A DNA stretch of 64,000 nucleotides from an uncultured bacterium. Its GTDB lineage: Bacteria > Planctomycetota > Phycisphaerae > UBA1845. The notes under the pieces are model-generated. The model searched no databases, was not told the DNA's origin, and saw only the letters and a list, made by a program, of their open reading frames with translations. Below, piece by piece: positions 1 to 64,000 of the stretch. The stretch spans positions 12,999 to 76,998 of the forward strand of contig CBDUXT010000007.1 in assembly GCA_965371245.1 (NCBI GenBank), written 5' to 3'. Position 1 is the stretch's first letter. Every line of letters begins with the position of its first letter. The position numbers and the translations under genes are program-made.

Positions 1-119
1 GATCCACGAAAATGCCGTGGTTTCTCGGCGCGATCGCTGCGCACACTTGCCGCTACGACAATGATGTCACCAGGGTTTTCTAGAAGCGCTGGCGCGCTTC
101 GCACAGGGGAGGTCCGCGC

Positions 120-3100
120 ATGAACAACAACCGCAACACACGCACAACGCGGAGCCGGCGAACGACGGCTCCTTGGGAATGGACACGTACGCTCTTGGCG
201 CTGTGGATCTTGTCATGGGCCGGCACGGCTGCCTTCGCACAGCCCGTCGACTGGACCAAGTTCGCCGACGTCACGCAGCGCATCAAGGCGGCTCCAGAGG
301 TGTTGATAGACCTTGGTTGCTCGGGTGTGACCGGTGTGGACTTCGCCTGCGAGAAGGACATCGCCTCCGGCGACCTGAACGGTGACGGGAAGGACGATAT
401 TGTGATCGTTCGCAAGAGCCCGTTCTACGAGAACCTCGCAAAGCCGAATTACCTGTTCCTCAACGAGGGCGGCTTTGCCCTGGTGGACGTCACGGAGGAC
501 CGGGTCTGGGCCTCGGCGACGGAGACGGGCTTCGGCAGCTACTCCGAGCGCGACGTGTTGATCGTGGACGTTGACCCGGACCTGGATGAGGACAACAAGG
601 ACTTTAATGGTCTGGACGTGATCACGGTGCTCAACGCGGGGAATACGACGCGCATTCGGATTTACATTAACCAGGGCTGCTGTAGCGTGGACTGCGGTCC
701 GGACCCAGCTGACTCGTGCAGCGCCAACAGCGGGACGGTAACCAAGTGCAACACCCTAACGGCTACGGAGCTTGAGACACAATGGTGCGGTCTTCGGTAT
801 GAGGCACAGGAGGGAACGGACAACCGCATCCCGAGCTTCTCTCCGCGTCTTACGTCGTGCGCGATCGCCGCGGCCGACGTAAACGACGACGGATGCCCCG
901 ACCTCTTTGCCGGGGACTACAACAACACCCTGGAGGACCGGCTGCTGATCAACAAGCCTCCCGTGGGCGGGGCGACGGGGGTCTGTCGGGGCGTGTTCGA
1001 TGATAAGACCCAGGACAAGGCCTGCGGCGCGGGTAATCCGATCGCGACCTGCTGGGTTGAAGACTCATTCACCACCGGGGTACAGTTCGCGGACTTCAAC
1101 CACGACGGCTGCCCCGATATCTTCAAGGCGTCGAGGACCAACAGCAATGTCTGGAGGGCAAACAAGAAAGTGGGTGACGATTGTACGGGCGACTTCTTCG
1201 AGTCTGGTGGTGGAAGTGTAGCCGGCGGATACATGCTGTACGCGGTTGATCTGAACAATGACGAATGGGACGATATCTATGTCGCGGAATGCCAGGAGGA
1301 CCGCTTCCTGGTGAACAAGGCTGACGAAGATCCGGCCAAGTTTCGGGCCGCCGTTTCGGTTACTGGGCCCACCCAAACTTGGCGTTTCGGAGGTAACGTC
1401 TCGGAGGCGCTGGTCGACGACGACGACTACCCCGACGTGGTGGTGGCGAGTCTCGATGTGAACAGTGTGTCCTGCTCGCTACAACTGGGGATCAACCGAC
1501 CGACGGTCACCGCCAATCCCGGCTTTGCGCCGAATGTGACGATGGCCGAACCGCTGGTCAGCGTCTGTCAGGGCGGACCGGATGACGGAGACTCCTGTAC
1601 GAACGACATGGACTGCTCTGGGATCAGCATTTGCTGCTCCTCTCGGGCGTGGAACGTACATGGAACCTTCGACATGGGTGTCTTCAATCTCGATACCGGT
1701 GGAAAACCTGACCTGTGGTGCGGCACGTGCGACGGGAACCGGTTGTTTATTTCCGGCAGTAACCCGGTGCTCCGCGTCAAGGCGGGAGCGACCGGGACCG
1801 ACGACGGGTCGAGCTGGACCAACGCCTACCCCGATCTGACGAGCGCTCTTTCCGCCGCAGGAACACAGGCGGAGACGACGGCGTTTGTCGTGGAGGTTTG
1901 GGTCGCGGAGGGAACCTACACGCCGGCCACCTGTAGCACGGCTTGCACCGGAAGCTCGTCGGAGCGCGACGATTCGTTTGATCTTCCCTACGGGGTTGCG
2001 GTGTATGGCGGCTTCGCGGGTACGGAAACCCTCCTGGGCCAGCGCGACACCGAGGCCAACGTGACCACCCTCAGCGGCGACCTGAACGGGGACGATGACA
2101 CGACGGGTACGGCCGAGAACAGCAAGCGAGTCGTCAGCGTGGCGTCCGGATCCAGGGCCGAACTGGACGGCTTCACCATCTCGGATGGAAACGCGACCGG
2201 TTCCGGTTCCGGTGCCGGACTGGGGGTTGACGCCGGGGCGGGTCCGTCGGTGCGACGCTGTATCTTCCGTGACAACGTTGCGACGGGCAGCGGCGGGGGC
2301 ATGTACATCGCGGATGGAGCCGATGGCACTCTAGTCGTAAGCAGCCTCTTTTTCGACAATGACGCCGTGGTCGATGGCGGCGGGCTTCACATCGTGGGAG
2401 GCAACCCGAGGATTCTTGGGTGTACGTTCGCCGAGAACGACGCCCGGGGCAAGGGCGGCGGTGTCTACGCCGGACCCGACGCCCCGACCTTCCGCCAGAC
2501 CATTGCCTGGGATAATACGGATGGGGAAACACCGGTGAACGAACTCGCTCAGATTCACGTCCCGAGCGGCGGAGGCGCAAGCATCGAACACAATCTGATT
2601 AAGGATGAGGCTGTTGGGGGGGATGCTCCGTTCACTTCCACGAACAGGGACGCGGATCCGTTGTTCGTGGATGCCGCCGCCGGCGACTTCAGCATCCCGA
2701 CTACGTCCCCGGCCCTCAACACCGCCGAGGATGCGAGCGGCAACAAGACGATGAGGTACGCGCCCGCGGGAGTGCTTGAATCGGTCGATCTCGCCGGGGT
2801 AGTACGAACATCGGCGAGAGTCGACATCGGGGCATATCAGTTCCCCTGCCCCGGGGTGTTCCCTCCCCTCGCAACGACATTTTCAGGCGCAACGAATCGC
2901 TACCTTGAAGTTCTAACGCTTTCGATTCCCGGCTACGCCACCAGCGGCGCCATTCGCGTTACGGTCGATACCATGCCGGCGGGCATGACAAGTCTGGAGG
3001 GCTCGGTGTGGTGGGCGGGTACTCCTGAGTCCATTTGTGAACACTCGGGGACGCGCACCGGGTGTTCAGGCGGTGCCTCGTTTCGTGCCTCCAAGCTTGG

Positions 3101-3518
3101 GTGTACCAAACATAACGAAGCGTGGGGTACGGGACGCCTTTCGCTTTACAGTGATGTTATTGTCCCGGGCGGCACGTATAGTGTTCAAATGGTTGCCGAA
3201 AGTTGTGTAAGCCCCGGCGAGGAAGTCTTTTCGGCTGCCCTTTCGGTCACTATGCCGACTACATGGGGCGATATTGTGGGGTTCTTCAATCCAGGCACCG
3301 GGCTATGGGATCCGCCTGAGGGCGACGTCAGCGTTGGTGGTGACATCGTCGCGCTACTGGACAAGTTCAGCAACCTTCCCACGGCGCCGCTCAAGATCCA
3401 GATGGACATCCAGCCGGCCATTCCGGATCAGTTGATATCAATCGTAGAGATCACAAGGACGCTGGATGCTTTCAGCGGCGTGTCTTATCCGTTTGCGGCG
3501 GCCACCGCATGCCCATGA
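120..3518 (+). CDS. Secreted FG-GAP/VCBS-type repeat + right-handed beta-helix surface protein (1132 aa)
   Basis: Long ORF with GGAGG 8 nt upstream of the ATG. Signal-like N-terminus (TLLALWILSWAGTAAFA). Repeated Ca-loop motifs: DLNGDGKDDIVI, DVNDDGCPDLF, DFNHDGCPDIF, DLNNDEWDDIYV, VDDDDYPDVVV. The SWTNAYPDL...VWVAEGTY motif is followed by Gly-rich helix turns (GGGMYI, GGGLHI, GGGVYA). Confidence 0.75.
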   Translation: MNNNRNTRTTRSRRTTAPWEWTRTLLALWILSWAGTAAFAQPVDWTKFADVTQRIKAAPEVLIDLGCSGVTGVDFACEKDIASGDLNGDGKDDIVIVRKSPFYENLAKPNYLFLNEGGFALVDVTEDRVWASATETGFGSYSERDVLIVDVDPDLDEDNKDFNGLDVITVLNAGNTTRIRIYINQGCCSVDCGPDPADSCSANSGTVTKCNTLTATELETQWCGLRYEAQEGTDNRIPSFSPRLTSCAIAAADVNDDGCPDLFAGDYNNTLEDRLLINKPPVGGATGVCRGVFDDKTQDKACGAGNPIATCWVEDSFTTGVQFADFNHDGCPDIFKASRTNSNVWRANKKVGDDCTGDFFESGGGSVAGGYMLYAVDLNNDEWDDIYVAECQEDRFLVNKADEDPAKFRAAVSVTGPTQTWRFGGNVSEALVDDDDYPDVVVASLDVNSVSCSLQLGINRPTVTANPGFAPNVTMAEPLVSVCQGGPDDGDSCTNDMDCSGISICCSSRAWNVHGTFDMGVFNLDTGGKPDLWCGTCDGNRLFISGSNPVLRVKAGATGTDDGSSWTNAYPDLTSALSAAGTQAETTAFVVEVWVAEGTYTPATCSTACTGSSSERDDSFDLPYGVAVYGGFAGTETLLGQRDTEANVTTLSGDLNGDDDTTGTAENSKRVVSVASGSRAELDGFTISDGNATGSGSGAGLGVDAGAGPSVRRCIFRDNVATGSGGGMYIADGADGTLVVSSLFFDNDAVVDGGGLHIVGGNPRILGCTFAENDARGKGGGVYAGPDAPTFRQTIAWDNTDGETPVNELAQIHVPSGGGASIEHNLIKDEAVGGDAPFTSTNRDADPLFVDAAAGDFSIPTTSPALNTAEDASGNKTMRYAPAGVLESVDLAGVVRTSARVDIGAYQFPCPGVFPPLATTFSGATNRYLEVLTLSIPGYATSGAIRVTVDTMPAGMTSLEGSVWWAGTPESICEHSGTRTGCSGGASFRASKLGCTKHNEAWGTGRLSLYSDVIVPGGTYSVQMVAESCVSPGEEVFSAALSVTMPTTWGDIVGFFNPGTGLWDPPEGDVSVGGDIVALLDKFSNLPTAPLKIQMDIQPAIPDQLISIVEITRTLDAFSGVSYPFAAATACP

Positions 3519-3616
3519 CAGAGGCGAGGCCAACCGAAACGGAGGCGACGAACGTGAATCTGGTTTCCAAGAAACGTGCTAACTACGACATTGAGATCTC
3601 AAGAAGGGGGTTTCCC

Positions 3617-5155
3617 GTGACAAGAGCAATGCTTACGAGCCTAGTGCTGTTCGGTGCGCTTTGCGGACCGACACTGGCAGGAACGATCTATGTGGACGTC
3701 GATGCGACCGGCACCGGCGACGGACTGAGCTGGGCCAACGCCAAGACGACCGTGACGGCCGGCGTAACCGCGGCAACATCCGGTGACGAGGTGTGGGTGG
3801 CCGAAGGAAGCTATTATAACACCGTGACACTAAAGGACGGCGTGGCCATCATCGGCGGGTTCAACGGAACGGAGACGGCGTCGTCACAGGCTGATCCGCT
3901 GGCGAACCCCACGGACCTCAACGGAAGCGGCAATAGCCGGGTCGTCGAGGGCACGGACAATGCCGCCACGGCCGAGCTTCGCGGGTTCAACATCATCCGC
4001 GGCTTCGTGGACTGCCCAGAGTATGGTGCCGGCATGGAGCTGACCGACAGTGACGCGACGATCAGTGATTGCGTCTTCACGCAGAACGAGGCCGGCGCCC
4101 TGGGCGGTGCCCTTTGCAACTTCGGCGGCTCTCCCACGTTCACGAACTGCCGATTCGTTGGCAACGACGGGCAATGGGCCGGTGGCGCGATCGTCAACCG
4201 TTTCCTGGGAAGCCCGAGTTTCGTGAACTGTTTGTTCGCCCAGAACACGGCGTGGGAGGGCGGCGCGGTAGAGTCGCTTTCGGGATCGCCGAGCTTTACC
4301 AACTGCACGTTCTTCGGCAACTCGGCCTCCAAGGGAAAGGGTGGGGTCGCCTTTGACGTAACCGGCGGGGCCGTGTTTGAGAACTGCATCGTGTGGAGCA
4401 ACACGGCCCACGTGGCCGGCACGGAGGAGTTCTACAACCCAACCGGCGCGGCAGGCACAACCACCGCGCTGTACAGCGTGATTCAGGACGACGACCCCAA
4501 CGACGCAAACATCTACGCCGGAACCGGGAACATCGATGACGACCCCGCGTTGACAGTCACTGAGAGTGGAACCTGGTCCGAGAACGCCGTGCTTTTCGCC
4601 GGCTTTACGACGTTCGAGGTAGCGACAAGCACCTGGACAGCCGACGAACTGGCCGGGCTCTTGATCAACCCGGACACCAGCGGTGTCGCCATTGCCTTCA
4701 TCCAGAGCAACACTTCGACGGAGATCGTCGTTTTCGGCGGTTTTACGTCCGTGCTAGCCAGCGACAGCTTTGACATCATCGATCCGCACCTGGGATCGAG
4801 TTCCCCGTGCATCGACACCGGCGACCCGGCCGGCGTTACGGCGACGACCGACCTCGAGGGAAATGCTCGTGAGGTACAGGGGTTACCCGGCACGTGCGAC
4901 GTCGTGCTCGACATGGGCGCGTTGGAGTTCACGGCGGTCGACTGCTGTGAGGATCCCGATTGCTCGGCGCCGACGCCTTTGTGCGACACGTCGACATCCA
5001 CGTGTGTCCAGTGCTTTACTAACGGCGATTGCTCGGCGCCTACTCCTAAGTGTAAGACGTCGATATCCACGTGTGTCCAGTGCTTGACCGGCGGCGATTG
5101 TGGGCCAGGCGAGGACTGCGTAGGCAACTTTTGCCAAGGCGGCGAAGAGGGCTGA
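3617..5155 (+). CDS. Secreted beta-helix repeat protein with C-terminal Cys-rich tandem repeats
   Basis: ORF is open from 3509. An in-frame GTG at 3617 preceded by AAGGGGG gives a clean signal peptide (TRAMLTSLVLFGALCGPTLAG). It shares the LSWANA...VWVAEGSY opening motif with the upstream gene, followed by GGALCNF/GGAIVNR/GGAVESL/GGVAFDV turns. The C-terminus is DCSAPTPxCxTSxSTCVQC x2. Confidence 0.7.
   Translation: MTRAMLTSLVLFGALCGPTLAGTIYVDVDATGTGDGLSWANAKTTVTAGVTAATSGDEVWVAEGSYYNTVTLKDGVAIIGGFNGTETASSQADPLANPTDLNGSGNSRVVEGTDNAATAELRGFNIIRGFVDCPEYGAGMELTDSDATISDCVFTQNEAGALGGALCNFGGSPTFTNCRFVGNDGQWAGGAIVNRFLGSPSFVNCLFAQNTAWEGGAVESLSGSPSFTNCTFFGNSASKGKGGVAFDVTGGAVFENCIVWSNTAHVAGTEEFYNPTGAAGTTTALYSVIQDDDPNDANIYAGTGNIDDDPALTVTESGTWSENAVLFAGFTTFEVATSTWTADELAGLLINPDTSGVAIAFIQSNTSTEIVVFGGFTSVLASDSFDIIDPHLGSSSPCIDTGDPAGVTATTDLEGNAREVQGLPGTCDVVLDMGALEFTAVDCCEDPDCSAPTPLCDTSTSTCVQCFTNGDCSAPTPKCKTSISTCVQCLTGGDCGPGEDCVGNFCQGGEEG
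4958..5095 (+). repeat. Two tandem 69-bp (23-aa) Cys-rich coding repeats
   Basis: DCSAPTPLCDTSTSTCVQCFTNG / DCSAPTPKCKTSISTCVQCLTGG, nearly identical at the nucleotide level. A degenerate third unit (DCGPGEDCVGNFC) follows. Confidence 0.85.
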
Positions 5156-5164
5156 TAGGGGATC

Positions 5165-5200
5165 GTCCGGAGGGGCGCTTGCGTCCCGGCCCCTCCGGAC
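5165..5200 (+). terminator. GC-rich hairpin 10 nt after the stop codon
   Basis: Perfect 12-bp stem gtccggaggggc (5165-5176) / gcccctccggac (5189-5200) with a 12-nt loop. Followed by ttgg only, so there is no real U-tract. Confidence 0.5.
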
Positions 5201-6061
5201 TTGGCCGCCAGGGTCACCGATTGCACGGCGGTGGCCAAGACCCGACTGGGTCCGCTCTATGCGTAAATCGGATCCGGCAGGCTGTTCGAGGAGCGGCCGC
5301 TCACTCGGGCCGCCGCTCCCCGGAGTACTTTCAGGTCCCGAAGGCGGCATCGACGAGGGACGCCATCCTTCGTTCGATAACGAGGCTTCGCTCGATGACC
5401 TCGCCAAGAAGTTTCTTGAGGTCGCAACGGGAGAGGCGCTTGAGAATCTGTGGGTCGATGTTCGACGACGCGCCTTCGCCATCAGCTTGACTCACTCCAC
5501 CATCTGGGAGCGTGAGACAATAACATTTCAACCGACTTGCGGCCGCTGCCCGCCCAAGCGACCGCTCGGATTCCCTTGGGAAGCGTGCCCATTGCCTGCA
5601 TGTCGTGCCGCGCTTGCCCGAGGGTCGCTTTGAGTGGCTCCCTCTCCCCGCCCTGCCGACGTACGCGCTTTGCCGAAAGCTTTTCGCGCCCCTTGGCCTC
5701 CTCAAACTCGTTCTGGGTTTCCTCTAGGCATGAATCAAACAGTCGCTTCTTCGGTTTCTCGCGGGGTTTGGGGCTTCCGTTGAAGGTACGGTCGGCGGGC
5801 TCGGCATCAGACGAATGCGCGCTGGGAGTTCGAAGTCCGCGGCCGGCTGGCTTTGTGAGTTTGTGATAGCCTGTAGAGTGGGCGCCTGTACCAGCCACAT
5901 GAAACGCCGCTCAGGGCCGCCAGAAGGGGAATCTCCTGAGAGGAGGAGCGTTTTTGTCAAGAAAGCCAGAATCTTGCGACTTTGCGCGCACACTTTGGCG
6001 GTCTCACGCCATCAGTAGATTAGAGGGCCGTACGTCCGGCCACGCTGGGAGCAACAGGCAT

Positions 6062-6472
6062 ATGCGCCGGAACCAAACGGACAGTCTTCCCGAGGAACGG
6101 CAGGCTCTCCCGCCCAGGATCTTGCCACGCATCACTTGGAATGGGGAACCGGCCTCTGCATGCTTGAGCCACGAGCAATGGGAGGCGATTGCCTTTTCGC
6201 TCGACCTATCACACCAGCAAGAGCGAATCGTTCGATCTATCGTTGACGGACTCCACGAGCGCGAAATCGGACAGGAGATGCGCATCTCGACCTACACGGT
6301 TCATAGTCACGTTGTCCGGATGTACCAGAAGATCGGGGTTGCGAGTCGCACTGAACTCATGGTCCGGATCCTGCTTGTAGTGGTTGCACAGGGTTTTCGG
6401 AGCAATCGGGCTCGGTCGAAGGCGGAAAAACACCTGGACTCCGAAGCCCGTGCGGAGCCAAGGGAGGCTTGA
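6062..6472 (+). CDS. LuxR/FixJ-type HTH transcription regulator (no receiver domain)
   Basis: C-terminal LSHQQERIVRSIVDGLHEREIGQEMRISTYTVHSHVVRMYQKIGVASRTELMVRIL matches the LuxR-type HTH pattern. ORF is open from 5954 and the start is placed at an internal ATG (uncertain). Confidence 0.65.
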   Translation: MRRNQTDSLPEERQALPPRILPRITWNGEPASACLSHEQWEAIAFSLDLSHQQERIVRSIVDGLHEREIGQEMRISTYTVHSHVVRMYQKIGVASRTELMVRILLVVVAQGFRSNRARSKAEKHLDSEARAEPREA

Positions 6473-6715
6473 GTGCCCTTCACGCGCGTATCATGGTGCT
6501 CGGGCGACGGGTAGACGTTGAGACCGAAGCCCGGCGAGTTCGGGTCGGAGGTCAACGCGAGATCATCACCGCGGATGAGCGTCGCGGGGGAACGGATCAA
6601 CCGCCTGGACCTACCTCCGAACCGCTTCCGAAGACCCAAGACCTCGTCGAGACGGCGGACTCCGTGTCTGGATGACGGCACATCACGCTTTCGCCCAGTT
6701 TCCAGCGTCAATCCA

Positions 6716-7099
6716 TCACCGCACAAGGCCGCTCCTGGCTAGAGCGCGGTCAATCCGCTGCATGAGCACCACCGGCGAAAAAGGTTTGGCCAGGAAATCG
6801 ATGGCGCCACCCGATCTGGCCTTGTCTGGAAGCGCGGAATCCTTCTCGCTGGTCATAAGGATCACGGGAAGATCCAACCTTCGGGCGGACAACTCTCGCA
6901 GAACATCGAGCCCGGTCATCTCGGGCAGGCGGTAATCAAGAAGTAGACATCCCTTCCGGCCTGCCTGGTACGCCCTCAGGAAGTCCGTAGGGCTTTCGAA
7001 TGTCTCTAGGCTGAACTTCTCCGCCCTCGCCACGGCGCGAATCAGCCCAAGGACATGCGGATCGTCATCCACCGCGTACACAATGGGCGGGCTGACCAT
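6716..7099 (-). CDS. Stand-alone response-regulator receiver (REC) domain protein
   Basis: VYAVDDDPHVL...CLLLDYRLPEMTGLDVL...PVILMTS...AIDFLAKPF is the classic CheY-like pattern (DD pair, phospho-acceptor D, T, K). ORF is open to 7138 and the start is placed at MVSPPIVYAVDDD. Confidence 0.8.
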   Translation of the reverse strand: MVSPPIVYAVDDDPHVLGLIRAVARAEKFSLETFESPTDFLRAYQAGRKGCLLLDYRLPEMTGLDVLRELSARRLDLPVILMTSEKDSALPDKARSGGAIDFLAKPFSPVVLMQRIDRALARSGLVR

Positions 7100-7322
7100 G
7101 GTTCGAATTCCTAGCCAGAACCGGCGATCGGGGCGCACAGGAATACCTCACTACTACACTGATGGCGCAAGGGCTGGGAAATGTGCGCGAAAAGGCCGGT
7201 TCTTGTTGAAAGCGTCTCTCCCGCCCTCGGAAGCACGATTTCGGTGGACCAGGTCCTGTCGCAATTCGTCGGCCCATCCTGTACACTGGAGGAGGTCCGT
7301 CTTGTGAAGGGGAGAGCCTCAC

Positions 7323-7895
7323 GTGCCAGAGACGAATTCAGCCGGTTCAGAACCCTCAGCTGCCGTCGCGCTCATGTCCAAGCGGCTGAGCCACCATCAG
7401 GGCACCATCCGACGGTTCATTGCCAGACGGTCGGGCCCCCACGTTCTTCGAGAGACCACGGTGGACGATCTCTACCAGGACACAGTCGTGGTTGCCGTGT
7501 CCAAGGCCGAAGAGTTTGTCCATGGCGACGAGGCGAGCTTCGCAACCTGGTGTTTTGGGATCGCGCGAAACCTTATCAGCTCCACTGTGAGGCGGCAGAA
7601 GCGCTCCGCTGGCAATCGGCGAATCAGGGAGGCCGGTTCGACCGGTCCCGGAGTAAGCGAATCCAAGCTGGGCTTCGCGGGACGAACCCCATCAAGTCTC
7701 GCCGCGCTGGGCGAGTACTCCGTCGCACTTCGCAGCGCGATCGACGAGCTCCCGGAGCACTATCAAGAAGCGCTCATCGGTAACAGAATCGAAGAGCGAC
7801 CGATGAAAGAGGTCGCGGAAGGGCTGGGACGCTCACGGGCTGCCACCTGCCGGATCGTTCATCGCGCGATCGACGCTATAGAATTGGAGGAGTAG
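7323..7895 (+). CDS. ECF-type sigma-70 family factor
   Basis: Region 2-like DLYQDTVVVAVSK...FATWCFGIARNLI and region 4 HTH LPEHYQEALIGNRIEERPMKEVAEGLGRSRAATCRIVHRAIDAI. The start (GTG 7323 vs ATG 7374) is uncertain. The kinase gene starts 4 nt after its stop. Confidence 0.85.
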   Translation: MPETNSAGSEPSAAVALMSKRLSHHQGTIRRFIARRSGPHVLRETTVDDLYQDTVVVAVSKAEEFVHGDEASFATWCFGIARNLISSTVRRQKRSAGNRRIREAGSTGPGVSESKLGFAGRTPSSLAALGEYSVALRSAIDELPEHYQEALIGNRIEERPMKEVAEGLGRSRAATCRIVHRAIDAIELEE

Positions 7896-7899
7896 GGCC

Positions 7900-10473
7900 A
7901 TGGTCTCACCGGACGAATCAAACGATCGCCTCGGTGACGCGGCGGCGGACTACCTCAGCCGGGTTGACCTAGGCGAAACGCCGGACAGAGAGTCCCTCCT
8001 TGCCGAGTATCCCGATGTCGCCGAAGGATTGATCAAGTTCTTCAAGAAGCTGGACCGGTTCGATAAAGAGTTGGCGCGGGCGAAGGCCGCGGCTAAGGCT
8101 GATGGAATCGGTTCTTTCTTGGACTCGTCCGTGCCAGCCGCATCGAGCGGGGCGCGCTGGTCCGGCTCAGGCCGGCCCGCAATCAACGGCTTCAAGCTCT
8201 TTGAGGAGCTCGGCGGTGGAAGCCAGGGCGTTGTCTACAAGGCAACCCAGTTGGGGACCAATCGAACCGTCGCGTTGAAAGTCGTCCGTGGTGGGTTGTT
8301 CGCCTCACCGGACGCACGCCGCCGCTTTGCGAGGGAGGTGGAGCTCATCGCCCGTCTCACCCACCCCAACATTGTGGCCGTCCACGATTGCGGCCAGTCA
8401 ACGGGTTATGATTACTATGCGATGGAGTACATCGACGGCGAGTCTCTCGACACCTACTCGTCTTCGCGACATCTCGAAGTAGCCGAGACGGTCCGGCTGT
8501 TTCATTCCATCTGCCGTGCCGTCGGGTACGCCCACCAGAACGGGGTCATCCACAGGGATCTGAAACCATCGAACGTGATTATCGACAAGGAGGGGCAGGC
8601 CCACATCCTGGACTTCGGGCTGGCCAAGCCCACCGATGACGCAGCGGCGCCGATCAGCACCGCCGTCACTCAGCCGGGCGACTTCGCGGGCACCTGGTTC
8701 TACGCCTCCCCGGAGCAGGCACGAAAGGATCCCAGAGCCGTTGACGTTCGTAGCGACGTTTATTCGCTCGGCGTAATGCTCTACGAAATGCTCACCGACA
8801 CCCTGCCCTACCCCCTCATGGACGAACCCGCGGAGAGCATCGCTAAGCACATCTGCCACACCGCCCCCACGCGTCCGTCGCTGATTCGACGCGATATCGA
8901 TGATGACCTCGAGACCATCATCCTTGTAGCGCTAAACAAGGATCCGGACCGCCGGTACCAGTCCGGGGCGCAGTTTTCAAAGGACGTGGCGCATTACTTG
9001 GCGGGCGAGGTGATCGATGCCAAGCGCGACAGCCATTCGTACGTGCTGCGCAAGACGATACAGCGCCATCGCGTGCCCGTTGCCGCTGCTGGCATCGCTG
9101 TCACCGCTCTGATCCTCTTCACGGTAACGATCTCCATCCTGTACGCGCGCGCCGTGACGGCCCAGGCCACAACCACAGCGCGCATGGAGGTGGTCCGAAG
9201 CGCGGAAGGGTTCATGATTGACAAGCTGGCTAACCACGACTGGTCGGTAAACCGCGTCGCGGAGTTCGCCGAGGCCTACCCCAATCTTCCGGAGGTGCGG
9301 GCGTGGGCGCTCGAGCCGACGGAAGTGCCCGTGGACCTCTTCGCGCGCGTTGTTGCTGGCCTTCCTGAAGACATCGTGGAGAAGATTCGCGCGGGCGAGG
9401 GTCCTGGCTTCGATCTGGCTGCCGGGTGGCTCAGGGACCATGACACCGAACTTGAGGGAATCATCGAGCGTTCACAAACCTCTCGATTCACGTTTGGGGT
9501 CCAACGCACAGCCGACACAGGACTGGCGCTGTCACATATTCCAACGGGTCTCGGGCCCACTTCCAGGCTCTGTGATGCCCTCGTGGCACGGGCGCTAAAC
9601 GCCCACTTCGACGATCGCACACTACGCGCCGTTGGCAGTCTCGAGGCGGCCCGTTCGATCGCGCAAGACCTCGGCGATGGCAGCCTGCTTCTCCATCGGA
9701 TCTTCTCCACGACCATCCGGGAACGCATCTGCGACGCCGCGTTGGCGATGATGAGTCCTGTAGCGGATGAACAGGTGCCGTCGGCATACGTAGACTGGGT
9801 TCTTAGTGACCCGCCGTTCGTTGAGTTCCGGCCGGCGATGACCTTACAGCGCCTTCGCATAACGCAGATTATCGAGGAGGCGTCGTTTGGGCACCGCCAA
9901 GGCGGAGCCCCCAGGCTCGATCTTGCCACGTTACGCGATCAGCTCTCACCCATCTACGACGAATCCGATGAAGCGCTTGAGCGCTTGCGGGCAGTGGCTG
10001 AGAGTACCTCACCCATGGAGTTGCTTGAGATCTTTGACGCCTACATCTTAGATGTAGAGACCTGGGACGCGATCCCGTGGCTGACTCTGAAGAAGCAGAC
10101 CGACCAGGTGCATGCACAGGCGTCGAGCCGTCTCGCCTGGAATCTGATCGGTCCGGCTCTGGGAAACCACAAACTGGCGTTTCGCGGCCGGGCTCGGGGC
10201 AACGCAAGACGCGCCGCGATGGTTCTGTTCGGACACGTCTCGCGTTACCGTCACCGTCAGGGCCGTTGGCCAAATCGACTCGTGGACGCGGTCGAAGACC
10301 ACCGACGGCATCTGCTTATCGACCCGGTCGCCGGCCAACCCTTCGTCTATCGACTCAATAACGGATACCCCACCCTTTACTCTGTGAATGAGGATCGAGT
10401 CGATGACGGCGGCATCAACGGCCCCTGGGGGACTCCCGGAACCGACGTCGTGTTCTTCCCCATGTCTCCCTGA
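7900..10473 (+). CDS. Ser/Thr protein kinase with TM segment and large uncharacterised C-terminal domain (857 aa)
   Basis: Hanks motifs: GGGSQGVVYKA, VALKV, HRDLKPSNVIID, DFGLAK, SPEQ, DVYSLGVMLYEMLT. A hydrophobic helix (VPVAAAGIAVTALILFTVTISILY) comes after the kinase domain. Confidence 0.9.
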   Translation: MVSPDESNDRLGDAAADYLSRVDLGETPDRESLLAEYPDVAEGLIKFFKKLDRFDKELARAKAAAKADGIGSFLDSSVPAASSGARWSGSGRPAINGFKLFEELGGGSQGVVYKATQLGTNRTVALKVVRGGLFASPDARRRFAREVELIARLTHPNIVAVHDCGQSTGYDYYAMEYIDGESLDTYSSSRHLEVAETVRLFHSICRAVGYAHQNGVIHRDLKPSNVIIDKEGQAHILDFGLAKPTDDAAAPISTAVTQPGDFAGTWFYASPEQARKDPRAVDVRSDVYSLGVMLYEMLTDTLPYPLMDEPAESIAKHICHTAPTRPSLIRRDIDDDLETIILVALNKDPDRRYQSGAQFSKDVAHYLAGEVIDAKRDSHSYVLRKTIQRHRVPVAAAGIAVTALILFTVTISILYARAVTAQATTTARMEVVRSAEGFMIDKLANHDWSVNRVAEFAEAYPNLPEVRAWALEPTEVPVDLFARVVAGLPEDIVEKIRAGEGPGFDLAAGWLRDHDTELEGIIERSQTSRFTFGVQRTADTGLALSHIPTGLGPTSRLCDALVARALNAHFDDRTLRAVGSLEAARSIAQDLGDGSLLLHRIFSTTIRERICDAALAMMSPVADEQVPSAYVDWVLSDPPFVEFRPAMTLQRLRITQIIEEASFGHRQGGAPRLDLATLRDQLSPIYDESDEALERLRAVAESTSPMELLEIFDAYILDVETWDAIPWLTLKKQTDQVHAQASSRLAWNLIGPALGNHKLAFRGRARGNARRAAMVLFGHVSRYRHRQGRWPNRLVDAVEDHRRHLLIDPVAGQPFVYRLNNGYPTLYSVNEDRVDDGGINGPWGTPGTDVVFFPMSP

Positions 10474-10478
10474 GAAAA

Positions 10479-10517
10479 GGGTGTAAGCGCATGGCCCTGG
10501 AGCCCCAGGGCACACCC
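10479..10517. terminator. Hairpin between convergent genes (possible bidirectional terminator)
   Basis: Outer stem gggtgt (10479-84) / acaccc (10512-17). Inner stem ccctgg (10495-500) / ccaggg (10505-10) with loop agcc. Lies between the stop at 10473 (+) and the stop at 10539 (-). Confidence 0.4.
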
Positions 10518-10538
10518 TCCGATGCCCCCCACGTCACG

Positions 10539-10868
10539 TCATGAGGTTGAACCGCACGGGCAGGTCACTTCGGTCGTTCCGCTGGGGCATTCTTTGGTCT
10601 GATAGATGTCGCAGTAGCCAGCCCCCTCGCAACAGAGTACTCCGCCGCCTTCTGGGTCGGACAACCGCCTCTCGATCCCCTTGCCTCCGTCCAGGAGCGG
10701 CGAGAAGTTGCCCACATCCGTCTGACCGCTAAGAACGAAGCTCACCATCGAGCCGCTCAGCTCGTTGACGCCCGCGGATCCAAGAATGTCACTCGGTTGG
10801 CACACAGAACCCAAACCAAGAAGACCGACAGCCGACAGACTTAAAGCGAAACCCTTTCCTGCAAACAT
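10539..10868 (-). CDS. Small secreted Cys-rich protein (109 aa)
   Basis: Internal ATG at 10868 with AAGGAG 7 nt upstream. Signal-like MFAGKGFALSLSAVGLLGLGSV. The C-terminal 35 aa carry 6 Cys (VLCCEGAGYCDIYQTKECPSGTTEVTCPCG). The longer ORF (to 11069) has an Arg-rich, implausible N-terminus. Confidence 0.55.
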   Translation of the reverse strand: MFAGKGFALSLSAVGLLGLGSVCQPSDILGSAGVNELSGSMVSFVLSGQTDVGNFSPLLDGGKGIERRLSDPEGGGVLCCEGAGYCDIYQTKECPSGTTEVTCPCGSTS

Positions 10869-11686
10869 CACATGACTCCTTCTTTCGCGCGCAAAGCGGG
10901 CACGTTGCCCCAACGCGGCGCGTCGGGCCAAGCAACGGTTCCCTATTGCGAGGTGTGTTCTGGCGTTTCGGCCCCCAGGCACCGACCACGCGGCCCCCGA
11001 ATCCTTCGAGGTGCGCACACCGATGGCCCACCGCGCCGAGCGCAGGGTCACGGCGCTTTGCCGACCCACGCTACGAAACGGAAGTCATCACCGATGTGGT
11101 TGGCGCTCTTAGAGGTCTCTCGCTCTCTATGTTATTGATGGTAGAAGGCGCCCAGACCGTGCGCGCATCTTCAAGAAATTGTCCTGTCTCCTGCGAGCGC
11201 GCGGGTTGATGTCCCGCGTGCGATCCCTCGAGTGGTCCGGCCCAACGCATGCAGGATCCCGCGAAGCATCGTTGACCGTGAAGAGACCAGCCCAAGAGGC
11301 CGCATCGAGCGAGTGTGCGAGAGCATGAGCCAGGGCACGAGGAGGAATACCAGGAAGAAACGAAGCCAAGGTCGACCGCGTGAGGCTACGACGTTCGTAC
11401 AGCGAAGCTCGTGCAACGCAAAGCCGCCGTCAAGCTAGAGGCGACCCTTCCGGCAGGCACCGCCGCCTGCAACCCTCCGCCAGAAAACTCAGCGCACTCC
11501 GTGATTCCTGGCCGGGTTCGACGCTTGGTAATCAGCGGGCGGCGCAAGTCAGCCCTGAGCGTGAGGCTGTTGCCGCGACGCACCTGATTGAGGCTCAGTT
11601 CGACAAGCGATGTGCCGACGAGCGACTCAACTTGCGAGCGCGACAGCCGTTTGTCCAAGTCCGGGATTGACCGGCGGGAGAATAAC

Positions 11687-12562
11687 ATGGTTCGTAACAC
11701 GACGAGTGTAGCGGTCTATTGGGATTTCGAGAACGTACATTTGGCTCTGCGCGATGCGGACAAGAGCAAGCCAGCCCAGGCCGGAAAGTACGGGAAGGAG
11801 TTGGCGTTGGTCAAGATTGCGCCCGTCATGCGATACTTTGAATCGCTCGGCGACGTCGTCGTGCACAAGGCCTTTGCGGACTGGCGTCGTTTCTCGTGCT
11901 ATCAGTGGTCGTGCCTCAAGCACAGCATCGACCTGGTGCAGCTGTTCCCACCTGGACGGCATGCCAAGAACGGCGCTGACATCCGCCTTGCGGTCGAGGC
12001 CATCGATGATGTCTCTCGTCTGAGTCATATCTCACGGGTCGTCATTCTCGGGGGAGACAGCGACTTCATCCCGCTTGCGCAAAAGCTCCGCCAGCTCGGC
12101 AAGACTGTGATTGGGATCGCCGTGCGGGAATCCACGAACGAATACTGGCCGCATGCCTGTAGTGAATTCAGGTACTACCGTTCGCTGCTAGACGACAACA
12201 CTGCGGGCACCGGCAACGGAAGCGTGAAACGACAGCCCAGCGACTCCGCGACGAGCGCAGAGAAACTCGTGGCCGCAGCCGTGCGTGCTGCGCGAGGATC
12301 GTCTTCAGGCGACTGGGTAACCGCGTCGTCCGTGGGCCACGAACTCGGCCAGATTTACGCAGGCTTTGATTCAAGAAACTTCGGATGTCGATCACTTGTG
12401 GACATGCTGAAATCATGTGTCATCGTCGAGGTTCGTAAGAGCGGCGACGCCGTGTCCGTGCGCCTTCGGGAATCTGCATCCAAGACGAAAAACGGAAGTG
12501 GTCACGCAGCAAGCCAGGTCAGACTAAACGACGAAGCTCAGGCCGAAAGAAGCGTTGCGTGA
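11687..12562 (+). CDS. NYN (LabA/DUF88-like) nuclease domain protein with C-terminal OST-HTH/LOTUS-like domain
   Basis: VAVYWDFENV, ADWRRF, NGADIRLAVEAID and VVILGGDSDFIPLAQKLRQLGKTVIGIAV match the NYN/LabA pattern. The C-terminal WVTASSVGHELGQIYAGFDSRNFGCRSLVDMLKS...VEVRKSG resembles OST-HTH. Confidence 0.75.
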   Translation: MVRNTTSVAVYWDFENVHLALRDADKSKPAQAGKYGKELALVKIAPVMRYFESLGDVVVHKAFADWRRFSCYQWSCLKHSIDLVQLFPPGRHAKNGADIRLAVEAIDDVSRLSHISRVVILGGDSDFIPLAQKLRQLGKTVIGIAVRESTNEYWPHACSEFRYYRSLLDDNTAGTGNGSVKRQPSDSATSAEKLVAAAVRAARGSSSGDWVTASSVGHELGQIYAGFDSRNFGCRSLVDMLKSCVIVEVRKSGDAVSVRLRESASKTKNGSGHAASQVRLNDEAQAERSVA

Positions 12563-12952
12563 ACTACGCGATTCGCCAGGCAGATGCATCGGCCCTAAGC
12601 CACTCGTACCGACTTAAGACAACGACGTGGAATCCACGTCGTTGCGAACAGCTCCAGACCTCGGGGAGCCCGTCCGCAGGCGGGGCCAGCGGCACACCCT
12701 TTCGGCCGTCGCCGACTCGCTTCGCTCGGTCCGGGCGAGCGACGGCCGAAAGGGTCCCGAGCCGCAGGCCGTCAGCAAAGCCTGTTCTGTAAGCAGCGCA
12801 TGCGTACTCGTTTGCTCTGAGATTTCCGCAAGGGCGGGTCACGGTTTTTTCCTGGCACGAGGGAGCCTCTGGGTATGCCTCGAGTGGAATCGCCGCTGAA
12901 GGCCGGTTTGCGTCTCTTGGTACTTGCCCCTGCCGGCTGATCTGTGCCATGA

Positions 12953-14341
12953 TCACGTCATGGACAAATTCAACCCGTATACAGACTCCCTCGACGAGTA
13001 CGCTAGGTTTCGTGCTGCCCTGATGGAGAGCGTGACATCCGTGACCGACTCGCTGCGCGCTATTGGCGATGAGCTTGCCGCGGCCAACGAGACCGGTGAG
13101 GCGTGCTTCTTTGAGCATATGGCCGGGGCCGTGCAGCTGTTCGCCACCCGTTGGGCCGCCGGCCAGCAGACCTTTTCAACCAGGTCCGTGATCAAACGGT
13201 CAAGTGGTTTGTTCGACGCGGACGTCGGCTGGCGTTGACGGCTATCGCCTGCAGCTCGCCGTAGCATCGCCTGGGCACGATCCTCGTCGGCCTGCGACAC
13301 GAAGCGCCAGAGCGACTGGCGAACCACCGTAACAAACAAGCCGCACGGATTACGTGTGGCTACCCGCAGCGCATGCTGCGCCGCCGCGAAGAACCGTAGC
13401 CGCGACGCAGGGCAATCCGCCGCGAGCCCGACTTCCACCGCCCTCCGAAATCGCAGCATCAGCCGATCGGGATCACGCAGCTCTTTTATCGACAATGAAC
13501 GGAGCGCGTTCGACGGAGCGACCTCTGGTTTCGGTTGATTCGCCGTAGGCACCACGGACGGTTCTTGGTTCTTAGGATCCGTAAGGAGTTCTTGTTTCTT
13601 AATAGGGGGTGGCGATTTGGTGCTGTTTTCGCTCCGGCGGGGTGGCGATTCGGTGTCGGGGCCGCGCCACTGCGTGTTCACCCGTACCGCGGACCCGTGT
13701 CGTCGTGTCCACCTGTAGGTTGCCCGATCCTTTTCCATCCAGCCGAGCGGTACGACGGTAGCGGCGGCCCGTTTCACCGTGCGAACATCCAGGCCAAAGA
13801 GCTCCGCGACGAAGCGTATCGAGCAGCGGCCGCGTGAGTTGAACTCGCCGCCGGCCCGCACGTGACAACAACGAATCGTGATACCGAGCATGTATGCGAC
13901 AACGGCAGTCGACCCTCCAGCCGCCAGGTACCGCAACGCCTGGCGCGGCACGGGGATAGTACCGCGACGTGAGATACGGGCCGCCATATCGCGTGCTTGC
14001 CGGCCGAGTTCCACGCATGCCTTCAGTTCCACACGGCCATCTTTCTGCCGCAGGAGTCCGACTCGTTCGAGTTGTGCGAGGGCGGCGCGCACCTGCGACG
14101 CGCGAGCACAGCGGACCAGCAACTGAAGCTCCAGAACGACGGTGTCCCGCCAAAGCCCCTCACCACGCTTGGTTTCCTGGAGGCTCGCAACCTTCCGGCG
14201 CTCAGCGACCTCGTGAAGGCCAAGAAACACGCGAAAGCCAAGCCACGACAGCTCGCGCGACTTGTATGCACACCAGGCGGCGCACAGGTGATCAATGGAC
14301 AATAACCGATAGCCACCCTGCGGTTTTGTGACGTGTGCCAT
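12953..14341 (-). CDS. Hypothetical protein with two winged-helix-like segments (possible plasmid Rep-like protein)
   Basis: Long ORF, start placed at MAHVTKPQGGYRLL. wHTH-like stretches RAALAQLERVGLLRQKDGRVEL and RFVAELFGLDVRTVKRAAATV. Divergent from parA. The last ~95 codons overlap a convergent ORF and look compositionally poor. Function is inference only. Confidence 0.45.
   Translation of the reverse strand: MAHVTKPQGGYRLLSIDHLCAAWCAYKSRELSWLGFRVFLGLHEVAERRKVASLQETKRGEGLWRDTVVLELQLLVRCARASQVRAALAQLERVGLLRQKDGRVELKACVELGRQARDMAARISRRGTIPVPRQALRYLAAGGSTAVVAYMLGITIRCCHVRAGGEFNSRGRCSIRFVAELFGLDVRTVKRAAATVVPLGWMEKDRATYRWTRRHGSAVRVNTQWRGPDTESPPRRSENSTKSPPPIKKQELLTDPKNQEPSVVPTANQPKPEVAPSNALRSLSIKELRDPDRLMLRFRRAVEVGLAADCPASRLRFFAAAQHALRVATRNPCGLFVTVVRQSLWRFVSQADEDRAQAMLRRAAGDSRQRQPTSASNKPLDRLITDLVEKVCWPAAQRVANSCTAPAICSKKHASPVSLAAASSSPIARSESVTDVTLSIRAARNLAYSSRESVYGLNLSMT
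12960..13238 (+). CDS. Possible small helical protein overlapping the 3' end of the minus-strand ORF
   Basis: MDKFNPYTDSLDEYARFRAALMESVTSVTDSLRAIGDELAAANETGEACFFEHMAG reads as a natural helical protein. It shares wobble positions with the antisense ORF, so codon bias cannot discriminate the two. Confidence 0.3.
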   Translation: MDKFNPYTDSLDEYARFRAALMESVTSVTDSLRAIGDELAAANETGEACFFEHMAGAVQLFATRWAAGQQTFSTRSVIKRSSGLFDADVGWR

Positions 14342-14690
14342 GCGATTCCCCCCGTTGATGGTGTCGCCGGTGAGGCATTGACGAGGAACGCGACGGGCGC
14401 CGATTGTTCTTGACGCAGGGAACCGGTGTGCTACGGTGAGGTTGCGGCTTCTGGCCGCGTGCAAACTACCTATTCCTGCGGCAGGTTCAGGGCGCGGTCT
14501 TGCTTTGTCCTGGCCTGTCTCGGGGATTTTCTCCTGAGCTATCCCCTCCAGCGTGTTGTTAAACCAAACGCCTCCACCATACGATGCTGGCAGAAATGCG
14601 CAAGTGTTTTTTTGCGTACAGGCCGGCATGCAAGCATGCTCGCCAACAAAAAGGCTTGCGCTATTGCTCGTTTCGTGTCATAGCTGGGCC

Positions 14691-15401
14691 ATGTTCATCG
14701 CAATCGTGAATCAAAAGGGCGGTGTCGGCAAAACGACGATTGCCGTTCACCTGGCCATGTGGCTCGCGGAGCGCGGGGGCAGGATTGCCCTCATCGACAC
14801 GGACGAACAACAGACCGCGTCGCGTTGGCTTTCAGAGTCCGGCCAACACGTCAGAGTCATCACCGAGCACCGGGCGGAGGCACTCATCGAGTGTGGGCCG
14901 GCGTTGTCGGAGAGCTTCGATTTTGTAATCGCCGACGGTCCGGCCAACCTGGCCGAGTCTTCGCGTGCGTTGCTGCTCGTGGCAGACGTGGCCGTTATTC
15001 CGTGCGGGGCCACCGTGCCCGAGCTGGAGTCGACGAGCGCCACGATTCGGATGCTACGAAACGCCCAGGCGGTTCGGCGAACTGGGCTGCCCAGGGCGCT
15101 CCTGGTGTTGAGCCGTATGAAGCCCACACGCTTCCGGCTGACACGCGACGCAATGGAGGCCGCACACGCGTTTGGGACTCGGGTCGCCCGACACTCGGTA
15201 CCGGCACGCGAGGCCATCGCGGATGCCCCCGGCCAGCGAACGGCCGTCTGGAGGTTGGGGCCGCACGCACGCGACGCAGCTAACGGACTCGTACTGTTGC
15301 TAGAGGAGATAGAAAACTATGCCCAAGAATCGACGAAGCGCACTGGCGACGCTCACGGCGGAGCAGGAGACGTTCCTACGTCCGCCGCCAAGGCCGCCTG
15401 A
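14691..15401 (+). CDS. parA: ParA/Soj-family partition ATPase
   Basis: Deviant Walker A at the N-terminus, [22 protein letters not shown]. Also [13 protein letters not shown] and [14 protein letters not shown] is open from 14553 and the start is placed at [11 protein letters not shown]. Confidence 0.85.
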
Positions 15402-15669
15402 AACGCTAGCCCCGAAAGTGAGCCCATCGCCCAAACCACAGACACGCGTCGCTGGACCGATGCGAAGAGAACCGAACGTGGCATCAATGAATCATGCACG
15501 GCCGCTACGGTCAGTTACGCTTCGCTTGACCCCCGATGTGGCTGTTCTTCTGAGGCGTGCCTCCATCGAACGCTCACTTGACTACCAAGAGCCCTTTACC
15601 CAGCAGAGAATCACGGAGGACGCGCTTCGCGACTGGCTCGCCTCTCGCGGATACCGGACTAAGAAGTAG
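15319..15669 (+). CDS. Small basic protein downstream of parA (possible ParG/RHH-type centromere-binding partner)
   Basis: Overlaps the parA 3' end. The C-terminal [44 protein letters not shown] resembles a ribbon-helix-helix. The Pro-rich N-terminus is disordered-looking. Confidence 0.4.
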
Positions 15670-16399
15670 CGGCTTCGGCGGCACGTTGCGATAGTCCGCC
15701 GACCCCTCCTACGGGCGAGCTCGGCCAACTTCGGTCCGTCATCATCAAGGCCCAGCACAACTGCCGGTCAGACCGAATCAGGTACGCTCGCATGGAAGAC
15801 GTTCCCATCCAGCACGAGCACTGCGTCGTGTTTCGGCGGGACCGATAGGGGGGCGGGTGCCGAGGAATCCTCGGTCTCCCGTCCAGCCCGTTTCCCGAGC
15901 GATTTGCTCGGGATTCGCCGGAAACGGTGCTCGCAGCCACCCCGCCGCCGGCTCCTCCAGCCCCGCTCGCCAGTGTCTTCTGGATGCCATCCCGCCCGCT
16001 CCACCACCTATCGGCGGTGCGAAAACCCACGCTGGCGACGAAGCCAAGGCGGGCCCCAACGACCGCCCACGGGCGCACCGGCACACGGTTCACGTGGCCC
16101 ACGTGATGCCCCGTGTGACGGTACACCCACGGGGCATCTCAAGAACACATCGACGTGACACAAACCACGACCACGCAACGAGTTACATTCCGATGGGACA
16201 CCAGCGACGGTACACGAGTTGTCGGTTCGTTCGGGATGCCGCTCCACGCCGCCGTTCGGCACGGGCCATGATCGGCCGCTTCGACCGGTCCCGTCCACCG
16301 TCGATTCCGCTACCGTGCATTTAAGGATCCATCCGCACGATGGAAACTGCTCCTGCGGGCGGGTCTCGACTACCAGGAACACGAACCGGGAGAAGTGCT

Positions 16400-19138
16400 T
16401 CACCTGGGATCCGAGGGCGGAGCTTCAGATGGGTCCTTTGAAGGACCAATTTGGCCCAGAAAGCTTCGGGCCCGGTTCAATACCGTTTCGGCTTCGTTGT
16501 TGGCCGGTTCTAACTCGACCGCCGTCTGCGCCGCAACGACGGCCGGACCGTAGGCCCCAAGAGCCACTTCTGCCTTGGCAAGCTCGACAAGCAGACCCAC
16601 GTGGGTTGGGTTGTCATGGCGGGCGGCGACGGCTAACGATCGAGCAAGTTCGGCGTCGCCAAAGCGCCGAGCCACCGAGGAGTTCCATGCACGGGTCTCC
16701 GGCTGCAGATTCTCCAGGATCGCAAACGCCTTGAGGTTCCTCAGAGTACGTTTCGGATCCGGTCTTGTCCGTGCGAGTTCAGCCTTGAGCGCAAGGTACG
16801 TAGAGCCCCGCTGCACTTTGACCATCGACGGGCTAGTCGCCGCGTACCATGCCGCTTCCTCCGCCTCCTCGAAGCGCCCCGTCGCAAATAGGCATTTTGC
16901 GTACAGAAACCGGGGGAACCCGTCGTCAAGAAACGGAATAGCTGACTCAAGCGGCTCTATCGCCGCCTGATGTTTCTCAAGAAGGATAGGAACAAGAGAT
17001 TCTATTGTCGGCCACCAGGTCGCCGCTATCGGGGGCGGCATGAAGTCGATGGACGGAAACCTTGCTTCCGAGTTTCCCGCGATGCCCATACTTTGCACGA
17101 GGGCCATCAGGTGCGGCGCCACGGAAACCAACGCCTCGACGAACTGGGATGCACTGTTGGGGGCTGCTGGATCGCTGGAATCGGCGTACACCAGCGCTTG
17201 CGGCACACCCGCGAAGGCCACGCCCAGGGTTTGCAGGAAGTTCGGATCGTAAGGCGGTCCGATGTTGGCTAACGCATCGGACATGCCCGCCGTGTCCCCA
17301 TCGAGCGCGCGGCAAATTGCGATCCCGACCCATGCACTCGGATCCTCTGGGAACTTTGCGAGCGACGTTCCGAAGTGCTCAATCGCCTTTCCTACGTTAC
17401 CGTTGAACATGACGGCCGCCCCGAGCATCAACGAGGCCCGGTAGTGGAAGGGGTCCAGTTCCAGCGCACGATTCAGGAACTCAATCGTGTCCGGAAGCCC
17501 GGTTGCGATCAAAGCGCGGGCGTATGCGTCGTCGGCGACGGGTAGCCCCCTCTCAATCGCGCTTCGGATTAGCGCAACGCCAGCGTCTTGGCGTAGCGGT
17601 TTCCACAGATCGTAAACGCCCCGCCAGAGTTCGACTTGGCCGCGGTGTACGCCGATTTCCGAATCCGTGAGTGCCATCAGTTGGTCTAGCTCGGCCATTC
17701 CGCTCGGCCGGTCATACAACGCGTCCCAAGCCATGATCTTCTGTAGCCGCATCTCGATGGGATCCGGATGGCCCAGCGCTAATGCCAAGTCCGCGTGTTC
17801 GAGCACGGGTTCCCATTTTCCGCGCTGGGCGGCGAGGCGCGCCGCTTGAGCCGCGGAATCTGCCAGAGCCAGTTGCTTGATCTGCTGAGCCTGCTCCGCC
17901 GACTCCTTTGCCCGCCTCTCACCAATTGCGAAGTCCAGTGAAACAACGATGCCGGCAAGCAGAACAACGAACACGGCAGCCACGCTGGCTGCGGCCCCTT
18001 TGTTTCGACGGAGGAATTTTCTGAACCGGTAGCTGGCGCTCGGTGGACCCGCGGACACCGGCTCATGTCGTATGTGCCGCGCTATGTCCTCAGCAAGCGC
18101 CGAAACCGTGGCGTAGCGACGGGAGGCGTCCTTCTCCAGCGCCTTCATCGCAATCCAATCAAGGTCTCCCCGGAGCTGTTGCGCGAGCCGACGGGGGTCC
18201 GAGCGACGTTTTTCAGCGATCGTTCCCGATTCCGTTCCCAGGCCGCTGAGTCGAGTGCTCGGCTTGGGAGGCTCTACCTCACGAATGATGCGCTGAATCT
18301 CCGCGTAGCCGGCTCGCCGAAGGGCTCTTGAATCAAACGGAAGGGCTCCGACCAAGATTTCGTAGAGCAGAACGCCAAGCGAGTACACATCTGATCGGGT
18401 ATCGACATCTGAATCGGTCGCGCCCGCTTGCTCCGGGCTCATGTACTCGGGCGTTCCGACAAGCTGGCCCTGTTCGGTGAACAAGGTCTGCTCCGTCAGT
18501 TCGTGCCCTATCGCCTTGGCCACACCGAAGTCGATGATCTTCGGCACGGGTTTGTCGTCATGTGTCGCAACCAGAATATTCGAAGGCTTGATGTCGCGGT
18601 GGATCACACCTTTTTGATGAGCATGCTGCACACCGCCGCAGACCTGCACAAAAACGCCGAGGCGCTGGCGCATGTCGAGTTGCTCGCGATCACAATAGCT
18701 CGTGATGCGTTCGCCCGCCACGTACTCCATGACAAAGTACGGTCGAGCGTCCGTGCTGGTTCCGGCATCCAAGACCTTGGCAATGTTCGGATGGTTCATC
18801 AGCGCCAGCGCCTGCCGTTCGCTCTCGAACCGTGCAAGCACTTCCTTGGTGTCCATACCGAGTTTGATCACCTTCAGGGCGACACGACGTCGAATGGGTT
18901 CATGCTGCTCAGCCAAGTACACGGTGCCCATCCCGCCTTCTCCAAGCGCTTCCAGTATTCGGTAGGGTCCGATTTGGCTCGGAAGCGCTACTGCACGCCT
19001 TAGCCTTTCGGCTTCACGGCGCAGCAAGGGCGTGTCTTCGTCTGAGGGAACGCTCTTGGCCTGAGCGCGTGCCTTCGCAATCAGGTCGTGGTGCGACCGG
19101 GAACGCTCCGAATCGTCGCTCTTGGGTTCGCTTGGCAT
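16400..19138 (-). CDS. Ser/Thr protein kinase with TM segment and C-terminal TPR-like repeats (912 aa)
   Basis: GEGGMGTVYLAEQ, VALKVI, HRDIKPSNILV, DFGVAK, GTPEYMSPEQ, DVYSLGVLLYEIL. TM helix AASVAAVFVVLLAGIVVSL. The Ala/Leu-rich C-terminus is helical-repeat-like. Confidence 0.9.
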   Translation of the reverse strand: MPSEPKSDDSERSRSHHDLIAKARAQAKSVPSDEDTPLLRREAERLRRAVALPSQIGPYRILEALGEGGMGTVYLAEQHEPIRRRVALKVIKLGMDTKEVLARFESERQALALMNHPNIAKVLDAGTSTDARPYFVMEYVAGERITSYCDREQLDMRQRLGVFVQVCGGVQHAHQKGVIHRDIKPSNILVATHDDKPVPKIIDFGVAKAIGHELTEQTLFTEQGQLVGTPEYMSPEQAGATDSDVDTRSDVYSLGVLLYEILVGALPFDSRALRRAGYAEIQRIIREVEPPKPSTRLSGLGTESGTIAEKRRSDPRRLAQQLRGDLDWIAMKALEKDASRRYATVSALAEDIARHIRHEPVSAGPPSASYRFRKFLRRNKGAAASVAAVFVVLLAGIVVSLDFAIGERRAKESAEQAQQIKQLALADSAAQAARLAAQRGKWEPVLEHADLALALGHPDPIEMRLQKIMAWDALYDRPSGMAELDQLMALTDSEIGVHRGQVELWRGVYDLWKPLRQDAGVALIRSAIERGLPVADDAYARALIATGLPDTIEFLNRALELDPFHYRASLMLGAAVMFNGNVGKAIEHFGTSLAKFPEDPSAWVGIAICRALDGDTAGMSDALANIGPPYDPNFLQTLGVAFAGVPQALVYADSSDPAAPNSASQFVEALVSVAPHLMALVQSMGIAGNSEARFPSIDFMPPPIAATWWPTIESLVPILLEKHQAAIEPLESAIPFLDDGFPRFLYAKCLFATGRFEEAEEAAWYAATSPSMVKVQRGSTYLALKAELARTRPDPKRTLRNLKAFAILENLQPETRAWNSSVARRFGDAELARSLAVAARHDNPTHVGLLVELAKAEVALGAYGPAVVAAQTAVELEPANNEAETVLNRARSFLGQIGPSKDPSEAPPSDPR

Positions 19139-19196
19139 ACACTACCTCACAAAAGAGGTGACTCCGACTCCTTCGAGCGACTTGGGATCACGCCAG

Positions 19197-19823
19197 TCAC
19201 GGCGAATCAGTAAAAAACTGAGACGGTGTGCCCAGAAGGTCGCGCAGGCGGTCGTAGGCCCGAGCTCGCAGCATGTGCACGGCCCCCTTCGACCGGCCAA
19301 GCGCCTCGGCAACCTCACCCGGCGGTTTCTGTTCCAGGTCAAGCTCCCGCACGACCGTTTGATAATCATGGGGAAGCTTGGCCAGGGCACGCTCCAAGAG
19401 CTGCCGGGCCTCGCCCGCGGCAACTTGTCGACTGGGCGTTGCGTCCGAGCCGGCGAGATTACCGAAGAGTGTGATGTACGTTTCGTCGCTTCGAACGCGC
19501 GTGAGCTTCTTGCCGCGCGGCGGACGTTTGTCGCGGTCCAACGCGCGAATCGCATCGAGCATGTTGTTATGAGCGATCCGCTGCAGCCAACGGACGAAGG
19601 ATCCAACGCCTTCGGGTTCGAATCGACGGAATCGCATGAAGGCTTCCAGGTAGGTAACCTGAAGCACATCGTCCACGCCAAACGCGCTGCGATACCGCTG
19701 GGCGATTTTTCCGTCCAGGCTAGCCTCGACCTGCGGTCCGACCCGGGTTAGTAGCTCGCTCAGGGAGTCTTCATCGCCGGCCACGGCCTGATGAAGGAGT
19801 TCGTTGTCGCTTGCCGGCATCAC
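19197..19823 (-). CDS. ECF-type sigma-70 family factor
   Basis: Region 2 FGVDDVLQVTYLEAF...VGSFVRWLQRIAHNNMLDAIR. Region 4 LPHDYQTVVRELDLEQKPPGEVAEALGRSKGAVHMLRARAYDRL. Sits immediately upstream of the kinase gene on the same strand. Confidence 0.85.
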   Translation of the reverse strand: MMPASDNELLHQAVAGDEDSLSELLTRVGPQVEASLDGKIAQRYRSAFGVDDVLQVTYLEAFMRFRRFEPEGVGSFVRWLQRIAHNNMLDAIRALDRDKRPPRGKKLTRVRSDETYITLFGNLAGSDATPSRQVAAGEARQLLERALAKLPHDYQTVVRELDLEQKPPGEVAEALGRSKGAVHMLRARAYDRLRDLLGTPSQFFTDSP

Positions 19824-20025
19824 CTCTCCTCGCCTACCACATCACCAGCACTGATCTTCACCTGTTTGCGCGCAGATGCAAGAAATCGAAGAATCGGCGT
19901 GATTCCCTCCTGATCTCAACGCTCGAACCATTATGAGGGGCTGATATCGGCCCGTGTGCCCCGAAACGAGATTCGGTTTGTTTCGGAGCACCCGACCAGG
20001 TGAAAGGCTCCCAGGAGTTGGCCCG

Positions 20026-20667
20026 ATGTCGATCGTTCGATCCAACCGAGACGACGCAATTCTCGAAGCACTTGTACTGAAAGTGCGTGTGCTCTCACAG
20101 GAGATGATATCGCAGGCTTGGTGGTCAGAATCCGCGACGCCAAGCGTTCATGCCGGTCGCCGGCTCGAGCAGCTAACGAACGCTGATTTGCTCGAACGCA
20201 CCGACGTACTTGCCGAGCCGCTGCTGCCACTCGAAGCACCGATCTGTAGTTGGAAGCCCGGCGAGACCGACCCTGATTTCGAGGCCGTCGGCTACGCCTT
20301 ACAGAGCCGTTGGACCGAGCCACCACAACACACGCCGGTGTTTGTGGCGACCACCAAGTCCGTCAATCAGTACGGCGGTCGCGGGCGGGGCGGGCTTCAG
20401 CATCGCCTGCAGGCCACGCACGACCTTCACCTCGCGGCTGTCTATCTCCGCTATCTACGGCTCGACCCGGACTCGGCCACACGCTGGGTCGGCGAGGATC
20501 TGTTGGGGCAGGCCGGGTTCCGCATCAAGGATCCGGACGCCATCGTGCTCGGCTCCGATGGCAAACCCGACTGGGTTGTCGAGTTCGGCGGTCGCTACGA
20601 CGCCAGGCGGGTCAAGGAGTTTCACGAACACTGCGAACGGTTCGCCTTGAGGTATGAGCTATGGTGA
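20026..20667 (+). CDS. Replication-relaxation (Replic_Relax)-like wHTH protein, paralog 1
   Basis: AGGAG 8 nt upstream of ATG 20026. The N-terminal RDDAILEALVLKVRVLSQEMISQAWW...AGRRLEQLTNADLLER fits the wHTH pattern of that family. Its stop overlaps the next start (ATGGTGA). Confidence 0.45.
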   Translation: MSIVRSNRDDAILEALVLKVRVLSQEMISQAWWSESATPSVHAGRRLEQLTNADLLERTDVLAEPLLPLEAPICSWKPGETDPDFEAVGYALQSRWTEPPQHTPVFVATTKSVNQYGGRGRGGLQHRLQATHDLHLAAVYLRYLRLDPDSATRWVGEDLLGQAGFRIKDPDAIVLGSDGKPDWVVEFGGRYDARRVKEFHEHCERFALRYELW

Positions 20668-21350
20668 AAGAGCGCGACCTACAGCTCACCGACCGCGATA
20701 CCAGGATCCTCGATCACATTCGCGTGTTCCGCATGACCACGAAGGAGGTTCTGCAGCGCCTGTTTTTCGCCGGCCACGACATCGAGGCCGTAAAGAGCTG
20801 GCAGCGCCGTTTGCAGCGGGCAGGCTTGATTGGCACGGCCCACTTTATCAAGCCACGAAAGTACATCTACCTGACTGGCGATGCGATGCAGAAGGTCTAC
20901 GGAGAGCCGGCCAAGGCGGGCGGGCCGCTGACCGCGTTTCCACTCGCCCGCCAGTATGGCATCCTCGCGTTCTGCTGTCTGTTGGAATCGGTTCATCGCA
21001 AGATCAACGCGCGGCAGTTCTGCGACCGGTTCCCGACACTGGCGGACAACAAACTGCCGAAGGACTTCTACTACATCGACAAGGACAGCGACACGCACCG
21101 TCTTGGCTTGATCTACGTTGACCACGGTCGAAACGCGTCCCGAATCTATCAACGCTATCTGCGCATCGGCGGGCAACGGTTCAAGTGTTCATCGTGGCGG
21201 CAGGACGTCATCGAGCGCGATCGATTCATCGTCGCCATCGTGACCGCGAAGCCGGAGAAAAAGAAGCGAATCCAGGAAGTGTTTGATGGGCAAAGGCCGC
21301 GGATTCCGTACCGCATCGAGGCCGTCCCGGAACTGATTCACTTGATATAG
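20661..21350 (+). CDS. Replication-relaxation (Replic_Relax)-like wHTH protein, paralog 2
   Basis: LTDRDTRILDHIRVFRMTTKEVLQRLFFAGHDIEAVKSWQRRLQRAGLIGTAHF closely follows the family pattern (LT.RD..IL..L...R.lt..qv..lfF......a.rRL..L...GLi). Confidence 0.55.
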   Translation: MVKERDLQLTDRDTRILDHIRVFRMTTKEVLQRLFFAGHDIEAVKSWQRRLQRAGLIGTAHFIKPRKYIYLTGDAMQKVYGEPAKAGGPLTAFPLARQYGILAFCCLLESVHRKINARQFCDRFPTLADNKLPKDFYYIDKDSDTHRLGLIYVDHGRNASRIYQRYLRIGGQRFKCSSWRQDVIERDRFIVAIVTAKPEKKKRIQEVFDGQRPRIPYRIEAVPELIHLI

Positions 21351-21357
21351 GTTAGCC

Positions 21358-24288
21358 ATGCGACCGACCCTAGCAGAAACACGTGACCCCCTAAATCTTC
21401 CCGCCATGCCTCCGATGGATGGGCTCGAGTTGGACTACCGCACCGGAGCGCCACCGCAAGGCTTTCGTGGAGCGGCTGTTGGTCGCTACCTTGTCAGCGC
21501 TTCGTTCGCCGGGATTGTGGTCCTGATTGCACTTCGCCTTTCCGGCTTGCTCGATGTTCTGACCTCGCCGTTCGTGCTTGCCTGCGTCGTCCTGCTCTGT
21601 TGCGTGGCAGCGCTCTACCATTATCTCTACCTGTCGCACCGGTACGTGTGCATCGCCTGGCTCGTGGCAGGCCCCACGATCTGGTTTCTCATCATCGTGA
21701 CCCACGGCGCTGGACAGTTCCTGCTCTGTCTGGCACCGATCGGGTTTGCGACGTATGTCGCCCGCGCGATGGTCCTGCACCACGGCGCGTGGATGCACGC
21801 CAATCCCCACATGGGACGTGAAGACCGCCTTGCCTGGCGTGGTATCTGGGCGTCTGAAACGGCACGTGACACCGTTGCGTCGCCGGTACGCCTCTCCGCG
21901 CGATCCGAATGGCGTGAGCGCCGGCGATTCACCTGGGCCTTTAGCGTAGTTTGGCTCGCCGCCACGCTGGCTCTGATGACCTACGCCTCAAGACGCCCCT
22001 TCGCCGGCATCATGGCCCTCACGCTGTTTACTTCCGTGCTTGTACTCTTTGGCGTGATCAACACCTTGGACTACCCAGGTGCTCGCGTATCCCTGTTCAA
22101 GTGCGCAGGCTGCGTTTGGCGCGCGATTGTGTCGTGGTTTACGTACAATCCCGGAGACGTGGTCGCGCCGGGGGTTTTCCAGAGCCCCGGTGGATGGCTT
22201 GCCCATCGACATCGAATGACGCAGCTCGCCATCGGCGCCCTCGCGACGACGGTTGTGCCGCTGGCCTCGTATTTCCCGGTTGCCGTGATGGCGGCGCCCG
22301 CGGAGCAGTGGTTGCGGGCGGCGAGCCGGCCGTTGCCGTGGATCGAAGGAGGTGCCGATCGAGGAGTACCCATCCCGGCGCCGCCAACGCGTAACCAAGT
22401 TCTGGCCCGTCTCACCCAGGCTCAGCGCGTCTACCTTGACCAGCTCTCATCAGAGAATCAGCGGCGAAGATACCTGAACCAGGTTGCCACCGTGCTTCAT
22501 CAAGCCGCCGTCACTGAAGCGTTTCAACCGGCCTTTGATCGACTGACCACACCGCCTGAGTCCTGGCTGCTCGTCGCGGCCATTCAGGTCTACAACGGTC
22601 AAACCCAGTATGTCTGGGCCCTGACCATATCCTTGGCGATGTGCCTGATCGCCGGGCCGGTGGTTTTCTTCGCCGTTTGCTTCGCTGTCGGAGCCCGAAC
22701 CCTTGCCCACTTCTATCTTACACTCGACGCACCGGATGCCAGATACCACCGTTCCGACACAGTGTCGGCGTGGGATGCCTACCAGAAGCGTCTAGCCGAG
22801 TCACGTCACCTCACTCAGGACCGTATCGGCCGTCGTATCCGCGAACGTGACCACCTGCTGATCGGGCTGAACACCATCAACGATTATCCCGTTCTCTTGC
22901 ATCAGGACATCCTGACCGAACACGCACACTTCACCGGCGATTCCGGATCAGGCAAGAGCGCACTGGGGATCGCCCCAATCCTAACGCAACTGATCGGCAG
23001 GCCGGCCAGCTCCATCGTGGTGCTCGACCTCAAGGGCGATCGAGCGCTGTTCGAGTGTGCCCGCCTCGAAGCCCAGCGCCAAGGCATCCCGTTTCGATGG
23101 TTCACCAACCAGCCTAACAGTGCGACGTTTGCGTTCAATCCGTTTCTTCAGGCGCAGATGAAACAGATCTCCCGCGTGCAGCTCGCGGAGGTACTACTGA
23201 AATCGATGGGCCTCGAGTATGGCGGGGGGTACGGGCGCGCCTACTTCTCCTCGATGCATCGCGACGTGCTTACGAAACTCCTCGTTCAATTCCCTGAGAT
23301 CGACTCGTTCCGGTTGTTGTACCATTACCTCACGAACGCACGTGACTACATCGACGTCACGCGCGAGCAGCAGAGCCGTGGGGCGCACCTGATCACAACG
23401 GTCGGCATGCTAGCCGCGATAGACGCACTCAACGTTCGTCCAAACGACGCCGCTGACGAAGAAATCTTTGCCCGGCGCATCGACATGTCCGAAGTGGTTG
23501 CAAACCCCAACGTTGTGTATTTCCACCTCAAGACCCAGCTTCAAGAGGCCACGATGAGCGAGGTGGCCAAGCTAGCGCTCTTCTCACTACTCACCGCCGC
23601 CGTTCTGAACCCTGCTCGCGATCACCAGGTCTATCTGTTCGTTGACGAGTTTCAGCAGATCGTCTCGTCGGACATCGAGATCGTCCTCAGGATGGCCCGT
23701 GACTCAGGTATCGCGACCATCCTTGCCAATCAGACAATCAGTGACCTCGTCACGCATGATGCCGATCTGAGGCCAACGGTCCAAGCCAACACACGCTTCA
23801 AGCTCGTCTATTCGGCTACAGATCTCGCGCAGCAAGATGACGTTATCAAGGCGTCCGGGGAGGCGTTATACGAGATGTTCAACGTGACCGAGAGCTTCGA
23901 GAAAGGGCCCAGGGGTTTCTCCAGGAACGAACAGATCGGCCCCAGGATCAGACGCAACGATGTCATTCTCGCAAGCGACGACGAAAACCGAAGCATCGCC
24001 CACATCTCACGCGGTCGTGGCTACACCCAGTTCGGCGGCTTCCCGTTCCCGATGTATACGGCGTTTCACATTCCCAACGAAGAGTACGTGCGGCGAAGAA
24101 AAGCGCCGCCACCGGAACCCGCAGCCTATCCCGGCTCCTTTGTGGAGCCCCTCGACGGCGGTACTCGGGGTCTCCCGGCTACACCAGCCCAACAGCCCCC
24201 TCCAGCGGCTGAAGCACGACCCGTTCCATCTGACCCGGTCGAGCAGGGCCGGATCGATGACATCGGAGTGATACTCGATGAGTTCTAA
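21358..24288 (+). CDS. Polytopic membrane-anchored P-loop ATPase, type IV coupling protein (TraD/VirD4)-like (976 aa)
   Basis: The first ~480 aa contain many hydrophobic helices. They are followed by Walker A HFTGDSGSGKSALG, VVLDLKGD, Walker B VYLFVDEFQQIV and ILANQTISDL. Confidence 0.6.
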   Translation: MRPTLAETRDPLNLPAMPPMDGLELDYRTGAPPQGFRGAAVGRYLVSASFAGIVVLIALRLSGLLDVLTSPFVLACVVLLCCVAALYHYLYLSHRYVCIAWLVAGPTIWFLIIVTHGAGQFLLCLAPIGFATYVARAMVLHHGAWMHANPHMGREDRLAWRGIWASETARDTVASPVRLSARSEWRERRRFTWAFSVVWLAATLALMTYASRRPFAGIMALTLFTSVLVLFGVINTLDYPGARVSLFKCAGCVWRAIVSWFTYNPGDVVAPGVFQSPGGWLAHRHRMTQLAIGALATTVVPLASYFPVAVMAAPAEQWLRAASRPLPWIEGGADRGVPIPAPPTRNQVLARLTQAQRVYLDQLSSENQRRRYLNQVATVLHQAAVTEAFQPAFDRLTTPPESWLLVAAIQVYNGQTQYVWALTISLAMCLIAGPVVFFAVCFAVGARTLAHFYLTLDAPDARYHRSDTVSAWDAYQKRLAESRHLTQDRIGRRIRERDHLLIGLNTINDYPVLLHQDILTEHAHFTGDSGSGKSALGIAPILTQLIGRPASSIVVLDLKGDRALFECARLEAQRQGIPFRWFTNQPNSATFAFNPFLQAQMKQISRVQLAEVLLKSMGLEYGGGYGRAYFSSMHRDVLTKLLVQFPEIDSFRLLYHYLTNARDYIDVTREQQSRGAHLITTVGMLAAIDALNVRPNDAADEEIFARRIDMSEVVANPNVVYFHLKTQLQEATMSEVAKLALFSLLTAAVLNPARDHQVYLFVDEFQQIVSSDIEIVLRMARDSGIATILANQTISDLVTHDADLRPTVQANTRFKLVYSATDLAQQDDVIKASGEALYEMFNVTESFEKGPRGFSRNEQIGPRIRRNDVILASDDENRSIAHISRGRGYTQFGGFPFPMYTAFHIPNEEYVRRRKAPPPEPAAYPGSFVEPLDGGTRGLPATPAQQPPPAAEARPVPSDPVEQGRIDDIGVILDEF

Positions 24289-25630
24289 CGAAGGAGCCAC
24301 CACCATGTCGCATGATGAATCGAAGAGCATCGGTTTCCCTCCCTTGATGGCCGCGGTCTTCGCCGGCGCCATGCTGCTACTCGTAGCTTACTCGCTCTTC
24401 TCCGCCCAGTGGGGCACCGTCTCGGTGGGCTTGGTCGATGTAGGGTCGGCCTCCGGATCAGCCACCGACTTCGTCCCGGCCCAACAAAACGTGCTTGAGA
24501 GCGTCGAAAACGAACGCCGCGCGTTGGCCAAGACGCGATTGCTGATGCTGTCGCAGGAATCCGAGGAGGTCAGCGCACTCGTGGCTGACCTCGAGATCGA
24601 GATCAGGGCGTGGGAGGCCGAGATCCTTCCGCTCTTGGAGAATGACTCCGGAAAATCACTTGCCCTCAACCCGGACTACGTCGAAGTGTTTCGTCAAATC
24701 CAGTCGAGCACGAGTCGTTCGGATCGTGGGACGCCCGAACACCATCGTGCATTGCTGGCAAGCATCATGGAGCCGGTGGAGAAAGCGCTCGCGGACCCAT
24801 CCTTCGCCTACTCGCCGAGTGAACAGCTCATCACCCAACTGGACAGCCTCAAGACTTCAATCCAGGAGGCGATCAAGTCCTACCGCGAACCACGGCAACA
24901 GATCCAAAGCATAGTCTCGACCCACCTCCGGAATCCAGTAGCGGCCCCTGGTGAGCTGACGCTACGACAGACGCTTGAAGCGCTCGCAGAGTGCGAAGCG
25001 ATGGAGCAGGCGCAGGCCATTGCTGATGCCGTTGCGGCAGAACGAGCCAAGGCGCAGGAAGAATTCGCCGCCCTGGAAGCCGAGAAGGCTCGCAACGAGG
25101 CCGCCCGAGAGCTGGCGCGACAGCGTCAAGAAGAGCGGAACCGTCAAGCCGAAGCCGAGCGAAGCCTGGCTCGCCAGCGCGAAGACGAACAGCGTCGTGC
25201 GGCCGCCGCCAAGATCGCCGAGGTGCATCGACGCGCGGCCGATCCAGCGATTCAAGCCAAGTACAAGCCGTTTCTGGCGAAGGGAAGGTTTCGCTTCTTT
25301 CCGGGCGGACAGAGGGCCTACAAACCCAAGGGCTACCGATACCCTCGACCAGCGTCCTTCAAGCGCCTTCGAGAGTGTGGCATACTCCGAAACATCGTTG
25401 TCTTCTTGAAGACCGGCAAAGGCTCGATTGGTGGGCGTCAGACGAACTACGGCAATGTCATCTACTACGTGGACAGCGACGGTTTTGCCAGCCAAGGCTA
25501 CGGCAATGACCGACCAACCTGGTCCGGATACCCCAATACAGAAGCCCAGTGGCGAGCGGCTACCGCTCGTTTCCGAGAGTTTCTCGAACTCGCTCCGTAC
25601 TGGATCAAGAGCGGCGTACTACTTCCGTAG
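24278..25630 (+). CDS. Membrane-anchored coiled-coil protein (450 aa)
   Basis: Overlaps the upstream stop by 11 nt (alternative ATG at 24305 after GAAGGAG). TM helix FPPLMAAVFAGAMLLLVAYSLF. Long charged E/R/A/Q heptad-like stretch (ERAKAQEEFAALEAEKARNEAARELARQRQEERNRQAEAERSLARQRE). Confidence 0.6.
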   Translation: MSSNEGATTMSHDESKSIGFPPLMAAVFAGAMLLLVAYSLFSAQWGTVSVGLVDVGSASGSATDFVPAQQNVLESVENERRALAKTRLLMLSQESEEVSALVADLEIEIRAWEAEILPLLENDSGKSLALNPDYVEVFRQIQSSTSRSDRGTPEHHRALLASIMEPVEKALADPSFAYSPSEQLITQLDSLKTSIQEAIKSYREPRQQIQSIVSTHLRNPVAAPGELTLRQTLEALAECEAMEQAQAIADAVAAERAKAQEEFAALEAEKARNEAARELARQRQEERNRQAEAERSLARQREDEQRRAAAAKIAEVHRRAADPAIQAKYKPFLAKGRFRFFPGGQRAYKPKGYRYPRPASFKRLRECGILRNIVVFLKTGKGSIGGRQTNYGNVIYYVDSDGFASQGYGNDRPTWSGYPNTEAQWRAATARFREFLELAPYWIKSGVLLP

Positions 25631-25741
25631 TGATCGCTTGCATGCGGCCACCGAGTTGTGCTAGAAAAAAGGGCGAGGCCCCGAGTTGGCACAAACTCGG
25701 AGACTCGCCAAAACCTCTCGACAACAAACCTAAAACGGCAC

Positions 25742-25912
25742 CTAACTGGTGAAGTGGTCAATGCAAAGGAACACCCACAGGGCACACAATCCTAGTATCA
25801 GTAGGATGCGCTTCCAAAGTGGTGGGCCAAACGGATGCTCGCGTTGGACAGTAAACTGCCCCACATCCACTTCTCTCCAACGGTCGCCGCCTGGACGGAA
25901 CAGGATCTTCAT
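25742..25912 (-). CDS. Possible 56-aa single-pass membrane peptide (below the ORF-track size cut-off)
   Basis: GGAGGA 6 nt upstream of ATG 25912. MKILFRPGGDRWREVDVGQFTVQREHPFGPPLWKRILLILGLCALWVFLCIDHFTS has a C-terminal TM helix. Lies 45 nt downstream of the PC4-like gene on the same strand. Confidence 0.35.
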   Translation of the reverse strand: MKILFRPGGDRWREVDVGQFTVQREHPFGPPLWKRILLILGLCALWVFLCIDHFTS

Positions 25913-25957
25913 GCTAAATCCTCCAGGGTTTGCCTGGGCTTGCAGCCCAGGCGGGTT

Positions 25958-26260
25958 CTACTTCTTGGGTCTTGAAGCAGCGTATCGCGGATCAACCCCA
26001 TTGGTTTTTGGGATGAGCAATCGAGCCGCATCCCGAACCCATGCGCCGGCACGAATCGCCGCACGGGCCACGTCCTCGAGGTCCTCGGGGTAGAAGGCAG
26101 CTCGATACCCCTTCGCCCCATCGCTGGACGTTTCCAAACGGCGCAGGCTGATCTTCAGTATCAGGCCACCCTTCGGGGCTCTGTTGGCCCAGACGGTCGC
26201 ATGAACCATGCCGAACGTAAATTCCTGCACCGGTATTCCGGTCTGTTTCTTGTCTTCCAT
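25958..26260 (-). CDS. Small PC4-like (putative ssDNA-binding) protein, paralog 1
   Basis: EFTFGMVHATVWANRAPKGGLILKISLRRL...GYRAAFYPEDLEDVARAAIRAGAWV aligns by eye with the paralogs at 28078 and 48231. Confidence 0.55.
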   Translation of the reverse strand: MEDKKQTGIPVQEFTFGMVHATVWANRAPKGGLILKISLRRLETSSDGAKGYRAAFYPEDLEDVARAAIRAGAWVRDAARLLIPKTNGVDPRYAASRPKK

Positions 26261-27012
26261 GGCATCCTCATCGGATTCTTACCGCCAAAGTTCTTCAACG
26301 GTATCTGTTACAATCTCCTCGTCCACCACCACTCCGGCGACAGCTCATGCATGCACAAGCAGCCGACGCAATGTCGTGTAACGAGTTGAGAATGTCGTGA
26401 AGAGCGCTCTGTCGAAAGGCAACGCCGATTGTATTGTCACGCCCGGGCGCTCGCAGGCGGATGGTCGTCGTTCATTCTAGTATCTCGCCCTGAACGACGA
26501 GGGCGGAACCACAAACCCAAAAGGGATTGTCTTCGTTAGCCGGAATCGCTTCTGAACTTGCCAAAGAGCACGCGGCCAAGGCCGCCACTCCATTATACCC
26601 TGCGGCCTCGCCCGCGAGGGCCTTCGGTGGCAAGAATCGCCCAGGCTGGACAGCGGCAGTCCGCCCGTCGGTCACGGTTGGTTCCCTTGGGGCTTCGTTG
26701 GTCTTGTTGAGTCGCGTGTGTCCTAGACATCTTTTTGCGCTTTTTCCCACGGTGGTCGAAGGTTGGTCGTGCGTTTGGGCCAGTTGCGCGACGACGACCA
26801 CCTGGCCGTGGTCTGTGTGCGTTACCCGGCGCACTTGACAATTCTCGTGTTTTCTGTCGTTAATAGACGCTTCACGCAGTTCCTTGTCATCTCGCAAATC
26901 TGAGTAGTTCATCCAACCCCGAAACTCATCGACCGCTTGCCCGAGCCGCCGCCGAGTGTTCGGTGGTGCAAGTCACGGTTTTCACGCGGTTTTCAAGCTG
27001 ACAGGAGGAGCT

Positions 27013-28038
27013 ATGCGCACGCTCAACGATGCAAGCCAACAACTTTTCGAACGGTCTCCCGACGAGCGATTCGAATCACTTCGAACGCTCTGGGAGCACT
27101 GCCAACAGGAGAAAGCGGAATCACTTGACCGGTGGGTTCCGCCGGAACAGTTCCGAGCGGAGCCCGACGCCGGAGGGCTGAGACTCAGCGTCGGCGAGGA
27201 TTCGCTACGTTTGAACGATTGGAGCTTCGGCCAGGTCTGCCGGCTTGCCGGCGTCACCAAAGATACCGTCAATCGCCTGTCGCCCGATACCGCGGCAAGT
27301 GTCATGGAAGAGACACTGCCTCGGAACGGGAAGCCGTTTCAGGTGCTTACGCGAGACCACCGCGTCCGCGCGGTCCATGGAGCGAGCTACACCCGGCTCT
27401 ACAACGCCGACCTGCTCACGATGCTCCGTGAGTTCGCGACGGATTTCGAGCCGGCGCCCGTCGGCGTCAACGGCGCGACCGGATTGTATTGCGGAGAGCA
27501 AGATATGTTCTGCTTCCTGATCGATCCGTCGGGCTGGGCGGAGATTGCCGGTGAGGCCTTCGCTCCGGGTTTTTTCGTTTGGAACTCAGAGGTCGGACGC
27601 CGTTCGCTCGGTGTCAAGACGTTCTGGTTTCAGGCCGTCTGCCAGAATCACATCGTCTGGGACGCGGTCGAGGTCGTGGAGTTCAGCCGCAAACACACGG
27701 CCAAGGTCCACGACGGGCTTCGCGACATCCGCGACATCATCGCCCGCCTAGTCGAAAGCCGCGACCGCCGCCGCGACAGCTTTGTGCGCGTGGTGGAAAA
27801 AGCCGCCGCTCAGCGACTTGGTTCCGACGCCGACGAGGTTCTCGAAGTTCTCAAGGACCGCGGCATCCGGCGAACGCTCGCCAAGGAGGCCGTGCAACTC
27901 GCCGAAGCCAATGGCCGCGGATTCACGGTGTTTGCGATTGTGGACGCCCTCACACGCGTCGCCGGCCGAATGAAGTACGCCGGCGACCGCGTAGAGGCTG
28001 ATGAGAAGGCCGGGAAGCTGCTTGCGCTCGTAGCGTAA
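27013..28038 (+). CDS. DUF932-like (phage/plasmid-associated) protein
   Basis: AGGAGGAG upstream of ATG 27013. The core LYCGEQDMFCFLID...GFFVWNSEVGRRSLGVKTFWFQAVCQNHIVW matches my recollection of the DUF932 signature (..DrDmF.fl....GF...NSevG..sl........vC.N). Confidence 0.65.
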   Translation: MRTLNDASQQLFERSPDERFESLRTLWEHCQQEKAESLDRWVPPEQFRAEPDAGGLRLSVGEDSLRLNDWSFGQVCRLAGVTKDTVNRLSPDTAASVMEETLPRNGKPFQVLTRDHRVRAVHGASYTRLYNADLLTMLREFATDFEPAPVGVNGATGLYCGEQDMFCFLIDPSGWAEIAGEAFAPGFFVWNSEVGRRSLGVKTFWFQAVCQNHIVWDAVEVVEFSRKHTAKVHDGLRDIRDIIARLVESRDRRRDSFVRVVEKAAAQRLGSDADEVLEVLKDRGIRRTLAKEAVQLAEANGRGFTVFAIVDALTRVAGRMKYAGDRVEADEKAGKLLALVA

Positions 28039-28077
28039 GCGGCTCCCGGCCATGGTTAACAACAAGGAGAAAAGAGA

Positions 28078-28350
28078 ATGGCTAACAACAAACCTGTTCA
28101 CGAAGTTCGGCTCGGCGTCGTCAAGGCCGCTGTTTGGGCAAACGACACCAAGGTCGGCGTCCGTTACGGCGTGACCTTCCAGCGCCTGTACAAGGACGGC
28201 GACGAGTGGAAGACGACCGAGAGCTTCGGTCGTGACGACCTGCCGCTTGTCGCCAAGGTCGCCGACATGGTCCACACCTGGATCTACCAGGAAGGGCGAA
28301 ACGGCAACGGCGCCGAACGCACGGAGTCCGACTCCGGCGACGGATCGTAG
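28078..28350 (+). CDS. Small PC4-like (putative ssDNA-binding) protein, paralog 2
   Basis: AAGGAGAA upstream of the ATG. VHEVRLGVVKAAVWANDTKVGVRYGVTFQRLYKDGDEWKTTESFGRDDLPLVAKVADMVHTWI, then an acidic/Gly tail. Confidence 0.7.
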   Translation: MANNKPVHEVRLGVVKAAVWANDTKVGVRYGVTFQRLYKDGDEWKTTESFGRDDLPLVAKVADMVHTWIYQEGRNGNGAERTESDSGDGS

Positions 28351-28760
28351 ATACGGACGGTTTTCCAGAGGCCCAAACCGCACCACCGGGCCTCTACCGG
28401 ATTCTCGCCTCCGCAGGCGCCTTGAGTATTGCACTGTACGAGTTTCGAACGGAAAGACCGGGCGCTCCGGCCCCAGAGAGTTCCATCGCAGTGACAACCA
28501 CCAAATCAGACGACCATGTAGGAAGGTGCCGAATCTCACCCCGCCGCGGCGTTGCCACGGAGCCCAGCCAGAGGCGAGAACCCGGAGCCGACGGCCGTAG
28601 ATGAGAGGCGCTAACAAACAACCGACTATTCGTGTTCCGTTGGTCTGACATATCAGCCGAGCGTTTCGACACTGGACGGCATTTGAATACAGGCAATACC
28701 GGAATCTCCTCATAAACTGCGACAGCCGCAACGACAGAGACAACCGGTTGTAGGATGTCC

Positions 28761-31700
28761 TCAAGGGTCAATCGTGATTGCTCGACATCCGTCGTTTCCA
28801 GCCGGGCACACATCAGTGCATCCATTGAAGACATCTACACCGGCCTTAAGGTATTGGGTGCCGATTAGTGCCCCACAGTTCATTCCGTACGTAACGGGGA
28901 ACCTCAAAGACTGACCTGGGGCAAGTGAATTCACATTAAACGTGAGTACGAACAAGGGGAATCCCGCGCAGGCACCGTAGTCACCGCAAGCCGAGTTAAG
29001 ACATATTCCGGTTCTCCAACAGCGCGGCTCAGAAGATATGTTGCCCACGTTTGTCACCTGTACGGTCCAAGAAACTGAATTACATATCCTTCCGCGTGAC
29101 GGAGCGTCGAGTATCTCGAACTCCAGATCCCAAATCGGGACGGCGATCGGCAGTTGGACGTTCAGGCAATCGTTGGAGGGCGTGGAATCCAAGAGAAGTG
29201 AGCATGCAGTGACAGTAAACTCGTTCAGCCCTCCGCAAGCACCGGACGAGAGCGGTGTCAGAAGACTTACGAAACCTGTTGCTTCTCCGAAGGCCGGGAC
29301 TTGGACTGTCGTTTCACCGCAATTCCCTTGAATGCACACTCTCGCAGTGGCGGCCGTGCCGGTTGAACCTGAGTTACGGAGTGCCACGCCATAGTTGCGC
29401 GGCCCGATCCCCCCAATGACCCCGCCGGGCAGGATGATACTCGCGACGGATACCTCCGGCGGCAGGTCGAGAGGGCAGCCGGTGGAATCCACGGCAACGT
29501 CCGTGGTTCCGGGACACTGATCCATCTGATCGGGCACGCCGTCGCCATCCCCGTCGAGAACACACCCGACCTGATCAACTATCCCTCCGGTTGTTCCAGG
29601 ACAATCGTCGAGATCATCGTTGACGCCATCTTCGTCGCTGTCCCGTTGATTCGCAGCACAACCGCGGTCGTCAACGGCTAGCAAGGATTCTGTCGCAGGA
29701 CACTCGTCGAGGTCGTCGAAGACTCCGTCGCCGTCCTTGTCGATCCCACGCCCCGGCTCAAACCCCACGGCCACGGGAAGCAAGGCCACGCCCTGCGGAG
29801 ATTGCAGCCCGGTGATCGGTAAGTCCTCAACGTCGGTTCCATCGAGGTCGGCGCGATGGATTTTGTCCGTCAGCGAATCCGCCCAGTAAATCTTGCCACC
29901 CTCAGGATCGATCACAATTCCTTGTGGTGATAGGAGCCCCGAAATTGGCAGCTCCTCAACAGACGTACCATCCAGGTTCGCGCGTCGAATCGCGTCCGCG
30001 CCATTGTCGGTCCAGTAGATCTTCTTGTTAAGTGGGTCCATGGCGATGCCCTGTGGGGAGATGAGGCCGCTGATCGGCAAGTCCTCCGCGTCGGTTCCAT
30101 CGAGGTCGGCGCGCTGGATCTTGTCTGTCAGTGAGTCGATCCAGTAGATCTTGCCACCCGCGGGATCGACCACAATTCCTTGCGGTGACAGCAGCCCGGA
30201 AATCGGCAGCTCCTCAGCAGATGTACCATCCAGGTTCGCGCGCCCAATTGTGTCCGTTCCACTGTCGGTCCAGTAGATCTTCTTGTTAAGTGAGTCCACG
30301 CCGATGCCCCGCGGGGAGATGAGCCCGCTGATCGGTAGGTCCTCAACGCCGCTTCCATCGAGGCCGGCGCGCTGGATTTTGTCCGTCAGCGAGTCGGTCC
30401 AGTAGATCTTGAAACCCACGGGATCGACCGCAATTCCTTGCGGTGATAGGAGTCCAGAAATCGGCAGCTCCTCAACAGATGTACCATCCAGGTTTGCGCG
30501 TCTAATTGTGTCCGTGCCAACGTCGGTCCAGATGATTGATGCCGCCGATGGTGGGGGCGGGGAACTCTCCGCATGGAGAAAACGGATGTTATCCACCCAA
30601 ACGGTACCCGCGCTAAGCCCCGGGTTGAGATCCTTTTCAACCACGAAGGCAATCTCGCCCAATGGATATTGGGAGGACACGGCCACCTCCATCGTATGCA
30701 CGATACCCGGCGGCAAAACCAGTGTATTGGTATCTCGCGTCTCGGCTAGGTTGGTCTTGAGTTCTTTTCTCAGTGTGACCGCGGATGACACTTCCACATC
30801 ACATACTACGCGGTCGCAGGGTTTCACCATAGTAACTTCAGGCTCCAGAACAACCCAAGCGTCGTCTGGCGAGTTGTCCAATGTCCAGCGAAATTCCAGT
30901 CGGCGCTCTCCGTTAGTCGTGAGCACATCCGCCTCGTTACCTTCATTGGTGATCGGTGGCCGGATGGGCTCCTGAAAATCAAAGAGCGTATCGATGACCG
31001 GCGTCCGACACACGCGGATCGGCACCGCGATGTTCAGTTGGAATATGCATAGCGTTTCGCGCAGTGCGCGCGCCATGCTCACGGTGCAAGGTGAGTCTCC
31101 GACCTTGTGAACGATGACGCCATCGACGGAGCATCCATTGCGTGCATTGGAAATGGTCACCTCTTCACCCTCGACCAATCCAAGATCTTCAAACAAGCTT
31201 TGAGCGATCCACACCTCCATCACTCCTGCAGGTTGCCCGGGTGCATTGCAGATCAGTGGTGCACGCGCAAATGTGCCCGCGGCCAGCTCGTCTCCATCCG
31301 GGCTGCCATCAGCGTCGCTGTCTGTACTCTTGGGATCCAGCCCGAACTGCACCTCGAACCCGTCCTCTACACCATCGCCGTCGGTGTCTTTGGATGCCGG
31401 ATCCGTTCGTGAGACGAGTTCTTCGAAGATATCCGAAAGCCCGTCCTCGTCGGTGTCGGGGCCGTCGGGCGTCGGGTCTTCGACCTGGCTCGGGTCCACG
31501 GGAAGGTCCGCGATGATCGGGGCCACCATACCATCCCGACTTCCGTAGAGATCCTGAATCATGCCTATGTCTACCTGCGACAGAACCGCGCGCGCCGCAC
31601 CTCGCGACTCCCGATCGATCGACTCATGCATCACAGCGCCGATGTCGTCGGCATGGACGAGCCCTAGGCTATGTCCCAGCTCGTGAAGGACGAGCGCAAA

Positions 31701-32276
31701 CTGGACATTTTCCTCCGCGGGATCCTGAAGCTGATCGAAGACCTGTACGATCTGCCTGACCGGTTCATCGCCGCTGGGTAGCTCGGCCCAACCCCAGAAT
31801 TCCACGCTATCCTCGCGTAGTGGCTCGCAACAGGGAGGTGATGCGCAAGGCGCGCATAACTCGATCTCAATGTCGGCCGGCTCGTTCGCTCCTGCCTCCC
31901 TGATCTCCAGGGGCACGAGCCTCGCATACGCCTCCGCCGCGTCCATATATAGCGCGCTGAGGGTATTGAGGTCGGCATCTTCTACCGGACCGGTTACCCT
32001 GTATGCGAGTTCACTCTTCGACCACTTGTTTCGAGCCCGCCCCCCCAAGCCGGTTCCGTTTGACGACGTGCGGGGGCCCTTCGGAATCGAATCACTCCTG
32101 ATCGACCCGCCAGGGGAGACGAACGCGCCCGGAGGGATTTCAAAGCAGCTCAACGCCCAGGCCATGACGAAGTTAGCAAGGACCAGTCGTGGCCATGGCC
32201 AGCTACGCCAACGAATGCCTGCCGATCCACTTGCGATCCACACATCCGTACTTTGGGATTGTGTCGGTTCCGACAT
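28761..32276 (-). CDS. Large secreted mosaic protein: zinc metalloprotease (HExxH, matrixin-like) + TSP3-like Ca-binding repeats + six-bladed YWTD beta-propeller + C-terminal Ig-like region
   Basis: LVLHELGHSLGLVHADD (HExxHxxGxxH). Asp-rich DTDEDGLSD, DTDGDGVEDG, DSDADGSPDGD, DKDGDGVFDD, DSDEDGVNDD and DGDGDGVPDQ loops. Six KIYWTD repeats. ORF is open to 32315 and the start is placed at MSEPTQSQ. Confidence 0.85.
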   Translation of the reverse strand: MSEPTQSQSTDVWIASGSAGIRWRSWPWPRLVLANFVMAWALSCFEIPPGAFVSPGGSIRSDSIPKGPRTSSNGTGLGGRARNKWSKSELAYRVTGPVEDADLNTLSALYMDAAEAYARLVPLEIREAGANEPADIEIELCAPCASPPCCEPLREDSVEFWGWAELPSGDEPVRQIVQVFDQLQDPAEENVQFALVLHELGHSLGLVHADDIGAVMHESIDRESRGAARAVLSQVDIGMIQDLYGSRDGMVAPIIADLPVDPSQVEDPTPDGPDTDEDGLSDIFEELVSRTDPASKDTDGDGVEDGFEVQFGLDPKSTDSDADGSPDGDELAAGTFARAPLICNAPGQPAGVMEVWIAQSLFEDLGLVEGEEVTISNARNGCSVDGVIVHKVGDSPCTVSMARALRETLCIFQLNIAVPIRVCRTPVIDTLFDFQEPIRPPITNEGNEADVLTTNGERRLEFRWTLDNSPDDAWVVLEPEVTMVKPCDRVVCDVEVSSAVTLRKELKTNLAETRDTNTLVLPPGIVHTMEVAVSSQYPLGEIAFVVEKDLNPGLSAGTVWVDNIRFLHAESSPPPPSAASIIWTDVGTDTIRRANLDGTSVEELPISGLLSPQGIAVDPVGFKIYWTDSLTDKIQRAGLDGSGVEDLPISGLISPRGIGVDSLNKKIYWTDSGTDTIGRANLDGTSAEELPISGLLSPQGIVVDPAGGKIYWIDSLTDKIQRADLDGTDAEDLPISGLISPQGIAMDPLNKKIYWTDNGADAIRRANLDGTSVEELPISGLLSPQGIVIDPEGGKIYWADSLTDKIHRADLDGTDVEDLPITGLQSPQGVALLPVAVGFEPGRGIDKDGDGVFDDLDECPATESLLAVDDRGCAANQRDSDEDGVNDDLDDCPGTTGGIVDQVGCVLDGDGDGVPDQMDQCPGTTDVAVDSTGCPLDLPPEVSVASIILPGGVIGGIGPRNYGVALRNSGSTGTAATARVCIQGNCGETTVQVPAFGEATGFVSLLTPLSSGACGGLNEFTVTACSLLLDSTPSNDCLNVQLPIAVPIWDLEFEILDAPSRGRICNSVSWTVQVTNVGNISSEPRCWRTGICLNSACGDYGACAGFPLFVLTFNVNSLAPGQSLRFPVTYGMNCGALIGTQYLKAGVDVFNGCTDVCPAGNDGCRAITIDP
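29763..30536 (-). repeat. Six tandem 129-bp YWTD-blade coding repeats organised as three 258-bp A-B units
   Basis: Blades 1, 3 and 5 share G(T/A)D(T/A)I(R/G)RANLDGTS(V/A)EELPISGLLSPQGI. Blades 2, 4 and 6 share LTDKI(Q/H)RA(G/D)LDG(S/T)(G/D)(V/A)EDLPI(S/T)GL(I/Q)SP(R/Q)G(I/V). High nucleotide identity is visible on the plus strand. Confidence 0.9.
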
Positions 32277-32326
32277 TCTCTTTATCCTTTCCCGACAGGG
32301 CCGAATACGCCACAACGGGGCCAGCG

Positions 32327-33703
32327 TCAGTCGCTGATTCCCTGCTTCCTTCTGAACTCTCGCAACTCGCCTACCTTGTCGTGGTTCCCGAGGCGGTAGT
32401 AGATGGCCTCCGCTGCCCTGACCGCGTCGTCACGGCATGGAGCGTCGTCCACAGTGGAACACCACTCGGCCTTCAACAGGAGCAGGCGGGCCTGCTCACC
32501 CCAAAGCCCTGCCGCGCGCGCCGCGTCTATCGCCATGGTGAGCTGAAGGGCAATATCAGGAACCGCATGTCCGAGGTTGGCCAATCGGATGAGAAGATCG
32601 TGACATCGAATCTGATACAATGGGATCTGTGCGTCCGTCGTATCCTGAAGCGCCTTCCGGATGCGCGCCTCCAGAGCCGCTTTGTCGCCGTTATTTGCAC
32701 CAGGAACCTCAAGCTCTGTTACCGCGATGTCTAATGCCGCCACTCTGCAAATGAAGCCACCAAGTTGAGATCCCAGATCGCACGAGTTGGCGTCGTACTC
32801 CGGCAGGAATCTGGTACGCAGCTCCACTAGTTCGGCGGCCGCGAGGTCGGGGCTACCCTCATTAAGATAGCGGGAGATTCTCCCTTGCCGGGCTTCCAGT
32901 TCGTGCCAGACATCTCCGTTGGCCTTGAACCATTGTAGTGCGCGTTCGCGATAATAGGAAGCCTGGGGATCATTTCCTAAAGCCCTGGCGAGCGTGGCGT
33001 CTCGGATGGCGCGACGCATTGGGTCGAGTTGTGCCACTTTGATGTCGCTTAGAACCTCCGCGGCCTGTCCGACGGCGCCTCGATGCATCAGGGCGACCGC
33101 CTGCAGAATCGAAACCCGCAACTGTCGGCTCGGATCACACTGTGACGCAACCATTAGCCGCACCGCGTTTTGCGCGTAGGCTTCGGTGTTGCCCATCTGT
33201 ATTTTGAGTCGCGTGTCATCGTAAAGGGTGTCGAAAAGCAGAGCAGAAGGCAAGACATCCTCGTTCTTAAGAACCGTACCGAACCATTCTTGAGCGAGCA
33301 GGTAGTTGCCGGTTACGAACCGTATCAGACCCTTCACGTATTGGCCGCGAATCGCGACAAGACCGCTGAACTGGTTCTTGTTGGCTTCTGCCTCCTGCCA
33401 AAGCCTCTCCGCATCCACGATGTTACCTTTGTACAACTCTGCCACCGTCGCGTATAACAAGACCTCGGCCTCACACTTGCATTCTTCTAACGCGGCAGGA
33501 GCGCCCGAATCGCCTGTTGGGCAGGTGGATCGCGCCTTTCGTACTTGCTCCGCCACTTCAAGCCAGTCGGCGCGTTCCGCTGCCAGTTCGATATCCGGTA
33601 GATAGTCGCACGGGGTTGGCGTGCATCTTACGGCGAGAAACAGAAAGCCTCCGCTTGCCGCCAGCACTGCACAGACCAGCCAGACTAGCAAGCTCGCCAG
33701 CAT
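32327..33703 (-). CDS. Membrane-anchored TPR-like repeat protein
   Basis: TM helix MLASLLVWLVCAVLAASGGFLFLAV, followed by helical repeats with A/L/Y/W/G spacing typical of TPR. ORF is open to 33823. Confidence 0.65.
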   Translation of the reverse strand: MLASLLVWLVCAVLAASGGFLFLAVRCTPTPCDYLPDIELAAERADWLEVAEQVRKARSTCPTGDSGAPAALEECKCEAEVLLYATVAELYKGNIVDAERLWQEAEANKNQFSGLVAIRGQYVKGLIRFVTGNYLLAQEWFGTVLKNEDVLPSALLFDTLYDDTRLKIQMGNTEAYAQNAVRLMVASQCDPSRQLRVSILQAVALMHRGAVGQAAEVLSDIKVAQLDPMRRAIRDATLARALGNDPQASYYRERALQWFKANGDVWHELEARQGRISRYLNEGSPDLAAAELVELRTRFLPEYDANSCDLGSQLGGFICRVAALDIAVTELEVPGANNGDKAALEARIRKALQDTTDAQIPLYQIRCHDLLIRLANLGHAVPDIALQLTMAIDAARAAGLWGEQARLLLLKAEWCSTVDDAPCRDDAVRAAEAIYYRLGNHDKVGELREFRRKQGISD

Positions 33704-34715
33704 CCCGGAGCGCTCCTTCGCCCAGAACGGTCGCAACCGCGTTCGCAGACTGCCACAGAATTTGCGGACCCGTTTCGAGACCTTCCACTCTTTCCGACGT
33801 CGAGTTCCGAAGCGTCTCCTCATCGTTCGCTCCCCACTCCTCCCCTGAATGGAATGCTATCCGCCCGGCAACAGTGTCGATTCCGCGAGCCTGATGAAGT
33901 CGAAACGACTCTTCGGACTGTGGATGCGGAGGGGAATCAGTATACGCATACTTGACAGCATCTTCAGGCTATCGCCTCATTTAGTAAGGTGCGGTAATCC
34001 CGTAAAGTGCCCATGTCTCTTCGTTGACCCGGTTTGACAGCGAGGGCCGCGTCATGGCTGTAGGGCTCGAAGGCAGAGTTGGATCGATGTCGGTCGCATT
34101 AGACAGGGGCCTTAGGATCTCCCGGGCCGCCTGATCGAGCCCAACAAAGCTTTGAGCCCGGGTCTTCCAGATGGATCGATCGTGACGGCATAAACTGTGC
34201 AGATCCCCCTTGTGGTTCAAGCGTCTTGTGCCATTCTATCAGCGGCATCCAATGGGCGGTAGACCAAGACAGGAACTTCGTGGGCAGTCGGGTGGCAAAC
34301 TCAGGCTCGATTTCGACGGAGCGGAGGGGATCTCAGTTCGCAGAACGTATGTTCCCGCTTGCTATCTGCGAGATTCATGTAGCCTATGCCGTTGGCGCTG
34401 CCGTAGGCTACACAAACAGCCAAGTGGCATCGCCCGTGTCTGAATCCCGACTTGACGTACAGGCTCCAGCAAAAAAGGAGAAACATCAGTTTCTCGCGCA
34501 CATCTTGGGACCCCGAAGCCATTACGATAGTGGCGATCGAGTTCCCCGTCTTGGTGGGAGGTGCCGGGATAGAATTGTAACCTTGGAGGCGCCAACTCGG
34601 AAAGGCTGGGTGAGATGGTCTCGTCCCCCGTATGCCGCGAGGCGTAGAAACAGCCCTATAAGCTTCATCTCAACCGGACAAGCGCAGCGAAAGCCGGGAG
34701 GAGCGACCGGCCAGG

Positions 34716-35918
34716 TCAAATCGGCACGTCGTGGGACGCGCTCTCGGACACCGATATCCGCCGCTTGTCGTAGATTTGGGTCGTAGTTACGTGCCGGTGA
34801 CCGAGTAGATCCTGTACTTTCCGGATTTCCACGCCACCTCCGAGCAGCAGCGTTGCCGTCGTAGCCCGAAGGGAATGCGGCGTGTAAATGCACCGCGACA
34901 CTGTCGTCCCGTCGGCCGTGGCCTCTCGCTTCACCGCGCCAGGTAGGCGGCGCAGATATTCCATGATTAGGTGATACATGCCCATGGGATGGAAGTGCCG
35001 CTCGGCCAGCTTGTCGCTGTTCGAGCTGGCCCGCGGTCGGAAGAGCGGCCCACACGTGAGACCGGATCTGTCGATGTACTCGGCGATTGCCTCGGCCGCA
35101 GCGAAGTGCAGGCCAATTGTTCGATGTCTACAGCCCTTTTCGCTCAGCCGGATCGTTGCTTCCTCACCGTCGCGGTGGAAGTCGCTGAGCTTGAGCCGGC
35201 AACCGGCCCCGATTCGCGCCCCCGCGTACAGGTAGAACTTCAGAATCGCACGATCGCGCGCATCGACGAGCGAGTCGCTGGCAGGCATGTTCATCAGCTG
35301 CCGCGCTCGCGTGGCTGGGAGCGCCCTGGTGTCGTGAAGCGGGTCGTTCGATTCCCGACTGATGAACTGTGCGTGGGCCGGATTCGGCACTGTGATCGGC
35401 AAGCGTAGCTCCACCGCTGAGGCCGCCAGGAACTTATAGAAGCTCGACAGCGACGAGATTCGCCGGTTCAAGGTCTTCGGCGCCGCCTGGTGCAAGATCA
35501 GATGTTCCCGGTAGGCCTGAACGTCCTTCACGGACACGGTGTACATTCGCCACGACTCAGCGGGCCAATCGAAGCCCACGAATCTGATGAAGGATTCCAC
35601 GTCCTGCCGGTAGGCGCGTTGCGTGTGCGGACTCCGGCGACGGGCGACCCAGGTTTCGAACAAGCCTGCCACGCAGCTGTAGAACGTCTCAACGCGGTGA
35701 CGTACCTCCGGCGTCACGTGACCGACGAGAACGGGTGGAAGCCCGACCCGGTCGGTCGGGTCTGTGAGCAGGTTGCTGGTATTCGTAATGTCCGTCGTCC
35801 TGTCCACGTGTTCTTGGATGCCCGATGTACCGCACGGCACAGGGCCGTGATTGCACTGAATCGTTGCGGTTTTTCCCTTCTCGCTCGCGCTGCCACTGTT
35901 GATAGAATCTCTTATCAT
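34716..35918 (-). CDS. Tyrosine recombinase / integrase
   Basis: SAM-like N-domain (SPHTQRAYRQDVESFIRFVG). Catalytic-domain motifs ARIGAGCRLKLSDF, GCRHRTIGL, HSLRATTATLLL, LLGHRHVTTTQIYD. ORF is open to 35972. Confidence 0.85.
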   Translation of the reverse strand: MIRDSINSGSASEKGKTATIQCNHGPVPCGTSGIQEHVDRTTDITNTSNLLTDPTDRVGLPPVLVGHVTPEVRHRVETFYSCVAGLFETWVARRRSPHTQRAYRQDVESFIRFVGFDWPAESWRMYTVSVKDVQAYREHLILHQAAPKTLNRRISSLSSFYKFLAASAVELRLPITVPNPAHAQFISRESNDPLHDTRALPATRARQLMNMPASDSLVDARDRAILKFYLYAGARIGAGCRLKLSDFHRDGEEATIRLSEKGCRHRTIGLHFAAAEAIAEYIDRSGLTCGPLFRPRASSNSDKLAERHFHPMGMYHLIMEYLRRLPGAVKREATADGTTVSRCIYTPHSLRATTATLLLGGGVEIRKVQDLLGHRHVTTTQIYDKRRISVSESASHDVPI

Positions 35919-35944
35919 AAGTCGCAGGCCCGGCGCAAGCCGTC

Positions 35945-36274
35945 TTGCGACGGGCCGATTCCCGCATGTCATTCGTCGACTTCCTTGACTTGGAATTCGA
36001 GCACCGCATCGGCCGGCAGCCGTTTCCCCGGCGGCACATGGACTCGGATCCCTTGGACCGGATCGTCAGGAAGTACGCGCGCCGGCTCGGCCTCACCCGT
36101 GGCTACTCGGCCCACTCGATGCGGGCCACGTTCATCGCAACGGCTTTGGAGAACGGCTGCAGCCTGGAGGATGTCCAGCGCGCCGCCGGCCACGCTGACC
36201 CATCGACGACCACGCTCTACGATCGGCGCGGCTATAACCCCGAAAAATCCGCCTCATTTTTCGCCAATTACTGA
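35945..36274 (+). pseudogene. 3' fragment of a second tyrosine recombinase gene (C-terminal ~95 aa only)
   Basis: LDRIVRKYARRLGLTRGYSAHSMRATFIATALENGCSLEDVQRAAGHADPSTTTLYDRR carries box II (HxxR...H...Y) only. No Arg-I or N-terminal domain lies upstream. It abuts the 5' end of the opposite-strand integrase. Confidence 0.7.
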
Positions 36275-36596
36275 TCCAATCGCCCATTTTCACAGCCAAG
36301 AATCTCGCTGCTGCTGTACGCAAGCCCGCTAACGAGTACAATGCGCCGAGACCTGGGGTCGCTGATCGCCAGATAACCGTTGCCCAGGAGCGACCTTGCA
36401 GGAGCCCCGAGCGGTACACTTGCCGTTACGTTCGGCCATCGACAGGTCGCAAGGAGGTCGTTTTGGAGGAGTTGTGCTGATCGTAGTAAGGGCCCCGTTC
36501 ATGATCTTCCGCTTCAGGGCCAATCAACTCGTTGATAATGCTTGCTTTCGCGAATGACTTGCGGCCTGCGCGGTAGCCAGCGCTACAGGTGCGATA

Positions 36597-37640
36597 ATGA
36601 GGTTTATCGATCTTTTTGCAGGGCTGGGCGGTTTTCACCTGGCGCTATCGCGCCTTGGTCACGAGTGCGTCTTTGCATCCGAACTTGATGACCGTCTCCG
36701 CGAATTATATGAGAAGAATTTCGGTATCCGGCCGGCTGGCGATATTCGCACGGTTCAGATAGGCACGATCCCTGCCCACCAGCTTCTTTGTGCGGGATTC
36801 CCATGCCAACCGTTCTCCAAAGCTGGCTCACAGCACGGCAAGAACTGCCCCAAGTGGGGCGATCTCTTCGGCTACGTGCTGAAGATTCTGCGGCACCGCA
36901 AACCTCGTTTTCTCCTTCTCGAAAACGTGCCAAATCTGTCCAAACACAACGATGGGGATACATGGAATTCAATGCGAACGGCTCTCCGCCGCGCTGGTTA
37001 CGACGTCTCCGAGCAAAGGCTCTCACCACACCAGTTTGGAATTCCGCAGGTCCGTGACCGAATCTACATCGCTGGTTCGCGTGCGGGACTCAACGGCTTT
37101 GCTTGGCCTACTGCAACAAGAACGCCCACCTCGATTGTAACGGCGCTCGACGACCAACCTGACGAAGCGCGACCCCTTTCTAGGCAGGTCACAGAGTGCC
37201 TTCGGGTCTGGCAGGCGTTTATCCGAAGCTTTCCCAAGAAGAAAGAACTGCCCTCATTCCCAATCTGGTCGATGGAGTTCGGTGCCACATATCCGTACGC
37301 GCAGCAAACGCCCAATGCTCTCGGCACGCGCGCGCTGTGTGCGTATCACGGCGCCCACGGCGTGCCACTGAATTCTGTGCCACCATCTGAACGGATGCTG
37401 GCGCTTCCGTCCTACGCCCGCACTCGCCAACGTCGTTTTCCGGATTGGAAGATCCAGTTTATTGCCCAGAATCGCGCCCTCTACGATGAGAACAAACATT
37501 GGATCGACAAATGGCTCCCCCGTATACTCCAGTTTCCCCCGAGCCTTCAGAAGCTTGAATGGAACTGCAAGGGTGAAATACGCGACATCTGGAGATACGT
37601 TATTCAGTTTCGCGCTTCTGGCGTTCGGGTGAAGCGGCCG
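36597..37640 (+). pseudogene. dcm: DNA (cytosine-5) methyltransferase, 3'-truncated (motifs IX-X missing)
   Basis: Motif I FIDLFAGLGGF, IV GFPCQPFS, VI LLENVPNL, VIII QVRDRIYIAG, then KLEWN...IQFRASGVRVKRP. After ~37640 the frame continues as a ~100-aa Ala/Pro/Ser/Thr-rich nonsense tail to 37964. Confidence 0.75.
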
Positions 37641-38053
37641 ACGCCCGCACGAACGTCCCTGGCGTCACCAAAAAAGACCGCCCGTTGTCCGCCGAGCACT
37701 TCGCCGAGTTCGAGCATTGCCACGGCACCGACCCCAACGGCCGCTTCGGGCCTGGGAAACGCAAGACGCGCCGCGAATCCGACAGCCCTTCCGGCGACAA
37801 GGGTTGGCTCGGCGGCGACCGCTGGCGCCGCTTCGGCATCGACGAAGTCAAAGCCCGCGACTTCAAACTCGACGGTTTCAAATGGCTCAAGGACGAATCC
37901 CTCGACGACGCGGACAACTTGCCTGAACCGGAGGAGCTTGTCACGGATGCGATCGGCGAGCTAGAAGCAGCGACGGAAGAACTTCAGATGGTCCTAGGCC
38001 TGCTGGAGCAAAGTCAGGCGAACGAGGTGCTGGAAAAGGAGGTGTCAGCTTGA
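37640..38053 (+). pseudogene. hsdM: 3' remnant of type I R-M methylase subunit hsdM (last ~135 codons, no start or catalytic domain)
   Basis: In the +2 frame relative to dcm: DARTNVPGVTKKDRPLSAEHFAEFEHCHG...DRWRRFGIDEVKARDFKLDGFKWLKDESLDDADNLPEPEELVTDAIGEL. This parallels the EcoKI HsdM C-terminus (DMRTNM..., RWRKFSREWI, ISWLKDKDSIDADSLPEPDVLA). Confidence 0.75.
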
Positions 38054-38943
38054 CGTTCTACTCGCGCCGCAATACGCCACCACCGACGGAACTCCTGTAT
38101 GACGTTCCTGATCTGGTCCGCAGCCGGATCGCCGCCATTCTGGAGCATCACGTTGCTCGTGGGCAAGCCGGTGTCATGTTTATGAATAGCCTCGAAGGTC
38201 TACTAACTCGCACGTATGGCGGTCTCGCGGGCCCCGGCTATGAGGCGGCGCGCCAGAGCGACATCCCCGTGATACAGCACTTCTTCTCCTGCACAGATGA
38301 GCAGGCGTTAGACTTCATCGAAGCCTGTTTCAGCTTGAACATGTCTTGTGGCGGGCAGGTGACTATCGACGAGATCAACGCTGTTCTGCGTGAGGAGGGA
38401 ATCGGTTACGAATTGTCGAAGTACCTCGGGCCCGGATTAACTAGCGGTGAGATTCGGATCGGGCAGCCTATTCCTGAGGACCAGCTACCGCGAGTCATCA
38501 GAGTTGATAGCCAAGCGATCCACGCCGAGGTGGTCGCGCCGGCGCTTGGGCTTCTATCGAACCCCATCTTCGGGGTCGCCAATACCGAAATGCTCAAGGC
38601 ACACGGCGATCATCGCGCCGGGCAAGACGAAGATGCCATTACCGCCTGCTGCTCAGCCTTTGAGAGCGTGCTGAAGACGATCTGTGACCAGAAAGGGTGG
38701 ACCTTCGACGCGGACAAAGACACCTGCGCGACGCTCGTTGATACCTGTTACAAGGAAGGCTTGTTCGCCTCGTTCTATTTGGAGCTTTTCAAGCGTGTCG
38801 GCACGATCCGCAACAAGCTGGGCGACGCGCACGGCCGCGGGCCGACGCCGCTTCACGATGTGGAAGCCGCCCATGCGGAACACATGCTCTACATGGTCTC
38901 GACCCACATTATCCTCTTGTGCAAACTAGCGGGGCTTGAATGA
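38050..38943 (+). CDS. AbiJ-like protein with C-terminal Abi_C/HEPN-type motif (297 aa)
   Basis: TTG start overlaps the hsdM stop (TTGA). The C-terminal helix pair contains R-x6-H, IRNKLGDAHG (38809-38832), as in the Abi_C (HEPN clan) pattern lRN..g.aHG. The N-terminal YDVPDLVRSRIAAIL resembles AbiJ N-domains. Confidence 0.5.
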   Translation: MTFYSRRNTPPPTELLYDVPDLVRSRIAAILEHHVARGQAGVMFMNSLEGLLTRTYGGLAGPGYEAARQSDIPVIQHFFSCTDEQALDFIEACFSLNMSCGGQVTIDEINAVLREEGIGYELSKYLGPGLTSGEIRIGQPIPEDQLPRVIRVDSQAIHAEVVAPALGLLSNPIFGVANTEMLKAHGDHRAGQDEDAITACCSAFESVLKTICDQKGWTFDADKDTCATLVDTCYKEGLFASFYLELFKRVGTIRNKLGDAHGRGPTPLHDVEAAHAEHMLYMVSTHIILLCKLAGLE

Positions 38944-40475
38944 CTTCGGTCTCGCTCAATTCAACGACCCTGAACGCGGACATCGACGAATTGCCAGAGG
39001 GGTGGACGGTTGCCTCGCTCGGCAGAGTGACGCAAGTCGTCTCGAACATCAAACCGGCGAAGGAGCCCAACCGGGTCTTCCGATACGTGGACATTGGGGC
39101 GGTCGACAACGGCACTAACCGGATCGCTGGGACTAGGAACGTCCAAGGCAAAGATGCACCGTCGCGTGCTCGCAGACCAATTCGCCCAAACGATGTCTTG
39201 TTCTCGAATGTTCGTACGTACTTGCGCAACATGGCCTTGGTTACTGAGGTCGATCACGCGGACGTCTGTTCTACCGGGTTTACGGTGTTGCGGTCGAACG
39301 GTGCAGCCCTACCTAGCTTTCTGTTCTGCGCGGCTTTGCGAGATAGCTTTATCGATGCAGTTACGAAGACTCAAACTGGGACCCACTACCCGGCGACTAG
39401 CGAGGCCAAGGTTCGTGCTGCGTCAATCCCACTGCCGCCGCTTTCCGAGCAGGTGAGGATCGTCGAGGCGATCGAACGCTTGACGGCTCGCGTTGATTCA
39501 GCTCGTCAGCGACTTGGCAACGTCCCCAAGATCCTGAAACGCTTCCGCGAAACTATCCTCGCCGCAGCCTGTACCGGACGACTCACCGAAGCCTGGAGAG
39601 AGGGGCACGCTGGCACTCGAAGTGCCGTCGAGCAGCTCGCGGAGTTTGAGTCCGCACATGCTCGACTGCGTAGCTCCAGCGCCGGAACCCGCGCTGCAAA
39701 GGCGGAGGCCACACTCGAGCTCGATGGACTACCTGATCTGCCATCAACATGGTGCTACCGAAGCGCGGACTCGATCGTCGATCCAGCTACGGTTATCTCA
39801 TACGGCATCGTGCTTCCCGGCCCCGAAGTGGAACGTGGCATTCCGTACGTCCGACAGCAGGATGTCATCGATGGCACCGTTCTCGTCGACCAACTCCGTC
39901 GCACCACACCTGAGATCGCGGCGAAACATCAGCGGTCAACACTTGTGACCGGGGATGTTCTCCTGTGCATCATCCGTCACCTTCGAGTTGCGATCGTTCC
40001 ACCTGGGATCGATGGAGCGAATCTCACGCAGGGTACCGTTCGACTCCGCCCTGCTCGGGTTGCCTCCGGACCGTATCTCGCCATGTACCTCGGCGGTATC
40101 CACGCCCAGAACTGGATGCGACAGCGCCACTTTGGCATGTCCATGCCTCGCATCAATGTGAGGGATGCACGCGCGCTCCCGGTCGCGGTTCCACCTGTCC
40201 AAGAGCAAGCTGAAATCGTCCAGCGCGTTCAGTCGTTGATGAAACTCGCGAACGCCATCGAGCGTCGCGTTGTCGCCGCAACTGCACGGGCGGACAAAAT
40301 CACCCAGGCAGTGCTGGCCAAAGCCTTTCGCGGCGAACTCGTTCCCACCGAAGCCGAGCTTGCCCGCGCCGAAGGCCGCCGCTACGAATCCGCGGTCGAC
40401 CTGCTTGCTCGTATCAATTCGCGTGTTGAATCTGTTCCAAAGGTTCGGCGGCGCAAACAAAGGACAAGTCGTTGA
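38940..40475 (+). CDS. hsdS: Type I restriction-modification specificity subunit HsdS (two target-recognition domains)
   Basis: LPEGWTVASLGRV...NDVLFSNVRTYL...STGFTVLR...IPLPPLSEQVRIVEAIERL, then a second half LPDLPSTW...GDVLLCIIR...VAVPPVQEQAEIVQRVQSLM...LAKAFRGELVP. ATGA overlap with the upstream gene. Confidence 0.85.
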   Translation: MTSVSLNSTTLNADIDELPEGWTVASLGRVTQVVSNIKPAKEPNRVFRYVDIGAVDNGTNRIAGTRNVQGKDAPSRARRPIRPNDVLFSNVRTYLRNMALVTEVDHADVCSTGFTVLRSNGAALPSFLFCAALRDSFIDAVTKTQTGTHYPATSEAKVRAASIPLPPLSEQVRIVEAIERLTARVDSARQRLGNVPKILKRFRETILAAACTGRLTEAWREGHAGTRSAVEQLAEFESAHARLRSSSAGTRAAKAEATLELDGLPDLPSTWCYRSADSIVDPATVISYGIVLPGPEVERGIPYVRQQDVIDGTVLVDQLRRTTPEIAAKHQRSTLVTGDVLLCIIRHLRVAIVPPGIDGANLTQGTVRLRPARVASGPYLAMYLGGIHAQNWMRQRHFGMSMPRINVRDARALPVAVPPVQEQAEIVQRVQSLMKLANAIERRVVAATARADKITQAVLAKAFRGELVPTEAELARAEGRRYESAVDLLARINSRVESVPKVRRRKQRTSR

Positions 40476-43141
40476 GTGACGTTGAAGCCAATCAAAGCCA
40501 AGAAGCATCTCCTGATGTGGAGGGCTCGCTAGACGTTGTCCAGTGGAGTCGGCAACTGCCGATTTGGATGCACGATGCGCTCCGCCGACTCTACCAGCAT
40601 GGAATATTGACCTCCAAAGATGATGACGAACTCCTTTCGATCTGCGCAACCGCCAACGGCGTAGAGCTTGAATCTGTGCCCAAAGTAGACCCAATTCCAC
40701 TCGATCCGGCGCACGTACCTGACGATAGACAGGTCGAGAATCCGGTCGCGCTGGTCGAACTTCGTGATTTGCTCCATGTGAACGCCGTCGCACCTGATCA
40801 GAAACTCGCATTTGCTCAGTCGGGTCTGACGATTATCTACGGTGATAACGGTTCAGGTAAATCAGGTTATGTACGTTTACTAAAGCGTGCGTGCCGGGCC
40901 CGGCACCGCGAAGGCTCGCTACTGCCGAACGTATACGCCGACCCGCCAACCAGCCCGGCCAGCGCTAAGCTCAAGTACTCCATCAATCAACAGAACCATA
41001 ACCATGATTGGGTCGATGGTAGCGACTCAACACCCTCGGAACTCTCGCGCATAAGCGTGTTTGATTCACGCTGCGCTGAAACCCACGTCACAGGCAAGAA
41101 TGAGTTGGCCTACACTCCGCGCGCGCTAGCAGTTCTGTCGGAGCTGGCGAAAGCCGCTCAAAGGATGAAGGCCAAGCTGCAGCAATTGCAGAGGCAACTA
41201 GAAGCAGAGCGACCACCCTGGATGACCACGATGCCGAAGCCGTTTCGTGATACGACGGCCGTCGGCAAACTTATTGGCGGGTTATCCGCCGATACCACAA
41301 TCGAATCTGTCGACGGGCTCGCGCGATTAACAAGCGCCGAGGAACTCCGCCTCAATCAACTCAAAACGGACTTGGGCGAGCTGCCTTTCCGCACGGTGCA
41401 AAGGCTGCGTGGCACGGTCCAGCGATTGGACTCTGCGATCAATCTCGTTGAAACAGCAGTTCGGGCTCTTTCGGATGAGAGTGTCTCGACTTTCCGTAAG
41501 CAGCTTGAGGAACTTACGGTGAAGCGCGACGCCGCACGCATTGCGGCAGACGTGAGAGCAGGCGACTACCCACTGTTAGGTGTCGGATCTGGGAGTTGGA
41601 AATCACTCTGGGAGGCCGCCCGCAAGTATTCTGAATCTGACGCGTATGCTGATCAGCCTTTTCCTGTCACGGTGGAGAATGCTAGATGTGTGCTTTGCCA
41701 ACAAGAGCTGGATTCGACCGCTAGCGACCGGCTGACTCGCTTTGAGGCATTCGTTAAGAATGAGACGCAAGTACAATTCGAGGCCGCGACGCGCTCAGTT
41801 GATGCTGGCCGAAGCACGTTTCGCGACCTCCAGTTGATTCCAGGTGAGATTCGCGCTGCGCGCGACGTTGTCCGGACAGAACTTGATCAGCGGAACCTTG
41901 CGACAGTATTACGACGCTATCTGATGCGAGCGCTCCGAATCCTATCGACTATCCTAAAAACCGAAGCGGCCGCTGATCTCGATACACTGCGTCAGCTTGG
42001 CGTCTCACCGCTTGATGAATTGCGTTTGGTACGCGATAACCTCAACACTCGAATCGCCGAGCTATCATCCGCGACAAACTCCGACTCACAGCGCCAGCTT
42101 GAAACCGAACGCGATGAACTGGAGGACCGTCTGTGGCTCAGGTCGTCGCGTCAGTTGGTTCTTCGTGAAATGCGCCGGCTTGTCAAGTTGTCGATGATCA
42201 AGTCGGCACTTGACGATACGAGCACGAACCGCGTCACACGGCACGCGACGCGGCTTGCAGCCGAAGTGGTTACCGCGAAGCTCCGGGATTGCTTCGCGCG
42301 CGAAGTCGAAAAGCTCGGAATCGGAAGTCTGCGTGCTGAAATGTCGCAACTCGGAGGAATGACGGGAGATTCGATATTCGGAATCACATTGATACGCAGC
42401 CGAAGCACAAGCGTGGCCGACGTGTTCAGTGAAGGAGAATTCCGATGCATCGCCCTTGCCGCGTTCCTGGCCGAACTTGCTACCGCCGACGATCAATCTG
42501 GGATCGTATTTGACGATCCGGTTTCTTCACTCGATCACAATCACCGTGAAGCCGTCGCGAAGCGATTGGCTGAGGAGGCGTCAAATCGGCAAGTAATCGT
42601 TTTTACGCACGACATCGTTTTCTTGTGCGAATTGGATGAGGCTGCGCGAGAGCAAGGCTTCGATCCAAAGTACCAATGCATCACACGAGGGGACGAGGCT
42701 GCGGGCTTCGCAACCTCGGAAATACCTCATAACAAACAACCGCCTCAAAGTGCTCTTTCAGGGATCGAGACACACCTCGATAACACCAAGCGACAGTACG
42801 AAACGGGACAGCAGGCCGAGTGGACAAGGACTGCCAAGTCGATCGCCGGTCAGATTCGTGACTGCTGGGAACTCGCCGCCGAACATGCGCTCAAGCCGGT
42901 GATGTCTCGGTTTTCGCACAAGACGGCACCATCCAGATTCAACGCTGTGTCCGTTTTGGACGCTTCGGATTCCACGGAGATGAAAGAAGGATATGCGTGC
43001 TGCTCCGGATGGGCGCACACCTCTGGCCCTGCGGCCCAGGCCGCTCCCGCTACGCCCGCAGAGCTTCAGGCGGAAATCAACCGCCTCAAGCACTGGCTGG
43101 AGGCTATCGAACTAAAGCAAGCAGGGCTGCGATCAACTTAG
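40472..43141 (+). CDS. Rad50/ABC-type ATPase with coiled-coil CxxC hook (AAA_13 / RloC-like, possible anticodon nuclease), 889 aa
   Basis: Walker A GDNGSGKSG (40841-64). ~500-aa helical insert with CVLC (41687-98) near its midpoint. Signature-like FSEGEFRCIALAAFL, Walker B/D-loop GIVFDDPVSSLD, H-loop VIVFTHD. The C-terminal domain has IRDCWE (R-x3-E, 42857-71) and a downstream GWAHTSG. TTGA overlap with hsdS. Confidence 0.55.
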   Translation: MSDVEANQSQEASPDVEGSLDVVQWSRQLPIWMHDALRRLYQHGILTSKDDDELLSICATANGVELESVPKVDPIPLDPAHVPDDRQVENPVALVELRDLLHVNAVAPDQKLAFAQSGLTIIYGDNGSGKSGYVRLLKRACRARHREGSLLPNVYADPPTSPASAKLKYSINQQNHNHDWVDGSDSTPSELSRISVFDSRCAETHVTGKNELAYTPRALAVLSELAKAAQRMKAKLQQLQRQLEAERPPWMTTMPKPFRDTTAVGKLIGGLSADTTIESVDGLARLTSAEELRLNQLKTDLGELPFRTVQRLRGTVQRLDSAINLVETAVRALSDESVSTFRKQLEELTVKRDAARIAADVRAGDYPLLGVGSGSWKSLWEAARKYSESDAYADQPFPVTVENARCVLCQQELDSTASDRLTRFEAFVKNETQVQFEAATRSVDAGRSTFRDLQLIPGEIRAARDVVRTELDQRNLATVLRRYLMRALRILSTILKTEAAADLDTLRQLGVSPLDELRLVRDNLNTRIAELSSATNSDSQRQLETERDELEDRLWLRSSRQLVLREMRRLVKLSMIKSALDDTSTNRVTRHATRLAAEVVTAKLRDCFAREVEKLGIGSLRAEMSQLGGMTGDSIFGITLIRSRSTSVADVFSEGEFRCIALAAFLAELATADDQSGIVFDDPVSSLDHNHREAVAKRLAEEASNRQVIVFTHDIVFLCELDEAAREQGFDPKYQCITRGDEAAGFATSEIPHNKQPPQSALSGIETHLDNTKRQYETGQQAEWTRTAKSIAGQIRDCWELAAEHALKPVMSRFSHKTAPSRFNAVSVLDASDSTEMKEGYACCSGWAHTSGPAAQAAPATPAELQAEINRLKHWLEAIELKQAGLRST

Positions 43142-43161
43142 ACCAACCATGCCATACATTC

Positions 43162-43947
43162 CTACTCAAAGACTCGAACAATCCGGCGTTTCCAGGGAAC
43201 GTTTCCGACGGGAACCAGTTCATTACCTGCAACACGGCGCGCGCGGTTGACGGCCCGCCACACATTGAGAAGCTGGACCCGAATCGGTGCATACGGCTGA
43301 AATTCTATGGCCGCAAAATCAGCTCCGACCACTGCTGCCGAGCGGTAACACGCTCGGTCAAGAAACCACTCCTTCAGCCGCAAATACTCAGCCCGCTCGA
43401 TTCGCACACAAGCGTGTCCGTTGCGGTAGCTGAGGCCGTAACCTGCGAACTTTATCGGAACGCGACGAGCGTCGCGTATTCGGCGAGTTTCTTCGTCAAA
43501 GTAACGGTGGCCCCCGTGCGTGGCCATCAGCAGGAAACACCGCTCGTTCCGGATGTACTGTATGTTGGCCAAGCCGGCGCGCTTGCGACGGGCGCGCTCC
43601 CATCGTGACACGTCGATGCCGTATTTCTTGATGAGCTTGGCGTCCACCACGGCCGGATCCTTCCTCTCTGGAATCCGTCCGGCCACGTAGAACCAATAGC
43701 CATGCCGTAGGTATTGTACGGCAACTTGCTGCACGAATCCTTCGACGGACGTAGCCACGCATCGGTACTCAACTCGCTTCTTTCCCACGCTCTTCTCTCG
43801 TAATTCTGGCGGCCGAACCGGACCCCATACCGGGACGCCGTCGGGAATAGATTGCACCGTATGCACACGGCTCCTCCCCGGCCACCAATTGCACACCGAA
43901 CAACTTGGGATTGTTTGTCGGCACAATCCCGAAAGCCATCGAACCAT
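43162..43947 (-). CDS. Hypothetical protein (conserved-looking, function unknown)
   Basis: ORF is open to 44016 and the start is placed at the internal MVRWLSG to avoid overlap with the upstream gene. The protein-like core is VQYLRHGYWFYVAGRIPERKDPAVVDAKLIKKYGIDVSRWERARRKRAGLANIQYIRNERCFLLMATHG. No family was recognised. Confidence 0.4.
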   Translation of the reverse strand: MVRWLSGLCRQTIPSCSVCNWWPGRSRVHTVQSIPDGVPVWGPVRPPELREKSVGKKRVEYRCVATSVEGFVQQVAVQYLRHGYWFYVAGRIPERKDPAVVDAKLIKKYGIDVSRWERARRKRAGLANIQYIRNERCFLLMATHGGHRYFDEETRRIRDARRVPIKFAGYGLSYRNGHACVRIERAEYLRLKEWFLDRACYRSAAVVGADFAAIEFQPYAPIRVQLLNVWRAVNRARRVAGNELVPVGNVPWKRRIVRVFE

Positions 43948-43978
43948 GTTGGTGCACGACCAACCTTCAACAATTGAC

Positions 43979-44188
43979 TCAGCCGCAGAAGCCAAGCAGC
44001 GCGCGCAGGTCATCATCCGTCGGCGGGCGACCGATGCCTTCGGTGTAGAGCGCCACGAGGCGTTCCCTCACCTTCCAGGGCAGATCGTCCGGTTCAACGA
44101 GGACGAGTCCCGTAGCCTGCAACTGCTCGACGTAGTCTGCGGCCGGGTCACCAATTACGGCGCCGTTTGCCGTTTTCCACCAACCCAT
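43979..44188 (-). CDS. Small acidic hypothetical protein (69 aa)
   Basis: GGAGGA 6 nt upstream of ATG 44188. MGWWKTANGAVIGDPAADYVEQLQATGLVLVEPDDLPWKVRERLVALYTEGIGRPPTDDDLRALLGFCG. Confidence 0.55.
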   Translation of the reverse strand: MGWWKTANGAVIGDPAADYVEQLQATGLVLVEPDDLPWKVRERLVALYTEGIGRPPTDDDLRALLGFCG

Positions 44189-45459
44189 GTTTATCCTCCG
44201 TCGTACACTCGAAACCTCCCTTCGATTCACGATTACCAGCGTGCTTCGCGCAGCGAACCGGGCGCGGCCACACTTGTTTCCAAGTTGACCGCGCCCAGTA
44301 ATAAGAAGCAGCGCGAAGCACCACTCGATCAACCGCCATGCACCACGTACACGTCGGCTATCAACGTCAGATCATCGCCACAGGCCGCTCGCGCTCCCGC
44401 GCGAGTCGCATGTGACCACGTAACCACCTCGTCAAAGGACCGATGCGGACCGATTCCGCACCGGCACACCGTACAAATGGAATACCCGTCAGCCCTTTCG
44501 TTGTTGTCACGCATCCGGCACCACCCGGACGCACAAACGGCCCGCCACTGCCTTGCAGCGGAATCCGCTCCCGATTCATCGGGACTTCTACTTGGGCCAC
44601 ACTCCCACTCTGCAGCGTTTGAATCACGCGGCTAACCAAGCCGCGCACCGGGCACCAGGCCGGCGGCTGCAGAGCTTCCCGGATTATCAGCAGTTGTTCA
44701 CCAATCAGTCACGTCGCTAGGCCGTGTTACCGGCCGGGTCTACGTCGTATGTCCGCGCTTCCGCAACGGCATAGTTTCCCCGCCATCGGCGGGATTTCAG
44801 CGGGCAGAAACAAGAAGCTCCCGCTTACCCGTCAACGTAGATTCTTCGCGGTTCGGCACCGTCTCTGATTGATGTGACCAGCAAGCCCTTACGGGCCTTT
44901 CATGGTTGAGCTTTTCGCGGTCCGCTGTTTGGGCGGATCCCCGGACGAGTCAGGTCCGGTCGCGCGTGTCGCCACGCTGCGAGCTCCCCACGCTGGCCAA
45001 GGTTGAACAAGCCTCCGAGACTTTCACCCGATTTGCGCACTGCAACGGTGAGCTTCGGCTCGAACCCCCTGGATAGGATTTGTCGTACACGACAAGACGC
45101 ACCTACTTCAACTGCTGCGACCTCGGCGATCCGCGTAACACCACGGCTCGTCGAGGCGCGTCTCCGTCGCCCCGATTCAAAATGTCAATTCGCTATCGGA
45201 TAGAACTGCAGGATTACTTCCTTTTTCGGAGATTAGTCTGCAGAGCCTCCGTCGAGCCGGACAAGCGCGTCTCCACGCATCCGGCTCTACGGGTAGCATC
45301 GTTGCGACTGGTGAGGTCGCACTCTTAGCCCGGCTGGTGAAGCCAGGTTTACCGAGTGATGCCGCCCATTTGTACGTTGTCACGGTTACGTGTTGACGTT
45401 CGTGACGAACACGAGGTCTTCGCCTCGTTCAAGGAACCTAGCGTACTCGCCAGCCAAAG

Positions 45460-46167
45460 TCACGCCGCAGATGCCAACTTTATGGCAGCTTCGCTTTGCA
45501 TGCGCGTTTGAATCGAAGCGGGAATCCAACCGTAACCGTTGCGAATCGAGACTTCGGTAATCGTAAACTGCCGGGGATCCTCAAACTCGAAGTACGGCGC
45601 GTGATACGACAGAAGGACGAGGTCGGCGACCGGCGCGGTGAACGTATGGACGAGTCCACGCGTGAGAACGACCACGTCGCCGGCCTGAACGACAACAGAG
45701 CGTAGCTCATTGCAGCTAGCGCCTTCGGGCATGTAGTGGAACAGACCGAACCCGGCGGCGATGGCGATGAACCGGTCGGACAACTCGTGGACATGGAGCG
45801 GCAGGTCCACGGTGCCTTCCGAGAAACAGAGATACACCAGGGCGTTGTCGTCATCGGCGTCGTCGCGCCATACGCCGCCCGCAATCCCGGCGTTGCCCTC
45901 GAAACCGGGCTCGACCCGAATCGGGTGACGTTGGAGCAGTTGATCAGCGAGCGCGGAGGGCGACGGCGTCGTCGAGCCTAGCGCGACCCGACCCTTGACA
46001 AACACCGGTGCCACTCCAGCGGCATCAGCACGGATGCGACCTAGCGCCTGGCGGGCCACCGACATGATGGCCTGTAGAGGGCTGGCGGACTCCCCAGCCC
46101 TTACGTCGTACTGCACGTTGCGATTCCCTGCAACACGATCCTCAAATACCGCCCGCACCGCGTTCAT
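45460..46167 (-). CDS. Cupin-fold protein
   Basis: The C-terminal half, DLPLHVHELSDRFIAIAAGFGLFHY...VVVQAGDVVVLTRGLVHTF, fits the two cupin motifs (HxH..E ... G....P....H). ORF is open to 46353 and the start is placed at MNAVRAVF. Confidence 0.5.
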   Translation of the reverse strand: MNAVRAVFEDRVAGNRNVQYDVRAGESASPLQAIMSVARQALGRIRADAAGVAPVFVKGRVALGSTTPSPSALADQLLQRHPIRVEPGFEGNAGIAGGVWRDDADDDNALVYLCFSEGTVDLPLHVHELSDRFIAIAAGFGLFHYMPEGASCNELRSVVVQAGDVVVLTRGLVHTFTAPVADLVLLSYHAPYFEFEDPRQFTITEVSIRNGYGWIPASIQTRMQSEAAIKLASAA

Positions 46168-46314
46168 CGGGCACCACCTTCCCGCCTCTCGGCAAAGCTC
46201 CTCGCATCGGCGAGACAAGACCACCGCGCATCGCCCCGACCGCGCGGGGCATCCAATGTTCGGTACTTGTTTGGTACGCAGCAAAACCGCAAAGTCAAGG
46301 TACGAAATCGAAAA

Positions 46315-46953
46315 ATGCCTCCTGACGCAGATATTTTCGTCCCGACCACCCACTTGACCAGGGAAGCCCGGATTCAGGTGCTGCTGGAGGAATACCGCGC
46401 GCTGTACGGCCTTCTGACCTTCCGGTTGGGGGCTATGGACCGTCGTCTGCCCGTCGCCGGGGGCGCACTTGGCGCCCTGCTCGGCGCATCAACGGCCATG
46501 CCAGCGGACACAAAGCTCGCGTTCTTGCTCGGGCTGCCTGTGGCGCTCCTCTGGCTACTGCTTTCCACGGTCCAGCATGCCCGATCGAAGGAGGACCACC
46601 TTCGCAGAATTGACGAGATTGAGCGGCTCGTGAACCGGCTTGCGGGTGAAGAGTTGCTGGTTTTTCAGTCCCGGCACCCGAACAAGCGGCGGACGACGGC
46701 CGGCCGGTCAGGCTTCGGAACGGTTCTGTCCGTCCTCTCGACCTGCTGGATGATGTTGGCCGCCTGCTGTTTTCTGGTCTCGACGCCGCCCCGACTGCTA
46801 GAGCTGGGCGGGATCCTCGCCTACTACCTCTACAACGCTGGCTTGGCCGGAATGATGCTCCACGCGGTCCTCCGGCTTCGACGGTACCGCTACCGCCGCC
46901 CCCCTGCGGACGGCCCCCAACTTTTTGAGGCGTATTCGCAAGATTGGACTTGA
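46315..46953 (+). CDS. Integral membrane protein (about 4 TM helices), unknown function
   Basis: Hydrophobic helices: LPVAGGALGALLGA, LAFLLGLPVALLWLLLS, FGTVLSVLSTCWMMLAACCFLV, LGGILAYYLYNAGLAGMMLHAVL. Divergent from the cupin gene. Confidence 0.45.
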   Translation: MPPDADIFVPTTHLTREARIQVLLEEYRALYGLLTFRLGAMDRRLPVAGGALGALLGASTAMPADTKLAFLLGLPVALLWLLLSTVQHARSKEDHLRRIDEIERLVNRLAGEELLVFQSRHPNKRRTTAGRSGFGTVLSVLSTCWMMLAACCFLVSTPPRLLELGGILAYYLYNAGLAGMMLHAVLRLRRYRYRRPPADGPQLFEAYSQDWT

Positions 46954-46980
46954 CCCACCCCGATTCGTTCGTTAGCACGT

Positions 46981-47403
46981 ATGCGTACAAGACTGAAGGA
47001 GACCCTGGTGGCCCGAGCGAGCCGATCCAATCAACAAGAACCCATCGGCGACGTGCTCCGGGCGCGCCGCATCGAGGAGCTGCACAAAGGCCTCCGCGAG
47101 ATGGCCAGGATTCTCGAGATTGCGCCGGCTCATCTGACTGACCTGGAGAAGGGTCGTCGCACCCCGTCAGAAGACCTGCTCTTACGCATTGCCCAGGCGT
47201 ACGGCATCGCTGAACCCGAGCTCCGCGCCGGCTGGAGCCGAGCTGAAGGCATCGTAAGCGAAGTCGCGACCCAAGACCCTCTTACCGCGGAAAAGGTCCC
47301 GGAGTTCCTGCGTACCGCGCGCAAGCTATCACAAGATCAGTGGGACAAACTCATCAGCGAAGCCCGTCGTATGTCGGCCAAGAAGGGGCGTCGCAAGGAT
47401 TGA
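46981..47403 (+). CDS. XRE-family helix-turn-helix regulator
   Basis: IGDVLRARRIEELHKGLREMARILEIAPAHLTDLEKGRRTPSEDLLLRIAQAYGI is the canonical Cro/C1 HTH pattern. Confidence 0.75.
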   Translation: MRTRLKETLVARASRSNQQEPIGDVLRARRIEELHKGLREMARILEIAPAHLTDLEKGRRTPSEDLLLRIAQAYGIAEPELRAGWSRAEGIVSEVATQDPLTAEKVPEFLRTARKLSQDQWDKLISEARRMSAKKGRRKD

Positions 47404-47406
47404 GGT

Positions 47407-48177
47407 TTGATGCCAGCAGCGCAGCCAGCCAAGTTGCTTGAACCACGCCGTGGCGGTCGGCAGACCGACCAGCGCGCCTGGTCCACGCTTGAGCGTTGTC
47501 GCACGAGGCTGGGTCTTGAGGGACTCCCGTTGCCGATACCGGTCGAAGAGTGGATCGAAGGCCCCCTTGGTATTCAATTCGGGTTCTCCGATCTCAGCCA
47601 CCTCGGTGACGGTGTTCTCGGCGCTGCGTTTGTCGATAGCCCCCAAATCCTGATCGACGAGAAGGCGCTGGAGCACGAAGGGCGGTGCCGTTTCACGTGT
47701 GCCCACGAACTCGGTCACCTGGTCATGCACAAACGCATCCGAGCGCGTTTCCATGGCACAACAGCCGGTGTCACGTTCTCAACGAACAAGTACGAGCGCC
47801 AGGCCGATCGTTTCGCCGCGGCGTTCCTGATGCCATTGCCACAGCTTGAGCGGGCGATCGTGCGCTCTTTCGACGATCGCCGCCTGGAACGGGTGCCCTG
47901 CACGCACGAGTTGAAGCAGGTTACTGCGGAGTCTGAGTGGCTTTGGCGTTACCGGGTTCTTCCGGCCATCACACGCACCTTCAATGTGTCGCTATCGGCG
48001 GCAGTATTCCGATGCACCGAAATCCAGTTACGGATCACGAACCCGCAGCCGTTGATGCCGAGGCGGTTGGTTCAAAGGCTGTTGGAACCGGCCGAACCCA
48101 ACGATACCGTCAGCGCAGTCCAAGTCATCGACGGTCGTCCCCAGTACCGCGAAACCCTGACGGGCGAGGCGTCATGA
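47407..48177 (+). CDS. ImmA/IrrE-family zinc metallopeptidase (DUF955-like)
   Basis: HEXXH in RFTCAHELGHLVMH, with downstream E...ADRFAAAFLMP typical of ImmA/IrrE. Starts 4 nt after the XRE gene. Confidence 0.75.
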   Translation: MMPAAQPAKLLEPRRGGRQTDQRAWSTLERCRTRLGLEGLPLPIPVEEWIEGPLGIQFGFSDLSHLGDGVLGAAFVDSPQILIDEKALEHEGRCRFTCAHELGHLVMHKRIRARFHGTTAGVTFSTNKYERQADRFAAAFLMPLPQLERAIVRSFDDRRLERVPCTHELKQVTAESEWLWRYRVLPAITRTFNVSLSAAVFRCTEIQLRITNPQPLMPRRLVQRLLEPAEPNDTVSAVQVIDGRPQYRETLTGEAS

Positions 48178-48230
48178 TTTTTTTTTGCGACAAATGTACG
48201 CATGTTAGCGAACGATATAAGGAGTTGGGC

Positions 48231-48506
48231 ATGAGCGACGCAGTGAAACCGATCAAGGAATTCCGCGCTGGCACGGCCGTGGCGGCCATCTGGGTCAGCA
48301 AGGCGGCGGTGAAGGGACGAAGCACGGCGCAGCATTCGATCCGCGTGCAAAAGCGTTATCGCGACGACCGTTCCGGCCAGTGGAAGTCGACCACGTATTT
48401 TCGCCCGGACGAATTGCCAAAACTCGCCCTCGTGGTGTCGCACGCGTACGAGTTCTTGACATTGCGCGAGGCCGCGGACATGGGTCCGACGCCAAAGCAG
48501 GATTGA
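48231..48506 (+). CDS. Small PC4-like (putative ssDNA-binding) protein, paralog 3
   Basis: AAGGAG 6 nt upstream of ATG 48231. IKEFRAGTAVAAIWVSKAAVKGRSTAQHSIRVQKRYRDDRSGQWKSTTYFRPDELPKLALVVSHAYEFL aligns with the paralogs at 25958 and 28078. Confidence 0.7.
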   Translation: MSDAVKPIKEFRAGTAVAAIWVSKAAVKGRSTAQHSIRVQKRYRDDRSGQWKSTTYFRPDELPKLALVVSHAYEFLTLREAADMGPTPKQD

Positions 48507-48518
48507 TTGCGGGGCGCT

Positions 48519-48842
48519 ATGCTGCAATACGACCTAACCGGCACGCGGCTCTTCCGCGCGGCTACGGGCACCGACCTTCCCGGTGACGGCGAGATGTTCG
48601 CGGTCACGGCAGCGCTGCTTCTACACCATGATGCATCATACGGCAGCTTGTCGCGGTGTACCCTGGTATTCGATGAGTCTGATCTCGCCGGCGTCGCCGA
48701 GTGCGTCGAATACCGTTTGCCTGCCCTCGTTTCTGACATCGGAGAAGGGACGCAGCTGCGCGAACGGTTGCGCGACTTCGTTGGCATGACCATCGGGTGC
48801 GACGTTCCCTTCACCCGTTGCGCTTCGCCGCATCCAACATGA
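48519..48842 (+). CDS. Hypothetical protein
   Basis: ORF immediately after the PC4-like gene. MLQYDLTGTRLFRAATGTDLPGDGEMFAVTAALLLHHDASYGSLSRCTLVFDESDLAGVAECVEYRL. No family was recognised. Confidence 0.35.
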   Translation: MLQYDLTGTRLFRAATGTDLPGDGEMFAVTAALLLHHDASYGSLSRCTLVFDESDLAGVAECVEYRLPALVSDIGEGTQLRERLRDFVGMTIGCDVPFTRCASPHPT

Positions 48843-48973
48843 GCCCCGAAACGAACGCCGGCCGGTGGCCGCCCCGACGGTGCCCGGTCTGATGGGGCTG
48901 GAGAACGAACCCATTGGCAGACCGCTGTGGACACCCGAAGTACCACTCAGCATCTTGACCCGGAGGGTAAGAA

Positions 48974-49306
48974 ATGACCGATCAAGCCCACAATTACCAA
49001 CCCGACGATGAGCAACGCAGCGCTCAGTTCGAACGCCAACCCGCCGACAATGTTCCGGGCGCGGCGTGCCGGCTTTCGAGCCTTCCCGACCCGTGTACTT
49101 CGGCCCAGCTTGCCGCCACCCTGGGCAAATCGCCGAAGACGCTTGTGGACTGGTGTCAGGAGCGCGCGTACACTCATATCCCGTGCTTTCGGCTCGGGAA
49201 CCGGTGGTATCACCGCCTTCCCGAGTTGATGCGATGGCTCAACGGGATCAAGAGTGGTCAGGTCGAGTTTCGCCGTAAACCGCGCATCTCCGGGAAAAGG
49301 AGGTGA
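48974..49306 (+). CDS. xis: Excisionase-type (MerR/HTH_17-like) DNA-binding protein
   Basis: GGAGGG upstream. TSAQLAATLGKSPKTLVDWCQERAYTHIPCFRLGNRWYHRLPELMRWL fits the excisionase HTH pattern (..aa..Lgvs..Tly.w...g.iP..r.G.r..f....l..Wl). Sits 3 nt before int. Confidence 0.6.
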   Translation: MTDQAHNYQPDDEQRSAQFERQPADNVPGAACRLSSLPDPCTSAQLAATLGKSPKTLVDWCQERAYTHIPCFRLGNRWYHRLPELMRWLNGIKSGQVEFRRKPRISGKRR

Positions 49307-49309
49307 CGT

Positions 49310-50620
49310 ATGGCGAGAAAGGAGGAACGATCTCACCGTTGGACGAAGTCAGAACGCGTCGGCGAGGTTACGCTCTTTCTTACACCGCGTAGTCCATACT
49401 GGCAAATGTACTGGGAGATCGAGGTGCCAGCGCCCAACGGCCAAGCTGGTCGGGCGGCATCACCTCGTCAGGCGGTTTCAAAGAGCACTCGCGAAACAGA
49501 TCTCGCGTTCGCCCGGCTCGTTGCCGGCCGCAGGAGTGAGGAGCTCTTTCGGGGGCGGCACTATCCGGAGGAGCGGCAGGCGCCGCAGCAAACGCGGATC
49601 GGCCCGGTGTTCGATGCATTCATCGCGTACATCGAAACGTTGGATCGCAGCCACGACTACGTTTCGAAGCTCAAGGGAAGACTGAAGTGCCTGATAGGCT
49701 GGATGGAGAAGCGACGGTTGGTCTTTGTGCAAGACATTAGCGCGAGCTTGTTGCAGAGGTTCCAGACGTATCTGCGGACCGAACGAGGTGTCACGACGTC
49801 GACAGCGAATCATTATCTCGACGCCGTGCACAATTTCTGCGGCTACGCCATCTTCAAGCGCAAGCTCATGGCCGGCCCGAACCCGGCGGCCACAGGGCGC
49901 CAAGCTGAATTGGATCGGCTCCCGCGCCGCACGCTTCCGCCACCGACCATTTATCCGGATCAGGTCAACGCCGTGATCGAGGCGGCCGCAAACCACTTTG
50001 ATACGCAGATTGTGAACCTCATCGTGTTCATCTGCGAAGGTGGCTTTCGATTTCAGGAGCTCCAGTTTCTTCAGGTCGGCGACATCGACCTCAAGGAGCG
50101 CGAGATCATCCTGGACATCAAGCGGCCTGAACCCGGCCGGGTTCGCCCGGAGCTGCGCAGGCGATGCCTGACGGCCGAGGGACTATGGGTTCCCAAGAGT
50201 CGTGCCGCCCGCCGTCCGGTGCATATCACCGACCGGCTGGCACGAACGATCGGGTCCATGGGACTCGGGCAGGCAACTGATTGGGTGTTTCTCAATCAGG
50301 CGGGAAACCAGATCGCCGGCAACAAGACCCTTGACCACCTCAAGCGATACGCGCTTGAAGCGGACGTGTTGGTGGAACCGCATCCGAAGACGGGTGAGCC
50401 TTGGTCTTTGCTTCGATGGCACTGGCTTAGGCACTACCATCGAACTCGTGCCCACGTCAGCAAGATCCGACGCGAGGTGTCAAAGCTCGCGATGGGTCAT
50501 GCGGCCGACCCCGTCCATGACCACTACCGTGGCTTGGACCGGTTTGCGTTTCACGCGGAGTACGCCAAGTTCGAGAGTGGGCTCGATGACGCGCTTCTGA
50601 CCACGAAAAAGGCGCCTTAA
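49310..50620 (+). CDS. int: Tyrosine recombinase / phage-type integrase adjacent to ssrA
   Basis: GGAGGTG upstream. Catalytic motifs GGFRFQELQFLQVGDI, WVPKSRAARRPVHI, WHWLRHYHRTRA, LAMGHAADPVHDHY. The stop lies 77 nt from the tmRNA 3' end. Confidence 0.9.
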   Translation: MARKEERSHRWTKSERVGEVTLFLTPRSPYWQMYWEIEVPAPNGQAGRAASPRQAVSKSTRETDLAFARLVAGRRSEELFRGRHYPEERQAPQQTRIGPVFDAFIAYIETLDRSHDYVSKLKGRLKCLIGWMEKRRLVFVQDISASLLQRFQTYLRTERGVTTSTANHYLDAVHNFCGYAIFKRKLMAGPNPAATGRQAELDRLPRRTLPPPTIYPDQVNAVIEAAANHFDTQIVNLIVFICEGGFRFQELQFLQVGDIDLKEREIILDIKRPEPGRVRPELRRRCLTAEGLWVPKSRAARRPVHITDRLARTIGSMGLGQATDWVFLNQAGNQIAGNKTLDHLKRYALEADVLVEPHPKTGEPWSLLRWHWLRHYHRTRAHVSKIRREVSKLAMGHAADPVHDHYRGLDRFAFHAEYAKFESGLDDALLTTKKAP

Positions 50621-50630
50621 GGTCAGAGTT

Positions 50631-50650
50631 ACTGGGCACTGACTGGGCAC
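50631..50650 (+). promoter_or_regulatory. Two direct ACTGGGCAC 9-mers, 11 bp centre-to-centre (candidate integrase arm/core-type sites)
   Basis: actgggcac (50631-39), tg, actgggcac (50642-50), lying between the int stop and the ssrA 3' end. Confidence 0.35.
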
Positions 50651-50697
50651 ACCTTTTTTCGTGCTTGTAACCCTTTGTCTGACAACGAGTTAGTAAC

Positions 50698-51049
50698 TGG
50701 AGGCGGGGGGAATCGAACCCCCGTCCCGCGACGGCTCCGGTGGTGCCTCTACGTGCGTAGTCGGTCGTTTGAATCTCGGAAGCGCCGGCGCCGGCCGACA
50801 GGCTCTGGTGCTTCCCAGTCCGACTGTGAGTTCGCCCACGCGCGGTCAGGCGTCACGCGCGGGCTAGCCCGCTTATCGGCGTCTTACGGATTAGCGAGCG
50901 TCATCCGATCGACGGGCTACCTATCTCTAGGCGGCCATGGCAAATGAAGAGTTGCCATTTCTAGTTGCGCCAGGTGTTTAACGAGGCCTCCTGACAACCT
51001 CGGCACGCCACACTACCTTTGACTCGCCCGGTCGAATCCAATCGCCCCC
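50698..51049 (-). ncRNA. ssrA: tmRNA (transfer-messenger RNA, one-piece)
   Basis: On the minus strand the 5' end is GGGGGCGATTGGATTCGACCGGG and the 3' end is GGACGGGGGTTCGATTCCCCCCGCCTCCA (T-arm + acceptor). The acceptor stem GGGGGCG/CGCCUCC has the G3:U pair. The internal tag ORF GCA ACT AGA AAT GGC AAC TCT TCA TTT GCC ATG GCC GCC TAG gives (A)TRNGNSSFAMAA*. Confidence 0.92.
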
Positions 51050-51704
51050 GACGGATCGAATCACTGCGACGATCGATGCCTCCCGTTTGGCAGGGCTCCC
51101 TTCGTCCGTCCAGATGCTAGACGCTCAACCCCCGTAGTCAACCGCGGTGGTGCTTTGCGACCGTTCCCGGGCGCATGACAGCTTTGGCGGGGGGGGGTGC
51201 AAAGCCATCTTGACGGCGCCACGCTGCGTCAGAGCCGTGGGCGCAAGCCCACGGGCACGATGCGAACAAGCACAGGGCTTCTACGATACAAGACCGGTCA
51301 CAGGGCTCGCGCCCTATGCTCTGAAAACTGCCCGCCGATTCGGTGATGCAACCACCGTTCCCCTGCACACGGCTCTTACAACGAAGTGGCGCCATACGGG
51401 ACGCACCGCAGCGCGCTTGCAAAGCTACGTCCCCAATGCCGGTCTTTGTGCGAGGTCTCTTCGGCCGTTCCTGGTTCCGTGCGGGCGCGACCGAATCGGG
51501 ACTATGCGGCGCATTTTCGCGGCCAACCTATCCCCGGTCGATCTAGGCGTCCGACACGCGTGGAATGATGGATGCCATGGCCAAGCGCGGCGCCGCATGT
51601 CGTTCGTCCCAGGACCCGGGCTGGAACGCCGGACCGTCGTACCCCTCAATCCATTTGTGTCGCGGCACTAGTGCTGCGACACGACTCATTCGATGGGTGG
51701 CGCG

Positions 51705-51782
51705 GGGTGGCATGGGCAAACTCGTTTGCCCGTGCTCTTCCGATCGCCTACACGGGCAAGCTGCCGCTTGCCCATGCCACCC
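51705..51782. repeat. Composite palindromic element (outer stem enclosing two hairpins), variant copy
   Basis: Outer stem gggtggcatg...catgccaccc. Inner hairpins gggcaaactcgtttgccc and gggcaagctgccgcttgccc. Same architecture as the copies at 56235 and 60898. Confidence 0.6.
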
Positions 51783-51975
51783 ACCAAATCACGTGTGTCA
51801 ACGCACTAGCACATCGCCACGCATAAACTTGCGAGTTGGGTGGCTCGTGGCTTTAGCCGAAGGGGACGCGAATCCGGTGAGTACTCGAGTCCCCCACCTC
51901 TGACGAGGTGGGCTTCCCACCGAGCAAGACCCGCAGATTCAAGGTTGGCCGTACAAGAGTTTGACGTAGGTTTAC

Positions 51976-53091
51976 TCAGCCGCGCATGCGGGCCGCGCGC
52001 GTCAGCCGCGCGCTGAGGCGCGAGGTTCTGGAAACCGAGCGGCGGGTCTTGGTGCCCTTGGCTGACTTGGGATCGTCGGGGGCATTCGGATCATCGAAGC
52101 AACAGCCGAGGCGGCGGATTCGCTCCTGGCGACGCCGAAGTAACGCATGGGGTGTGCGCCGCTTCAGGTCGTTCAGCGCACCTACGATGTGTTTCTCCAA
52201 AGTGGCGGCCGCCCCCTCTGGGTCTCGATGGGCGCCCCCGATCGGCTCCGGAATGATCTCATCCACCAGGTCCAGACGGATGAGGTCGCGCGCGGTTAGC
52301 TTCAGAGCCTCCGCCGCGTGTTGGCGGCGCTCCGCCGTCTTCCAGAGAATGGCCGCACATCCCTCGGGCGAAATCACTGAGTAAAACGCGTGCTGCATGA
52401 TGGCCACACGGTCGCCGACGGCCAGTCCCAGCGCCCCTCCGCTGCCACCCTCGCCGATCACGACACAGACAATCGGGGTACGCAGGCGGGACATCTCCAT
52501 GAGGTTGGTGGCGATCGCCTGGCCGATGCCGCGTTCCTCGGAGCCGATCCCTGGATAGGCGCCTTGCGTATCGACCAGGCAAACGACCGGCAGCCCGTAT
52601 TTTTCAGCAAGGCGCATCTTCAACAGGGCTTTGCGATAGCCTTCCGGATGAGCACATCCGAAGTTGCATGCGATGCGTTCGGTGACCTCCTTGCCCTTGT
52701 TGTGCCCGATGAACATCACCTTGTGGCCGCCGATCCGGGCGAAGCCGGTCATGATGGCCTTGTCGTCGCCGAAGGTTCGATCGCCGTGCAGCTCGGTAAA
52801 ATCACGGAAGATCATTCGCAGATAATCGGTAGAGAGGGGGCGCTTCGCGTGACGCGCGACCAGGACGGTCTCCCACGGCGTCAGGCTGTTGTACAACCGT
52901 TTGAGCGTTGTCTTGAATCGGGTGCGCTGTTGTCGGATGTCGGTCGTGAGCTCGCGCTTGCCGAGGCCGTGCTCCCGCTCCATCTCCTGGATGTCGTTCT
53001 GGATGCGCGCGAGCGGTTTCTCGAACTCGAGGAACGGTCCCACACCTGGTGCGGCGGCACCGCCCGACATGACTGCCGGTTCCGTACTCAT
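51976..53091 (-). CDS. accA: Acetyl-CoA carboxylase carboxyltransferase alpha subunit
   Basis: LEFEKPLARIQNDIQEME, LTPWETVLVARHAKRP, ELHGDRTFGDDKAIMTGFARIGG, PVVCLVDTQGAYPGIGSEERGIGQAIA, VIGEGGSGGALGLAVGD, SVISPEGCAAILWK. ORF is open to 53226 and the start is placed at MSTEPAV. There is a basic ~45-aa C-terminal extension. Confidence 0.92.
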   Translation of the reverse strand: MSTEPAVMSGGAAAPGVGPFLEFEKPLARIQNDIQEMEREHGLGKRELTTDIRQQRTRFKTTLKRLYNSLTPWETVLVARHAKRPLSTDYLRMIFRDFTELHGDRTFGDDKAIMTGFARIGGHKVMFIGHNKGKEVTERIACNFGCAHPEGYRKALLKMRLAEKYGLPVVCLVDTQGAYPGIGSEERGIGQAIATNLMEMSRLRTPIVCVVIGEGGSGGALGLAVGDRVAIMQHAFYSVISPEGCAAILWKTAERRQHAAEALKLTARDLIRLDLVDEIIPEPIGGAHRDPEGAAATLEKHIVGALNDLKRRTPHALLRRRQERIRRLGCCFDDPNAPDDPKSAKGTKTRRSVSRTSRLSARLTRAARMRG

Positions 53092-53294
53092 CGTTGGGCT
53101 CGCTGAGAATCTGTGTTGGCGATTACCGTTTCGACCGTCCATCCGCGCCGACGGCCCCAGTGTTGGCGAACAGATTATCCTTTGATCGGCACGAGGCAAG
53201 GATATTCGAGAACTCGCCCAAAACATTTCAACCGAGGGTCGAGCCGAATCCGTGCCGAGATAGCCACTAAGGTCTTGTCAAATAGATGGTTACG

Positions 53295-54521
53295 TCACGG
53301 CGCATGGGGTTTGTCGAGTGCATCTCCCTGGCGTATGACCTCATCGATCCGCCGGACCGCTTCCTTCATGACTTCGGCTGCTTCGGCCGGCATGGCGATA
53401 CGAAGGGCGATCCGACTGAGAAGTACGTCGAGCTCGTGGATGATCCGGCGGCGCTGCGATCGTTTGTCGCTCGCGTCTTGGGTTGAGACGATCCCGGGCG
53501 ATCGATCCGTCGCCGGCGATGACACCTCCGCAAGCCGGCGCGTCAACGCGCCCGCCATCTTCAGCATCGTGTCGCCCTCGCCTGGATACACACGGCCGAT
53601 ACCGCGGGCGGCCGCGTGCAATCGAGCGAACGCGCCATCGATCCAGGGAAGAAGTGCCGGATCAATGGCCTTTTCATCCGGAAGCAGAACGCGGGCCGCC
53701 TGATCGAACCGTTCCGCAGCGATGAGGCTCTCGATGGATTCGGCTCGACCGGGCGAAGCGGCTGCCTTCTTGTGTTTCGCTCTGGGCGGCACTTCAGAGG
53801 GAGGCGCGGTCACTTTGACGTCGCCGATGGTTAGGGGCGATTCGATTCGATGTTCGACTGTCGTCGTCTGCGAGGCGACTTGCGGGGATTGTGGCGAGAA
53901 GGCCGCGCCTGTGGCGTTGGTTCCACGGTCGTCATCCATCGCGGCGGGTGTCGCGCTCTGCGGGCCGATGGGCGGCGCGTCGCGCGCGTCTGAAAGGGCT
54001 ATCTGGATCTCCACGCTGCGCGATGCAAGCGAGCTGCCGGCTGGGTACAGTTCTGTAACCGGGCCGGCCGCCGACAAGCCTTGCCGTTCGACCCACTCGA
54101 AGACCACGGCGTAGTCCCGACTCGGCGCGGGGGATCGACCTTCGATGGTCATCGACGCGACGCGTTCCGCTTTCCGGGTGGCCGTTTGGAAACCGGAGCT
54201 GGGCTCGTGCTCGTCGTGAAGGATGAAGCCGATCTCGGTCTCAAGTGACGCGCCCAGGCTGCGGGGAGCCTTCAGATAGCGGATGAACAGTGGGCCGGGC
54301 TGGCGGTGTTGGACCATGTACGCACGCACCTCGCGTACGAGGGGGCCAATGGTCCAGTAGGTTCCCTTGTGGGCTCGATAGGCCACCCGTAGCGGCTCCA
54401 ACTGCCGCAGCTTGATGACGGCGCCGTTGCTCTTCGTCGGAACCGGCTGCTCGGGCGAAAGCCCTCCGCAGGCTGCCTGCGCGAACGATAGGGCAAGCCG
54501 GCATAAGACAGTTGAAATCAT
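53295..54521 (-). CDS. Secreted/lipoprotein-like protein with N-terminal GyrI-like (effector-binding) fold and helical C-terminal region
   Basis: Signal-like MISTVLCRLALSFAQAACGG. The pattern RVAYRAHKGTYWTIGPLVREVRAYM...ETEIGF...RVASMTIEGRSPAPSRDYAVVFEWVERQGL...PVTELY resembles duplicated GyrI-like halves (inference). Confidence 0.45.
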   Translation of the reverse strand: MISTVLCRLALSFAQAACGGLSPEQPVPTKSNGAVIKLRQLEPLRVAYRAHKGTYWTIGPLVREVRAYMVQHRQPGPLFIRYLKAPRSLGASLETEIGFILHDEHEPSSGFQTATRKAERVASMTIEGRSPAPSRDYAVVFEWVERQGLSAAGPVTELYPAGSSLASRSVEIQIALSDARDAPPIGPQSATPAAMDDDRGTNATGAAFSPQSPQVASQTTTVEHRIESPLTIGDVKVTAPPSEVPPRAKHKKAAASPGRAESIESLIAAERFDQAARVLLPDEKAIDPALLPWIDGAFARLHAAARGIGRVYPGEGDTMLKMAGALTRRLAEVSSPATDRSPGIVSTQDASDKRSQRRRIIHELDVLLSRIALRIAMPAEAAEVMKEAVRRIDEVIRQGDALDKPHAP

Positions 54522-54621
54522 GTTCGCCCCTTCAGTGCGTTCTAACCGCGACCGCACGATCGGTTGCGGCTGGGTTCCTGGATAGCAGCTTTCCGAGGCG
54601 GGTCAATACCCGTTGCGAAAC

Positions 54622-55247
54622 TTAGCCCAAGTTACGCAGTTGCGAAGTGATATCGGCCTTGGCGTTATCGTCAGGGCTGACTTTTCGCAAGAGTCGTGAC
54701 TGCATTTGTTCGATTTCATCGATCCTTTTCAGTCGTTGGGGAAGGTCAAGACCCAGCCGGTTGAGCAAGACATTTTGAGCATCATCCGGCTTGGTGACGC
54801 ATCGCAATCGTATCGTTCGCTTGCTCCCGTCGGCCATCTTGGCTGTCCGGGGCGAACACTCGTAGCAGTCCGCGCTTTGGTAGGTCGGGTCATCGACCCG
54901 GCACCTTCGGGCCACGTTCGACGTCGTACGGATTCGCGCGTACCCTTAGCGCGGTGGCGTTGCGAAGTCGCGTGGCACATCGATGCCTGATAAGTGGGAA
55001 GAACGGTTCGGCAGTCGAGAATACGCGACGCTCTGGCGGCGGACAGGTCAACGTCTTGGGATGAGATATCGGTGCCGCGCCATGCCGGGTCGATGACCCG
55101 ACCTATCCGGCTCTCTCGTTTCGACAGTTCACCGAGATACGCGACCACACGATGCCGGGAGCCTTTGCCCGTGCGATACGATTCGACGAGCGCCCAATAC
55201 GTGTGCTTCTTGCGACCCTTGCGTCGTTCCAAACGCTTGAGAAACAT
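54622..55247 (-). pseudogene. Internally deleted/frameshifted IS4/IS1634-like transposase remnant
   Basis: N-terminal MFLKRLERRKGRKKHTYWALVESYRTGKGSRHRVVAYLGEL (55247 downward), and in another frame a C-terminal-type RTIRLRCVTKPDDAQNVLLNRLGLDLPQRL (ORF 54622..54915). The DDE core between them is absent. Confidence 0.55.
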
Positions 55248-55715
55248 GGCATCCCTGCTGTTGAGTAACGTTTCCTCTACAACGAGAATGGCACAAAAAA
55301 ACGCTCGGGCAAGCAACTTGGTCGTGACTACACGGCGTTTGAGCAGACAAATCCTTCAGCATGGCCCGCTATCGATGGGTTCTTTTCAAAGATTCCTCCG
55401 AATCTTCAACTACTGCGTAACTTGGGCTAGCAGGAGAGGCGGGCCTTCCAGGGACGGGAGCGCGTCTGGGGCTTGGGGATCCAACGCTCGGTAGGGCCTG
55501 CCGGGGCACGGAATGCCAACCACCGATGTACGACTCGACAAGCCAAATCGTTGGGCACGTCCGGGATGCACCGCTTCTTTTGCTCATCCGGTCATCGGCG
55601 GCTATGTTTCCAGCACGATGCGACAGACCGGTCTTGGCGTTGCTCCGTAGCGCGCGTGGTTCAACGGGCCGTCGGCGGCGACCGGCCGGCCCGGTCCGGC
55701 TCAGGAGGATGGATC

Positions 55716-56066
55716 GTGAACGATGCGACGACGACGGTGGCCGACTTGAAGTCCCTGGTCCAAGACTTCGTCGCCCAGCGAGCGTGGGAGCCGTTCCACG
55801 ACGCGAAGAACCTCTCCTGCTCGATCGCCATCGAGGCGGCCGAATTGATGGAACATTTCCAGTGGCTGAGAAGCGATCAACTTCCGTCGGTCCGAAAGGA
55901 CGAGGCGCAAATGCAACAGGTTCGAGAGGAGATCGCGGACGTCCTCGCCTACGTCGTGTCGTTTGCGAGCACCATGGAGATCGACCTGGCCTCGGCGCTC
56001 AAGGACAAGATGCAAAAAAACGCCGTGAAGTACCCCGCCGATTCCTATCGCGGGCGGTTTCGTTGA
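55716..56066 (+). CDS. MazG-type nucleotide pyrophosphohydrolase domain protein
   Basis: GGAGGA upstream of GTG 55716. FVAQRAWEPFHDAKNLSCSIAIEAAELMEHFQW...VREEIADVLAYVVSFASTMEIDLASALKDKMQKNAVKYP carries the EExxE...D motifs. Confidence 0.75.
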   Translation: MNDATTTVADLKSLVQDFVAQRAWEPFHDAKNLSCSIAIEAAELMEHFQWLRSDQLPSVRKDEAQMQQVREEIADVLAYVVSFASTMEIDLASALKDKMQKNAVKYPADSYRGRFR

Positions 56067-56234
56067 GGCGGCGGGGCCGCCTATTCATGCGGGCGCTGCC
56101 ACGTGATGGGCTTGGGCGGGGCATCGCCGCGGCCATGCGGCCGGTGCGACACGCGTTGCTCATTGAGCGGTGCGCATCGCCCACGGCGCATCGGTTTTGC
56201 CTACGCCGGTCTGTCGAAGAAAGGTTCCCCTCTT

Positions 56235-56288
56235 GTGTGGCACCGGCATCTTGCCGGTGCTCTCACGGGCTGGAAGCCCGTGCCACAC
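56235..56288. repeat. Composite palindromic element (54 nt), copy A
   Basis: gtgtggcac-ccggcatcttgccgg-tgctctca-cgggctggaagcccg-tgccacac followed by cttttcaacgg. Identical to copy B except for the central spacer. Lies between convergent genes. Confidence 0.85.
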
Positions 56289-56303
56289 CTTTTCAACGGC
56301 CCG

Positions 56304-56951
56304 CTACGTGCGTTCTTCGGCCTCTTCGCGGAGGTGGCCGATGATGTTGTGCCATACCTGTGCCACTTCCTGGAATTCGTACTGCAGCACGTCGGCCAGG
56401 AGAACGTAGTCCTGAACCTGGAGGGCCTCCTTGACTTGAAGGAGCGTGCCCATCGGTCGCTGAATCAGCGCGACGAGCGTTTCGCCGCCGGCTTGGGCTG
56501 TCTCCGGGTCCAGCCCGAGCATCTCGATGGACTTCCCTAGCGCCTCGTGAATCTGTTGCCAGGTCCGCAGGCACTCGCCGAGCATCGTGGTGGCCTCGCT
56601 CGTTAGCCCCTGCGTCAACAGGTTGGCCACCTCCTGGCATGCCGTTTCACTGTCGCAGAGGCAGCGGGCGGCCTGCTCCATGGCATCGGTGACCAGAGAT
56701 CCGGTGGTCCCGGTGAAGACCTCCAGGCGTTCGAAGGAACGGGCGGGCTTGAGGAGTGTCTCGGCCATCTCGTTGGCCGGCACGTCGGTTCCGTCGCACC
56801 GGAACCCGACCACGACTTGGGCCGAGCCGCACAGCGCCGTTTGGACCTGGTGCAGCGACTCCTCGATCGTGGCCTCCTCAGCGAGAAAGCCTGTTTCGAT
56901 CGGTTTGTCGTCCAGGAAGATATCCAAGGCGCTTCTCCTTGTGTGGCGCAC
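56304..56951 (-). CDS. Hypothetical cytoplasmic protein (215 aa)
   Basis: Clean ORF with acidic helical composition. No motif was recognised. Confidence 0.45.
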   Translation of the reverse strand: MRHTRRSALDIFLDDKPIETGFLAEEATIEESLHQVQTALCGSAQVVVGFRCDGTDVPANEMAETLLKPARSFERLEVFTGTTGSLVTDAMEQAARCLCDSETACQEVANLLTQGLTSEATTMLGECLRTWQQIHEALGKSIEMLGLDPETAQAGGETLVALIQRPMGTLLQVKEALQVQDYVLLADVLQYEFQEVAQVWHNIIGHLREEAEERT

Positions 56952-57029
56952 GACCTCGTGTTTCGCCGCACTCGCTTCGTTATCGGCTTGATCGTGCCGT
57001 TGGCCGCAATCGGTCCGCCCTGTTAGGAA

Positions 57030-57797
57030 TCAGGTTGACCTCTTCTTCGAACCGCTCTCAAACGGGGGAGGGACCTTCCACTCGCCAAGCAGCGCCACCA
57101 TGTCCGTGACCCCGAGTGGTCGGGGTAGCGCGTACAACTCGCCGTAGCGGACACCGATCATGCTTCCATCGACGCCGGCGCCGCTACGAATGTAGTGCTC
57201 CAGGCCGGCGAGTCGTTCCCCGTCGAACTGGGAGCGATAGCATCGAACGGCCTCCAGCTTTTGCTCGAGCGTGTCGCTGATATCCACGACGAATTGGCTG
57301 TGCCAGTGATGCACCTCGGCAGCCAACCGGACGGGGCGGTAGACCAGATGATCGATGCGGAACGGTTCGGTGCCGTCGAACCGCTCCTCCCATTTTGTGA
57401 GCTGCGCGTAGAACCGCGAGGCCTCGGTGATGAGCTGGGCCTGGTAGTGGTCCGGCGAGGCGCTGGGCGTCCGTCCGGCCATCCCCACCAGCACCTTGGG
57501 GCGATACCGCCGCAGAACGGTAGCAACGCGATACCGGGCTTCCGGACCGTCCATCAACACGCGGTTCGGTATGTCCAACATCTCACACACCTGAACGCCG
57601 AGAATGTCCGCGGCGGATCGCATCTCCTTCATCCGTGTTTCGGGCGTGCCGCGCGGGGTCGGCTCCCCGTTGGTCATGTGGACCATGCCGACGCGATAGC
57701 CCTGCTTGACCAGCTTGGCGATCGTTCCGCCCATGGTGATCTCCAGGTCGTCGGGGTGGGGCGCCGTAAACACGATGTCGAGGTGTGCATCTGCCAT
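57030..57797 (-). CDS. PIG-L/LmbE-family N-acetylglucosaminyl deacetylase
   Basis: VFTAPHPDDLEITMGGTIAKLVKQGYRVGMVHMTNGE carries the AHPDD.E signature, plus downstream H/D residues. Confidence 0.8.
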   Translation of the reverse strand: MADAHLDIVFTAPHPDDLEITMGGTIAKLVKQGYRVGMVHMTNGEPTPRGTPETRMKEMRSAADILGVQVCEMLDIPNRVLMDGPEARYRVATVLRRYRPKVLVGMAGRTPSASPDHYQAQLITEASRFYAQLTKWEERFDGTEPFRIDHLVYRPVRLAAEVHHWHSQFVVDISDTLEQKLEAVRCYRSQFDGERLAGLEHYIRSGAGVDGSMIGVRYGELYALPRPLGVTDMVALLGEWKVPPPFESGSKKRST

Positions 57798-57985
57798 CCG
57801 GTCGAGAATCTCCTGCGCTGAGCATGGGGAAGAGTGCGTCCGGCAAGACTATAGGCCGGTCCGTCCGAGTCGACAACGGTGGGGCGTGTCCGGCCACTGG
57901 ACCGCGCTGGTCCCGGTGCCCGAGCGGATCAGGCAGCGGGATAAGCCTCTGGTGATTCGGCGGCTCACGCGGTACAACTGTGGTC

Positions 57986-58477
57986 ATGACACGGAGCGAG
58001 GCTCAGGACAGTGACCGCGACGAGATCGCGGAGTTCATCGAGCGGCACTGGCACAGCCGCGTCGTGATGAGCCGAGGGCGGGCGTTCCAGCCGCACCACG
58101 AGGGGGCGATCCTGGAACGCGCCGAGGGGCGAATCGTCGGGTTGCTGACGTACCACATCGATCACGAGGGGATGGAGATTCTGACGCTCAACAGCACCCT
58201 TGAGGGCCGGCGCATCGGTTCGTCATTGATGCTGGACGCGATCGAAACGGCCCGCAAGCGAGGCTGCCGCCGGATTTTCCTGACCACCACCAACGTGAAC
58301 CTTCGCGCGATTGGGTTCTACCAACGGCTCGGCTTCCGAATGGTGGCGATCAACGTCGGGGTGGTGGATGAGGCCCGGAAGACGAAGCCCGAGATTCCGG
58401 AGACCGACGAGCGCGGCATTCCGATTCGTGACGAGATTCTCATGGAGCTTGAGGTCGAGCCCTATCTCGACGGGTAG
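57986..58477 (+). CDS. GNAT-family N-acetyltransferase
   Basis: RRIGSSLMLDAIETARKRGCRRIFLTTTNVNLRAIGFYQRLGFRMV is the acetyl-CoA-binding motif A (R/Q-x-x-G-x-G/A). Confidence 0.8.
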   Translation: MTRSEAQDSDRDEIAEFIERHWHSRVVMSRGRAFQPHHEGAILERAEGRIVGLLTYHIDHEGMEILTLNSTLEGRRIGSSLMLDAIETARKRGCRRIFLTTTNVNLRAIGFYQRLGFRMVAINVGVVDEARKTKPEIPETDERGIPIRDEILMELEVEPYLDG

Positions 58478-58685
58478 ACCACGCCCGCCGCCGCGTTTTC
58501 CGCGGTTCCAGGGTTGCCAACGCGGTCCGGTGATGCTTGCCCACCTTTCACGCTCCTGCACCCGCACGGGGCTTTTTTCATCTGTTCAGGCGGCGGTAGT
58601 CTGCTCCAAATCGTCATCCTATAGTGAAACGGTCGACGATGGTCGATAAAACGCCACGTCAAGGCACTATAGGAGGTCTACGCGC

Positions 58686-59732
58686 ATGGATGAAGCGGGA
58701 ACGGCGGGACGGTCGCGCAAAGACTGGCGGCGGGGGCGCTCAGAGGCGATCAAGCGTCTCTTGGAGGAATATGCCCCGAGCCGGAACGACGACCTGCTGT
58801 TTCAAATGATGGTGACGATCTGCCGACTCGGGGCGGACGACGCCGATCGCGGAGACCTGAAGGTGCTCAACGTGGCGCTGAAGGAGCTGCGATACGCATT
58901 CAAGATCTTTGCACCCTATACGGAGACGCCCAAGGTCAGCATCTTCGGGTCGGCCCGCACGCCGGAATCCCATCCCCAGTACATCGAAGCCAAGAAGTTC
59001 GCGACGTTGATACAGCGGGCCGGCTGGATGGTCATCACCGGCGCTGGTGACGGCATCATGCGGGCCGGACACCACGGTGCCAGCCGGCGCTCGAGCTTCG
59101 GTGTGGCGATCAGTCTCCCGTTCGAGCAGTCGGCCAACACGATCATTGCCAAGGATCCCAAGCTGGTGAACTTCAAGTATTTCTTCACGCGGAAGCTCGT
59201 CTTCGTGAAGGAGGCCAAGGCGATCGTTCTGTTTCCGGGTGGGTTTGGGACCCAGGACGAGGGATTTGAGTCCTTGACGCTGATCCAGACGATCAAGGCC
59301 TCCCCCGTGCCCGTGGTGCTCTGCCATGAGCCCGGAGGAAGCTACTGGAATGATTGGCTCCGGTTCGTACGTGTTGCGCTGCTGCACAAGGCCATGATCG
59401 ACGAACAAGACATGAACCTCTTTCGTATCACCGATCGCGCCGAGGACGCCGTTGCGGAGGTTGTCCAGTTCTACCGGCGCTTCCATTCGGCCCGTTTCGT
59501 GGGTGAGAAGCAGGTTTTCAGGTTGAATCAGCCGCTTTCCGCCGAAACGCTCTCGGACATCAACGATTCCTTCGCCGATATTATCTTGACGGGCCGATTC
59601 GAACAGCACGACGGACCCGTCGAAGAGGAAAACGGGGCCTACCCGGAAAAGGCCAGGCTGGTGTTCGCCTTTGATCGCCGCAGTGCCGGTCGGCAGCGGT
59701 TGTTGATCAACCGGATCAATGCGGAGGTGTAA
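58686..59732 (+). CDS. LOG/TIGR00730-family Rossmann-fold nucleotide-binding protein (long form)
   Basis: VSIFGSARTPESHPQYIEAKKFATLIQRAGWMVITGAGDGIMRAGHHGA and VLFPGGFGTQDEGFESLTLIQT match the PGGxGTxxE LOG signature. Confidence 0.75.
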   Translation: MDEAGTAGRSRKDWRRGRSEAIKRLLEEYAPSRNDDLLFQMMVTICRLGADDADRGDLKVLNVALKELRYAFKIFAPYTETPKVSIFGSARTPESHPQYIEAKKFATLIQRAGWMVITGAGDGIMRAGHHGASRRSSFGVAISLPFEQSANTIIAKDPKLVNFKYFFTRKLVFVKEAKAIVLFPGGFGTQDEGFESLTLIQTIKASPVPVVLCHEPGGSYWNDWLRFVRVALLHKAMIDEQDMNLFRITDRAEDAVAEVVQFYRRFHSARFVGEKQVFRLNQPLSAETLSDINDSFADIILTGRFEQHDGPVEEENGAYPEKARLVFAFDRRSAGRQRLLINRINAEV

Positions 59733-59780
59733 GCGTGCTGCGCCGGGCATCGACGCCAACCGCGAGTAGGAGGTCATCCA

Positions 59781-60869
59781 ATGTCATCCGAGACTCATCC
59801 AGAAGAGACAAGACCAGCCGCCGACGACGTGGCGATGGTCGAGAAGCTCGTTACGTCCAACGACCAGATTCGGTCCCTCCTCGGTCGCGTGATCGTGGGG
59901 CAGGAAGCGGTCATCGATCAGTTGTTGGTGGCGCTGTTTTCCGGCGGGCACTGCATCCTCGAGGGTGTTCCCGGCCTGGCCAAGACATTGCTGGTCAGCA
60001 CGCTGGCGCGGCTCCTGTCGTTGAGCTTTTCGCGCATTCAATTTACCCCCGATCTGATGCCGTCGGACATCACCGGGACGGAGGTCATCGAGGAGGATCG
60101 CGGGACGGGTGCTCGATCGCTTCGCTTCGTGAAGGGGCCGATCTTCGCAAACGTCGTCCTCGCCGACGAGATCAACCGGACGCCGCCCAAGACGCAGGCG
60201 GCGCTGCTGGAGGCGATGCAGGAGAACCAGGTTACGGCCGCCGGATTCCCTCACAAGCTGCCCAAGCCCTTCTTCGTGCTGGCGACGCAGAACCCCATTG
60301 AGCAGGAAGGAACGTATCCGCTGCCCGAGGCGCAGCTCGATCGATTCATGTTCAAGATCCTCGTCGATTACCCGTCCGAGAGCGAGGAATTCGAGATCGT
60401 GAAGATGACCACCGCCTCGCACGAAGCGAAACTCGAACGGACGCTCAACGCCCGCGACGTCTTGGCGCTTCAGGACATCGTCCGTCGCGTGCCATGCGCC
60501 GACCATGTCATCCGTTACGCCGCGCGTCTGACCCGTGCCACGCGGGTGGGAAAGGGCGAAGTGCCCCAGGTCGTGAAGGACTATGTGGCGTGGGGCGCGG
60601 GGCCGCGCGCATCGCAGCATCTCGTTTTGGCCGCCAAGGCGCGGGCGGTGCTGAAGGGACGCTACTACGTGTCCATCGACGACATCCGCGCGGTTGCTCA
60701 CCCGGTCTTGCGGCATCGCGTGTTGACCAACTTCAACGCTGAGGCGGACGGTGTCCGCAGCGACGACATCGTCGATCGCCTTCTGGAATCGTTGCCGTCT
60801 GATGCGTCCACCATGATGGACGAGGGACTGGCCGGTCGCGTGTTTGCGGCGCCGCGGACCGAGTCGTAG
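59781..60869 (+). CDS. MoxR-family AAA+ ATPase
   Basis: [86 protein letters not shown]. Confidence 0.9.
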
Positions 60870-60897
60870 GAGTCGGTCGAAGAAGTCTCGACCGCGC

Positions 60898-60951
60898 GTG
60901 TGGCACCGGCATCTTGCCGGTCAAAACACGGGCTGGAAGCCCGTGCCACAC
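60898..60951. repeat. Composite palindromic element (54 nt), copy B
   Basis: gtgtggcac-ccggcatcttgccgg-tcaaaaca-cgggctggaagcccg-tgccacac followed by tttttcaacgg. Lies 28 nt after the moxR stop and before the DUF58 gene. Confidence 0.85.
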
Positions 60952-61072
60952 TTTTTCAACGGATGGGTAGCCCTATCCTACCGCTTTGTTCGATGGGCGG
61001 CTCCGAAAGATAGCCTTGGCCGAAGCGCAGCCGGCGTTGCGGTCCGTGCCCGTCCGCCTTGGCAACAGCGAC

Positions 61073-62017
61073 ATGGAAGAAGCCAAACACGACTACCGAA
61101 AATACCTGGAGCCGAAGGTCTTGGCGCGAATCGGCGGCCTGGAGCTGCGCGCTCGCATGATCGTCGAGGGCTTCTTCATGGGCATGCACCATAGCCCGCA
61201 CCACGGAGCCTCGGTCGAGTTCGCCGACCACCGCGCCTACAGCCAGGGAGACGACCTGCGGCATATCGATTGGAAAGTCTTTGGCAAGACCGACAAGTAT
61301 TACATCAAGGAGTACGAGCAGGAAACCAACCTCGACTTGATGCTGGTGGTCGATGCCAGCGAGTCGATGGACTACCGGTCGGCTGACGCCAGTCTGTCGA
61401 AGTTCGAGTATGCCACCGCCACGGCCGCGGCCATCGCCTATCTCACGTTGCAACAGCAGGACTCCGTCGGGCTGATCATGTTCGACGAGGATCTCCGGCA
61501 GGTCATCAAGCCTTCCAACGCCGCGCATCAGTGGCGAACGCTCGTCAAGGAGTTGGCCGGCAACGTCGGTGGTGCAAAAACGTCGATGGGCAGGGTTCTG
61601 CACGCGCTCGCGGAACGCCTGGTCCGCCGAATGCTCGTGATTCTCATCAGTGATCTGTTCGACGACGCCGACGCCATCCTCAAGGGGTTCCGGCACCTGC
61701 GCTACCGTCGGCATGAGCTGATCGTTTGGAACATCTGGGATCCGGCCGAACTCAACCTGCCGTTCAAGGGGCCAATCCTTTTCGAGGGGCTCGAGTCGTC
61801 CGGTCGGTTGCTGACCGATCCGCGTTCGCTTCGAGCTCGCTATCTGGACGAAGTCGAGCGATTTCAGAACCGGCTTCGCGCGGGGTGCGGTCACATGCAG
61901 ATTGACTTTACCGTGTTCAACACCGCCGCGGCGCTCGATACGGCCCTGAGCGTTTATCTGGCGACGCGCAACGTCCGGCTGCGACGTCGGTCTTCGCGCG
62001 TCCTGGGAGGAACGTAA
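61073..62017 (+). CDS. DUF58 (vWA-like) protein of the MoxR/Bat operon
   Basis: GGLELRARMIVEGF..G.H.SP.HG.SVEFADHRAYSQGDDLRHIDWKVFGKTDKYYIKEYEQETNLDLMLVVDASESM is the canonical DUF58 pattern. ORF is open from 60986. Confidence 0.85.
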   Translation: MEEAKHDYRKYLEPKVLARIGGLELRARMIVEGFFMGMHHSPHHGASVEFADHRAYSQGDDLRHIDWKVFGKTDKYYIKEYEQETNLDLMLVVDASESMDYRSADASLSKFEYATATAAAIAYLTLQQQDSVGLIMFDEDLRQVIKPSNAAHQWRTLVKELAGNVGGAKTSMGRVLHALAERLVRRMLVILISDLFDDADAILKGFRHLRYRRHELIVWNIWDPAELNLPFKGPILFEGLESSGRLLTDPRSLRARYLDEVERFQNRLRAGCGHMQIDFTVFNTAAALDTALSVYLATRNVRLRRRSSRVLGGT

Positions 62018-62022
62018 CGGGC

Positions 62023-64000
62023 ATGTCGTTACTCTTCGGCCAGGTTATGCCGTTTGTTCATCCCGGCGTCGCGGGCCTCGCGATGGCGACCGGTTTGATC
62101 CCCGTCCTCGTGCACCTCATCAACCGGCGCCGGTACGTGCGCGTTCGTTGGGCCGCGATGTCGTTTCTCATGGCCGCCAATCGACGGACCGCGCGCCGTG
62201 TGTGGTTGGAGGAGCTTCTACTCTTGTTGACCCGCGTTACGCTGATCGTCCTGTTCGGGCTCGCCGTCGCGCGCCCGTTCCTGCCTTCGTCTTCGGCACT
62301 GCCGTTTCGATCGTCCGGTGTCCATCGCGTGATCCTGTTGGACAACTCCCTCTCCATGGACGCAGGGATGCCGGACGAAGCGAGCCGCTTCGAACTCGCC
62401 AAGCGCTGTGCCCAGGGTTTGCTCGGCTCGTTCGCCGCGTCGGATGGCGTCAGCATCGTGACACTCGCGCGGCCGGCGGAGGCCGTCATCGCAGAGGCCG
62501 CCTATGACCGCCGTTTCGCGCGCGAGCGGCTGTTCTCCATCCACCCGACGCAGCGCAGCACCGACACGGTGGGGGCCTTGGACATCGCCCTGGACCTCCT
62601 TCGCGAGTCTCGGTTCCCGGAAGCGAATCGCGCCGTCTACCTGATCTCAGATCTGCCCAATCACATCTGGAGCGGCGACGCCGACCGACCCACGGCGGCC
62701 ATGCGCGCTCTGGCGCGTGTCGCCGATGCGCTGGTCGATTCCGGCGCTGACCTCACGGTCGTCGTCGTGGCGGACGACGCCACGCCGAATACCGGCATCA
62801 CCAGTCTGGCGGCGGAGTCTCCCCTCGTCGGTGTCGATATGCCCGTGCAGGTGACGACGCAGGTGACGAACTTCGGGACCTCGACCGTGCGCGGCGCGGA
62901 GCTCCAGGTTCGGCGGGACGGTCAGATCATCCGGCGAGAGAAGCTGAGACCCCTTGAACCGGGTGGCACGAGCGTTACGCTGATTACGCTGGAGTTCGCG
63001 GCGCCCGGCACGCATGTGATTGAGACGCGGCTGTCCGGCCTGCCGCGCGACGCGCTGGCCCACGACGACGCGAGGTTTCTGTCCATCGAGGTTCGTGAGA
63101 CGGCGCCCGTGCTGCTCGTTGACGGCCGCCCCGGTGCCACGAAGTTGGCGGGACAGGCCGGGTTCCTGGCTACGGCTCTGGCTCCGCGAGTCGCGCCGAC
63201 CGACGCGATGCTCCTTTCTCCCGCAGTGATCACATACTCCGAGCTCGCCGGCGAGGCGCTGTCTTCGTTCGACGTGGTCGTCCTGTGCAACGTCCGGCGA
63301 TTGTCCGAGGCCGCGTGGCGGCGACTGGAAGGGTTCGTCGATCGTGGGGGGGGGTTGTTTGTCTTCGCGGGCGATCTTGTCAGCGTCGATCACTACAATC
63401 GCCTGGGGTATCGTGCCGGGGAAGGACTGTTGCCGGGGCGACTGGCTCGCTCCACGGTCGATCCGAGCGAACGCGCCCAGGACTTGACGATAGCGCCCAG
63501 TCGCCTCGACCACCCGGTGGTCCGGGCGTTCGCCGACCATCCCGAAAGCGGTTTGTTCCTGGCGCGGGTGGATCGCTATCTTCCGATTGAGCCCGACCCG
63601 CAACGCGCCGAGGTGTTGCTGCGCTACTCGGATGACGCGCCGGCGTTGGTCGCGTCGGCTTTCGGGAAAGGCCGCGTGCTGCTCTGCACGACGACGGCCA
63701 ACATGGACTGGACGAATCTGCCGGCCAAAGGCGACTACGTTTCGCTCATGCTGTCCGCCATGGCCCACCTGGCACCGCGCCACGGCGGACATCGCAACGT
63801 GTTGGTGGGCGATCGCCTGCGTGAGCCGTTGACCCCCGCCGAAACGTCGATGCCGCTGCGTGTCGTCTCGGGCGACCGCGCGTCCGCCGAACCCGCCCTG
63901 GTTCCCGACGGCGAGACGCTCGCGCTTGAGTATGGACCGATCCAGCGGGCGCGCGTGCTCACTATTTCCATTGGGGCGACCACGCGGCACTTCGTGGCCA
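62023..64000 (+). CDS. BatA-like protein (aerotolerance-regulator N-terminal TM domain + vWA-like region), 3' end outside the window
   Basis: Not in the ORF track because there is no stop before the window end. Manual translation from ATG 62023 gives MSLLFGQVMPFVHPGVAGLAMATGLIPVLVHLINRRRYVRVRWAAMSFLMAANRR...LLLLLTRVTLIVLFGLAVARP...HRVILLDNSLSM. The frame stays open where checked (62641-63030: VYLISDLPNHIW...). Confidence 0.75.
   Translation, partial: MSLLFGQVMPFVHPGVAGLAMATGLIPVLVHLINRRRYVRVRWAAMSFLMAANRRTARRVWLEELLLLLTRVTLIVLFGLAVARPFLPSSSALPFRSSGVHRVILLDNSLSMDAGMPDEASRFELAKRCAQGLLGSFAASDGVSIVTLARPAEAVIAEAAYDRRFARERLFSIHPTQRSTDTVGALDIALDLLRESRFPEANRAVYLISDLPNHIWSGDADRPTAAMRALARVADALVDSGADLTVVVVADDATPNTGITSLAAESPLVGVDMPVQVTTQVTNFGTSTVRGAELQVRRDGQIIRREKLRPLEPGGTSVTLITLEFAAPGTHVIETRLSGLPRDALAHDDARFLSIEVRETAPVLLVDGRPGATKLAGQAGFLATALAPRVAPTDAMLLSPAVITYSELAGEALSSFDVVVLCNVRRLSEAAWRRLEGFVDRGGGLFVFAGDLVSVDHYNRLGYRAGEGLLPGRLARSTVDPSERAQDLTIAPSRLDHPVVRAFADHPESGLFLARVDRYLPIEPDPQRAEVLLRYSDDAPALVASAFGKGRVLLCTTTANMDWTNLPAKGDYVSLMLSAMAHLAPRHGGHRNVLVGDRLREPLTPAETSMPLRVVSGDRASAEPALVPDGETLALEYGPIQRARVLTISIGATTRHFVA

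Follow-up and report, generated by a model that had tools for sequence, protein, structure and literature searches.

A probable circularly permuted group II ribozyme and a neighbouring acpG homolog in an integrase island of an uncultured planctomycete

The question raised by this locus is what occupies a gene-free gap at approximately 44189-45459 of the window (the whole 64,000-nt stretch of DNA analysed, from an uncultured bacterium of the Planctomycetota), which extends from the ATG of a small minus-strand ORF to the stop codon of a cupin-like minus-strand ORF. A preliminary description, made from the letters alone, had proposed that 44649-45459 lacks long ORFs and contains either a large structured noncoding RNA or an origin of replication or transfer. 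The ORFs of this segment are indeed only 50-82 aa long, including the three that had been named (66, 82 and 68 aa), which have no Pfam match. The minus strand of 44649-45459 folds with a minimum free energy of -352 kcal/mol (z = -5.9), the plus strand has a z-score of -3.7, and none of 20 shuffles reaches the native fold on either strand; the proposal of a large structured RNA is thus borne out by the minus-strand fold together with extensive covariation among relatives (below).

As judged from its sequence, the minus strand from approximately 45440 to 44470 is very probably the gene of a circularly permuted (CP) group II ribozyme, approximately 0.9-1.0 kb long and belonging to the rare class of Roth et al. 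(2021). Its domains are arranged in the order P1/P2, D5, D6, 3' splice site, 22-nt linker, 5' splice site GGGCG, D1, D2, J2/3, D3 (Table 1). The boundaries first given were too narrow, the conserved RNA spanning approximately 45440 to at least 44470 with conserved hairpins continuing to approximately 44260, and two ORFs that had been accepted at 44367-44648 and 43889-44635 sit over domain 3 and match no family. Inspection by eye had failed to recognize a group II intron because the ribozyme is on the opposite strand and its domains are permuted, D5-D6 being ahead of D1-D3.

The Rfam search that had been recommended matched RF00029 to D5-D6 (45289-45195, minus strand) with a score of 45.8 bits, the gathering score being 40; at a permissive E-value across 43900-45800, D5-D6 was the only match and group-II-D1D4 was not returned. 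D5 of the window reads GAGCCGGAU-GCGUG-GAGA-CGCGC-UU-GUCCGGCUC, with the AGC triad and the bulge five base pairs apart, and the UU of this bulge agrees with the 'UN' reported for the class (Roth et al. 2021). The branch-point A of D6 lies in UUCUAUCC; the D6 sequence UUCUAUCCGAU is nearly invariant in the family, and helix 7 has 8 compensatory pairs. The splice sites follow in reverse order (..CCGAU, 22 nt, GGGCGAC). In the published class, GGGCG has been mapped by experiment as the 5' splice site, the 3' splice site is NU and linkers are 15-86 nt long (Roth et al. 2021); linker length is 13-75 nt in the present set of 80 loci, and GGGCGA is present in 25 of 25 aligned sequences.

Table 1. Features of the putative ribozyme locus and its downstream genes (positions in the window)
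Feature	Position	Strand	Basis or remark
Possible -10 promoter box TAGGTT	45435..45440	-	About 7 nt upstream of P1 hairpin; proposed transcription start near 45430; TAnnnT-like boxes at the same alignment position in most relatives
5' leader hairpins P1 (45412-45427) and P1b (45379-45406)	45379..45427	-	Read off the sequence; outside the tested consensus structure
Terminal helix, 5' strand CGUACAAAUGG	45366..45376	-	Pairs with 44470-44480
P2 three-way element: P2a 45329-45347, P2b 45304-45320, loops UCACCA	45295..45366	-	Helices 1-4, compensatory changes
Basal-helix strand ACCCGU	45289..45294	-	Just before D5; partner GACGGGU after D3
Domain 5: AGC triad, GAGA tetraloop, 2-nt UU bulge	45254..45287	-	RF00029; distal stem (helix 6) covaries in 25 sequences
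Domain 6: bulged branch-point A 45201; 3' splice site after U 45195 (..CUAUCCGAU)	45195..45250	-	RF00029; helix 7
Linker ('exons') AGCGAAUUGACAUUUUGAAUCG, last 6 nt = IBS1	45173..45194	-	Flanked by the AU of the 3' splice site and the GGGCG of the 5' splice site
5' splice-site motif GGGCGAC, cleavage expected before first G 45172	45166..45172	-	Motif invariance and published mapping
Domain 1: five-way junction GAAAAGCUCAA (44884-44916), EBS1 hairpin 44800-44824	44680..45166	-	Helices 10-28, many compensatory pairs
EBS1 UGUUUC	44807..44812	-	In D1 hairpin 44800-44824
Domain 2: CUCUGCAG...CUGCAGAG, two hairpins	44608..44674	-	Helices 29-32; pseudoknot test
J2/3 purine-rich joiner UGGGAGUGU	44599..44607	-	GGGAGUG invariant in family
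Domain 3: GGCCCAAGUAGAAG...ACGAAAGGGCU, and basal-helix 3' strand GACGGGU	44484..44598	-	Helices 5 and 33-37
Terminal helix, 3' strand CCAUUUGUACG	44470..44480	-	Complementary to 45366-45376
Conserved 3' extension: hairpins 44440-44464, 44377-44419, 44260-44296	44260..44464	-	RNAalifold, 11 relatives
Small ORF, 69 aa, GGAGGA ribosome-binding site	43979..44188	-	Between RNA and acpG
acpG homolog, 204 aa, GTG start 43776	43162..43776	-	Profile homology

The same arrangement is shared by 79-80 related loci, mostly of Planctomycetota (one plasmid, 28 genome loci and 51 metagenome loci), which supplied the homologs for the covariation analysis that had been suggested. The consensus structure was derived from a 25-sequence alignment and has 240 predicted pairs, of which 93.0% are formed across the 25 sequences, compared with 35-40% when the pairs are slid, and 167 have compensatory changes; the covariation score is 0.545 versus approximately 0.09, and 0 of 500 shuffles reach the observed value. 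In the 3' extension (44260-44464), which may be part either of the ribozyme or of a leader to the mRNA downstream, 25 of 33 predicted pairs have compensatory changes. Of the eight stems initially listed, seven correspond to helices kept by compensatory changes in relatives: gagccgga(18)tccggctc is domain 5, cgagg/cctcg is P1 (its position being kept in the closest relatives), gcgac/gtcgc is P2b, agcggg/cccgct is the EBS1 hairpin, and ccgcc/ggcgg, ggac/gtcc and ttgtcg/cgacaa are D1 hairpins. The eighth, gagc ttcg gctc (45050-45061), is not conserved; the consensus structure gives its 5' arm a different partner.

The pattern of substitution bears on two readings that do not involve an RNA product. 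One is a protein-coding gene that has been frameshifted or has decayed, as the several ORFs of 50-93 aa that overlap it on both strands might suggest, but no ORF lying in the RNA has a Pfam match, tblastn and blastn detected no similarity to plasmid genes, and substitutions in relatives follow base pairing rather than codon position, so that a decayed gene is exceedingly improbable. The other, the origin of replication or transfer (oriV/oriT) of the preliminary description, would make the hairpins DNA structures or protein-binding sites, and is suggested by a gene-free, inverted-repeat-rich segment within an integrative island that has an integrase, and by a plus strand that also outfolds its shuffles. 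Yet pairing is conserved rather than sequence, and it is strand-specific: G-U pairs are possible only as RNA on one strand, and the invariant ones would be A-C on the other. Moreover, the D5-D6 match and splice-site motifs have no place in an origin, iterons and nick-site repeats were not noticed, and no relaxase or replication-initiator gene was found among the neighbouring ORFs scanned (cupin-like, HTH, M78 peptidase and AcpG); an origin can therefore be given almost no credence. The minus strand was taken as the RNA strand because of these invariant G-U pairs (25 of 25 in D5, for example) and its stronger fold z-score.

Bacterial genomes often contain truncated pieces of group II introns, and the segment could be such a dead remnant, the D5-D6 3' end of a canonical mobile intron that has lost D1-D4 and its reverse transcriptase (RT) and lies beside unrelated structured sequence. 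This would account for an Rfam match confined to D5-D6, and one related locus (L023) is in fact a D5-only fragment. However, 57 full-length loci share approximately 900 conserved nucleotides after D6, which covary heavily and show the features of group II D1-D3; the 5' splice-site motif lies 13-75 nt beyond D6 in 70 of the 74 loci with enough sequence; EBS1 covaries with the end of the linker; and a helix links the sequence upstream of D5 to that after D3. A dead remnant is accordingly very unlikely. An intact canonical mobile intron, in which D1-D4 and an ORF precede D5-D6, was also considered and rejected: group-II-D1D4 has no match in the region searched, and only 170 nt of noncoding sequence separate D5 from the upstream cupin-like ORF, so that D1-D4 and an RT cannot precede D5-D6. 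No RT gene is present in this interval, and the cupin-like ORF has a weak Pfam match to Cupin_2 only, none to an RT or maturase, and no tblastn match in plasmids.

The CP arrangement is further supported by pairings between distant parts of the RNA. EBS1 and IBS1 pair in 126 of 150 cells overall; at variable positions, 44 of 51 cells pair, compared with 27.0 +/- 3.3 when shuffled, and none of 10,000 shuffles is as high. Such covariation is expected to be kept only if splice-site recognition is under selection. In the window, 5 of 6 positions pair, with one U-U mismatch. An alternative EBS1 in a D2 strand, GUGAUUCAAACGC, pairs perfectly in the window, L008 and L006, but fails in L005, L011, L012, L013, L021 and L025 and is in the wrong domain, and so the D1 hairpin loop was preferred. 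Two loop-loop contacts are also conserved, the P2a loop kissing the D3 loop and the P2b loop kissing a D2 hairpin loop: 93.5% of cells are paired in the two together, with 26 compensatory cells, versus 17-66% in slid controls. The P2b-D2 pseudoknot, which is typical of the class and in which CUGGU is the loop of the first D2 hairpin, has compensatory changes at 4 of 5 pairs and 90% of cells paired. The leader and tail are complementary in every lineage though their sequences differ (L006, L011 and L021 pair CGCCAUUCAGACCGGG with CCCGGUCUGAAUGGCG, for example), forming a terminal helix of 11-17 bp in the clade. Together, the terminal and basal helices fill the place of D4, and the permutation point is therefore in D4.

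The published CP group II RNAs (of Thermus, Comamonas testosteroni (Cte 1), Ralstonia and Geobacillus) and the RNA of the window have in common the order D5-D6-linker-D1-D2-D3 without an internal ORF, a size of approximately 0.9-1.1 kb, a 3' splice site ..AU and 5' GGGCG flanking a short linker, a D5 with the AGC triad and a two-nucleotide bulge that begins with U, a bulged A in D6, EBS1 in a D1 hairpin with a loop starting GAGCUYC, the P2-D2 loop-loop pseudoknot, AGUA/GAA at the base of D3 (Thermus RNA has CCAGUACGAAG...GAAAGCCC), linkage to acpG, and location on plasmids or integrase islands. When the published alignment was parsed, J2/3 GGGAGUG of the window was at the position of GGGGAGA in Thermus. 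Outside D5-D6, nucleotide similarity to the published RNAs is weak: the sole nhmmer matches were to the D1/D2 junction and, at E = 1e-4, to the D6/linker/GGGCGAC block. The D1-junction covariance model (R1) had its best match in the D1 region of the published Polaromonas RNA (14.3 bits, E approximately 0.017), and on the Thermus RNA it did not recover the true region, its top match being spurious.

The locus and its relatives are a new clade within the CP group II ribozyme class, absent from published listings. Its D5 signature, GAGCCGGAUGC...GCUUGUCCGGCUC, does not occur in the published CP alignment, and the published list of taxa does not include its hosts, which are mainly Planctomycetota. 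The D5-D6 of the clade passes RF00029, whereas the RNA of Thermus pTT8 has no RF00029 match even at E <= 1, and the second kissing loop (P2a-D3) and the 11-17 bp terminal helix are features of the clade compared with the published members. Since Rfam 15 returned no CP group II family for the published member pTT8, the most that annotation now gives for such loci is an orphan 'group II intron' fragment of D5-D6. The locus and approximately 80 relatives thus bring Planctomycetota and a few other phyla into the known range of the class, which is among the few classes of large ribozymes found in nature, and provide a deep covarying alignment that includes EBS1-IBS1. Cryo-EM of a CP group II ribozyme has reportedly been carried out by Ling et al.

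If it behaves like its homologs from Comamonas and Thermus, which have been studied by experiment, the transcript would fold a normal group II active site (the AGC triad and UU bulge of D5, J2/3 and the D1 scaffold), in which the 2'-OH of the bulged D6 adenosine (45201) would attack the downstream 5' splice site, before G 45172, and the freed 3'-OH of the linker would next attack the upstream 3' splice site, after U 45195. The predicted products are a 22-nt circular RNA, AGCGAAUUGACAUUUUGAAUCG, with the circle junction ...UUGAAUCG|AGCGAAUU..., and a T-shaped branched RNA made of the P1-D6 piece and D1-D3, the latter attached through its 5' end by a 2'-5' linkage. For the K2D plasmid counterpart (L001, 3500-4620), the predicted circle is 41 nt. 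With read-through, the branched RNA would also carry the downstream acpG message. A promoter and terminator consensus scan did not call the candidate -10 box and returned no convincing promoter or terminator for the RNA, and so we infer the transcript ends and co-transcription with acpG.

Canonical group II introns (RF00029 / group-II-D1D4) resemble the RNA of the window in D5, the D6 branch-point A, EBS1-IBS1, J2/3 and D3, and presumably use the same two-step transesterification chemistry. They differ in domain order, which is rotated in the window; in the placing of the splice sites, which in the window lie inside the RNA with their order reversed; in the 5' motif, GUGYG rather than GGGCG; in the intron-encoded RT, which the window RNA lacks, with no evident route to retromobility; and in products, ligated exons and a lariat rather than the predicted circle and branched RNA. 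Permuted group II introns were reportedly engineered by Jarrell in 1993, and in these and PIE designs, as predicted for the window, back-splicing between a 3' and a downstream 5' splice site yields circular RNA. Those are laboratory constructs with chosen exons, whereas the window has a natural, conserved gene with a tiny noncoding linker and dedicated stabilising pseudoknots; the class is of interest as a template for circular-RNA engineering.

A further possibility is that the RNA is a CP group II ribozyme by descent but that this copy or clade no longer splices, serving instead as a scaffold or as a 5' leader for acpG. The U-U mismatch in EBS1-IBS1 of the window, the difference at one IBS1 position among the near-identical L006, L011 and L021, and the frequent presence of acpG downstream on the same strand are in keeping with this idea. 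The catalytic elements (AGC triad, D5 bulge, branch-point A, GGGCG and J2/3), however, are invariant across 25 divergent sequences, EBS1-IBS1 continues to covary, and all five class members tested were active in vitro (Roth et al. 2021). Loss of splicing is thus improbable, and an active CP ribozyme remains the preferred reading.

The protein encoded downstream was compared with AcpG, which had been described as without detectable homolog (Roth et al. 2021). BLASTP between the downstream ORF and Thermus AcpG gave no significant match (E = 0.27), and tblastn with Thermus AcpG matched Thermus plasmids only; pairwise identity to published AcpG is too low for BLAST, and profile methods were therefore needed. 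An HMM of published AcpG scores the protein at 33.4 bits, and hhalign of 13 family members with 9 published AcpG proteins gave a probability of 98.1% (E = 1.1e-13) over 192 aligned columns. The protein of the window aligns over nearly its whole length with published AcpG (TTHC007) and, at approximately 200 aa, is like the proteobacterial members; a start at ATG 44016 (284 aa) was rejected because homologs place it at the GTG. This branch of AcpG comprises 2,440 clusters at 90% identity in a collection of 5.8 billion proteins, all of them unnamed or 'hypothetical' and without a Pfam domain.

An AcpG homolog is encoded downstream on the same strand in 44 of the 50 loci where the sequence continues downstream for 2 kb or more, at a spacing of 0.3-0.6 kb from the RNA in the clade, whereas published cases vary in orientation and distance. 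This tighter coupling than was known argues for a functional RNA-protein unit, in which AcpG most likely binds the ribozyme RNA as its partner.

The predicted fold of AcpG (pLDDT 94.7) weakly but consistently resembles those of group II intron RTs and viral RNA-dependent RNA polymerases (RdRps), an unproven lead: in Foldseek searches with the model, the top four PDB matches were group II intron RT chains and the BFVD matches were mostly RdRps, all of them weak (E >= 2.5e-3, TM 0.3-0.46). AcpG has no Pfam RVT match, and hhalign with five annotated ltrA proteins was not significant (probability 3%). No acidic residue is conserved across the AcpG alignments, which makes catalysis by AcpG unlikely. 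It is conceivable, but on balance doubtful, that AcpG is a catalytically dead descendant of a group II intron-encoded RT/maturase that moved outside the RNA. If so, CP group II RNAs would represent a domesticated ribozyme-maturase pair rather than a protein-free oddity, the ribozyme and AcpG of the Planctomycetota clade would be made as one transcript, and the back-spliced acpG message would keep a 2'-5' branched 5' end, possibly a self-made cap for stability or translation.

The module travels on mobile DNA, in an integrase island at a tmRNA gene here and on plasmids elsewhere. An att repeat, sought with the tmRNA 3' end within the window, was not found; the gap of the window had no blastn match in plasmids, and the D5 pattern of the clade was not found in viral contigs. 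The 69-aa ORF between the RNA and acpG matches nothing in Pfam or PADLOC and, with homologs only in L005 (72% identity) and L021 (44%), is not a constant member of the module. The plasmid relative is pK2D_1 of Planctomycetes bacterium K2D, a named, non-MAG and possibly culturable host of the module.

The preliminary description of 44649-45459 as an ORF-free segment holds: the segment lacks a credible gene, and the gene-free gap is larger than was stated, running from the ATG at 44188 of a small minus-strand ORF, which has a ribosome-binding site (GGAGGA), to the stop at 45460 of a cupin-like minus-strand ORF. The only ORFs overlapping the gap encode 50-93 aa, and none of them has a match in Pfam. 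The flagged 811 nt fold far more stably than dinucleotide shuffles, more so on the minus strand (z = -5.9) than on the plus strand (z = -3.7). No group II intron had been recognized there by eye; however, the Rfam group II intron model RF00029, which comprises domains D5 and D6, matches the minus strand (45289-45195, 45.8 bits, above the gathering score). In a canonical group II intron, D5-D6 form the 3' end, after approximately 600 nt of D1-D3 and a reverse transcriptase (RT) ORF. In the window, only 170 non-coding nt separate D5 from the cupin-like ORF upstream, and approximately 1 kb of non-coding DNA follows D6.

Circularly permuted (CP) group II ribozymes (Roth et al. 2021) are ordered as D5-D6, a short linker between the 3' splice site (NU) and the 5' splice site (GGGCG), and D1-D3; they have no internal ORF, a 'UN' bulge in D5, and frequently the gene acpG nearby. 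The window D6 ends in ..CUAUCCGAU, followed after 22 nt by GGGCGAC, and D5 carries a UU bulge; every class-defining feature that can be checked in silico is present. The window RNA is assigned to a new clade of this known class, because the class features are present, direct sequence and structure homology to the published RNAs is weak outside D5-D6, the published alignment lacks this D5 signature, and no Planctomycetota appear among the published taxa. By nhmmer, the block of D6, 3' splice site, linker and GGGCGAC (E 1e-4) and the D1/D2 junction match published RNAs; the best match of a covariance model built on the five-way junction of D1 lies inside the published Polaromonas RNA (E ~0.017), and Thermus was missed. 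In the literature library searched, no paper links Planctomycetota and CP group II RNAs. For the published, experimentally active ribozyme of Thermus plasmid pTT8 (4200-6164 (-)), Rfam 15 gives neither a CP group II family nor, even at E <= 1, an RF00029 match; thus, standard annotation misses the class or labels only orphan D5-D6 pieces.

Scanning for the D5 pattern yielded 28 loci in genomes that represent species, most of them from Phycisphaerae and other Planctomycetota, with additional hosts among Competibacteraceae, Thermomicrobiales, Bryobacterales, Hydrogenedentes and Oceanicaulis, and 51 loci in metagenomes; viral contigs had none. Fifty-seven loci are full-length, GGGCGA is found 3' of D6 in 70 of the 74 with enough sequence, and linkers in relatives measure 13-75 nt. 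Planctomycetes bacterium K2D has a homolog of the downstream ORF on its plasmid pK2D_1, and there too the same D5-D6 (RF00029, 49.4 bits) and approximately 1.2 kb of non-coding DNA come before it. Contig CAZYGM010000045.1 carries a full-length ribozyme and, approximately 5 kb apart, a D5-only fragment (locus L023, 5697-5728) that diverges right after D5 and adjoins an HTH/M78 pair, as if a second copy had recombined or decayed.

The structured ncRNA proposed in the preliminary description is borne out by the Rfam match and by covariation in an alignment of 25 sequences. The RNAalifold consensus of this alignment has 240 pairs in 37 helices, with 93.0% of cells paired (versus 35-40% with slid partners) and compensatory changes at 167 pairs; its covariation score of 0.545 (versus ~0.09) was reached by none of 500 shuffles. 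Invariant G-U pairs show the RNA strand to be the minus one. Of the eight stems listed earlier, seven are conserved helices in relatives, but gagc-ttcg-gctc is not; the stem gagccgga(18)tccggctc is D5. A replication or transfer origin (oriT/oriV), the other reading offered at that stage, is rejected on the strand-specific conservation of base pairs; the neighbouring ORFs scanned included no relaxase or Rep gene, and no iterons were noticed. A decayed or frameshifted protein gene was also checked and rejected, there being no family match and substitutions following base pairing.

Domains (table) were mapped via the parsed published Stockholm alignment, using its Thermus aquaticus sequence. The basal helix, together with an 11-17 bp helix of 5' leader and 3' tail that is complementary in every lineage despite differing sequence, places the permutation point in D4, where the ORF of canonical group II introns sits. 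The reading as a remnant of such an intron is contradicted by D1-D3, which are conserved and covary downstream, and by the helix that ties both ends together.

Features of the ribozyme and its surroundings
Feature	Position or sequence	Strand	Remarks
D1	from GGGCGAC-CGGA to UCCG-GGAAG	-	parsed Thermus aquaticus alignment
D2	CUCUGCAG...CUGCAGAG	-	parsed Thermus aquaticus alignment
J2/3	GGGAGUGU	-	parsed Thermus aquaticus alignment
D3	AGUA/GAA motif at base	-	parsed Thermus aquaticus alignment
Basal helix	ACCCGU just 5' of D5 with GACGGGU 3' of D3		
3' extension	44260-44464	-	covarying hairpins, including GGGCGCGGUCAACUUGGAAACAAGUGUGGCCGCGCCC with conserved loop
Cupin-like ORF	45460-46167	-	conserved upstream block
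Membrane-like ORF, 228 aa	46267-46953		conserved upstream block
XRE-type HTH	46981-47403		conserved upstream block
IrrE/M78 peptidase	47407-48177		conserved upstream block
Tyrosine integrase	49310-50620	+	adjoins tmRNA 3' end
tmRNA gene	50695-51049	-	RF00023, 148 bits

A D1 hairpin loop, GAGCUUCU-UGUUUC, has its first seven bases in common with the Thermus EBS1 loop GAGCUCC and pairs with the last six linker nt (IBS1). Of the 51 cells at the three positions that vary, 44 are paired, versus 27.0 +/- 3.3 in shuffles (0 of 10,000 reach it); in the window copy, five of six positions pair, with one U-U mismatch. Two kissing interactions, between the P2b loop and a D2 hairpin loop and between the P2a and D3 loops, are supported, being 93.5% paired with 26 compensatory cells; a P2-D2 loop pseudoknot is regarded as typical of the class. 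The D2 junction strand GUGAUUCAAACGC (44618-44630 (-)) is also complementary to IBS1, perfectly in the window (GAUUC) and in loci L008 (GGUUC) and L006 (GCUUC), and fails in several other lineages; the complementarity may be fortuitous, or the strand may compete with EBS1 as an alternative partner.

By homology with experimentally characterised members, the first nucleophile would be the branch A (45201), acting on the 5' splice site just ahead of G45172, and the second the 3'-OH of the linker, acting on the 3' splice site that follows U45195; a 22-nt circle would be released and a 2'-5' branched RNA left. Three hairpins 3' of the core, to ~44260, covary among 11 relatives; this extension may be a D4 analog of the ribozyme or the leader of the acpG mRNA, and its conserved stretch ..CUGACG-(A/U)UGA-CAGGC-GACGUG.. 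may represent either a tiny ORF or a motif of the RNA.

The acpG homolog after the RNA (true start GTG 43776, 204 aa) scores 33.4 bits with an HMM of ten published AcpG sequences, and a comparison between a profile of 13 family members and one of nine published AcpG sequences gave 98.1% probability (E 1.1e-13, 192 columns). In 44 of the 50 loci whose flank extends for 2 kb or more, the same strand carries a homolog downstream, 1.1-1.5 kb from the D5 start, a tighter coupling than in the published set, which varies in orientation and distance. The family forms 2,440 clusters, all unnamed, in a large protein collection, and has no match in Pfam, PADLOC or PDB sequences. The AlphaFold2 model obtained for the protein in the window is confident (pLDDT 94.7, pTM 0.87) and has no strong Foldseek match; the best four in the PDB are RT/maturase chains of group II intron RNPs (8T2S, 6ME0, 8H2H, 8FLI; E 2.5e-3 to 3.5e-2, probability <=0.97, TM 0.33-0.46), followed by norovirus RdRps and, lower down, a retron RT; in a viral structure library, almost every top match is an RdRp. 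Sequence profiles do not support the resemblance: hhalign with five annotated ltrA proteins gave 3% probability, and in the best local alignment RT motifs 6-7 and the thumb/X domain correspond to AcpG residues 93-204. The AcpG alignments share no conserved acidic residue, and polymerase activity is therefore unlikely. That AcpG is a dead descendant of an RT/maturase, as the model's fold hints, is conceivable but rather doubtful.

The ribozyme-acpG module travels on mobile DNA. In the window it sits beside an HTH/IrrE-type pair, similar to ImmR/ImmA-type mobile-element regulators, in an island that was probably integrated at ssrA, as a tyrosine integrase adjoins the tmRNA 3' end; no copy of that end was found elsewhere in the window as an att repeat. 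The block upstream of the ribozyme (45460-48177) is kept in five other loci (L006, L011, L021, L014 and L018). Convergent to acpG is a defence cluster (38940-43141 (+)) of an 889-aa AAA_13/SMC-like ATPase (PADLOC candidate defence family PDC-S06, E 5e-184) and, directly before it, an ORF (38940-40475) that by eye resembles the specificity (S) subunit of type I restriction-modification systems. At 13145-13233 (+), ARAGORN predicts an unusual tRNA-like gene, to which it gives a four-base anticodon (tcaa) but no identity. Very small Thermus plasmids (4.7-16 kb, e.g. NZ_AP025601.1 of 4,719 bp) also carry acpG; if they have a ~1.1-kb CP RNA as pTT8 does, that RNA and acpG together would occupy much of the replicon, which hints at a role in plasmid maintenance or linked to replication.
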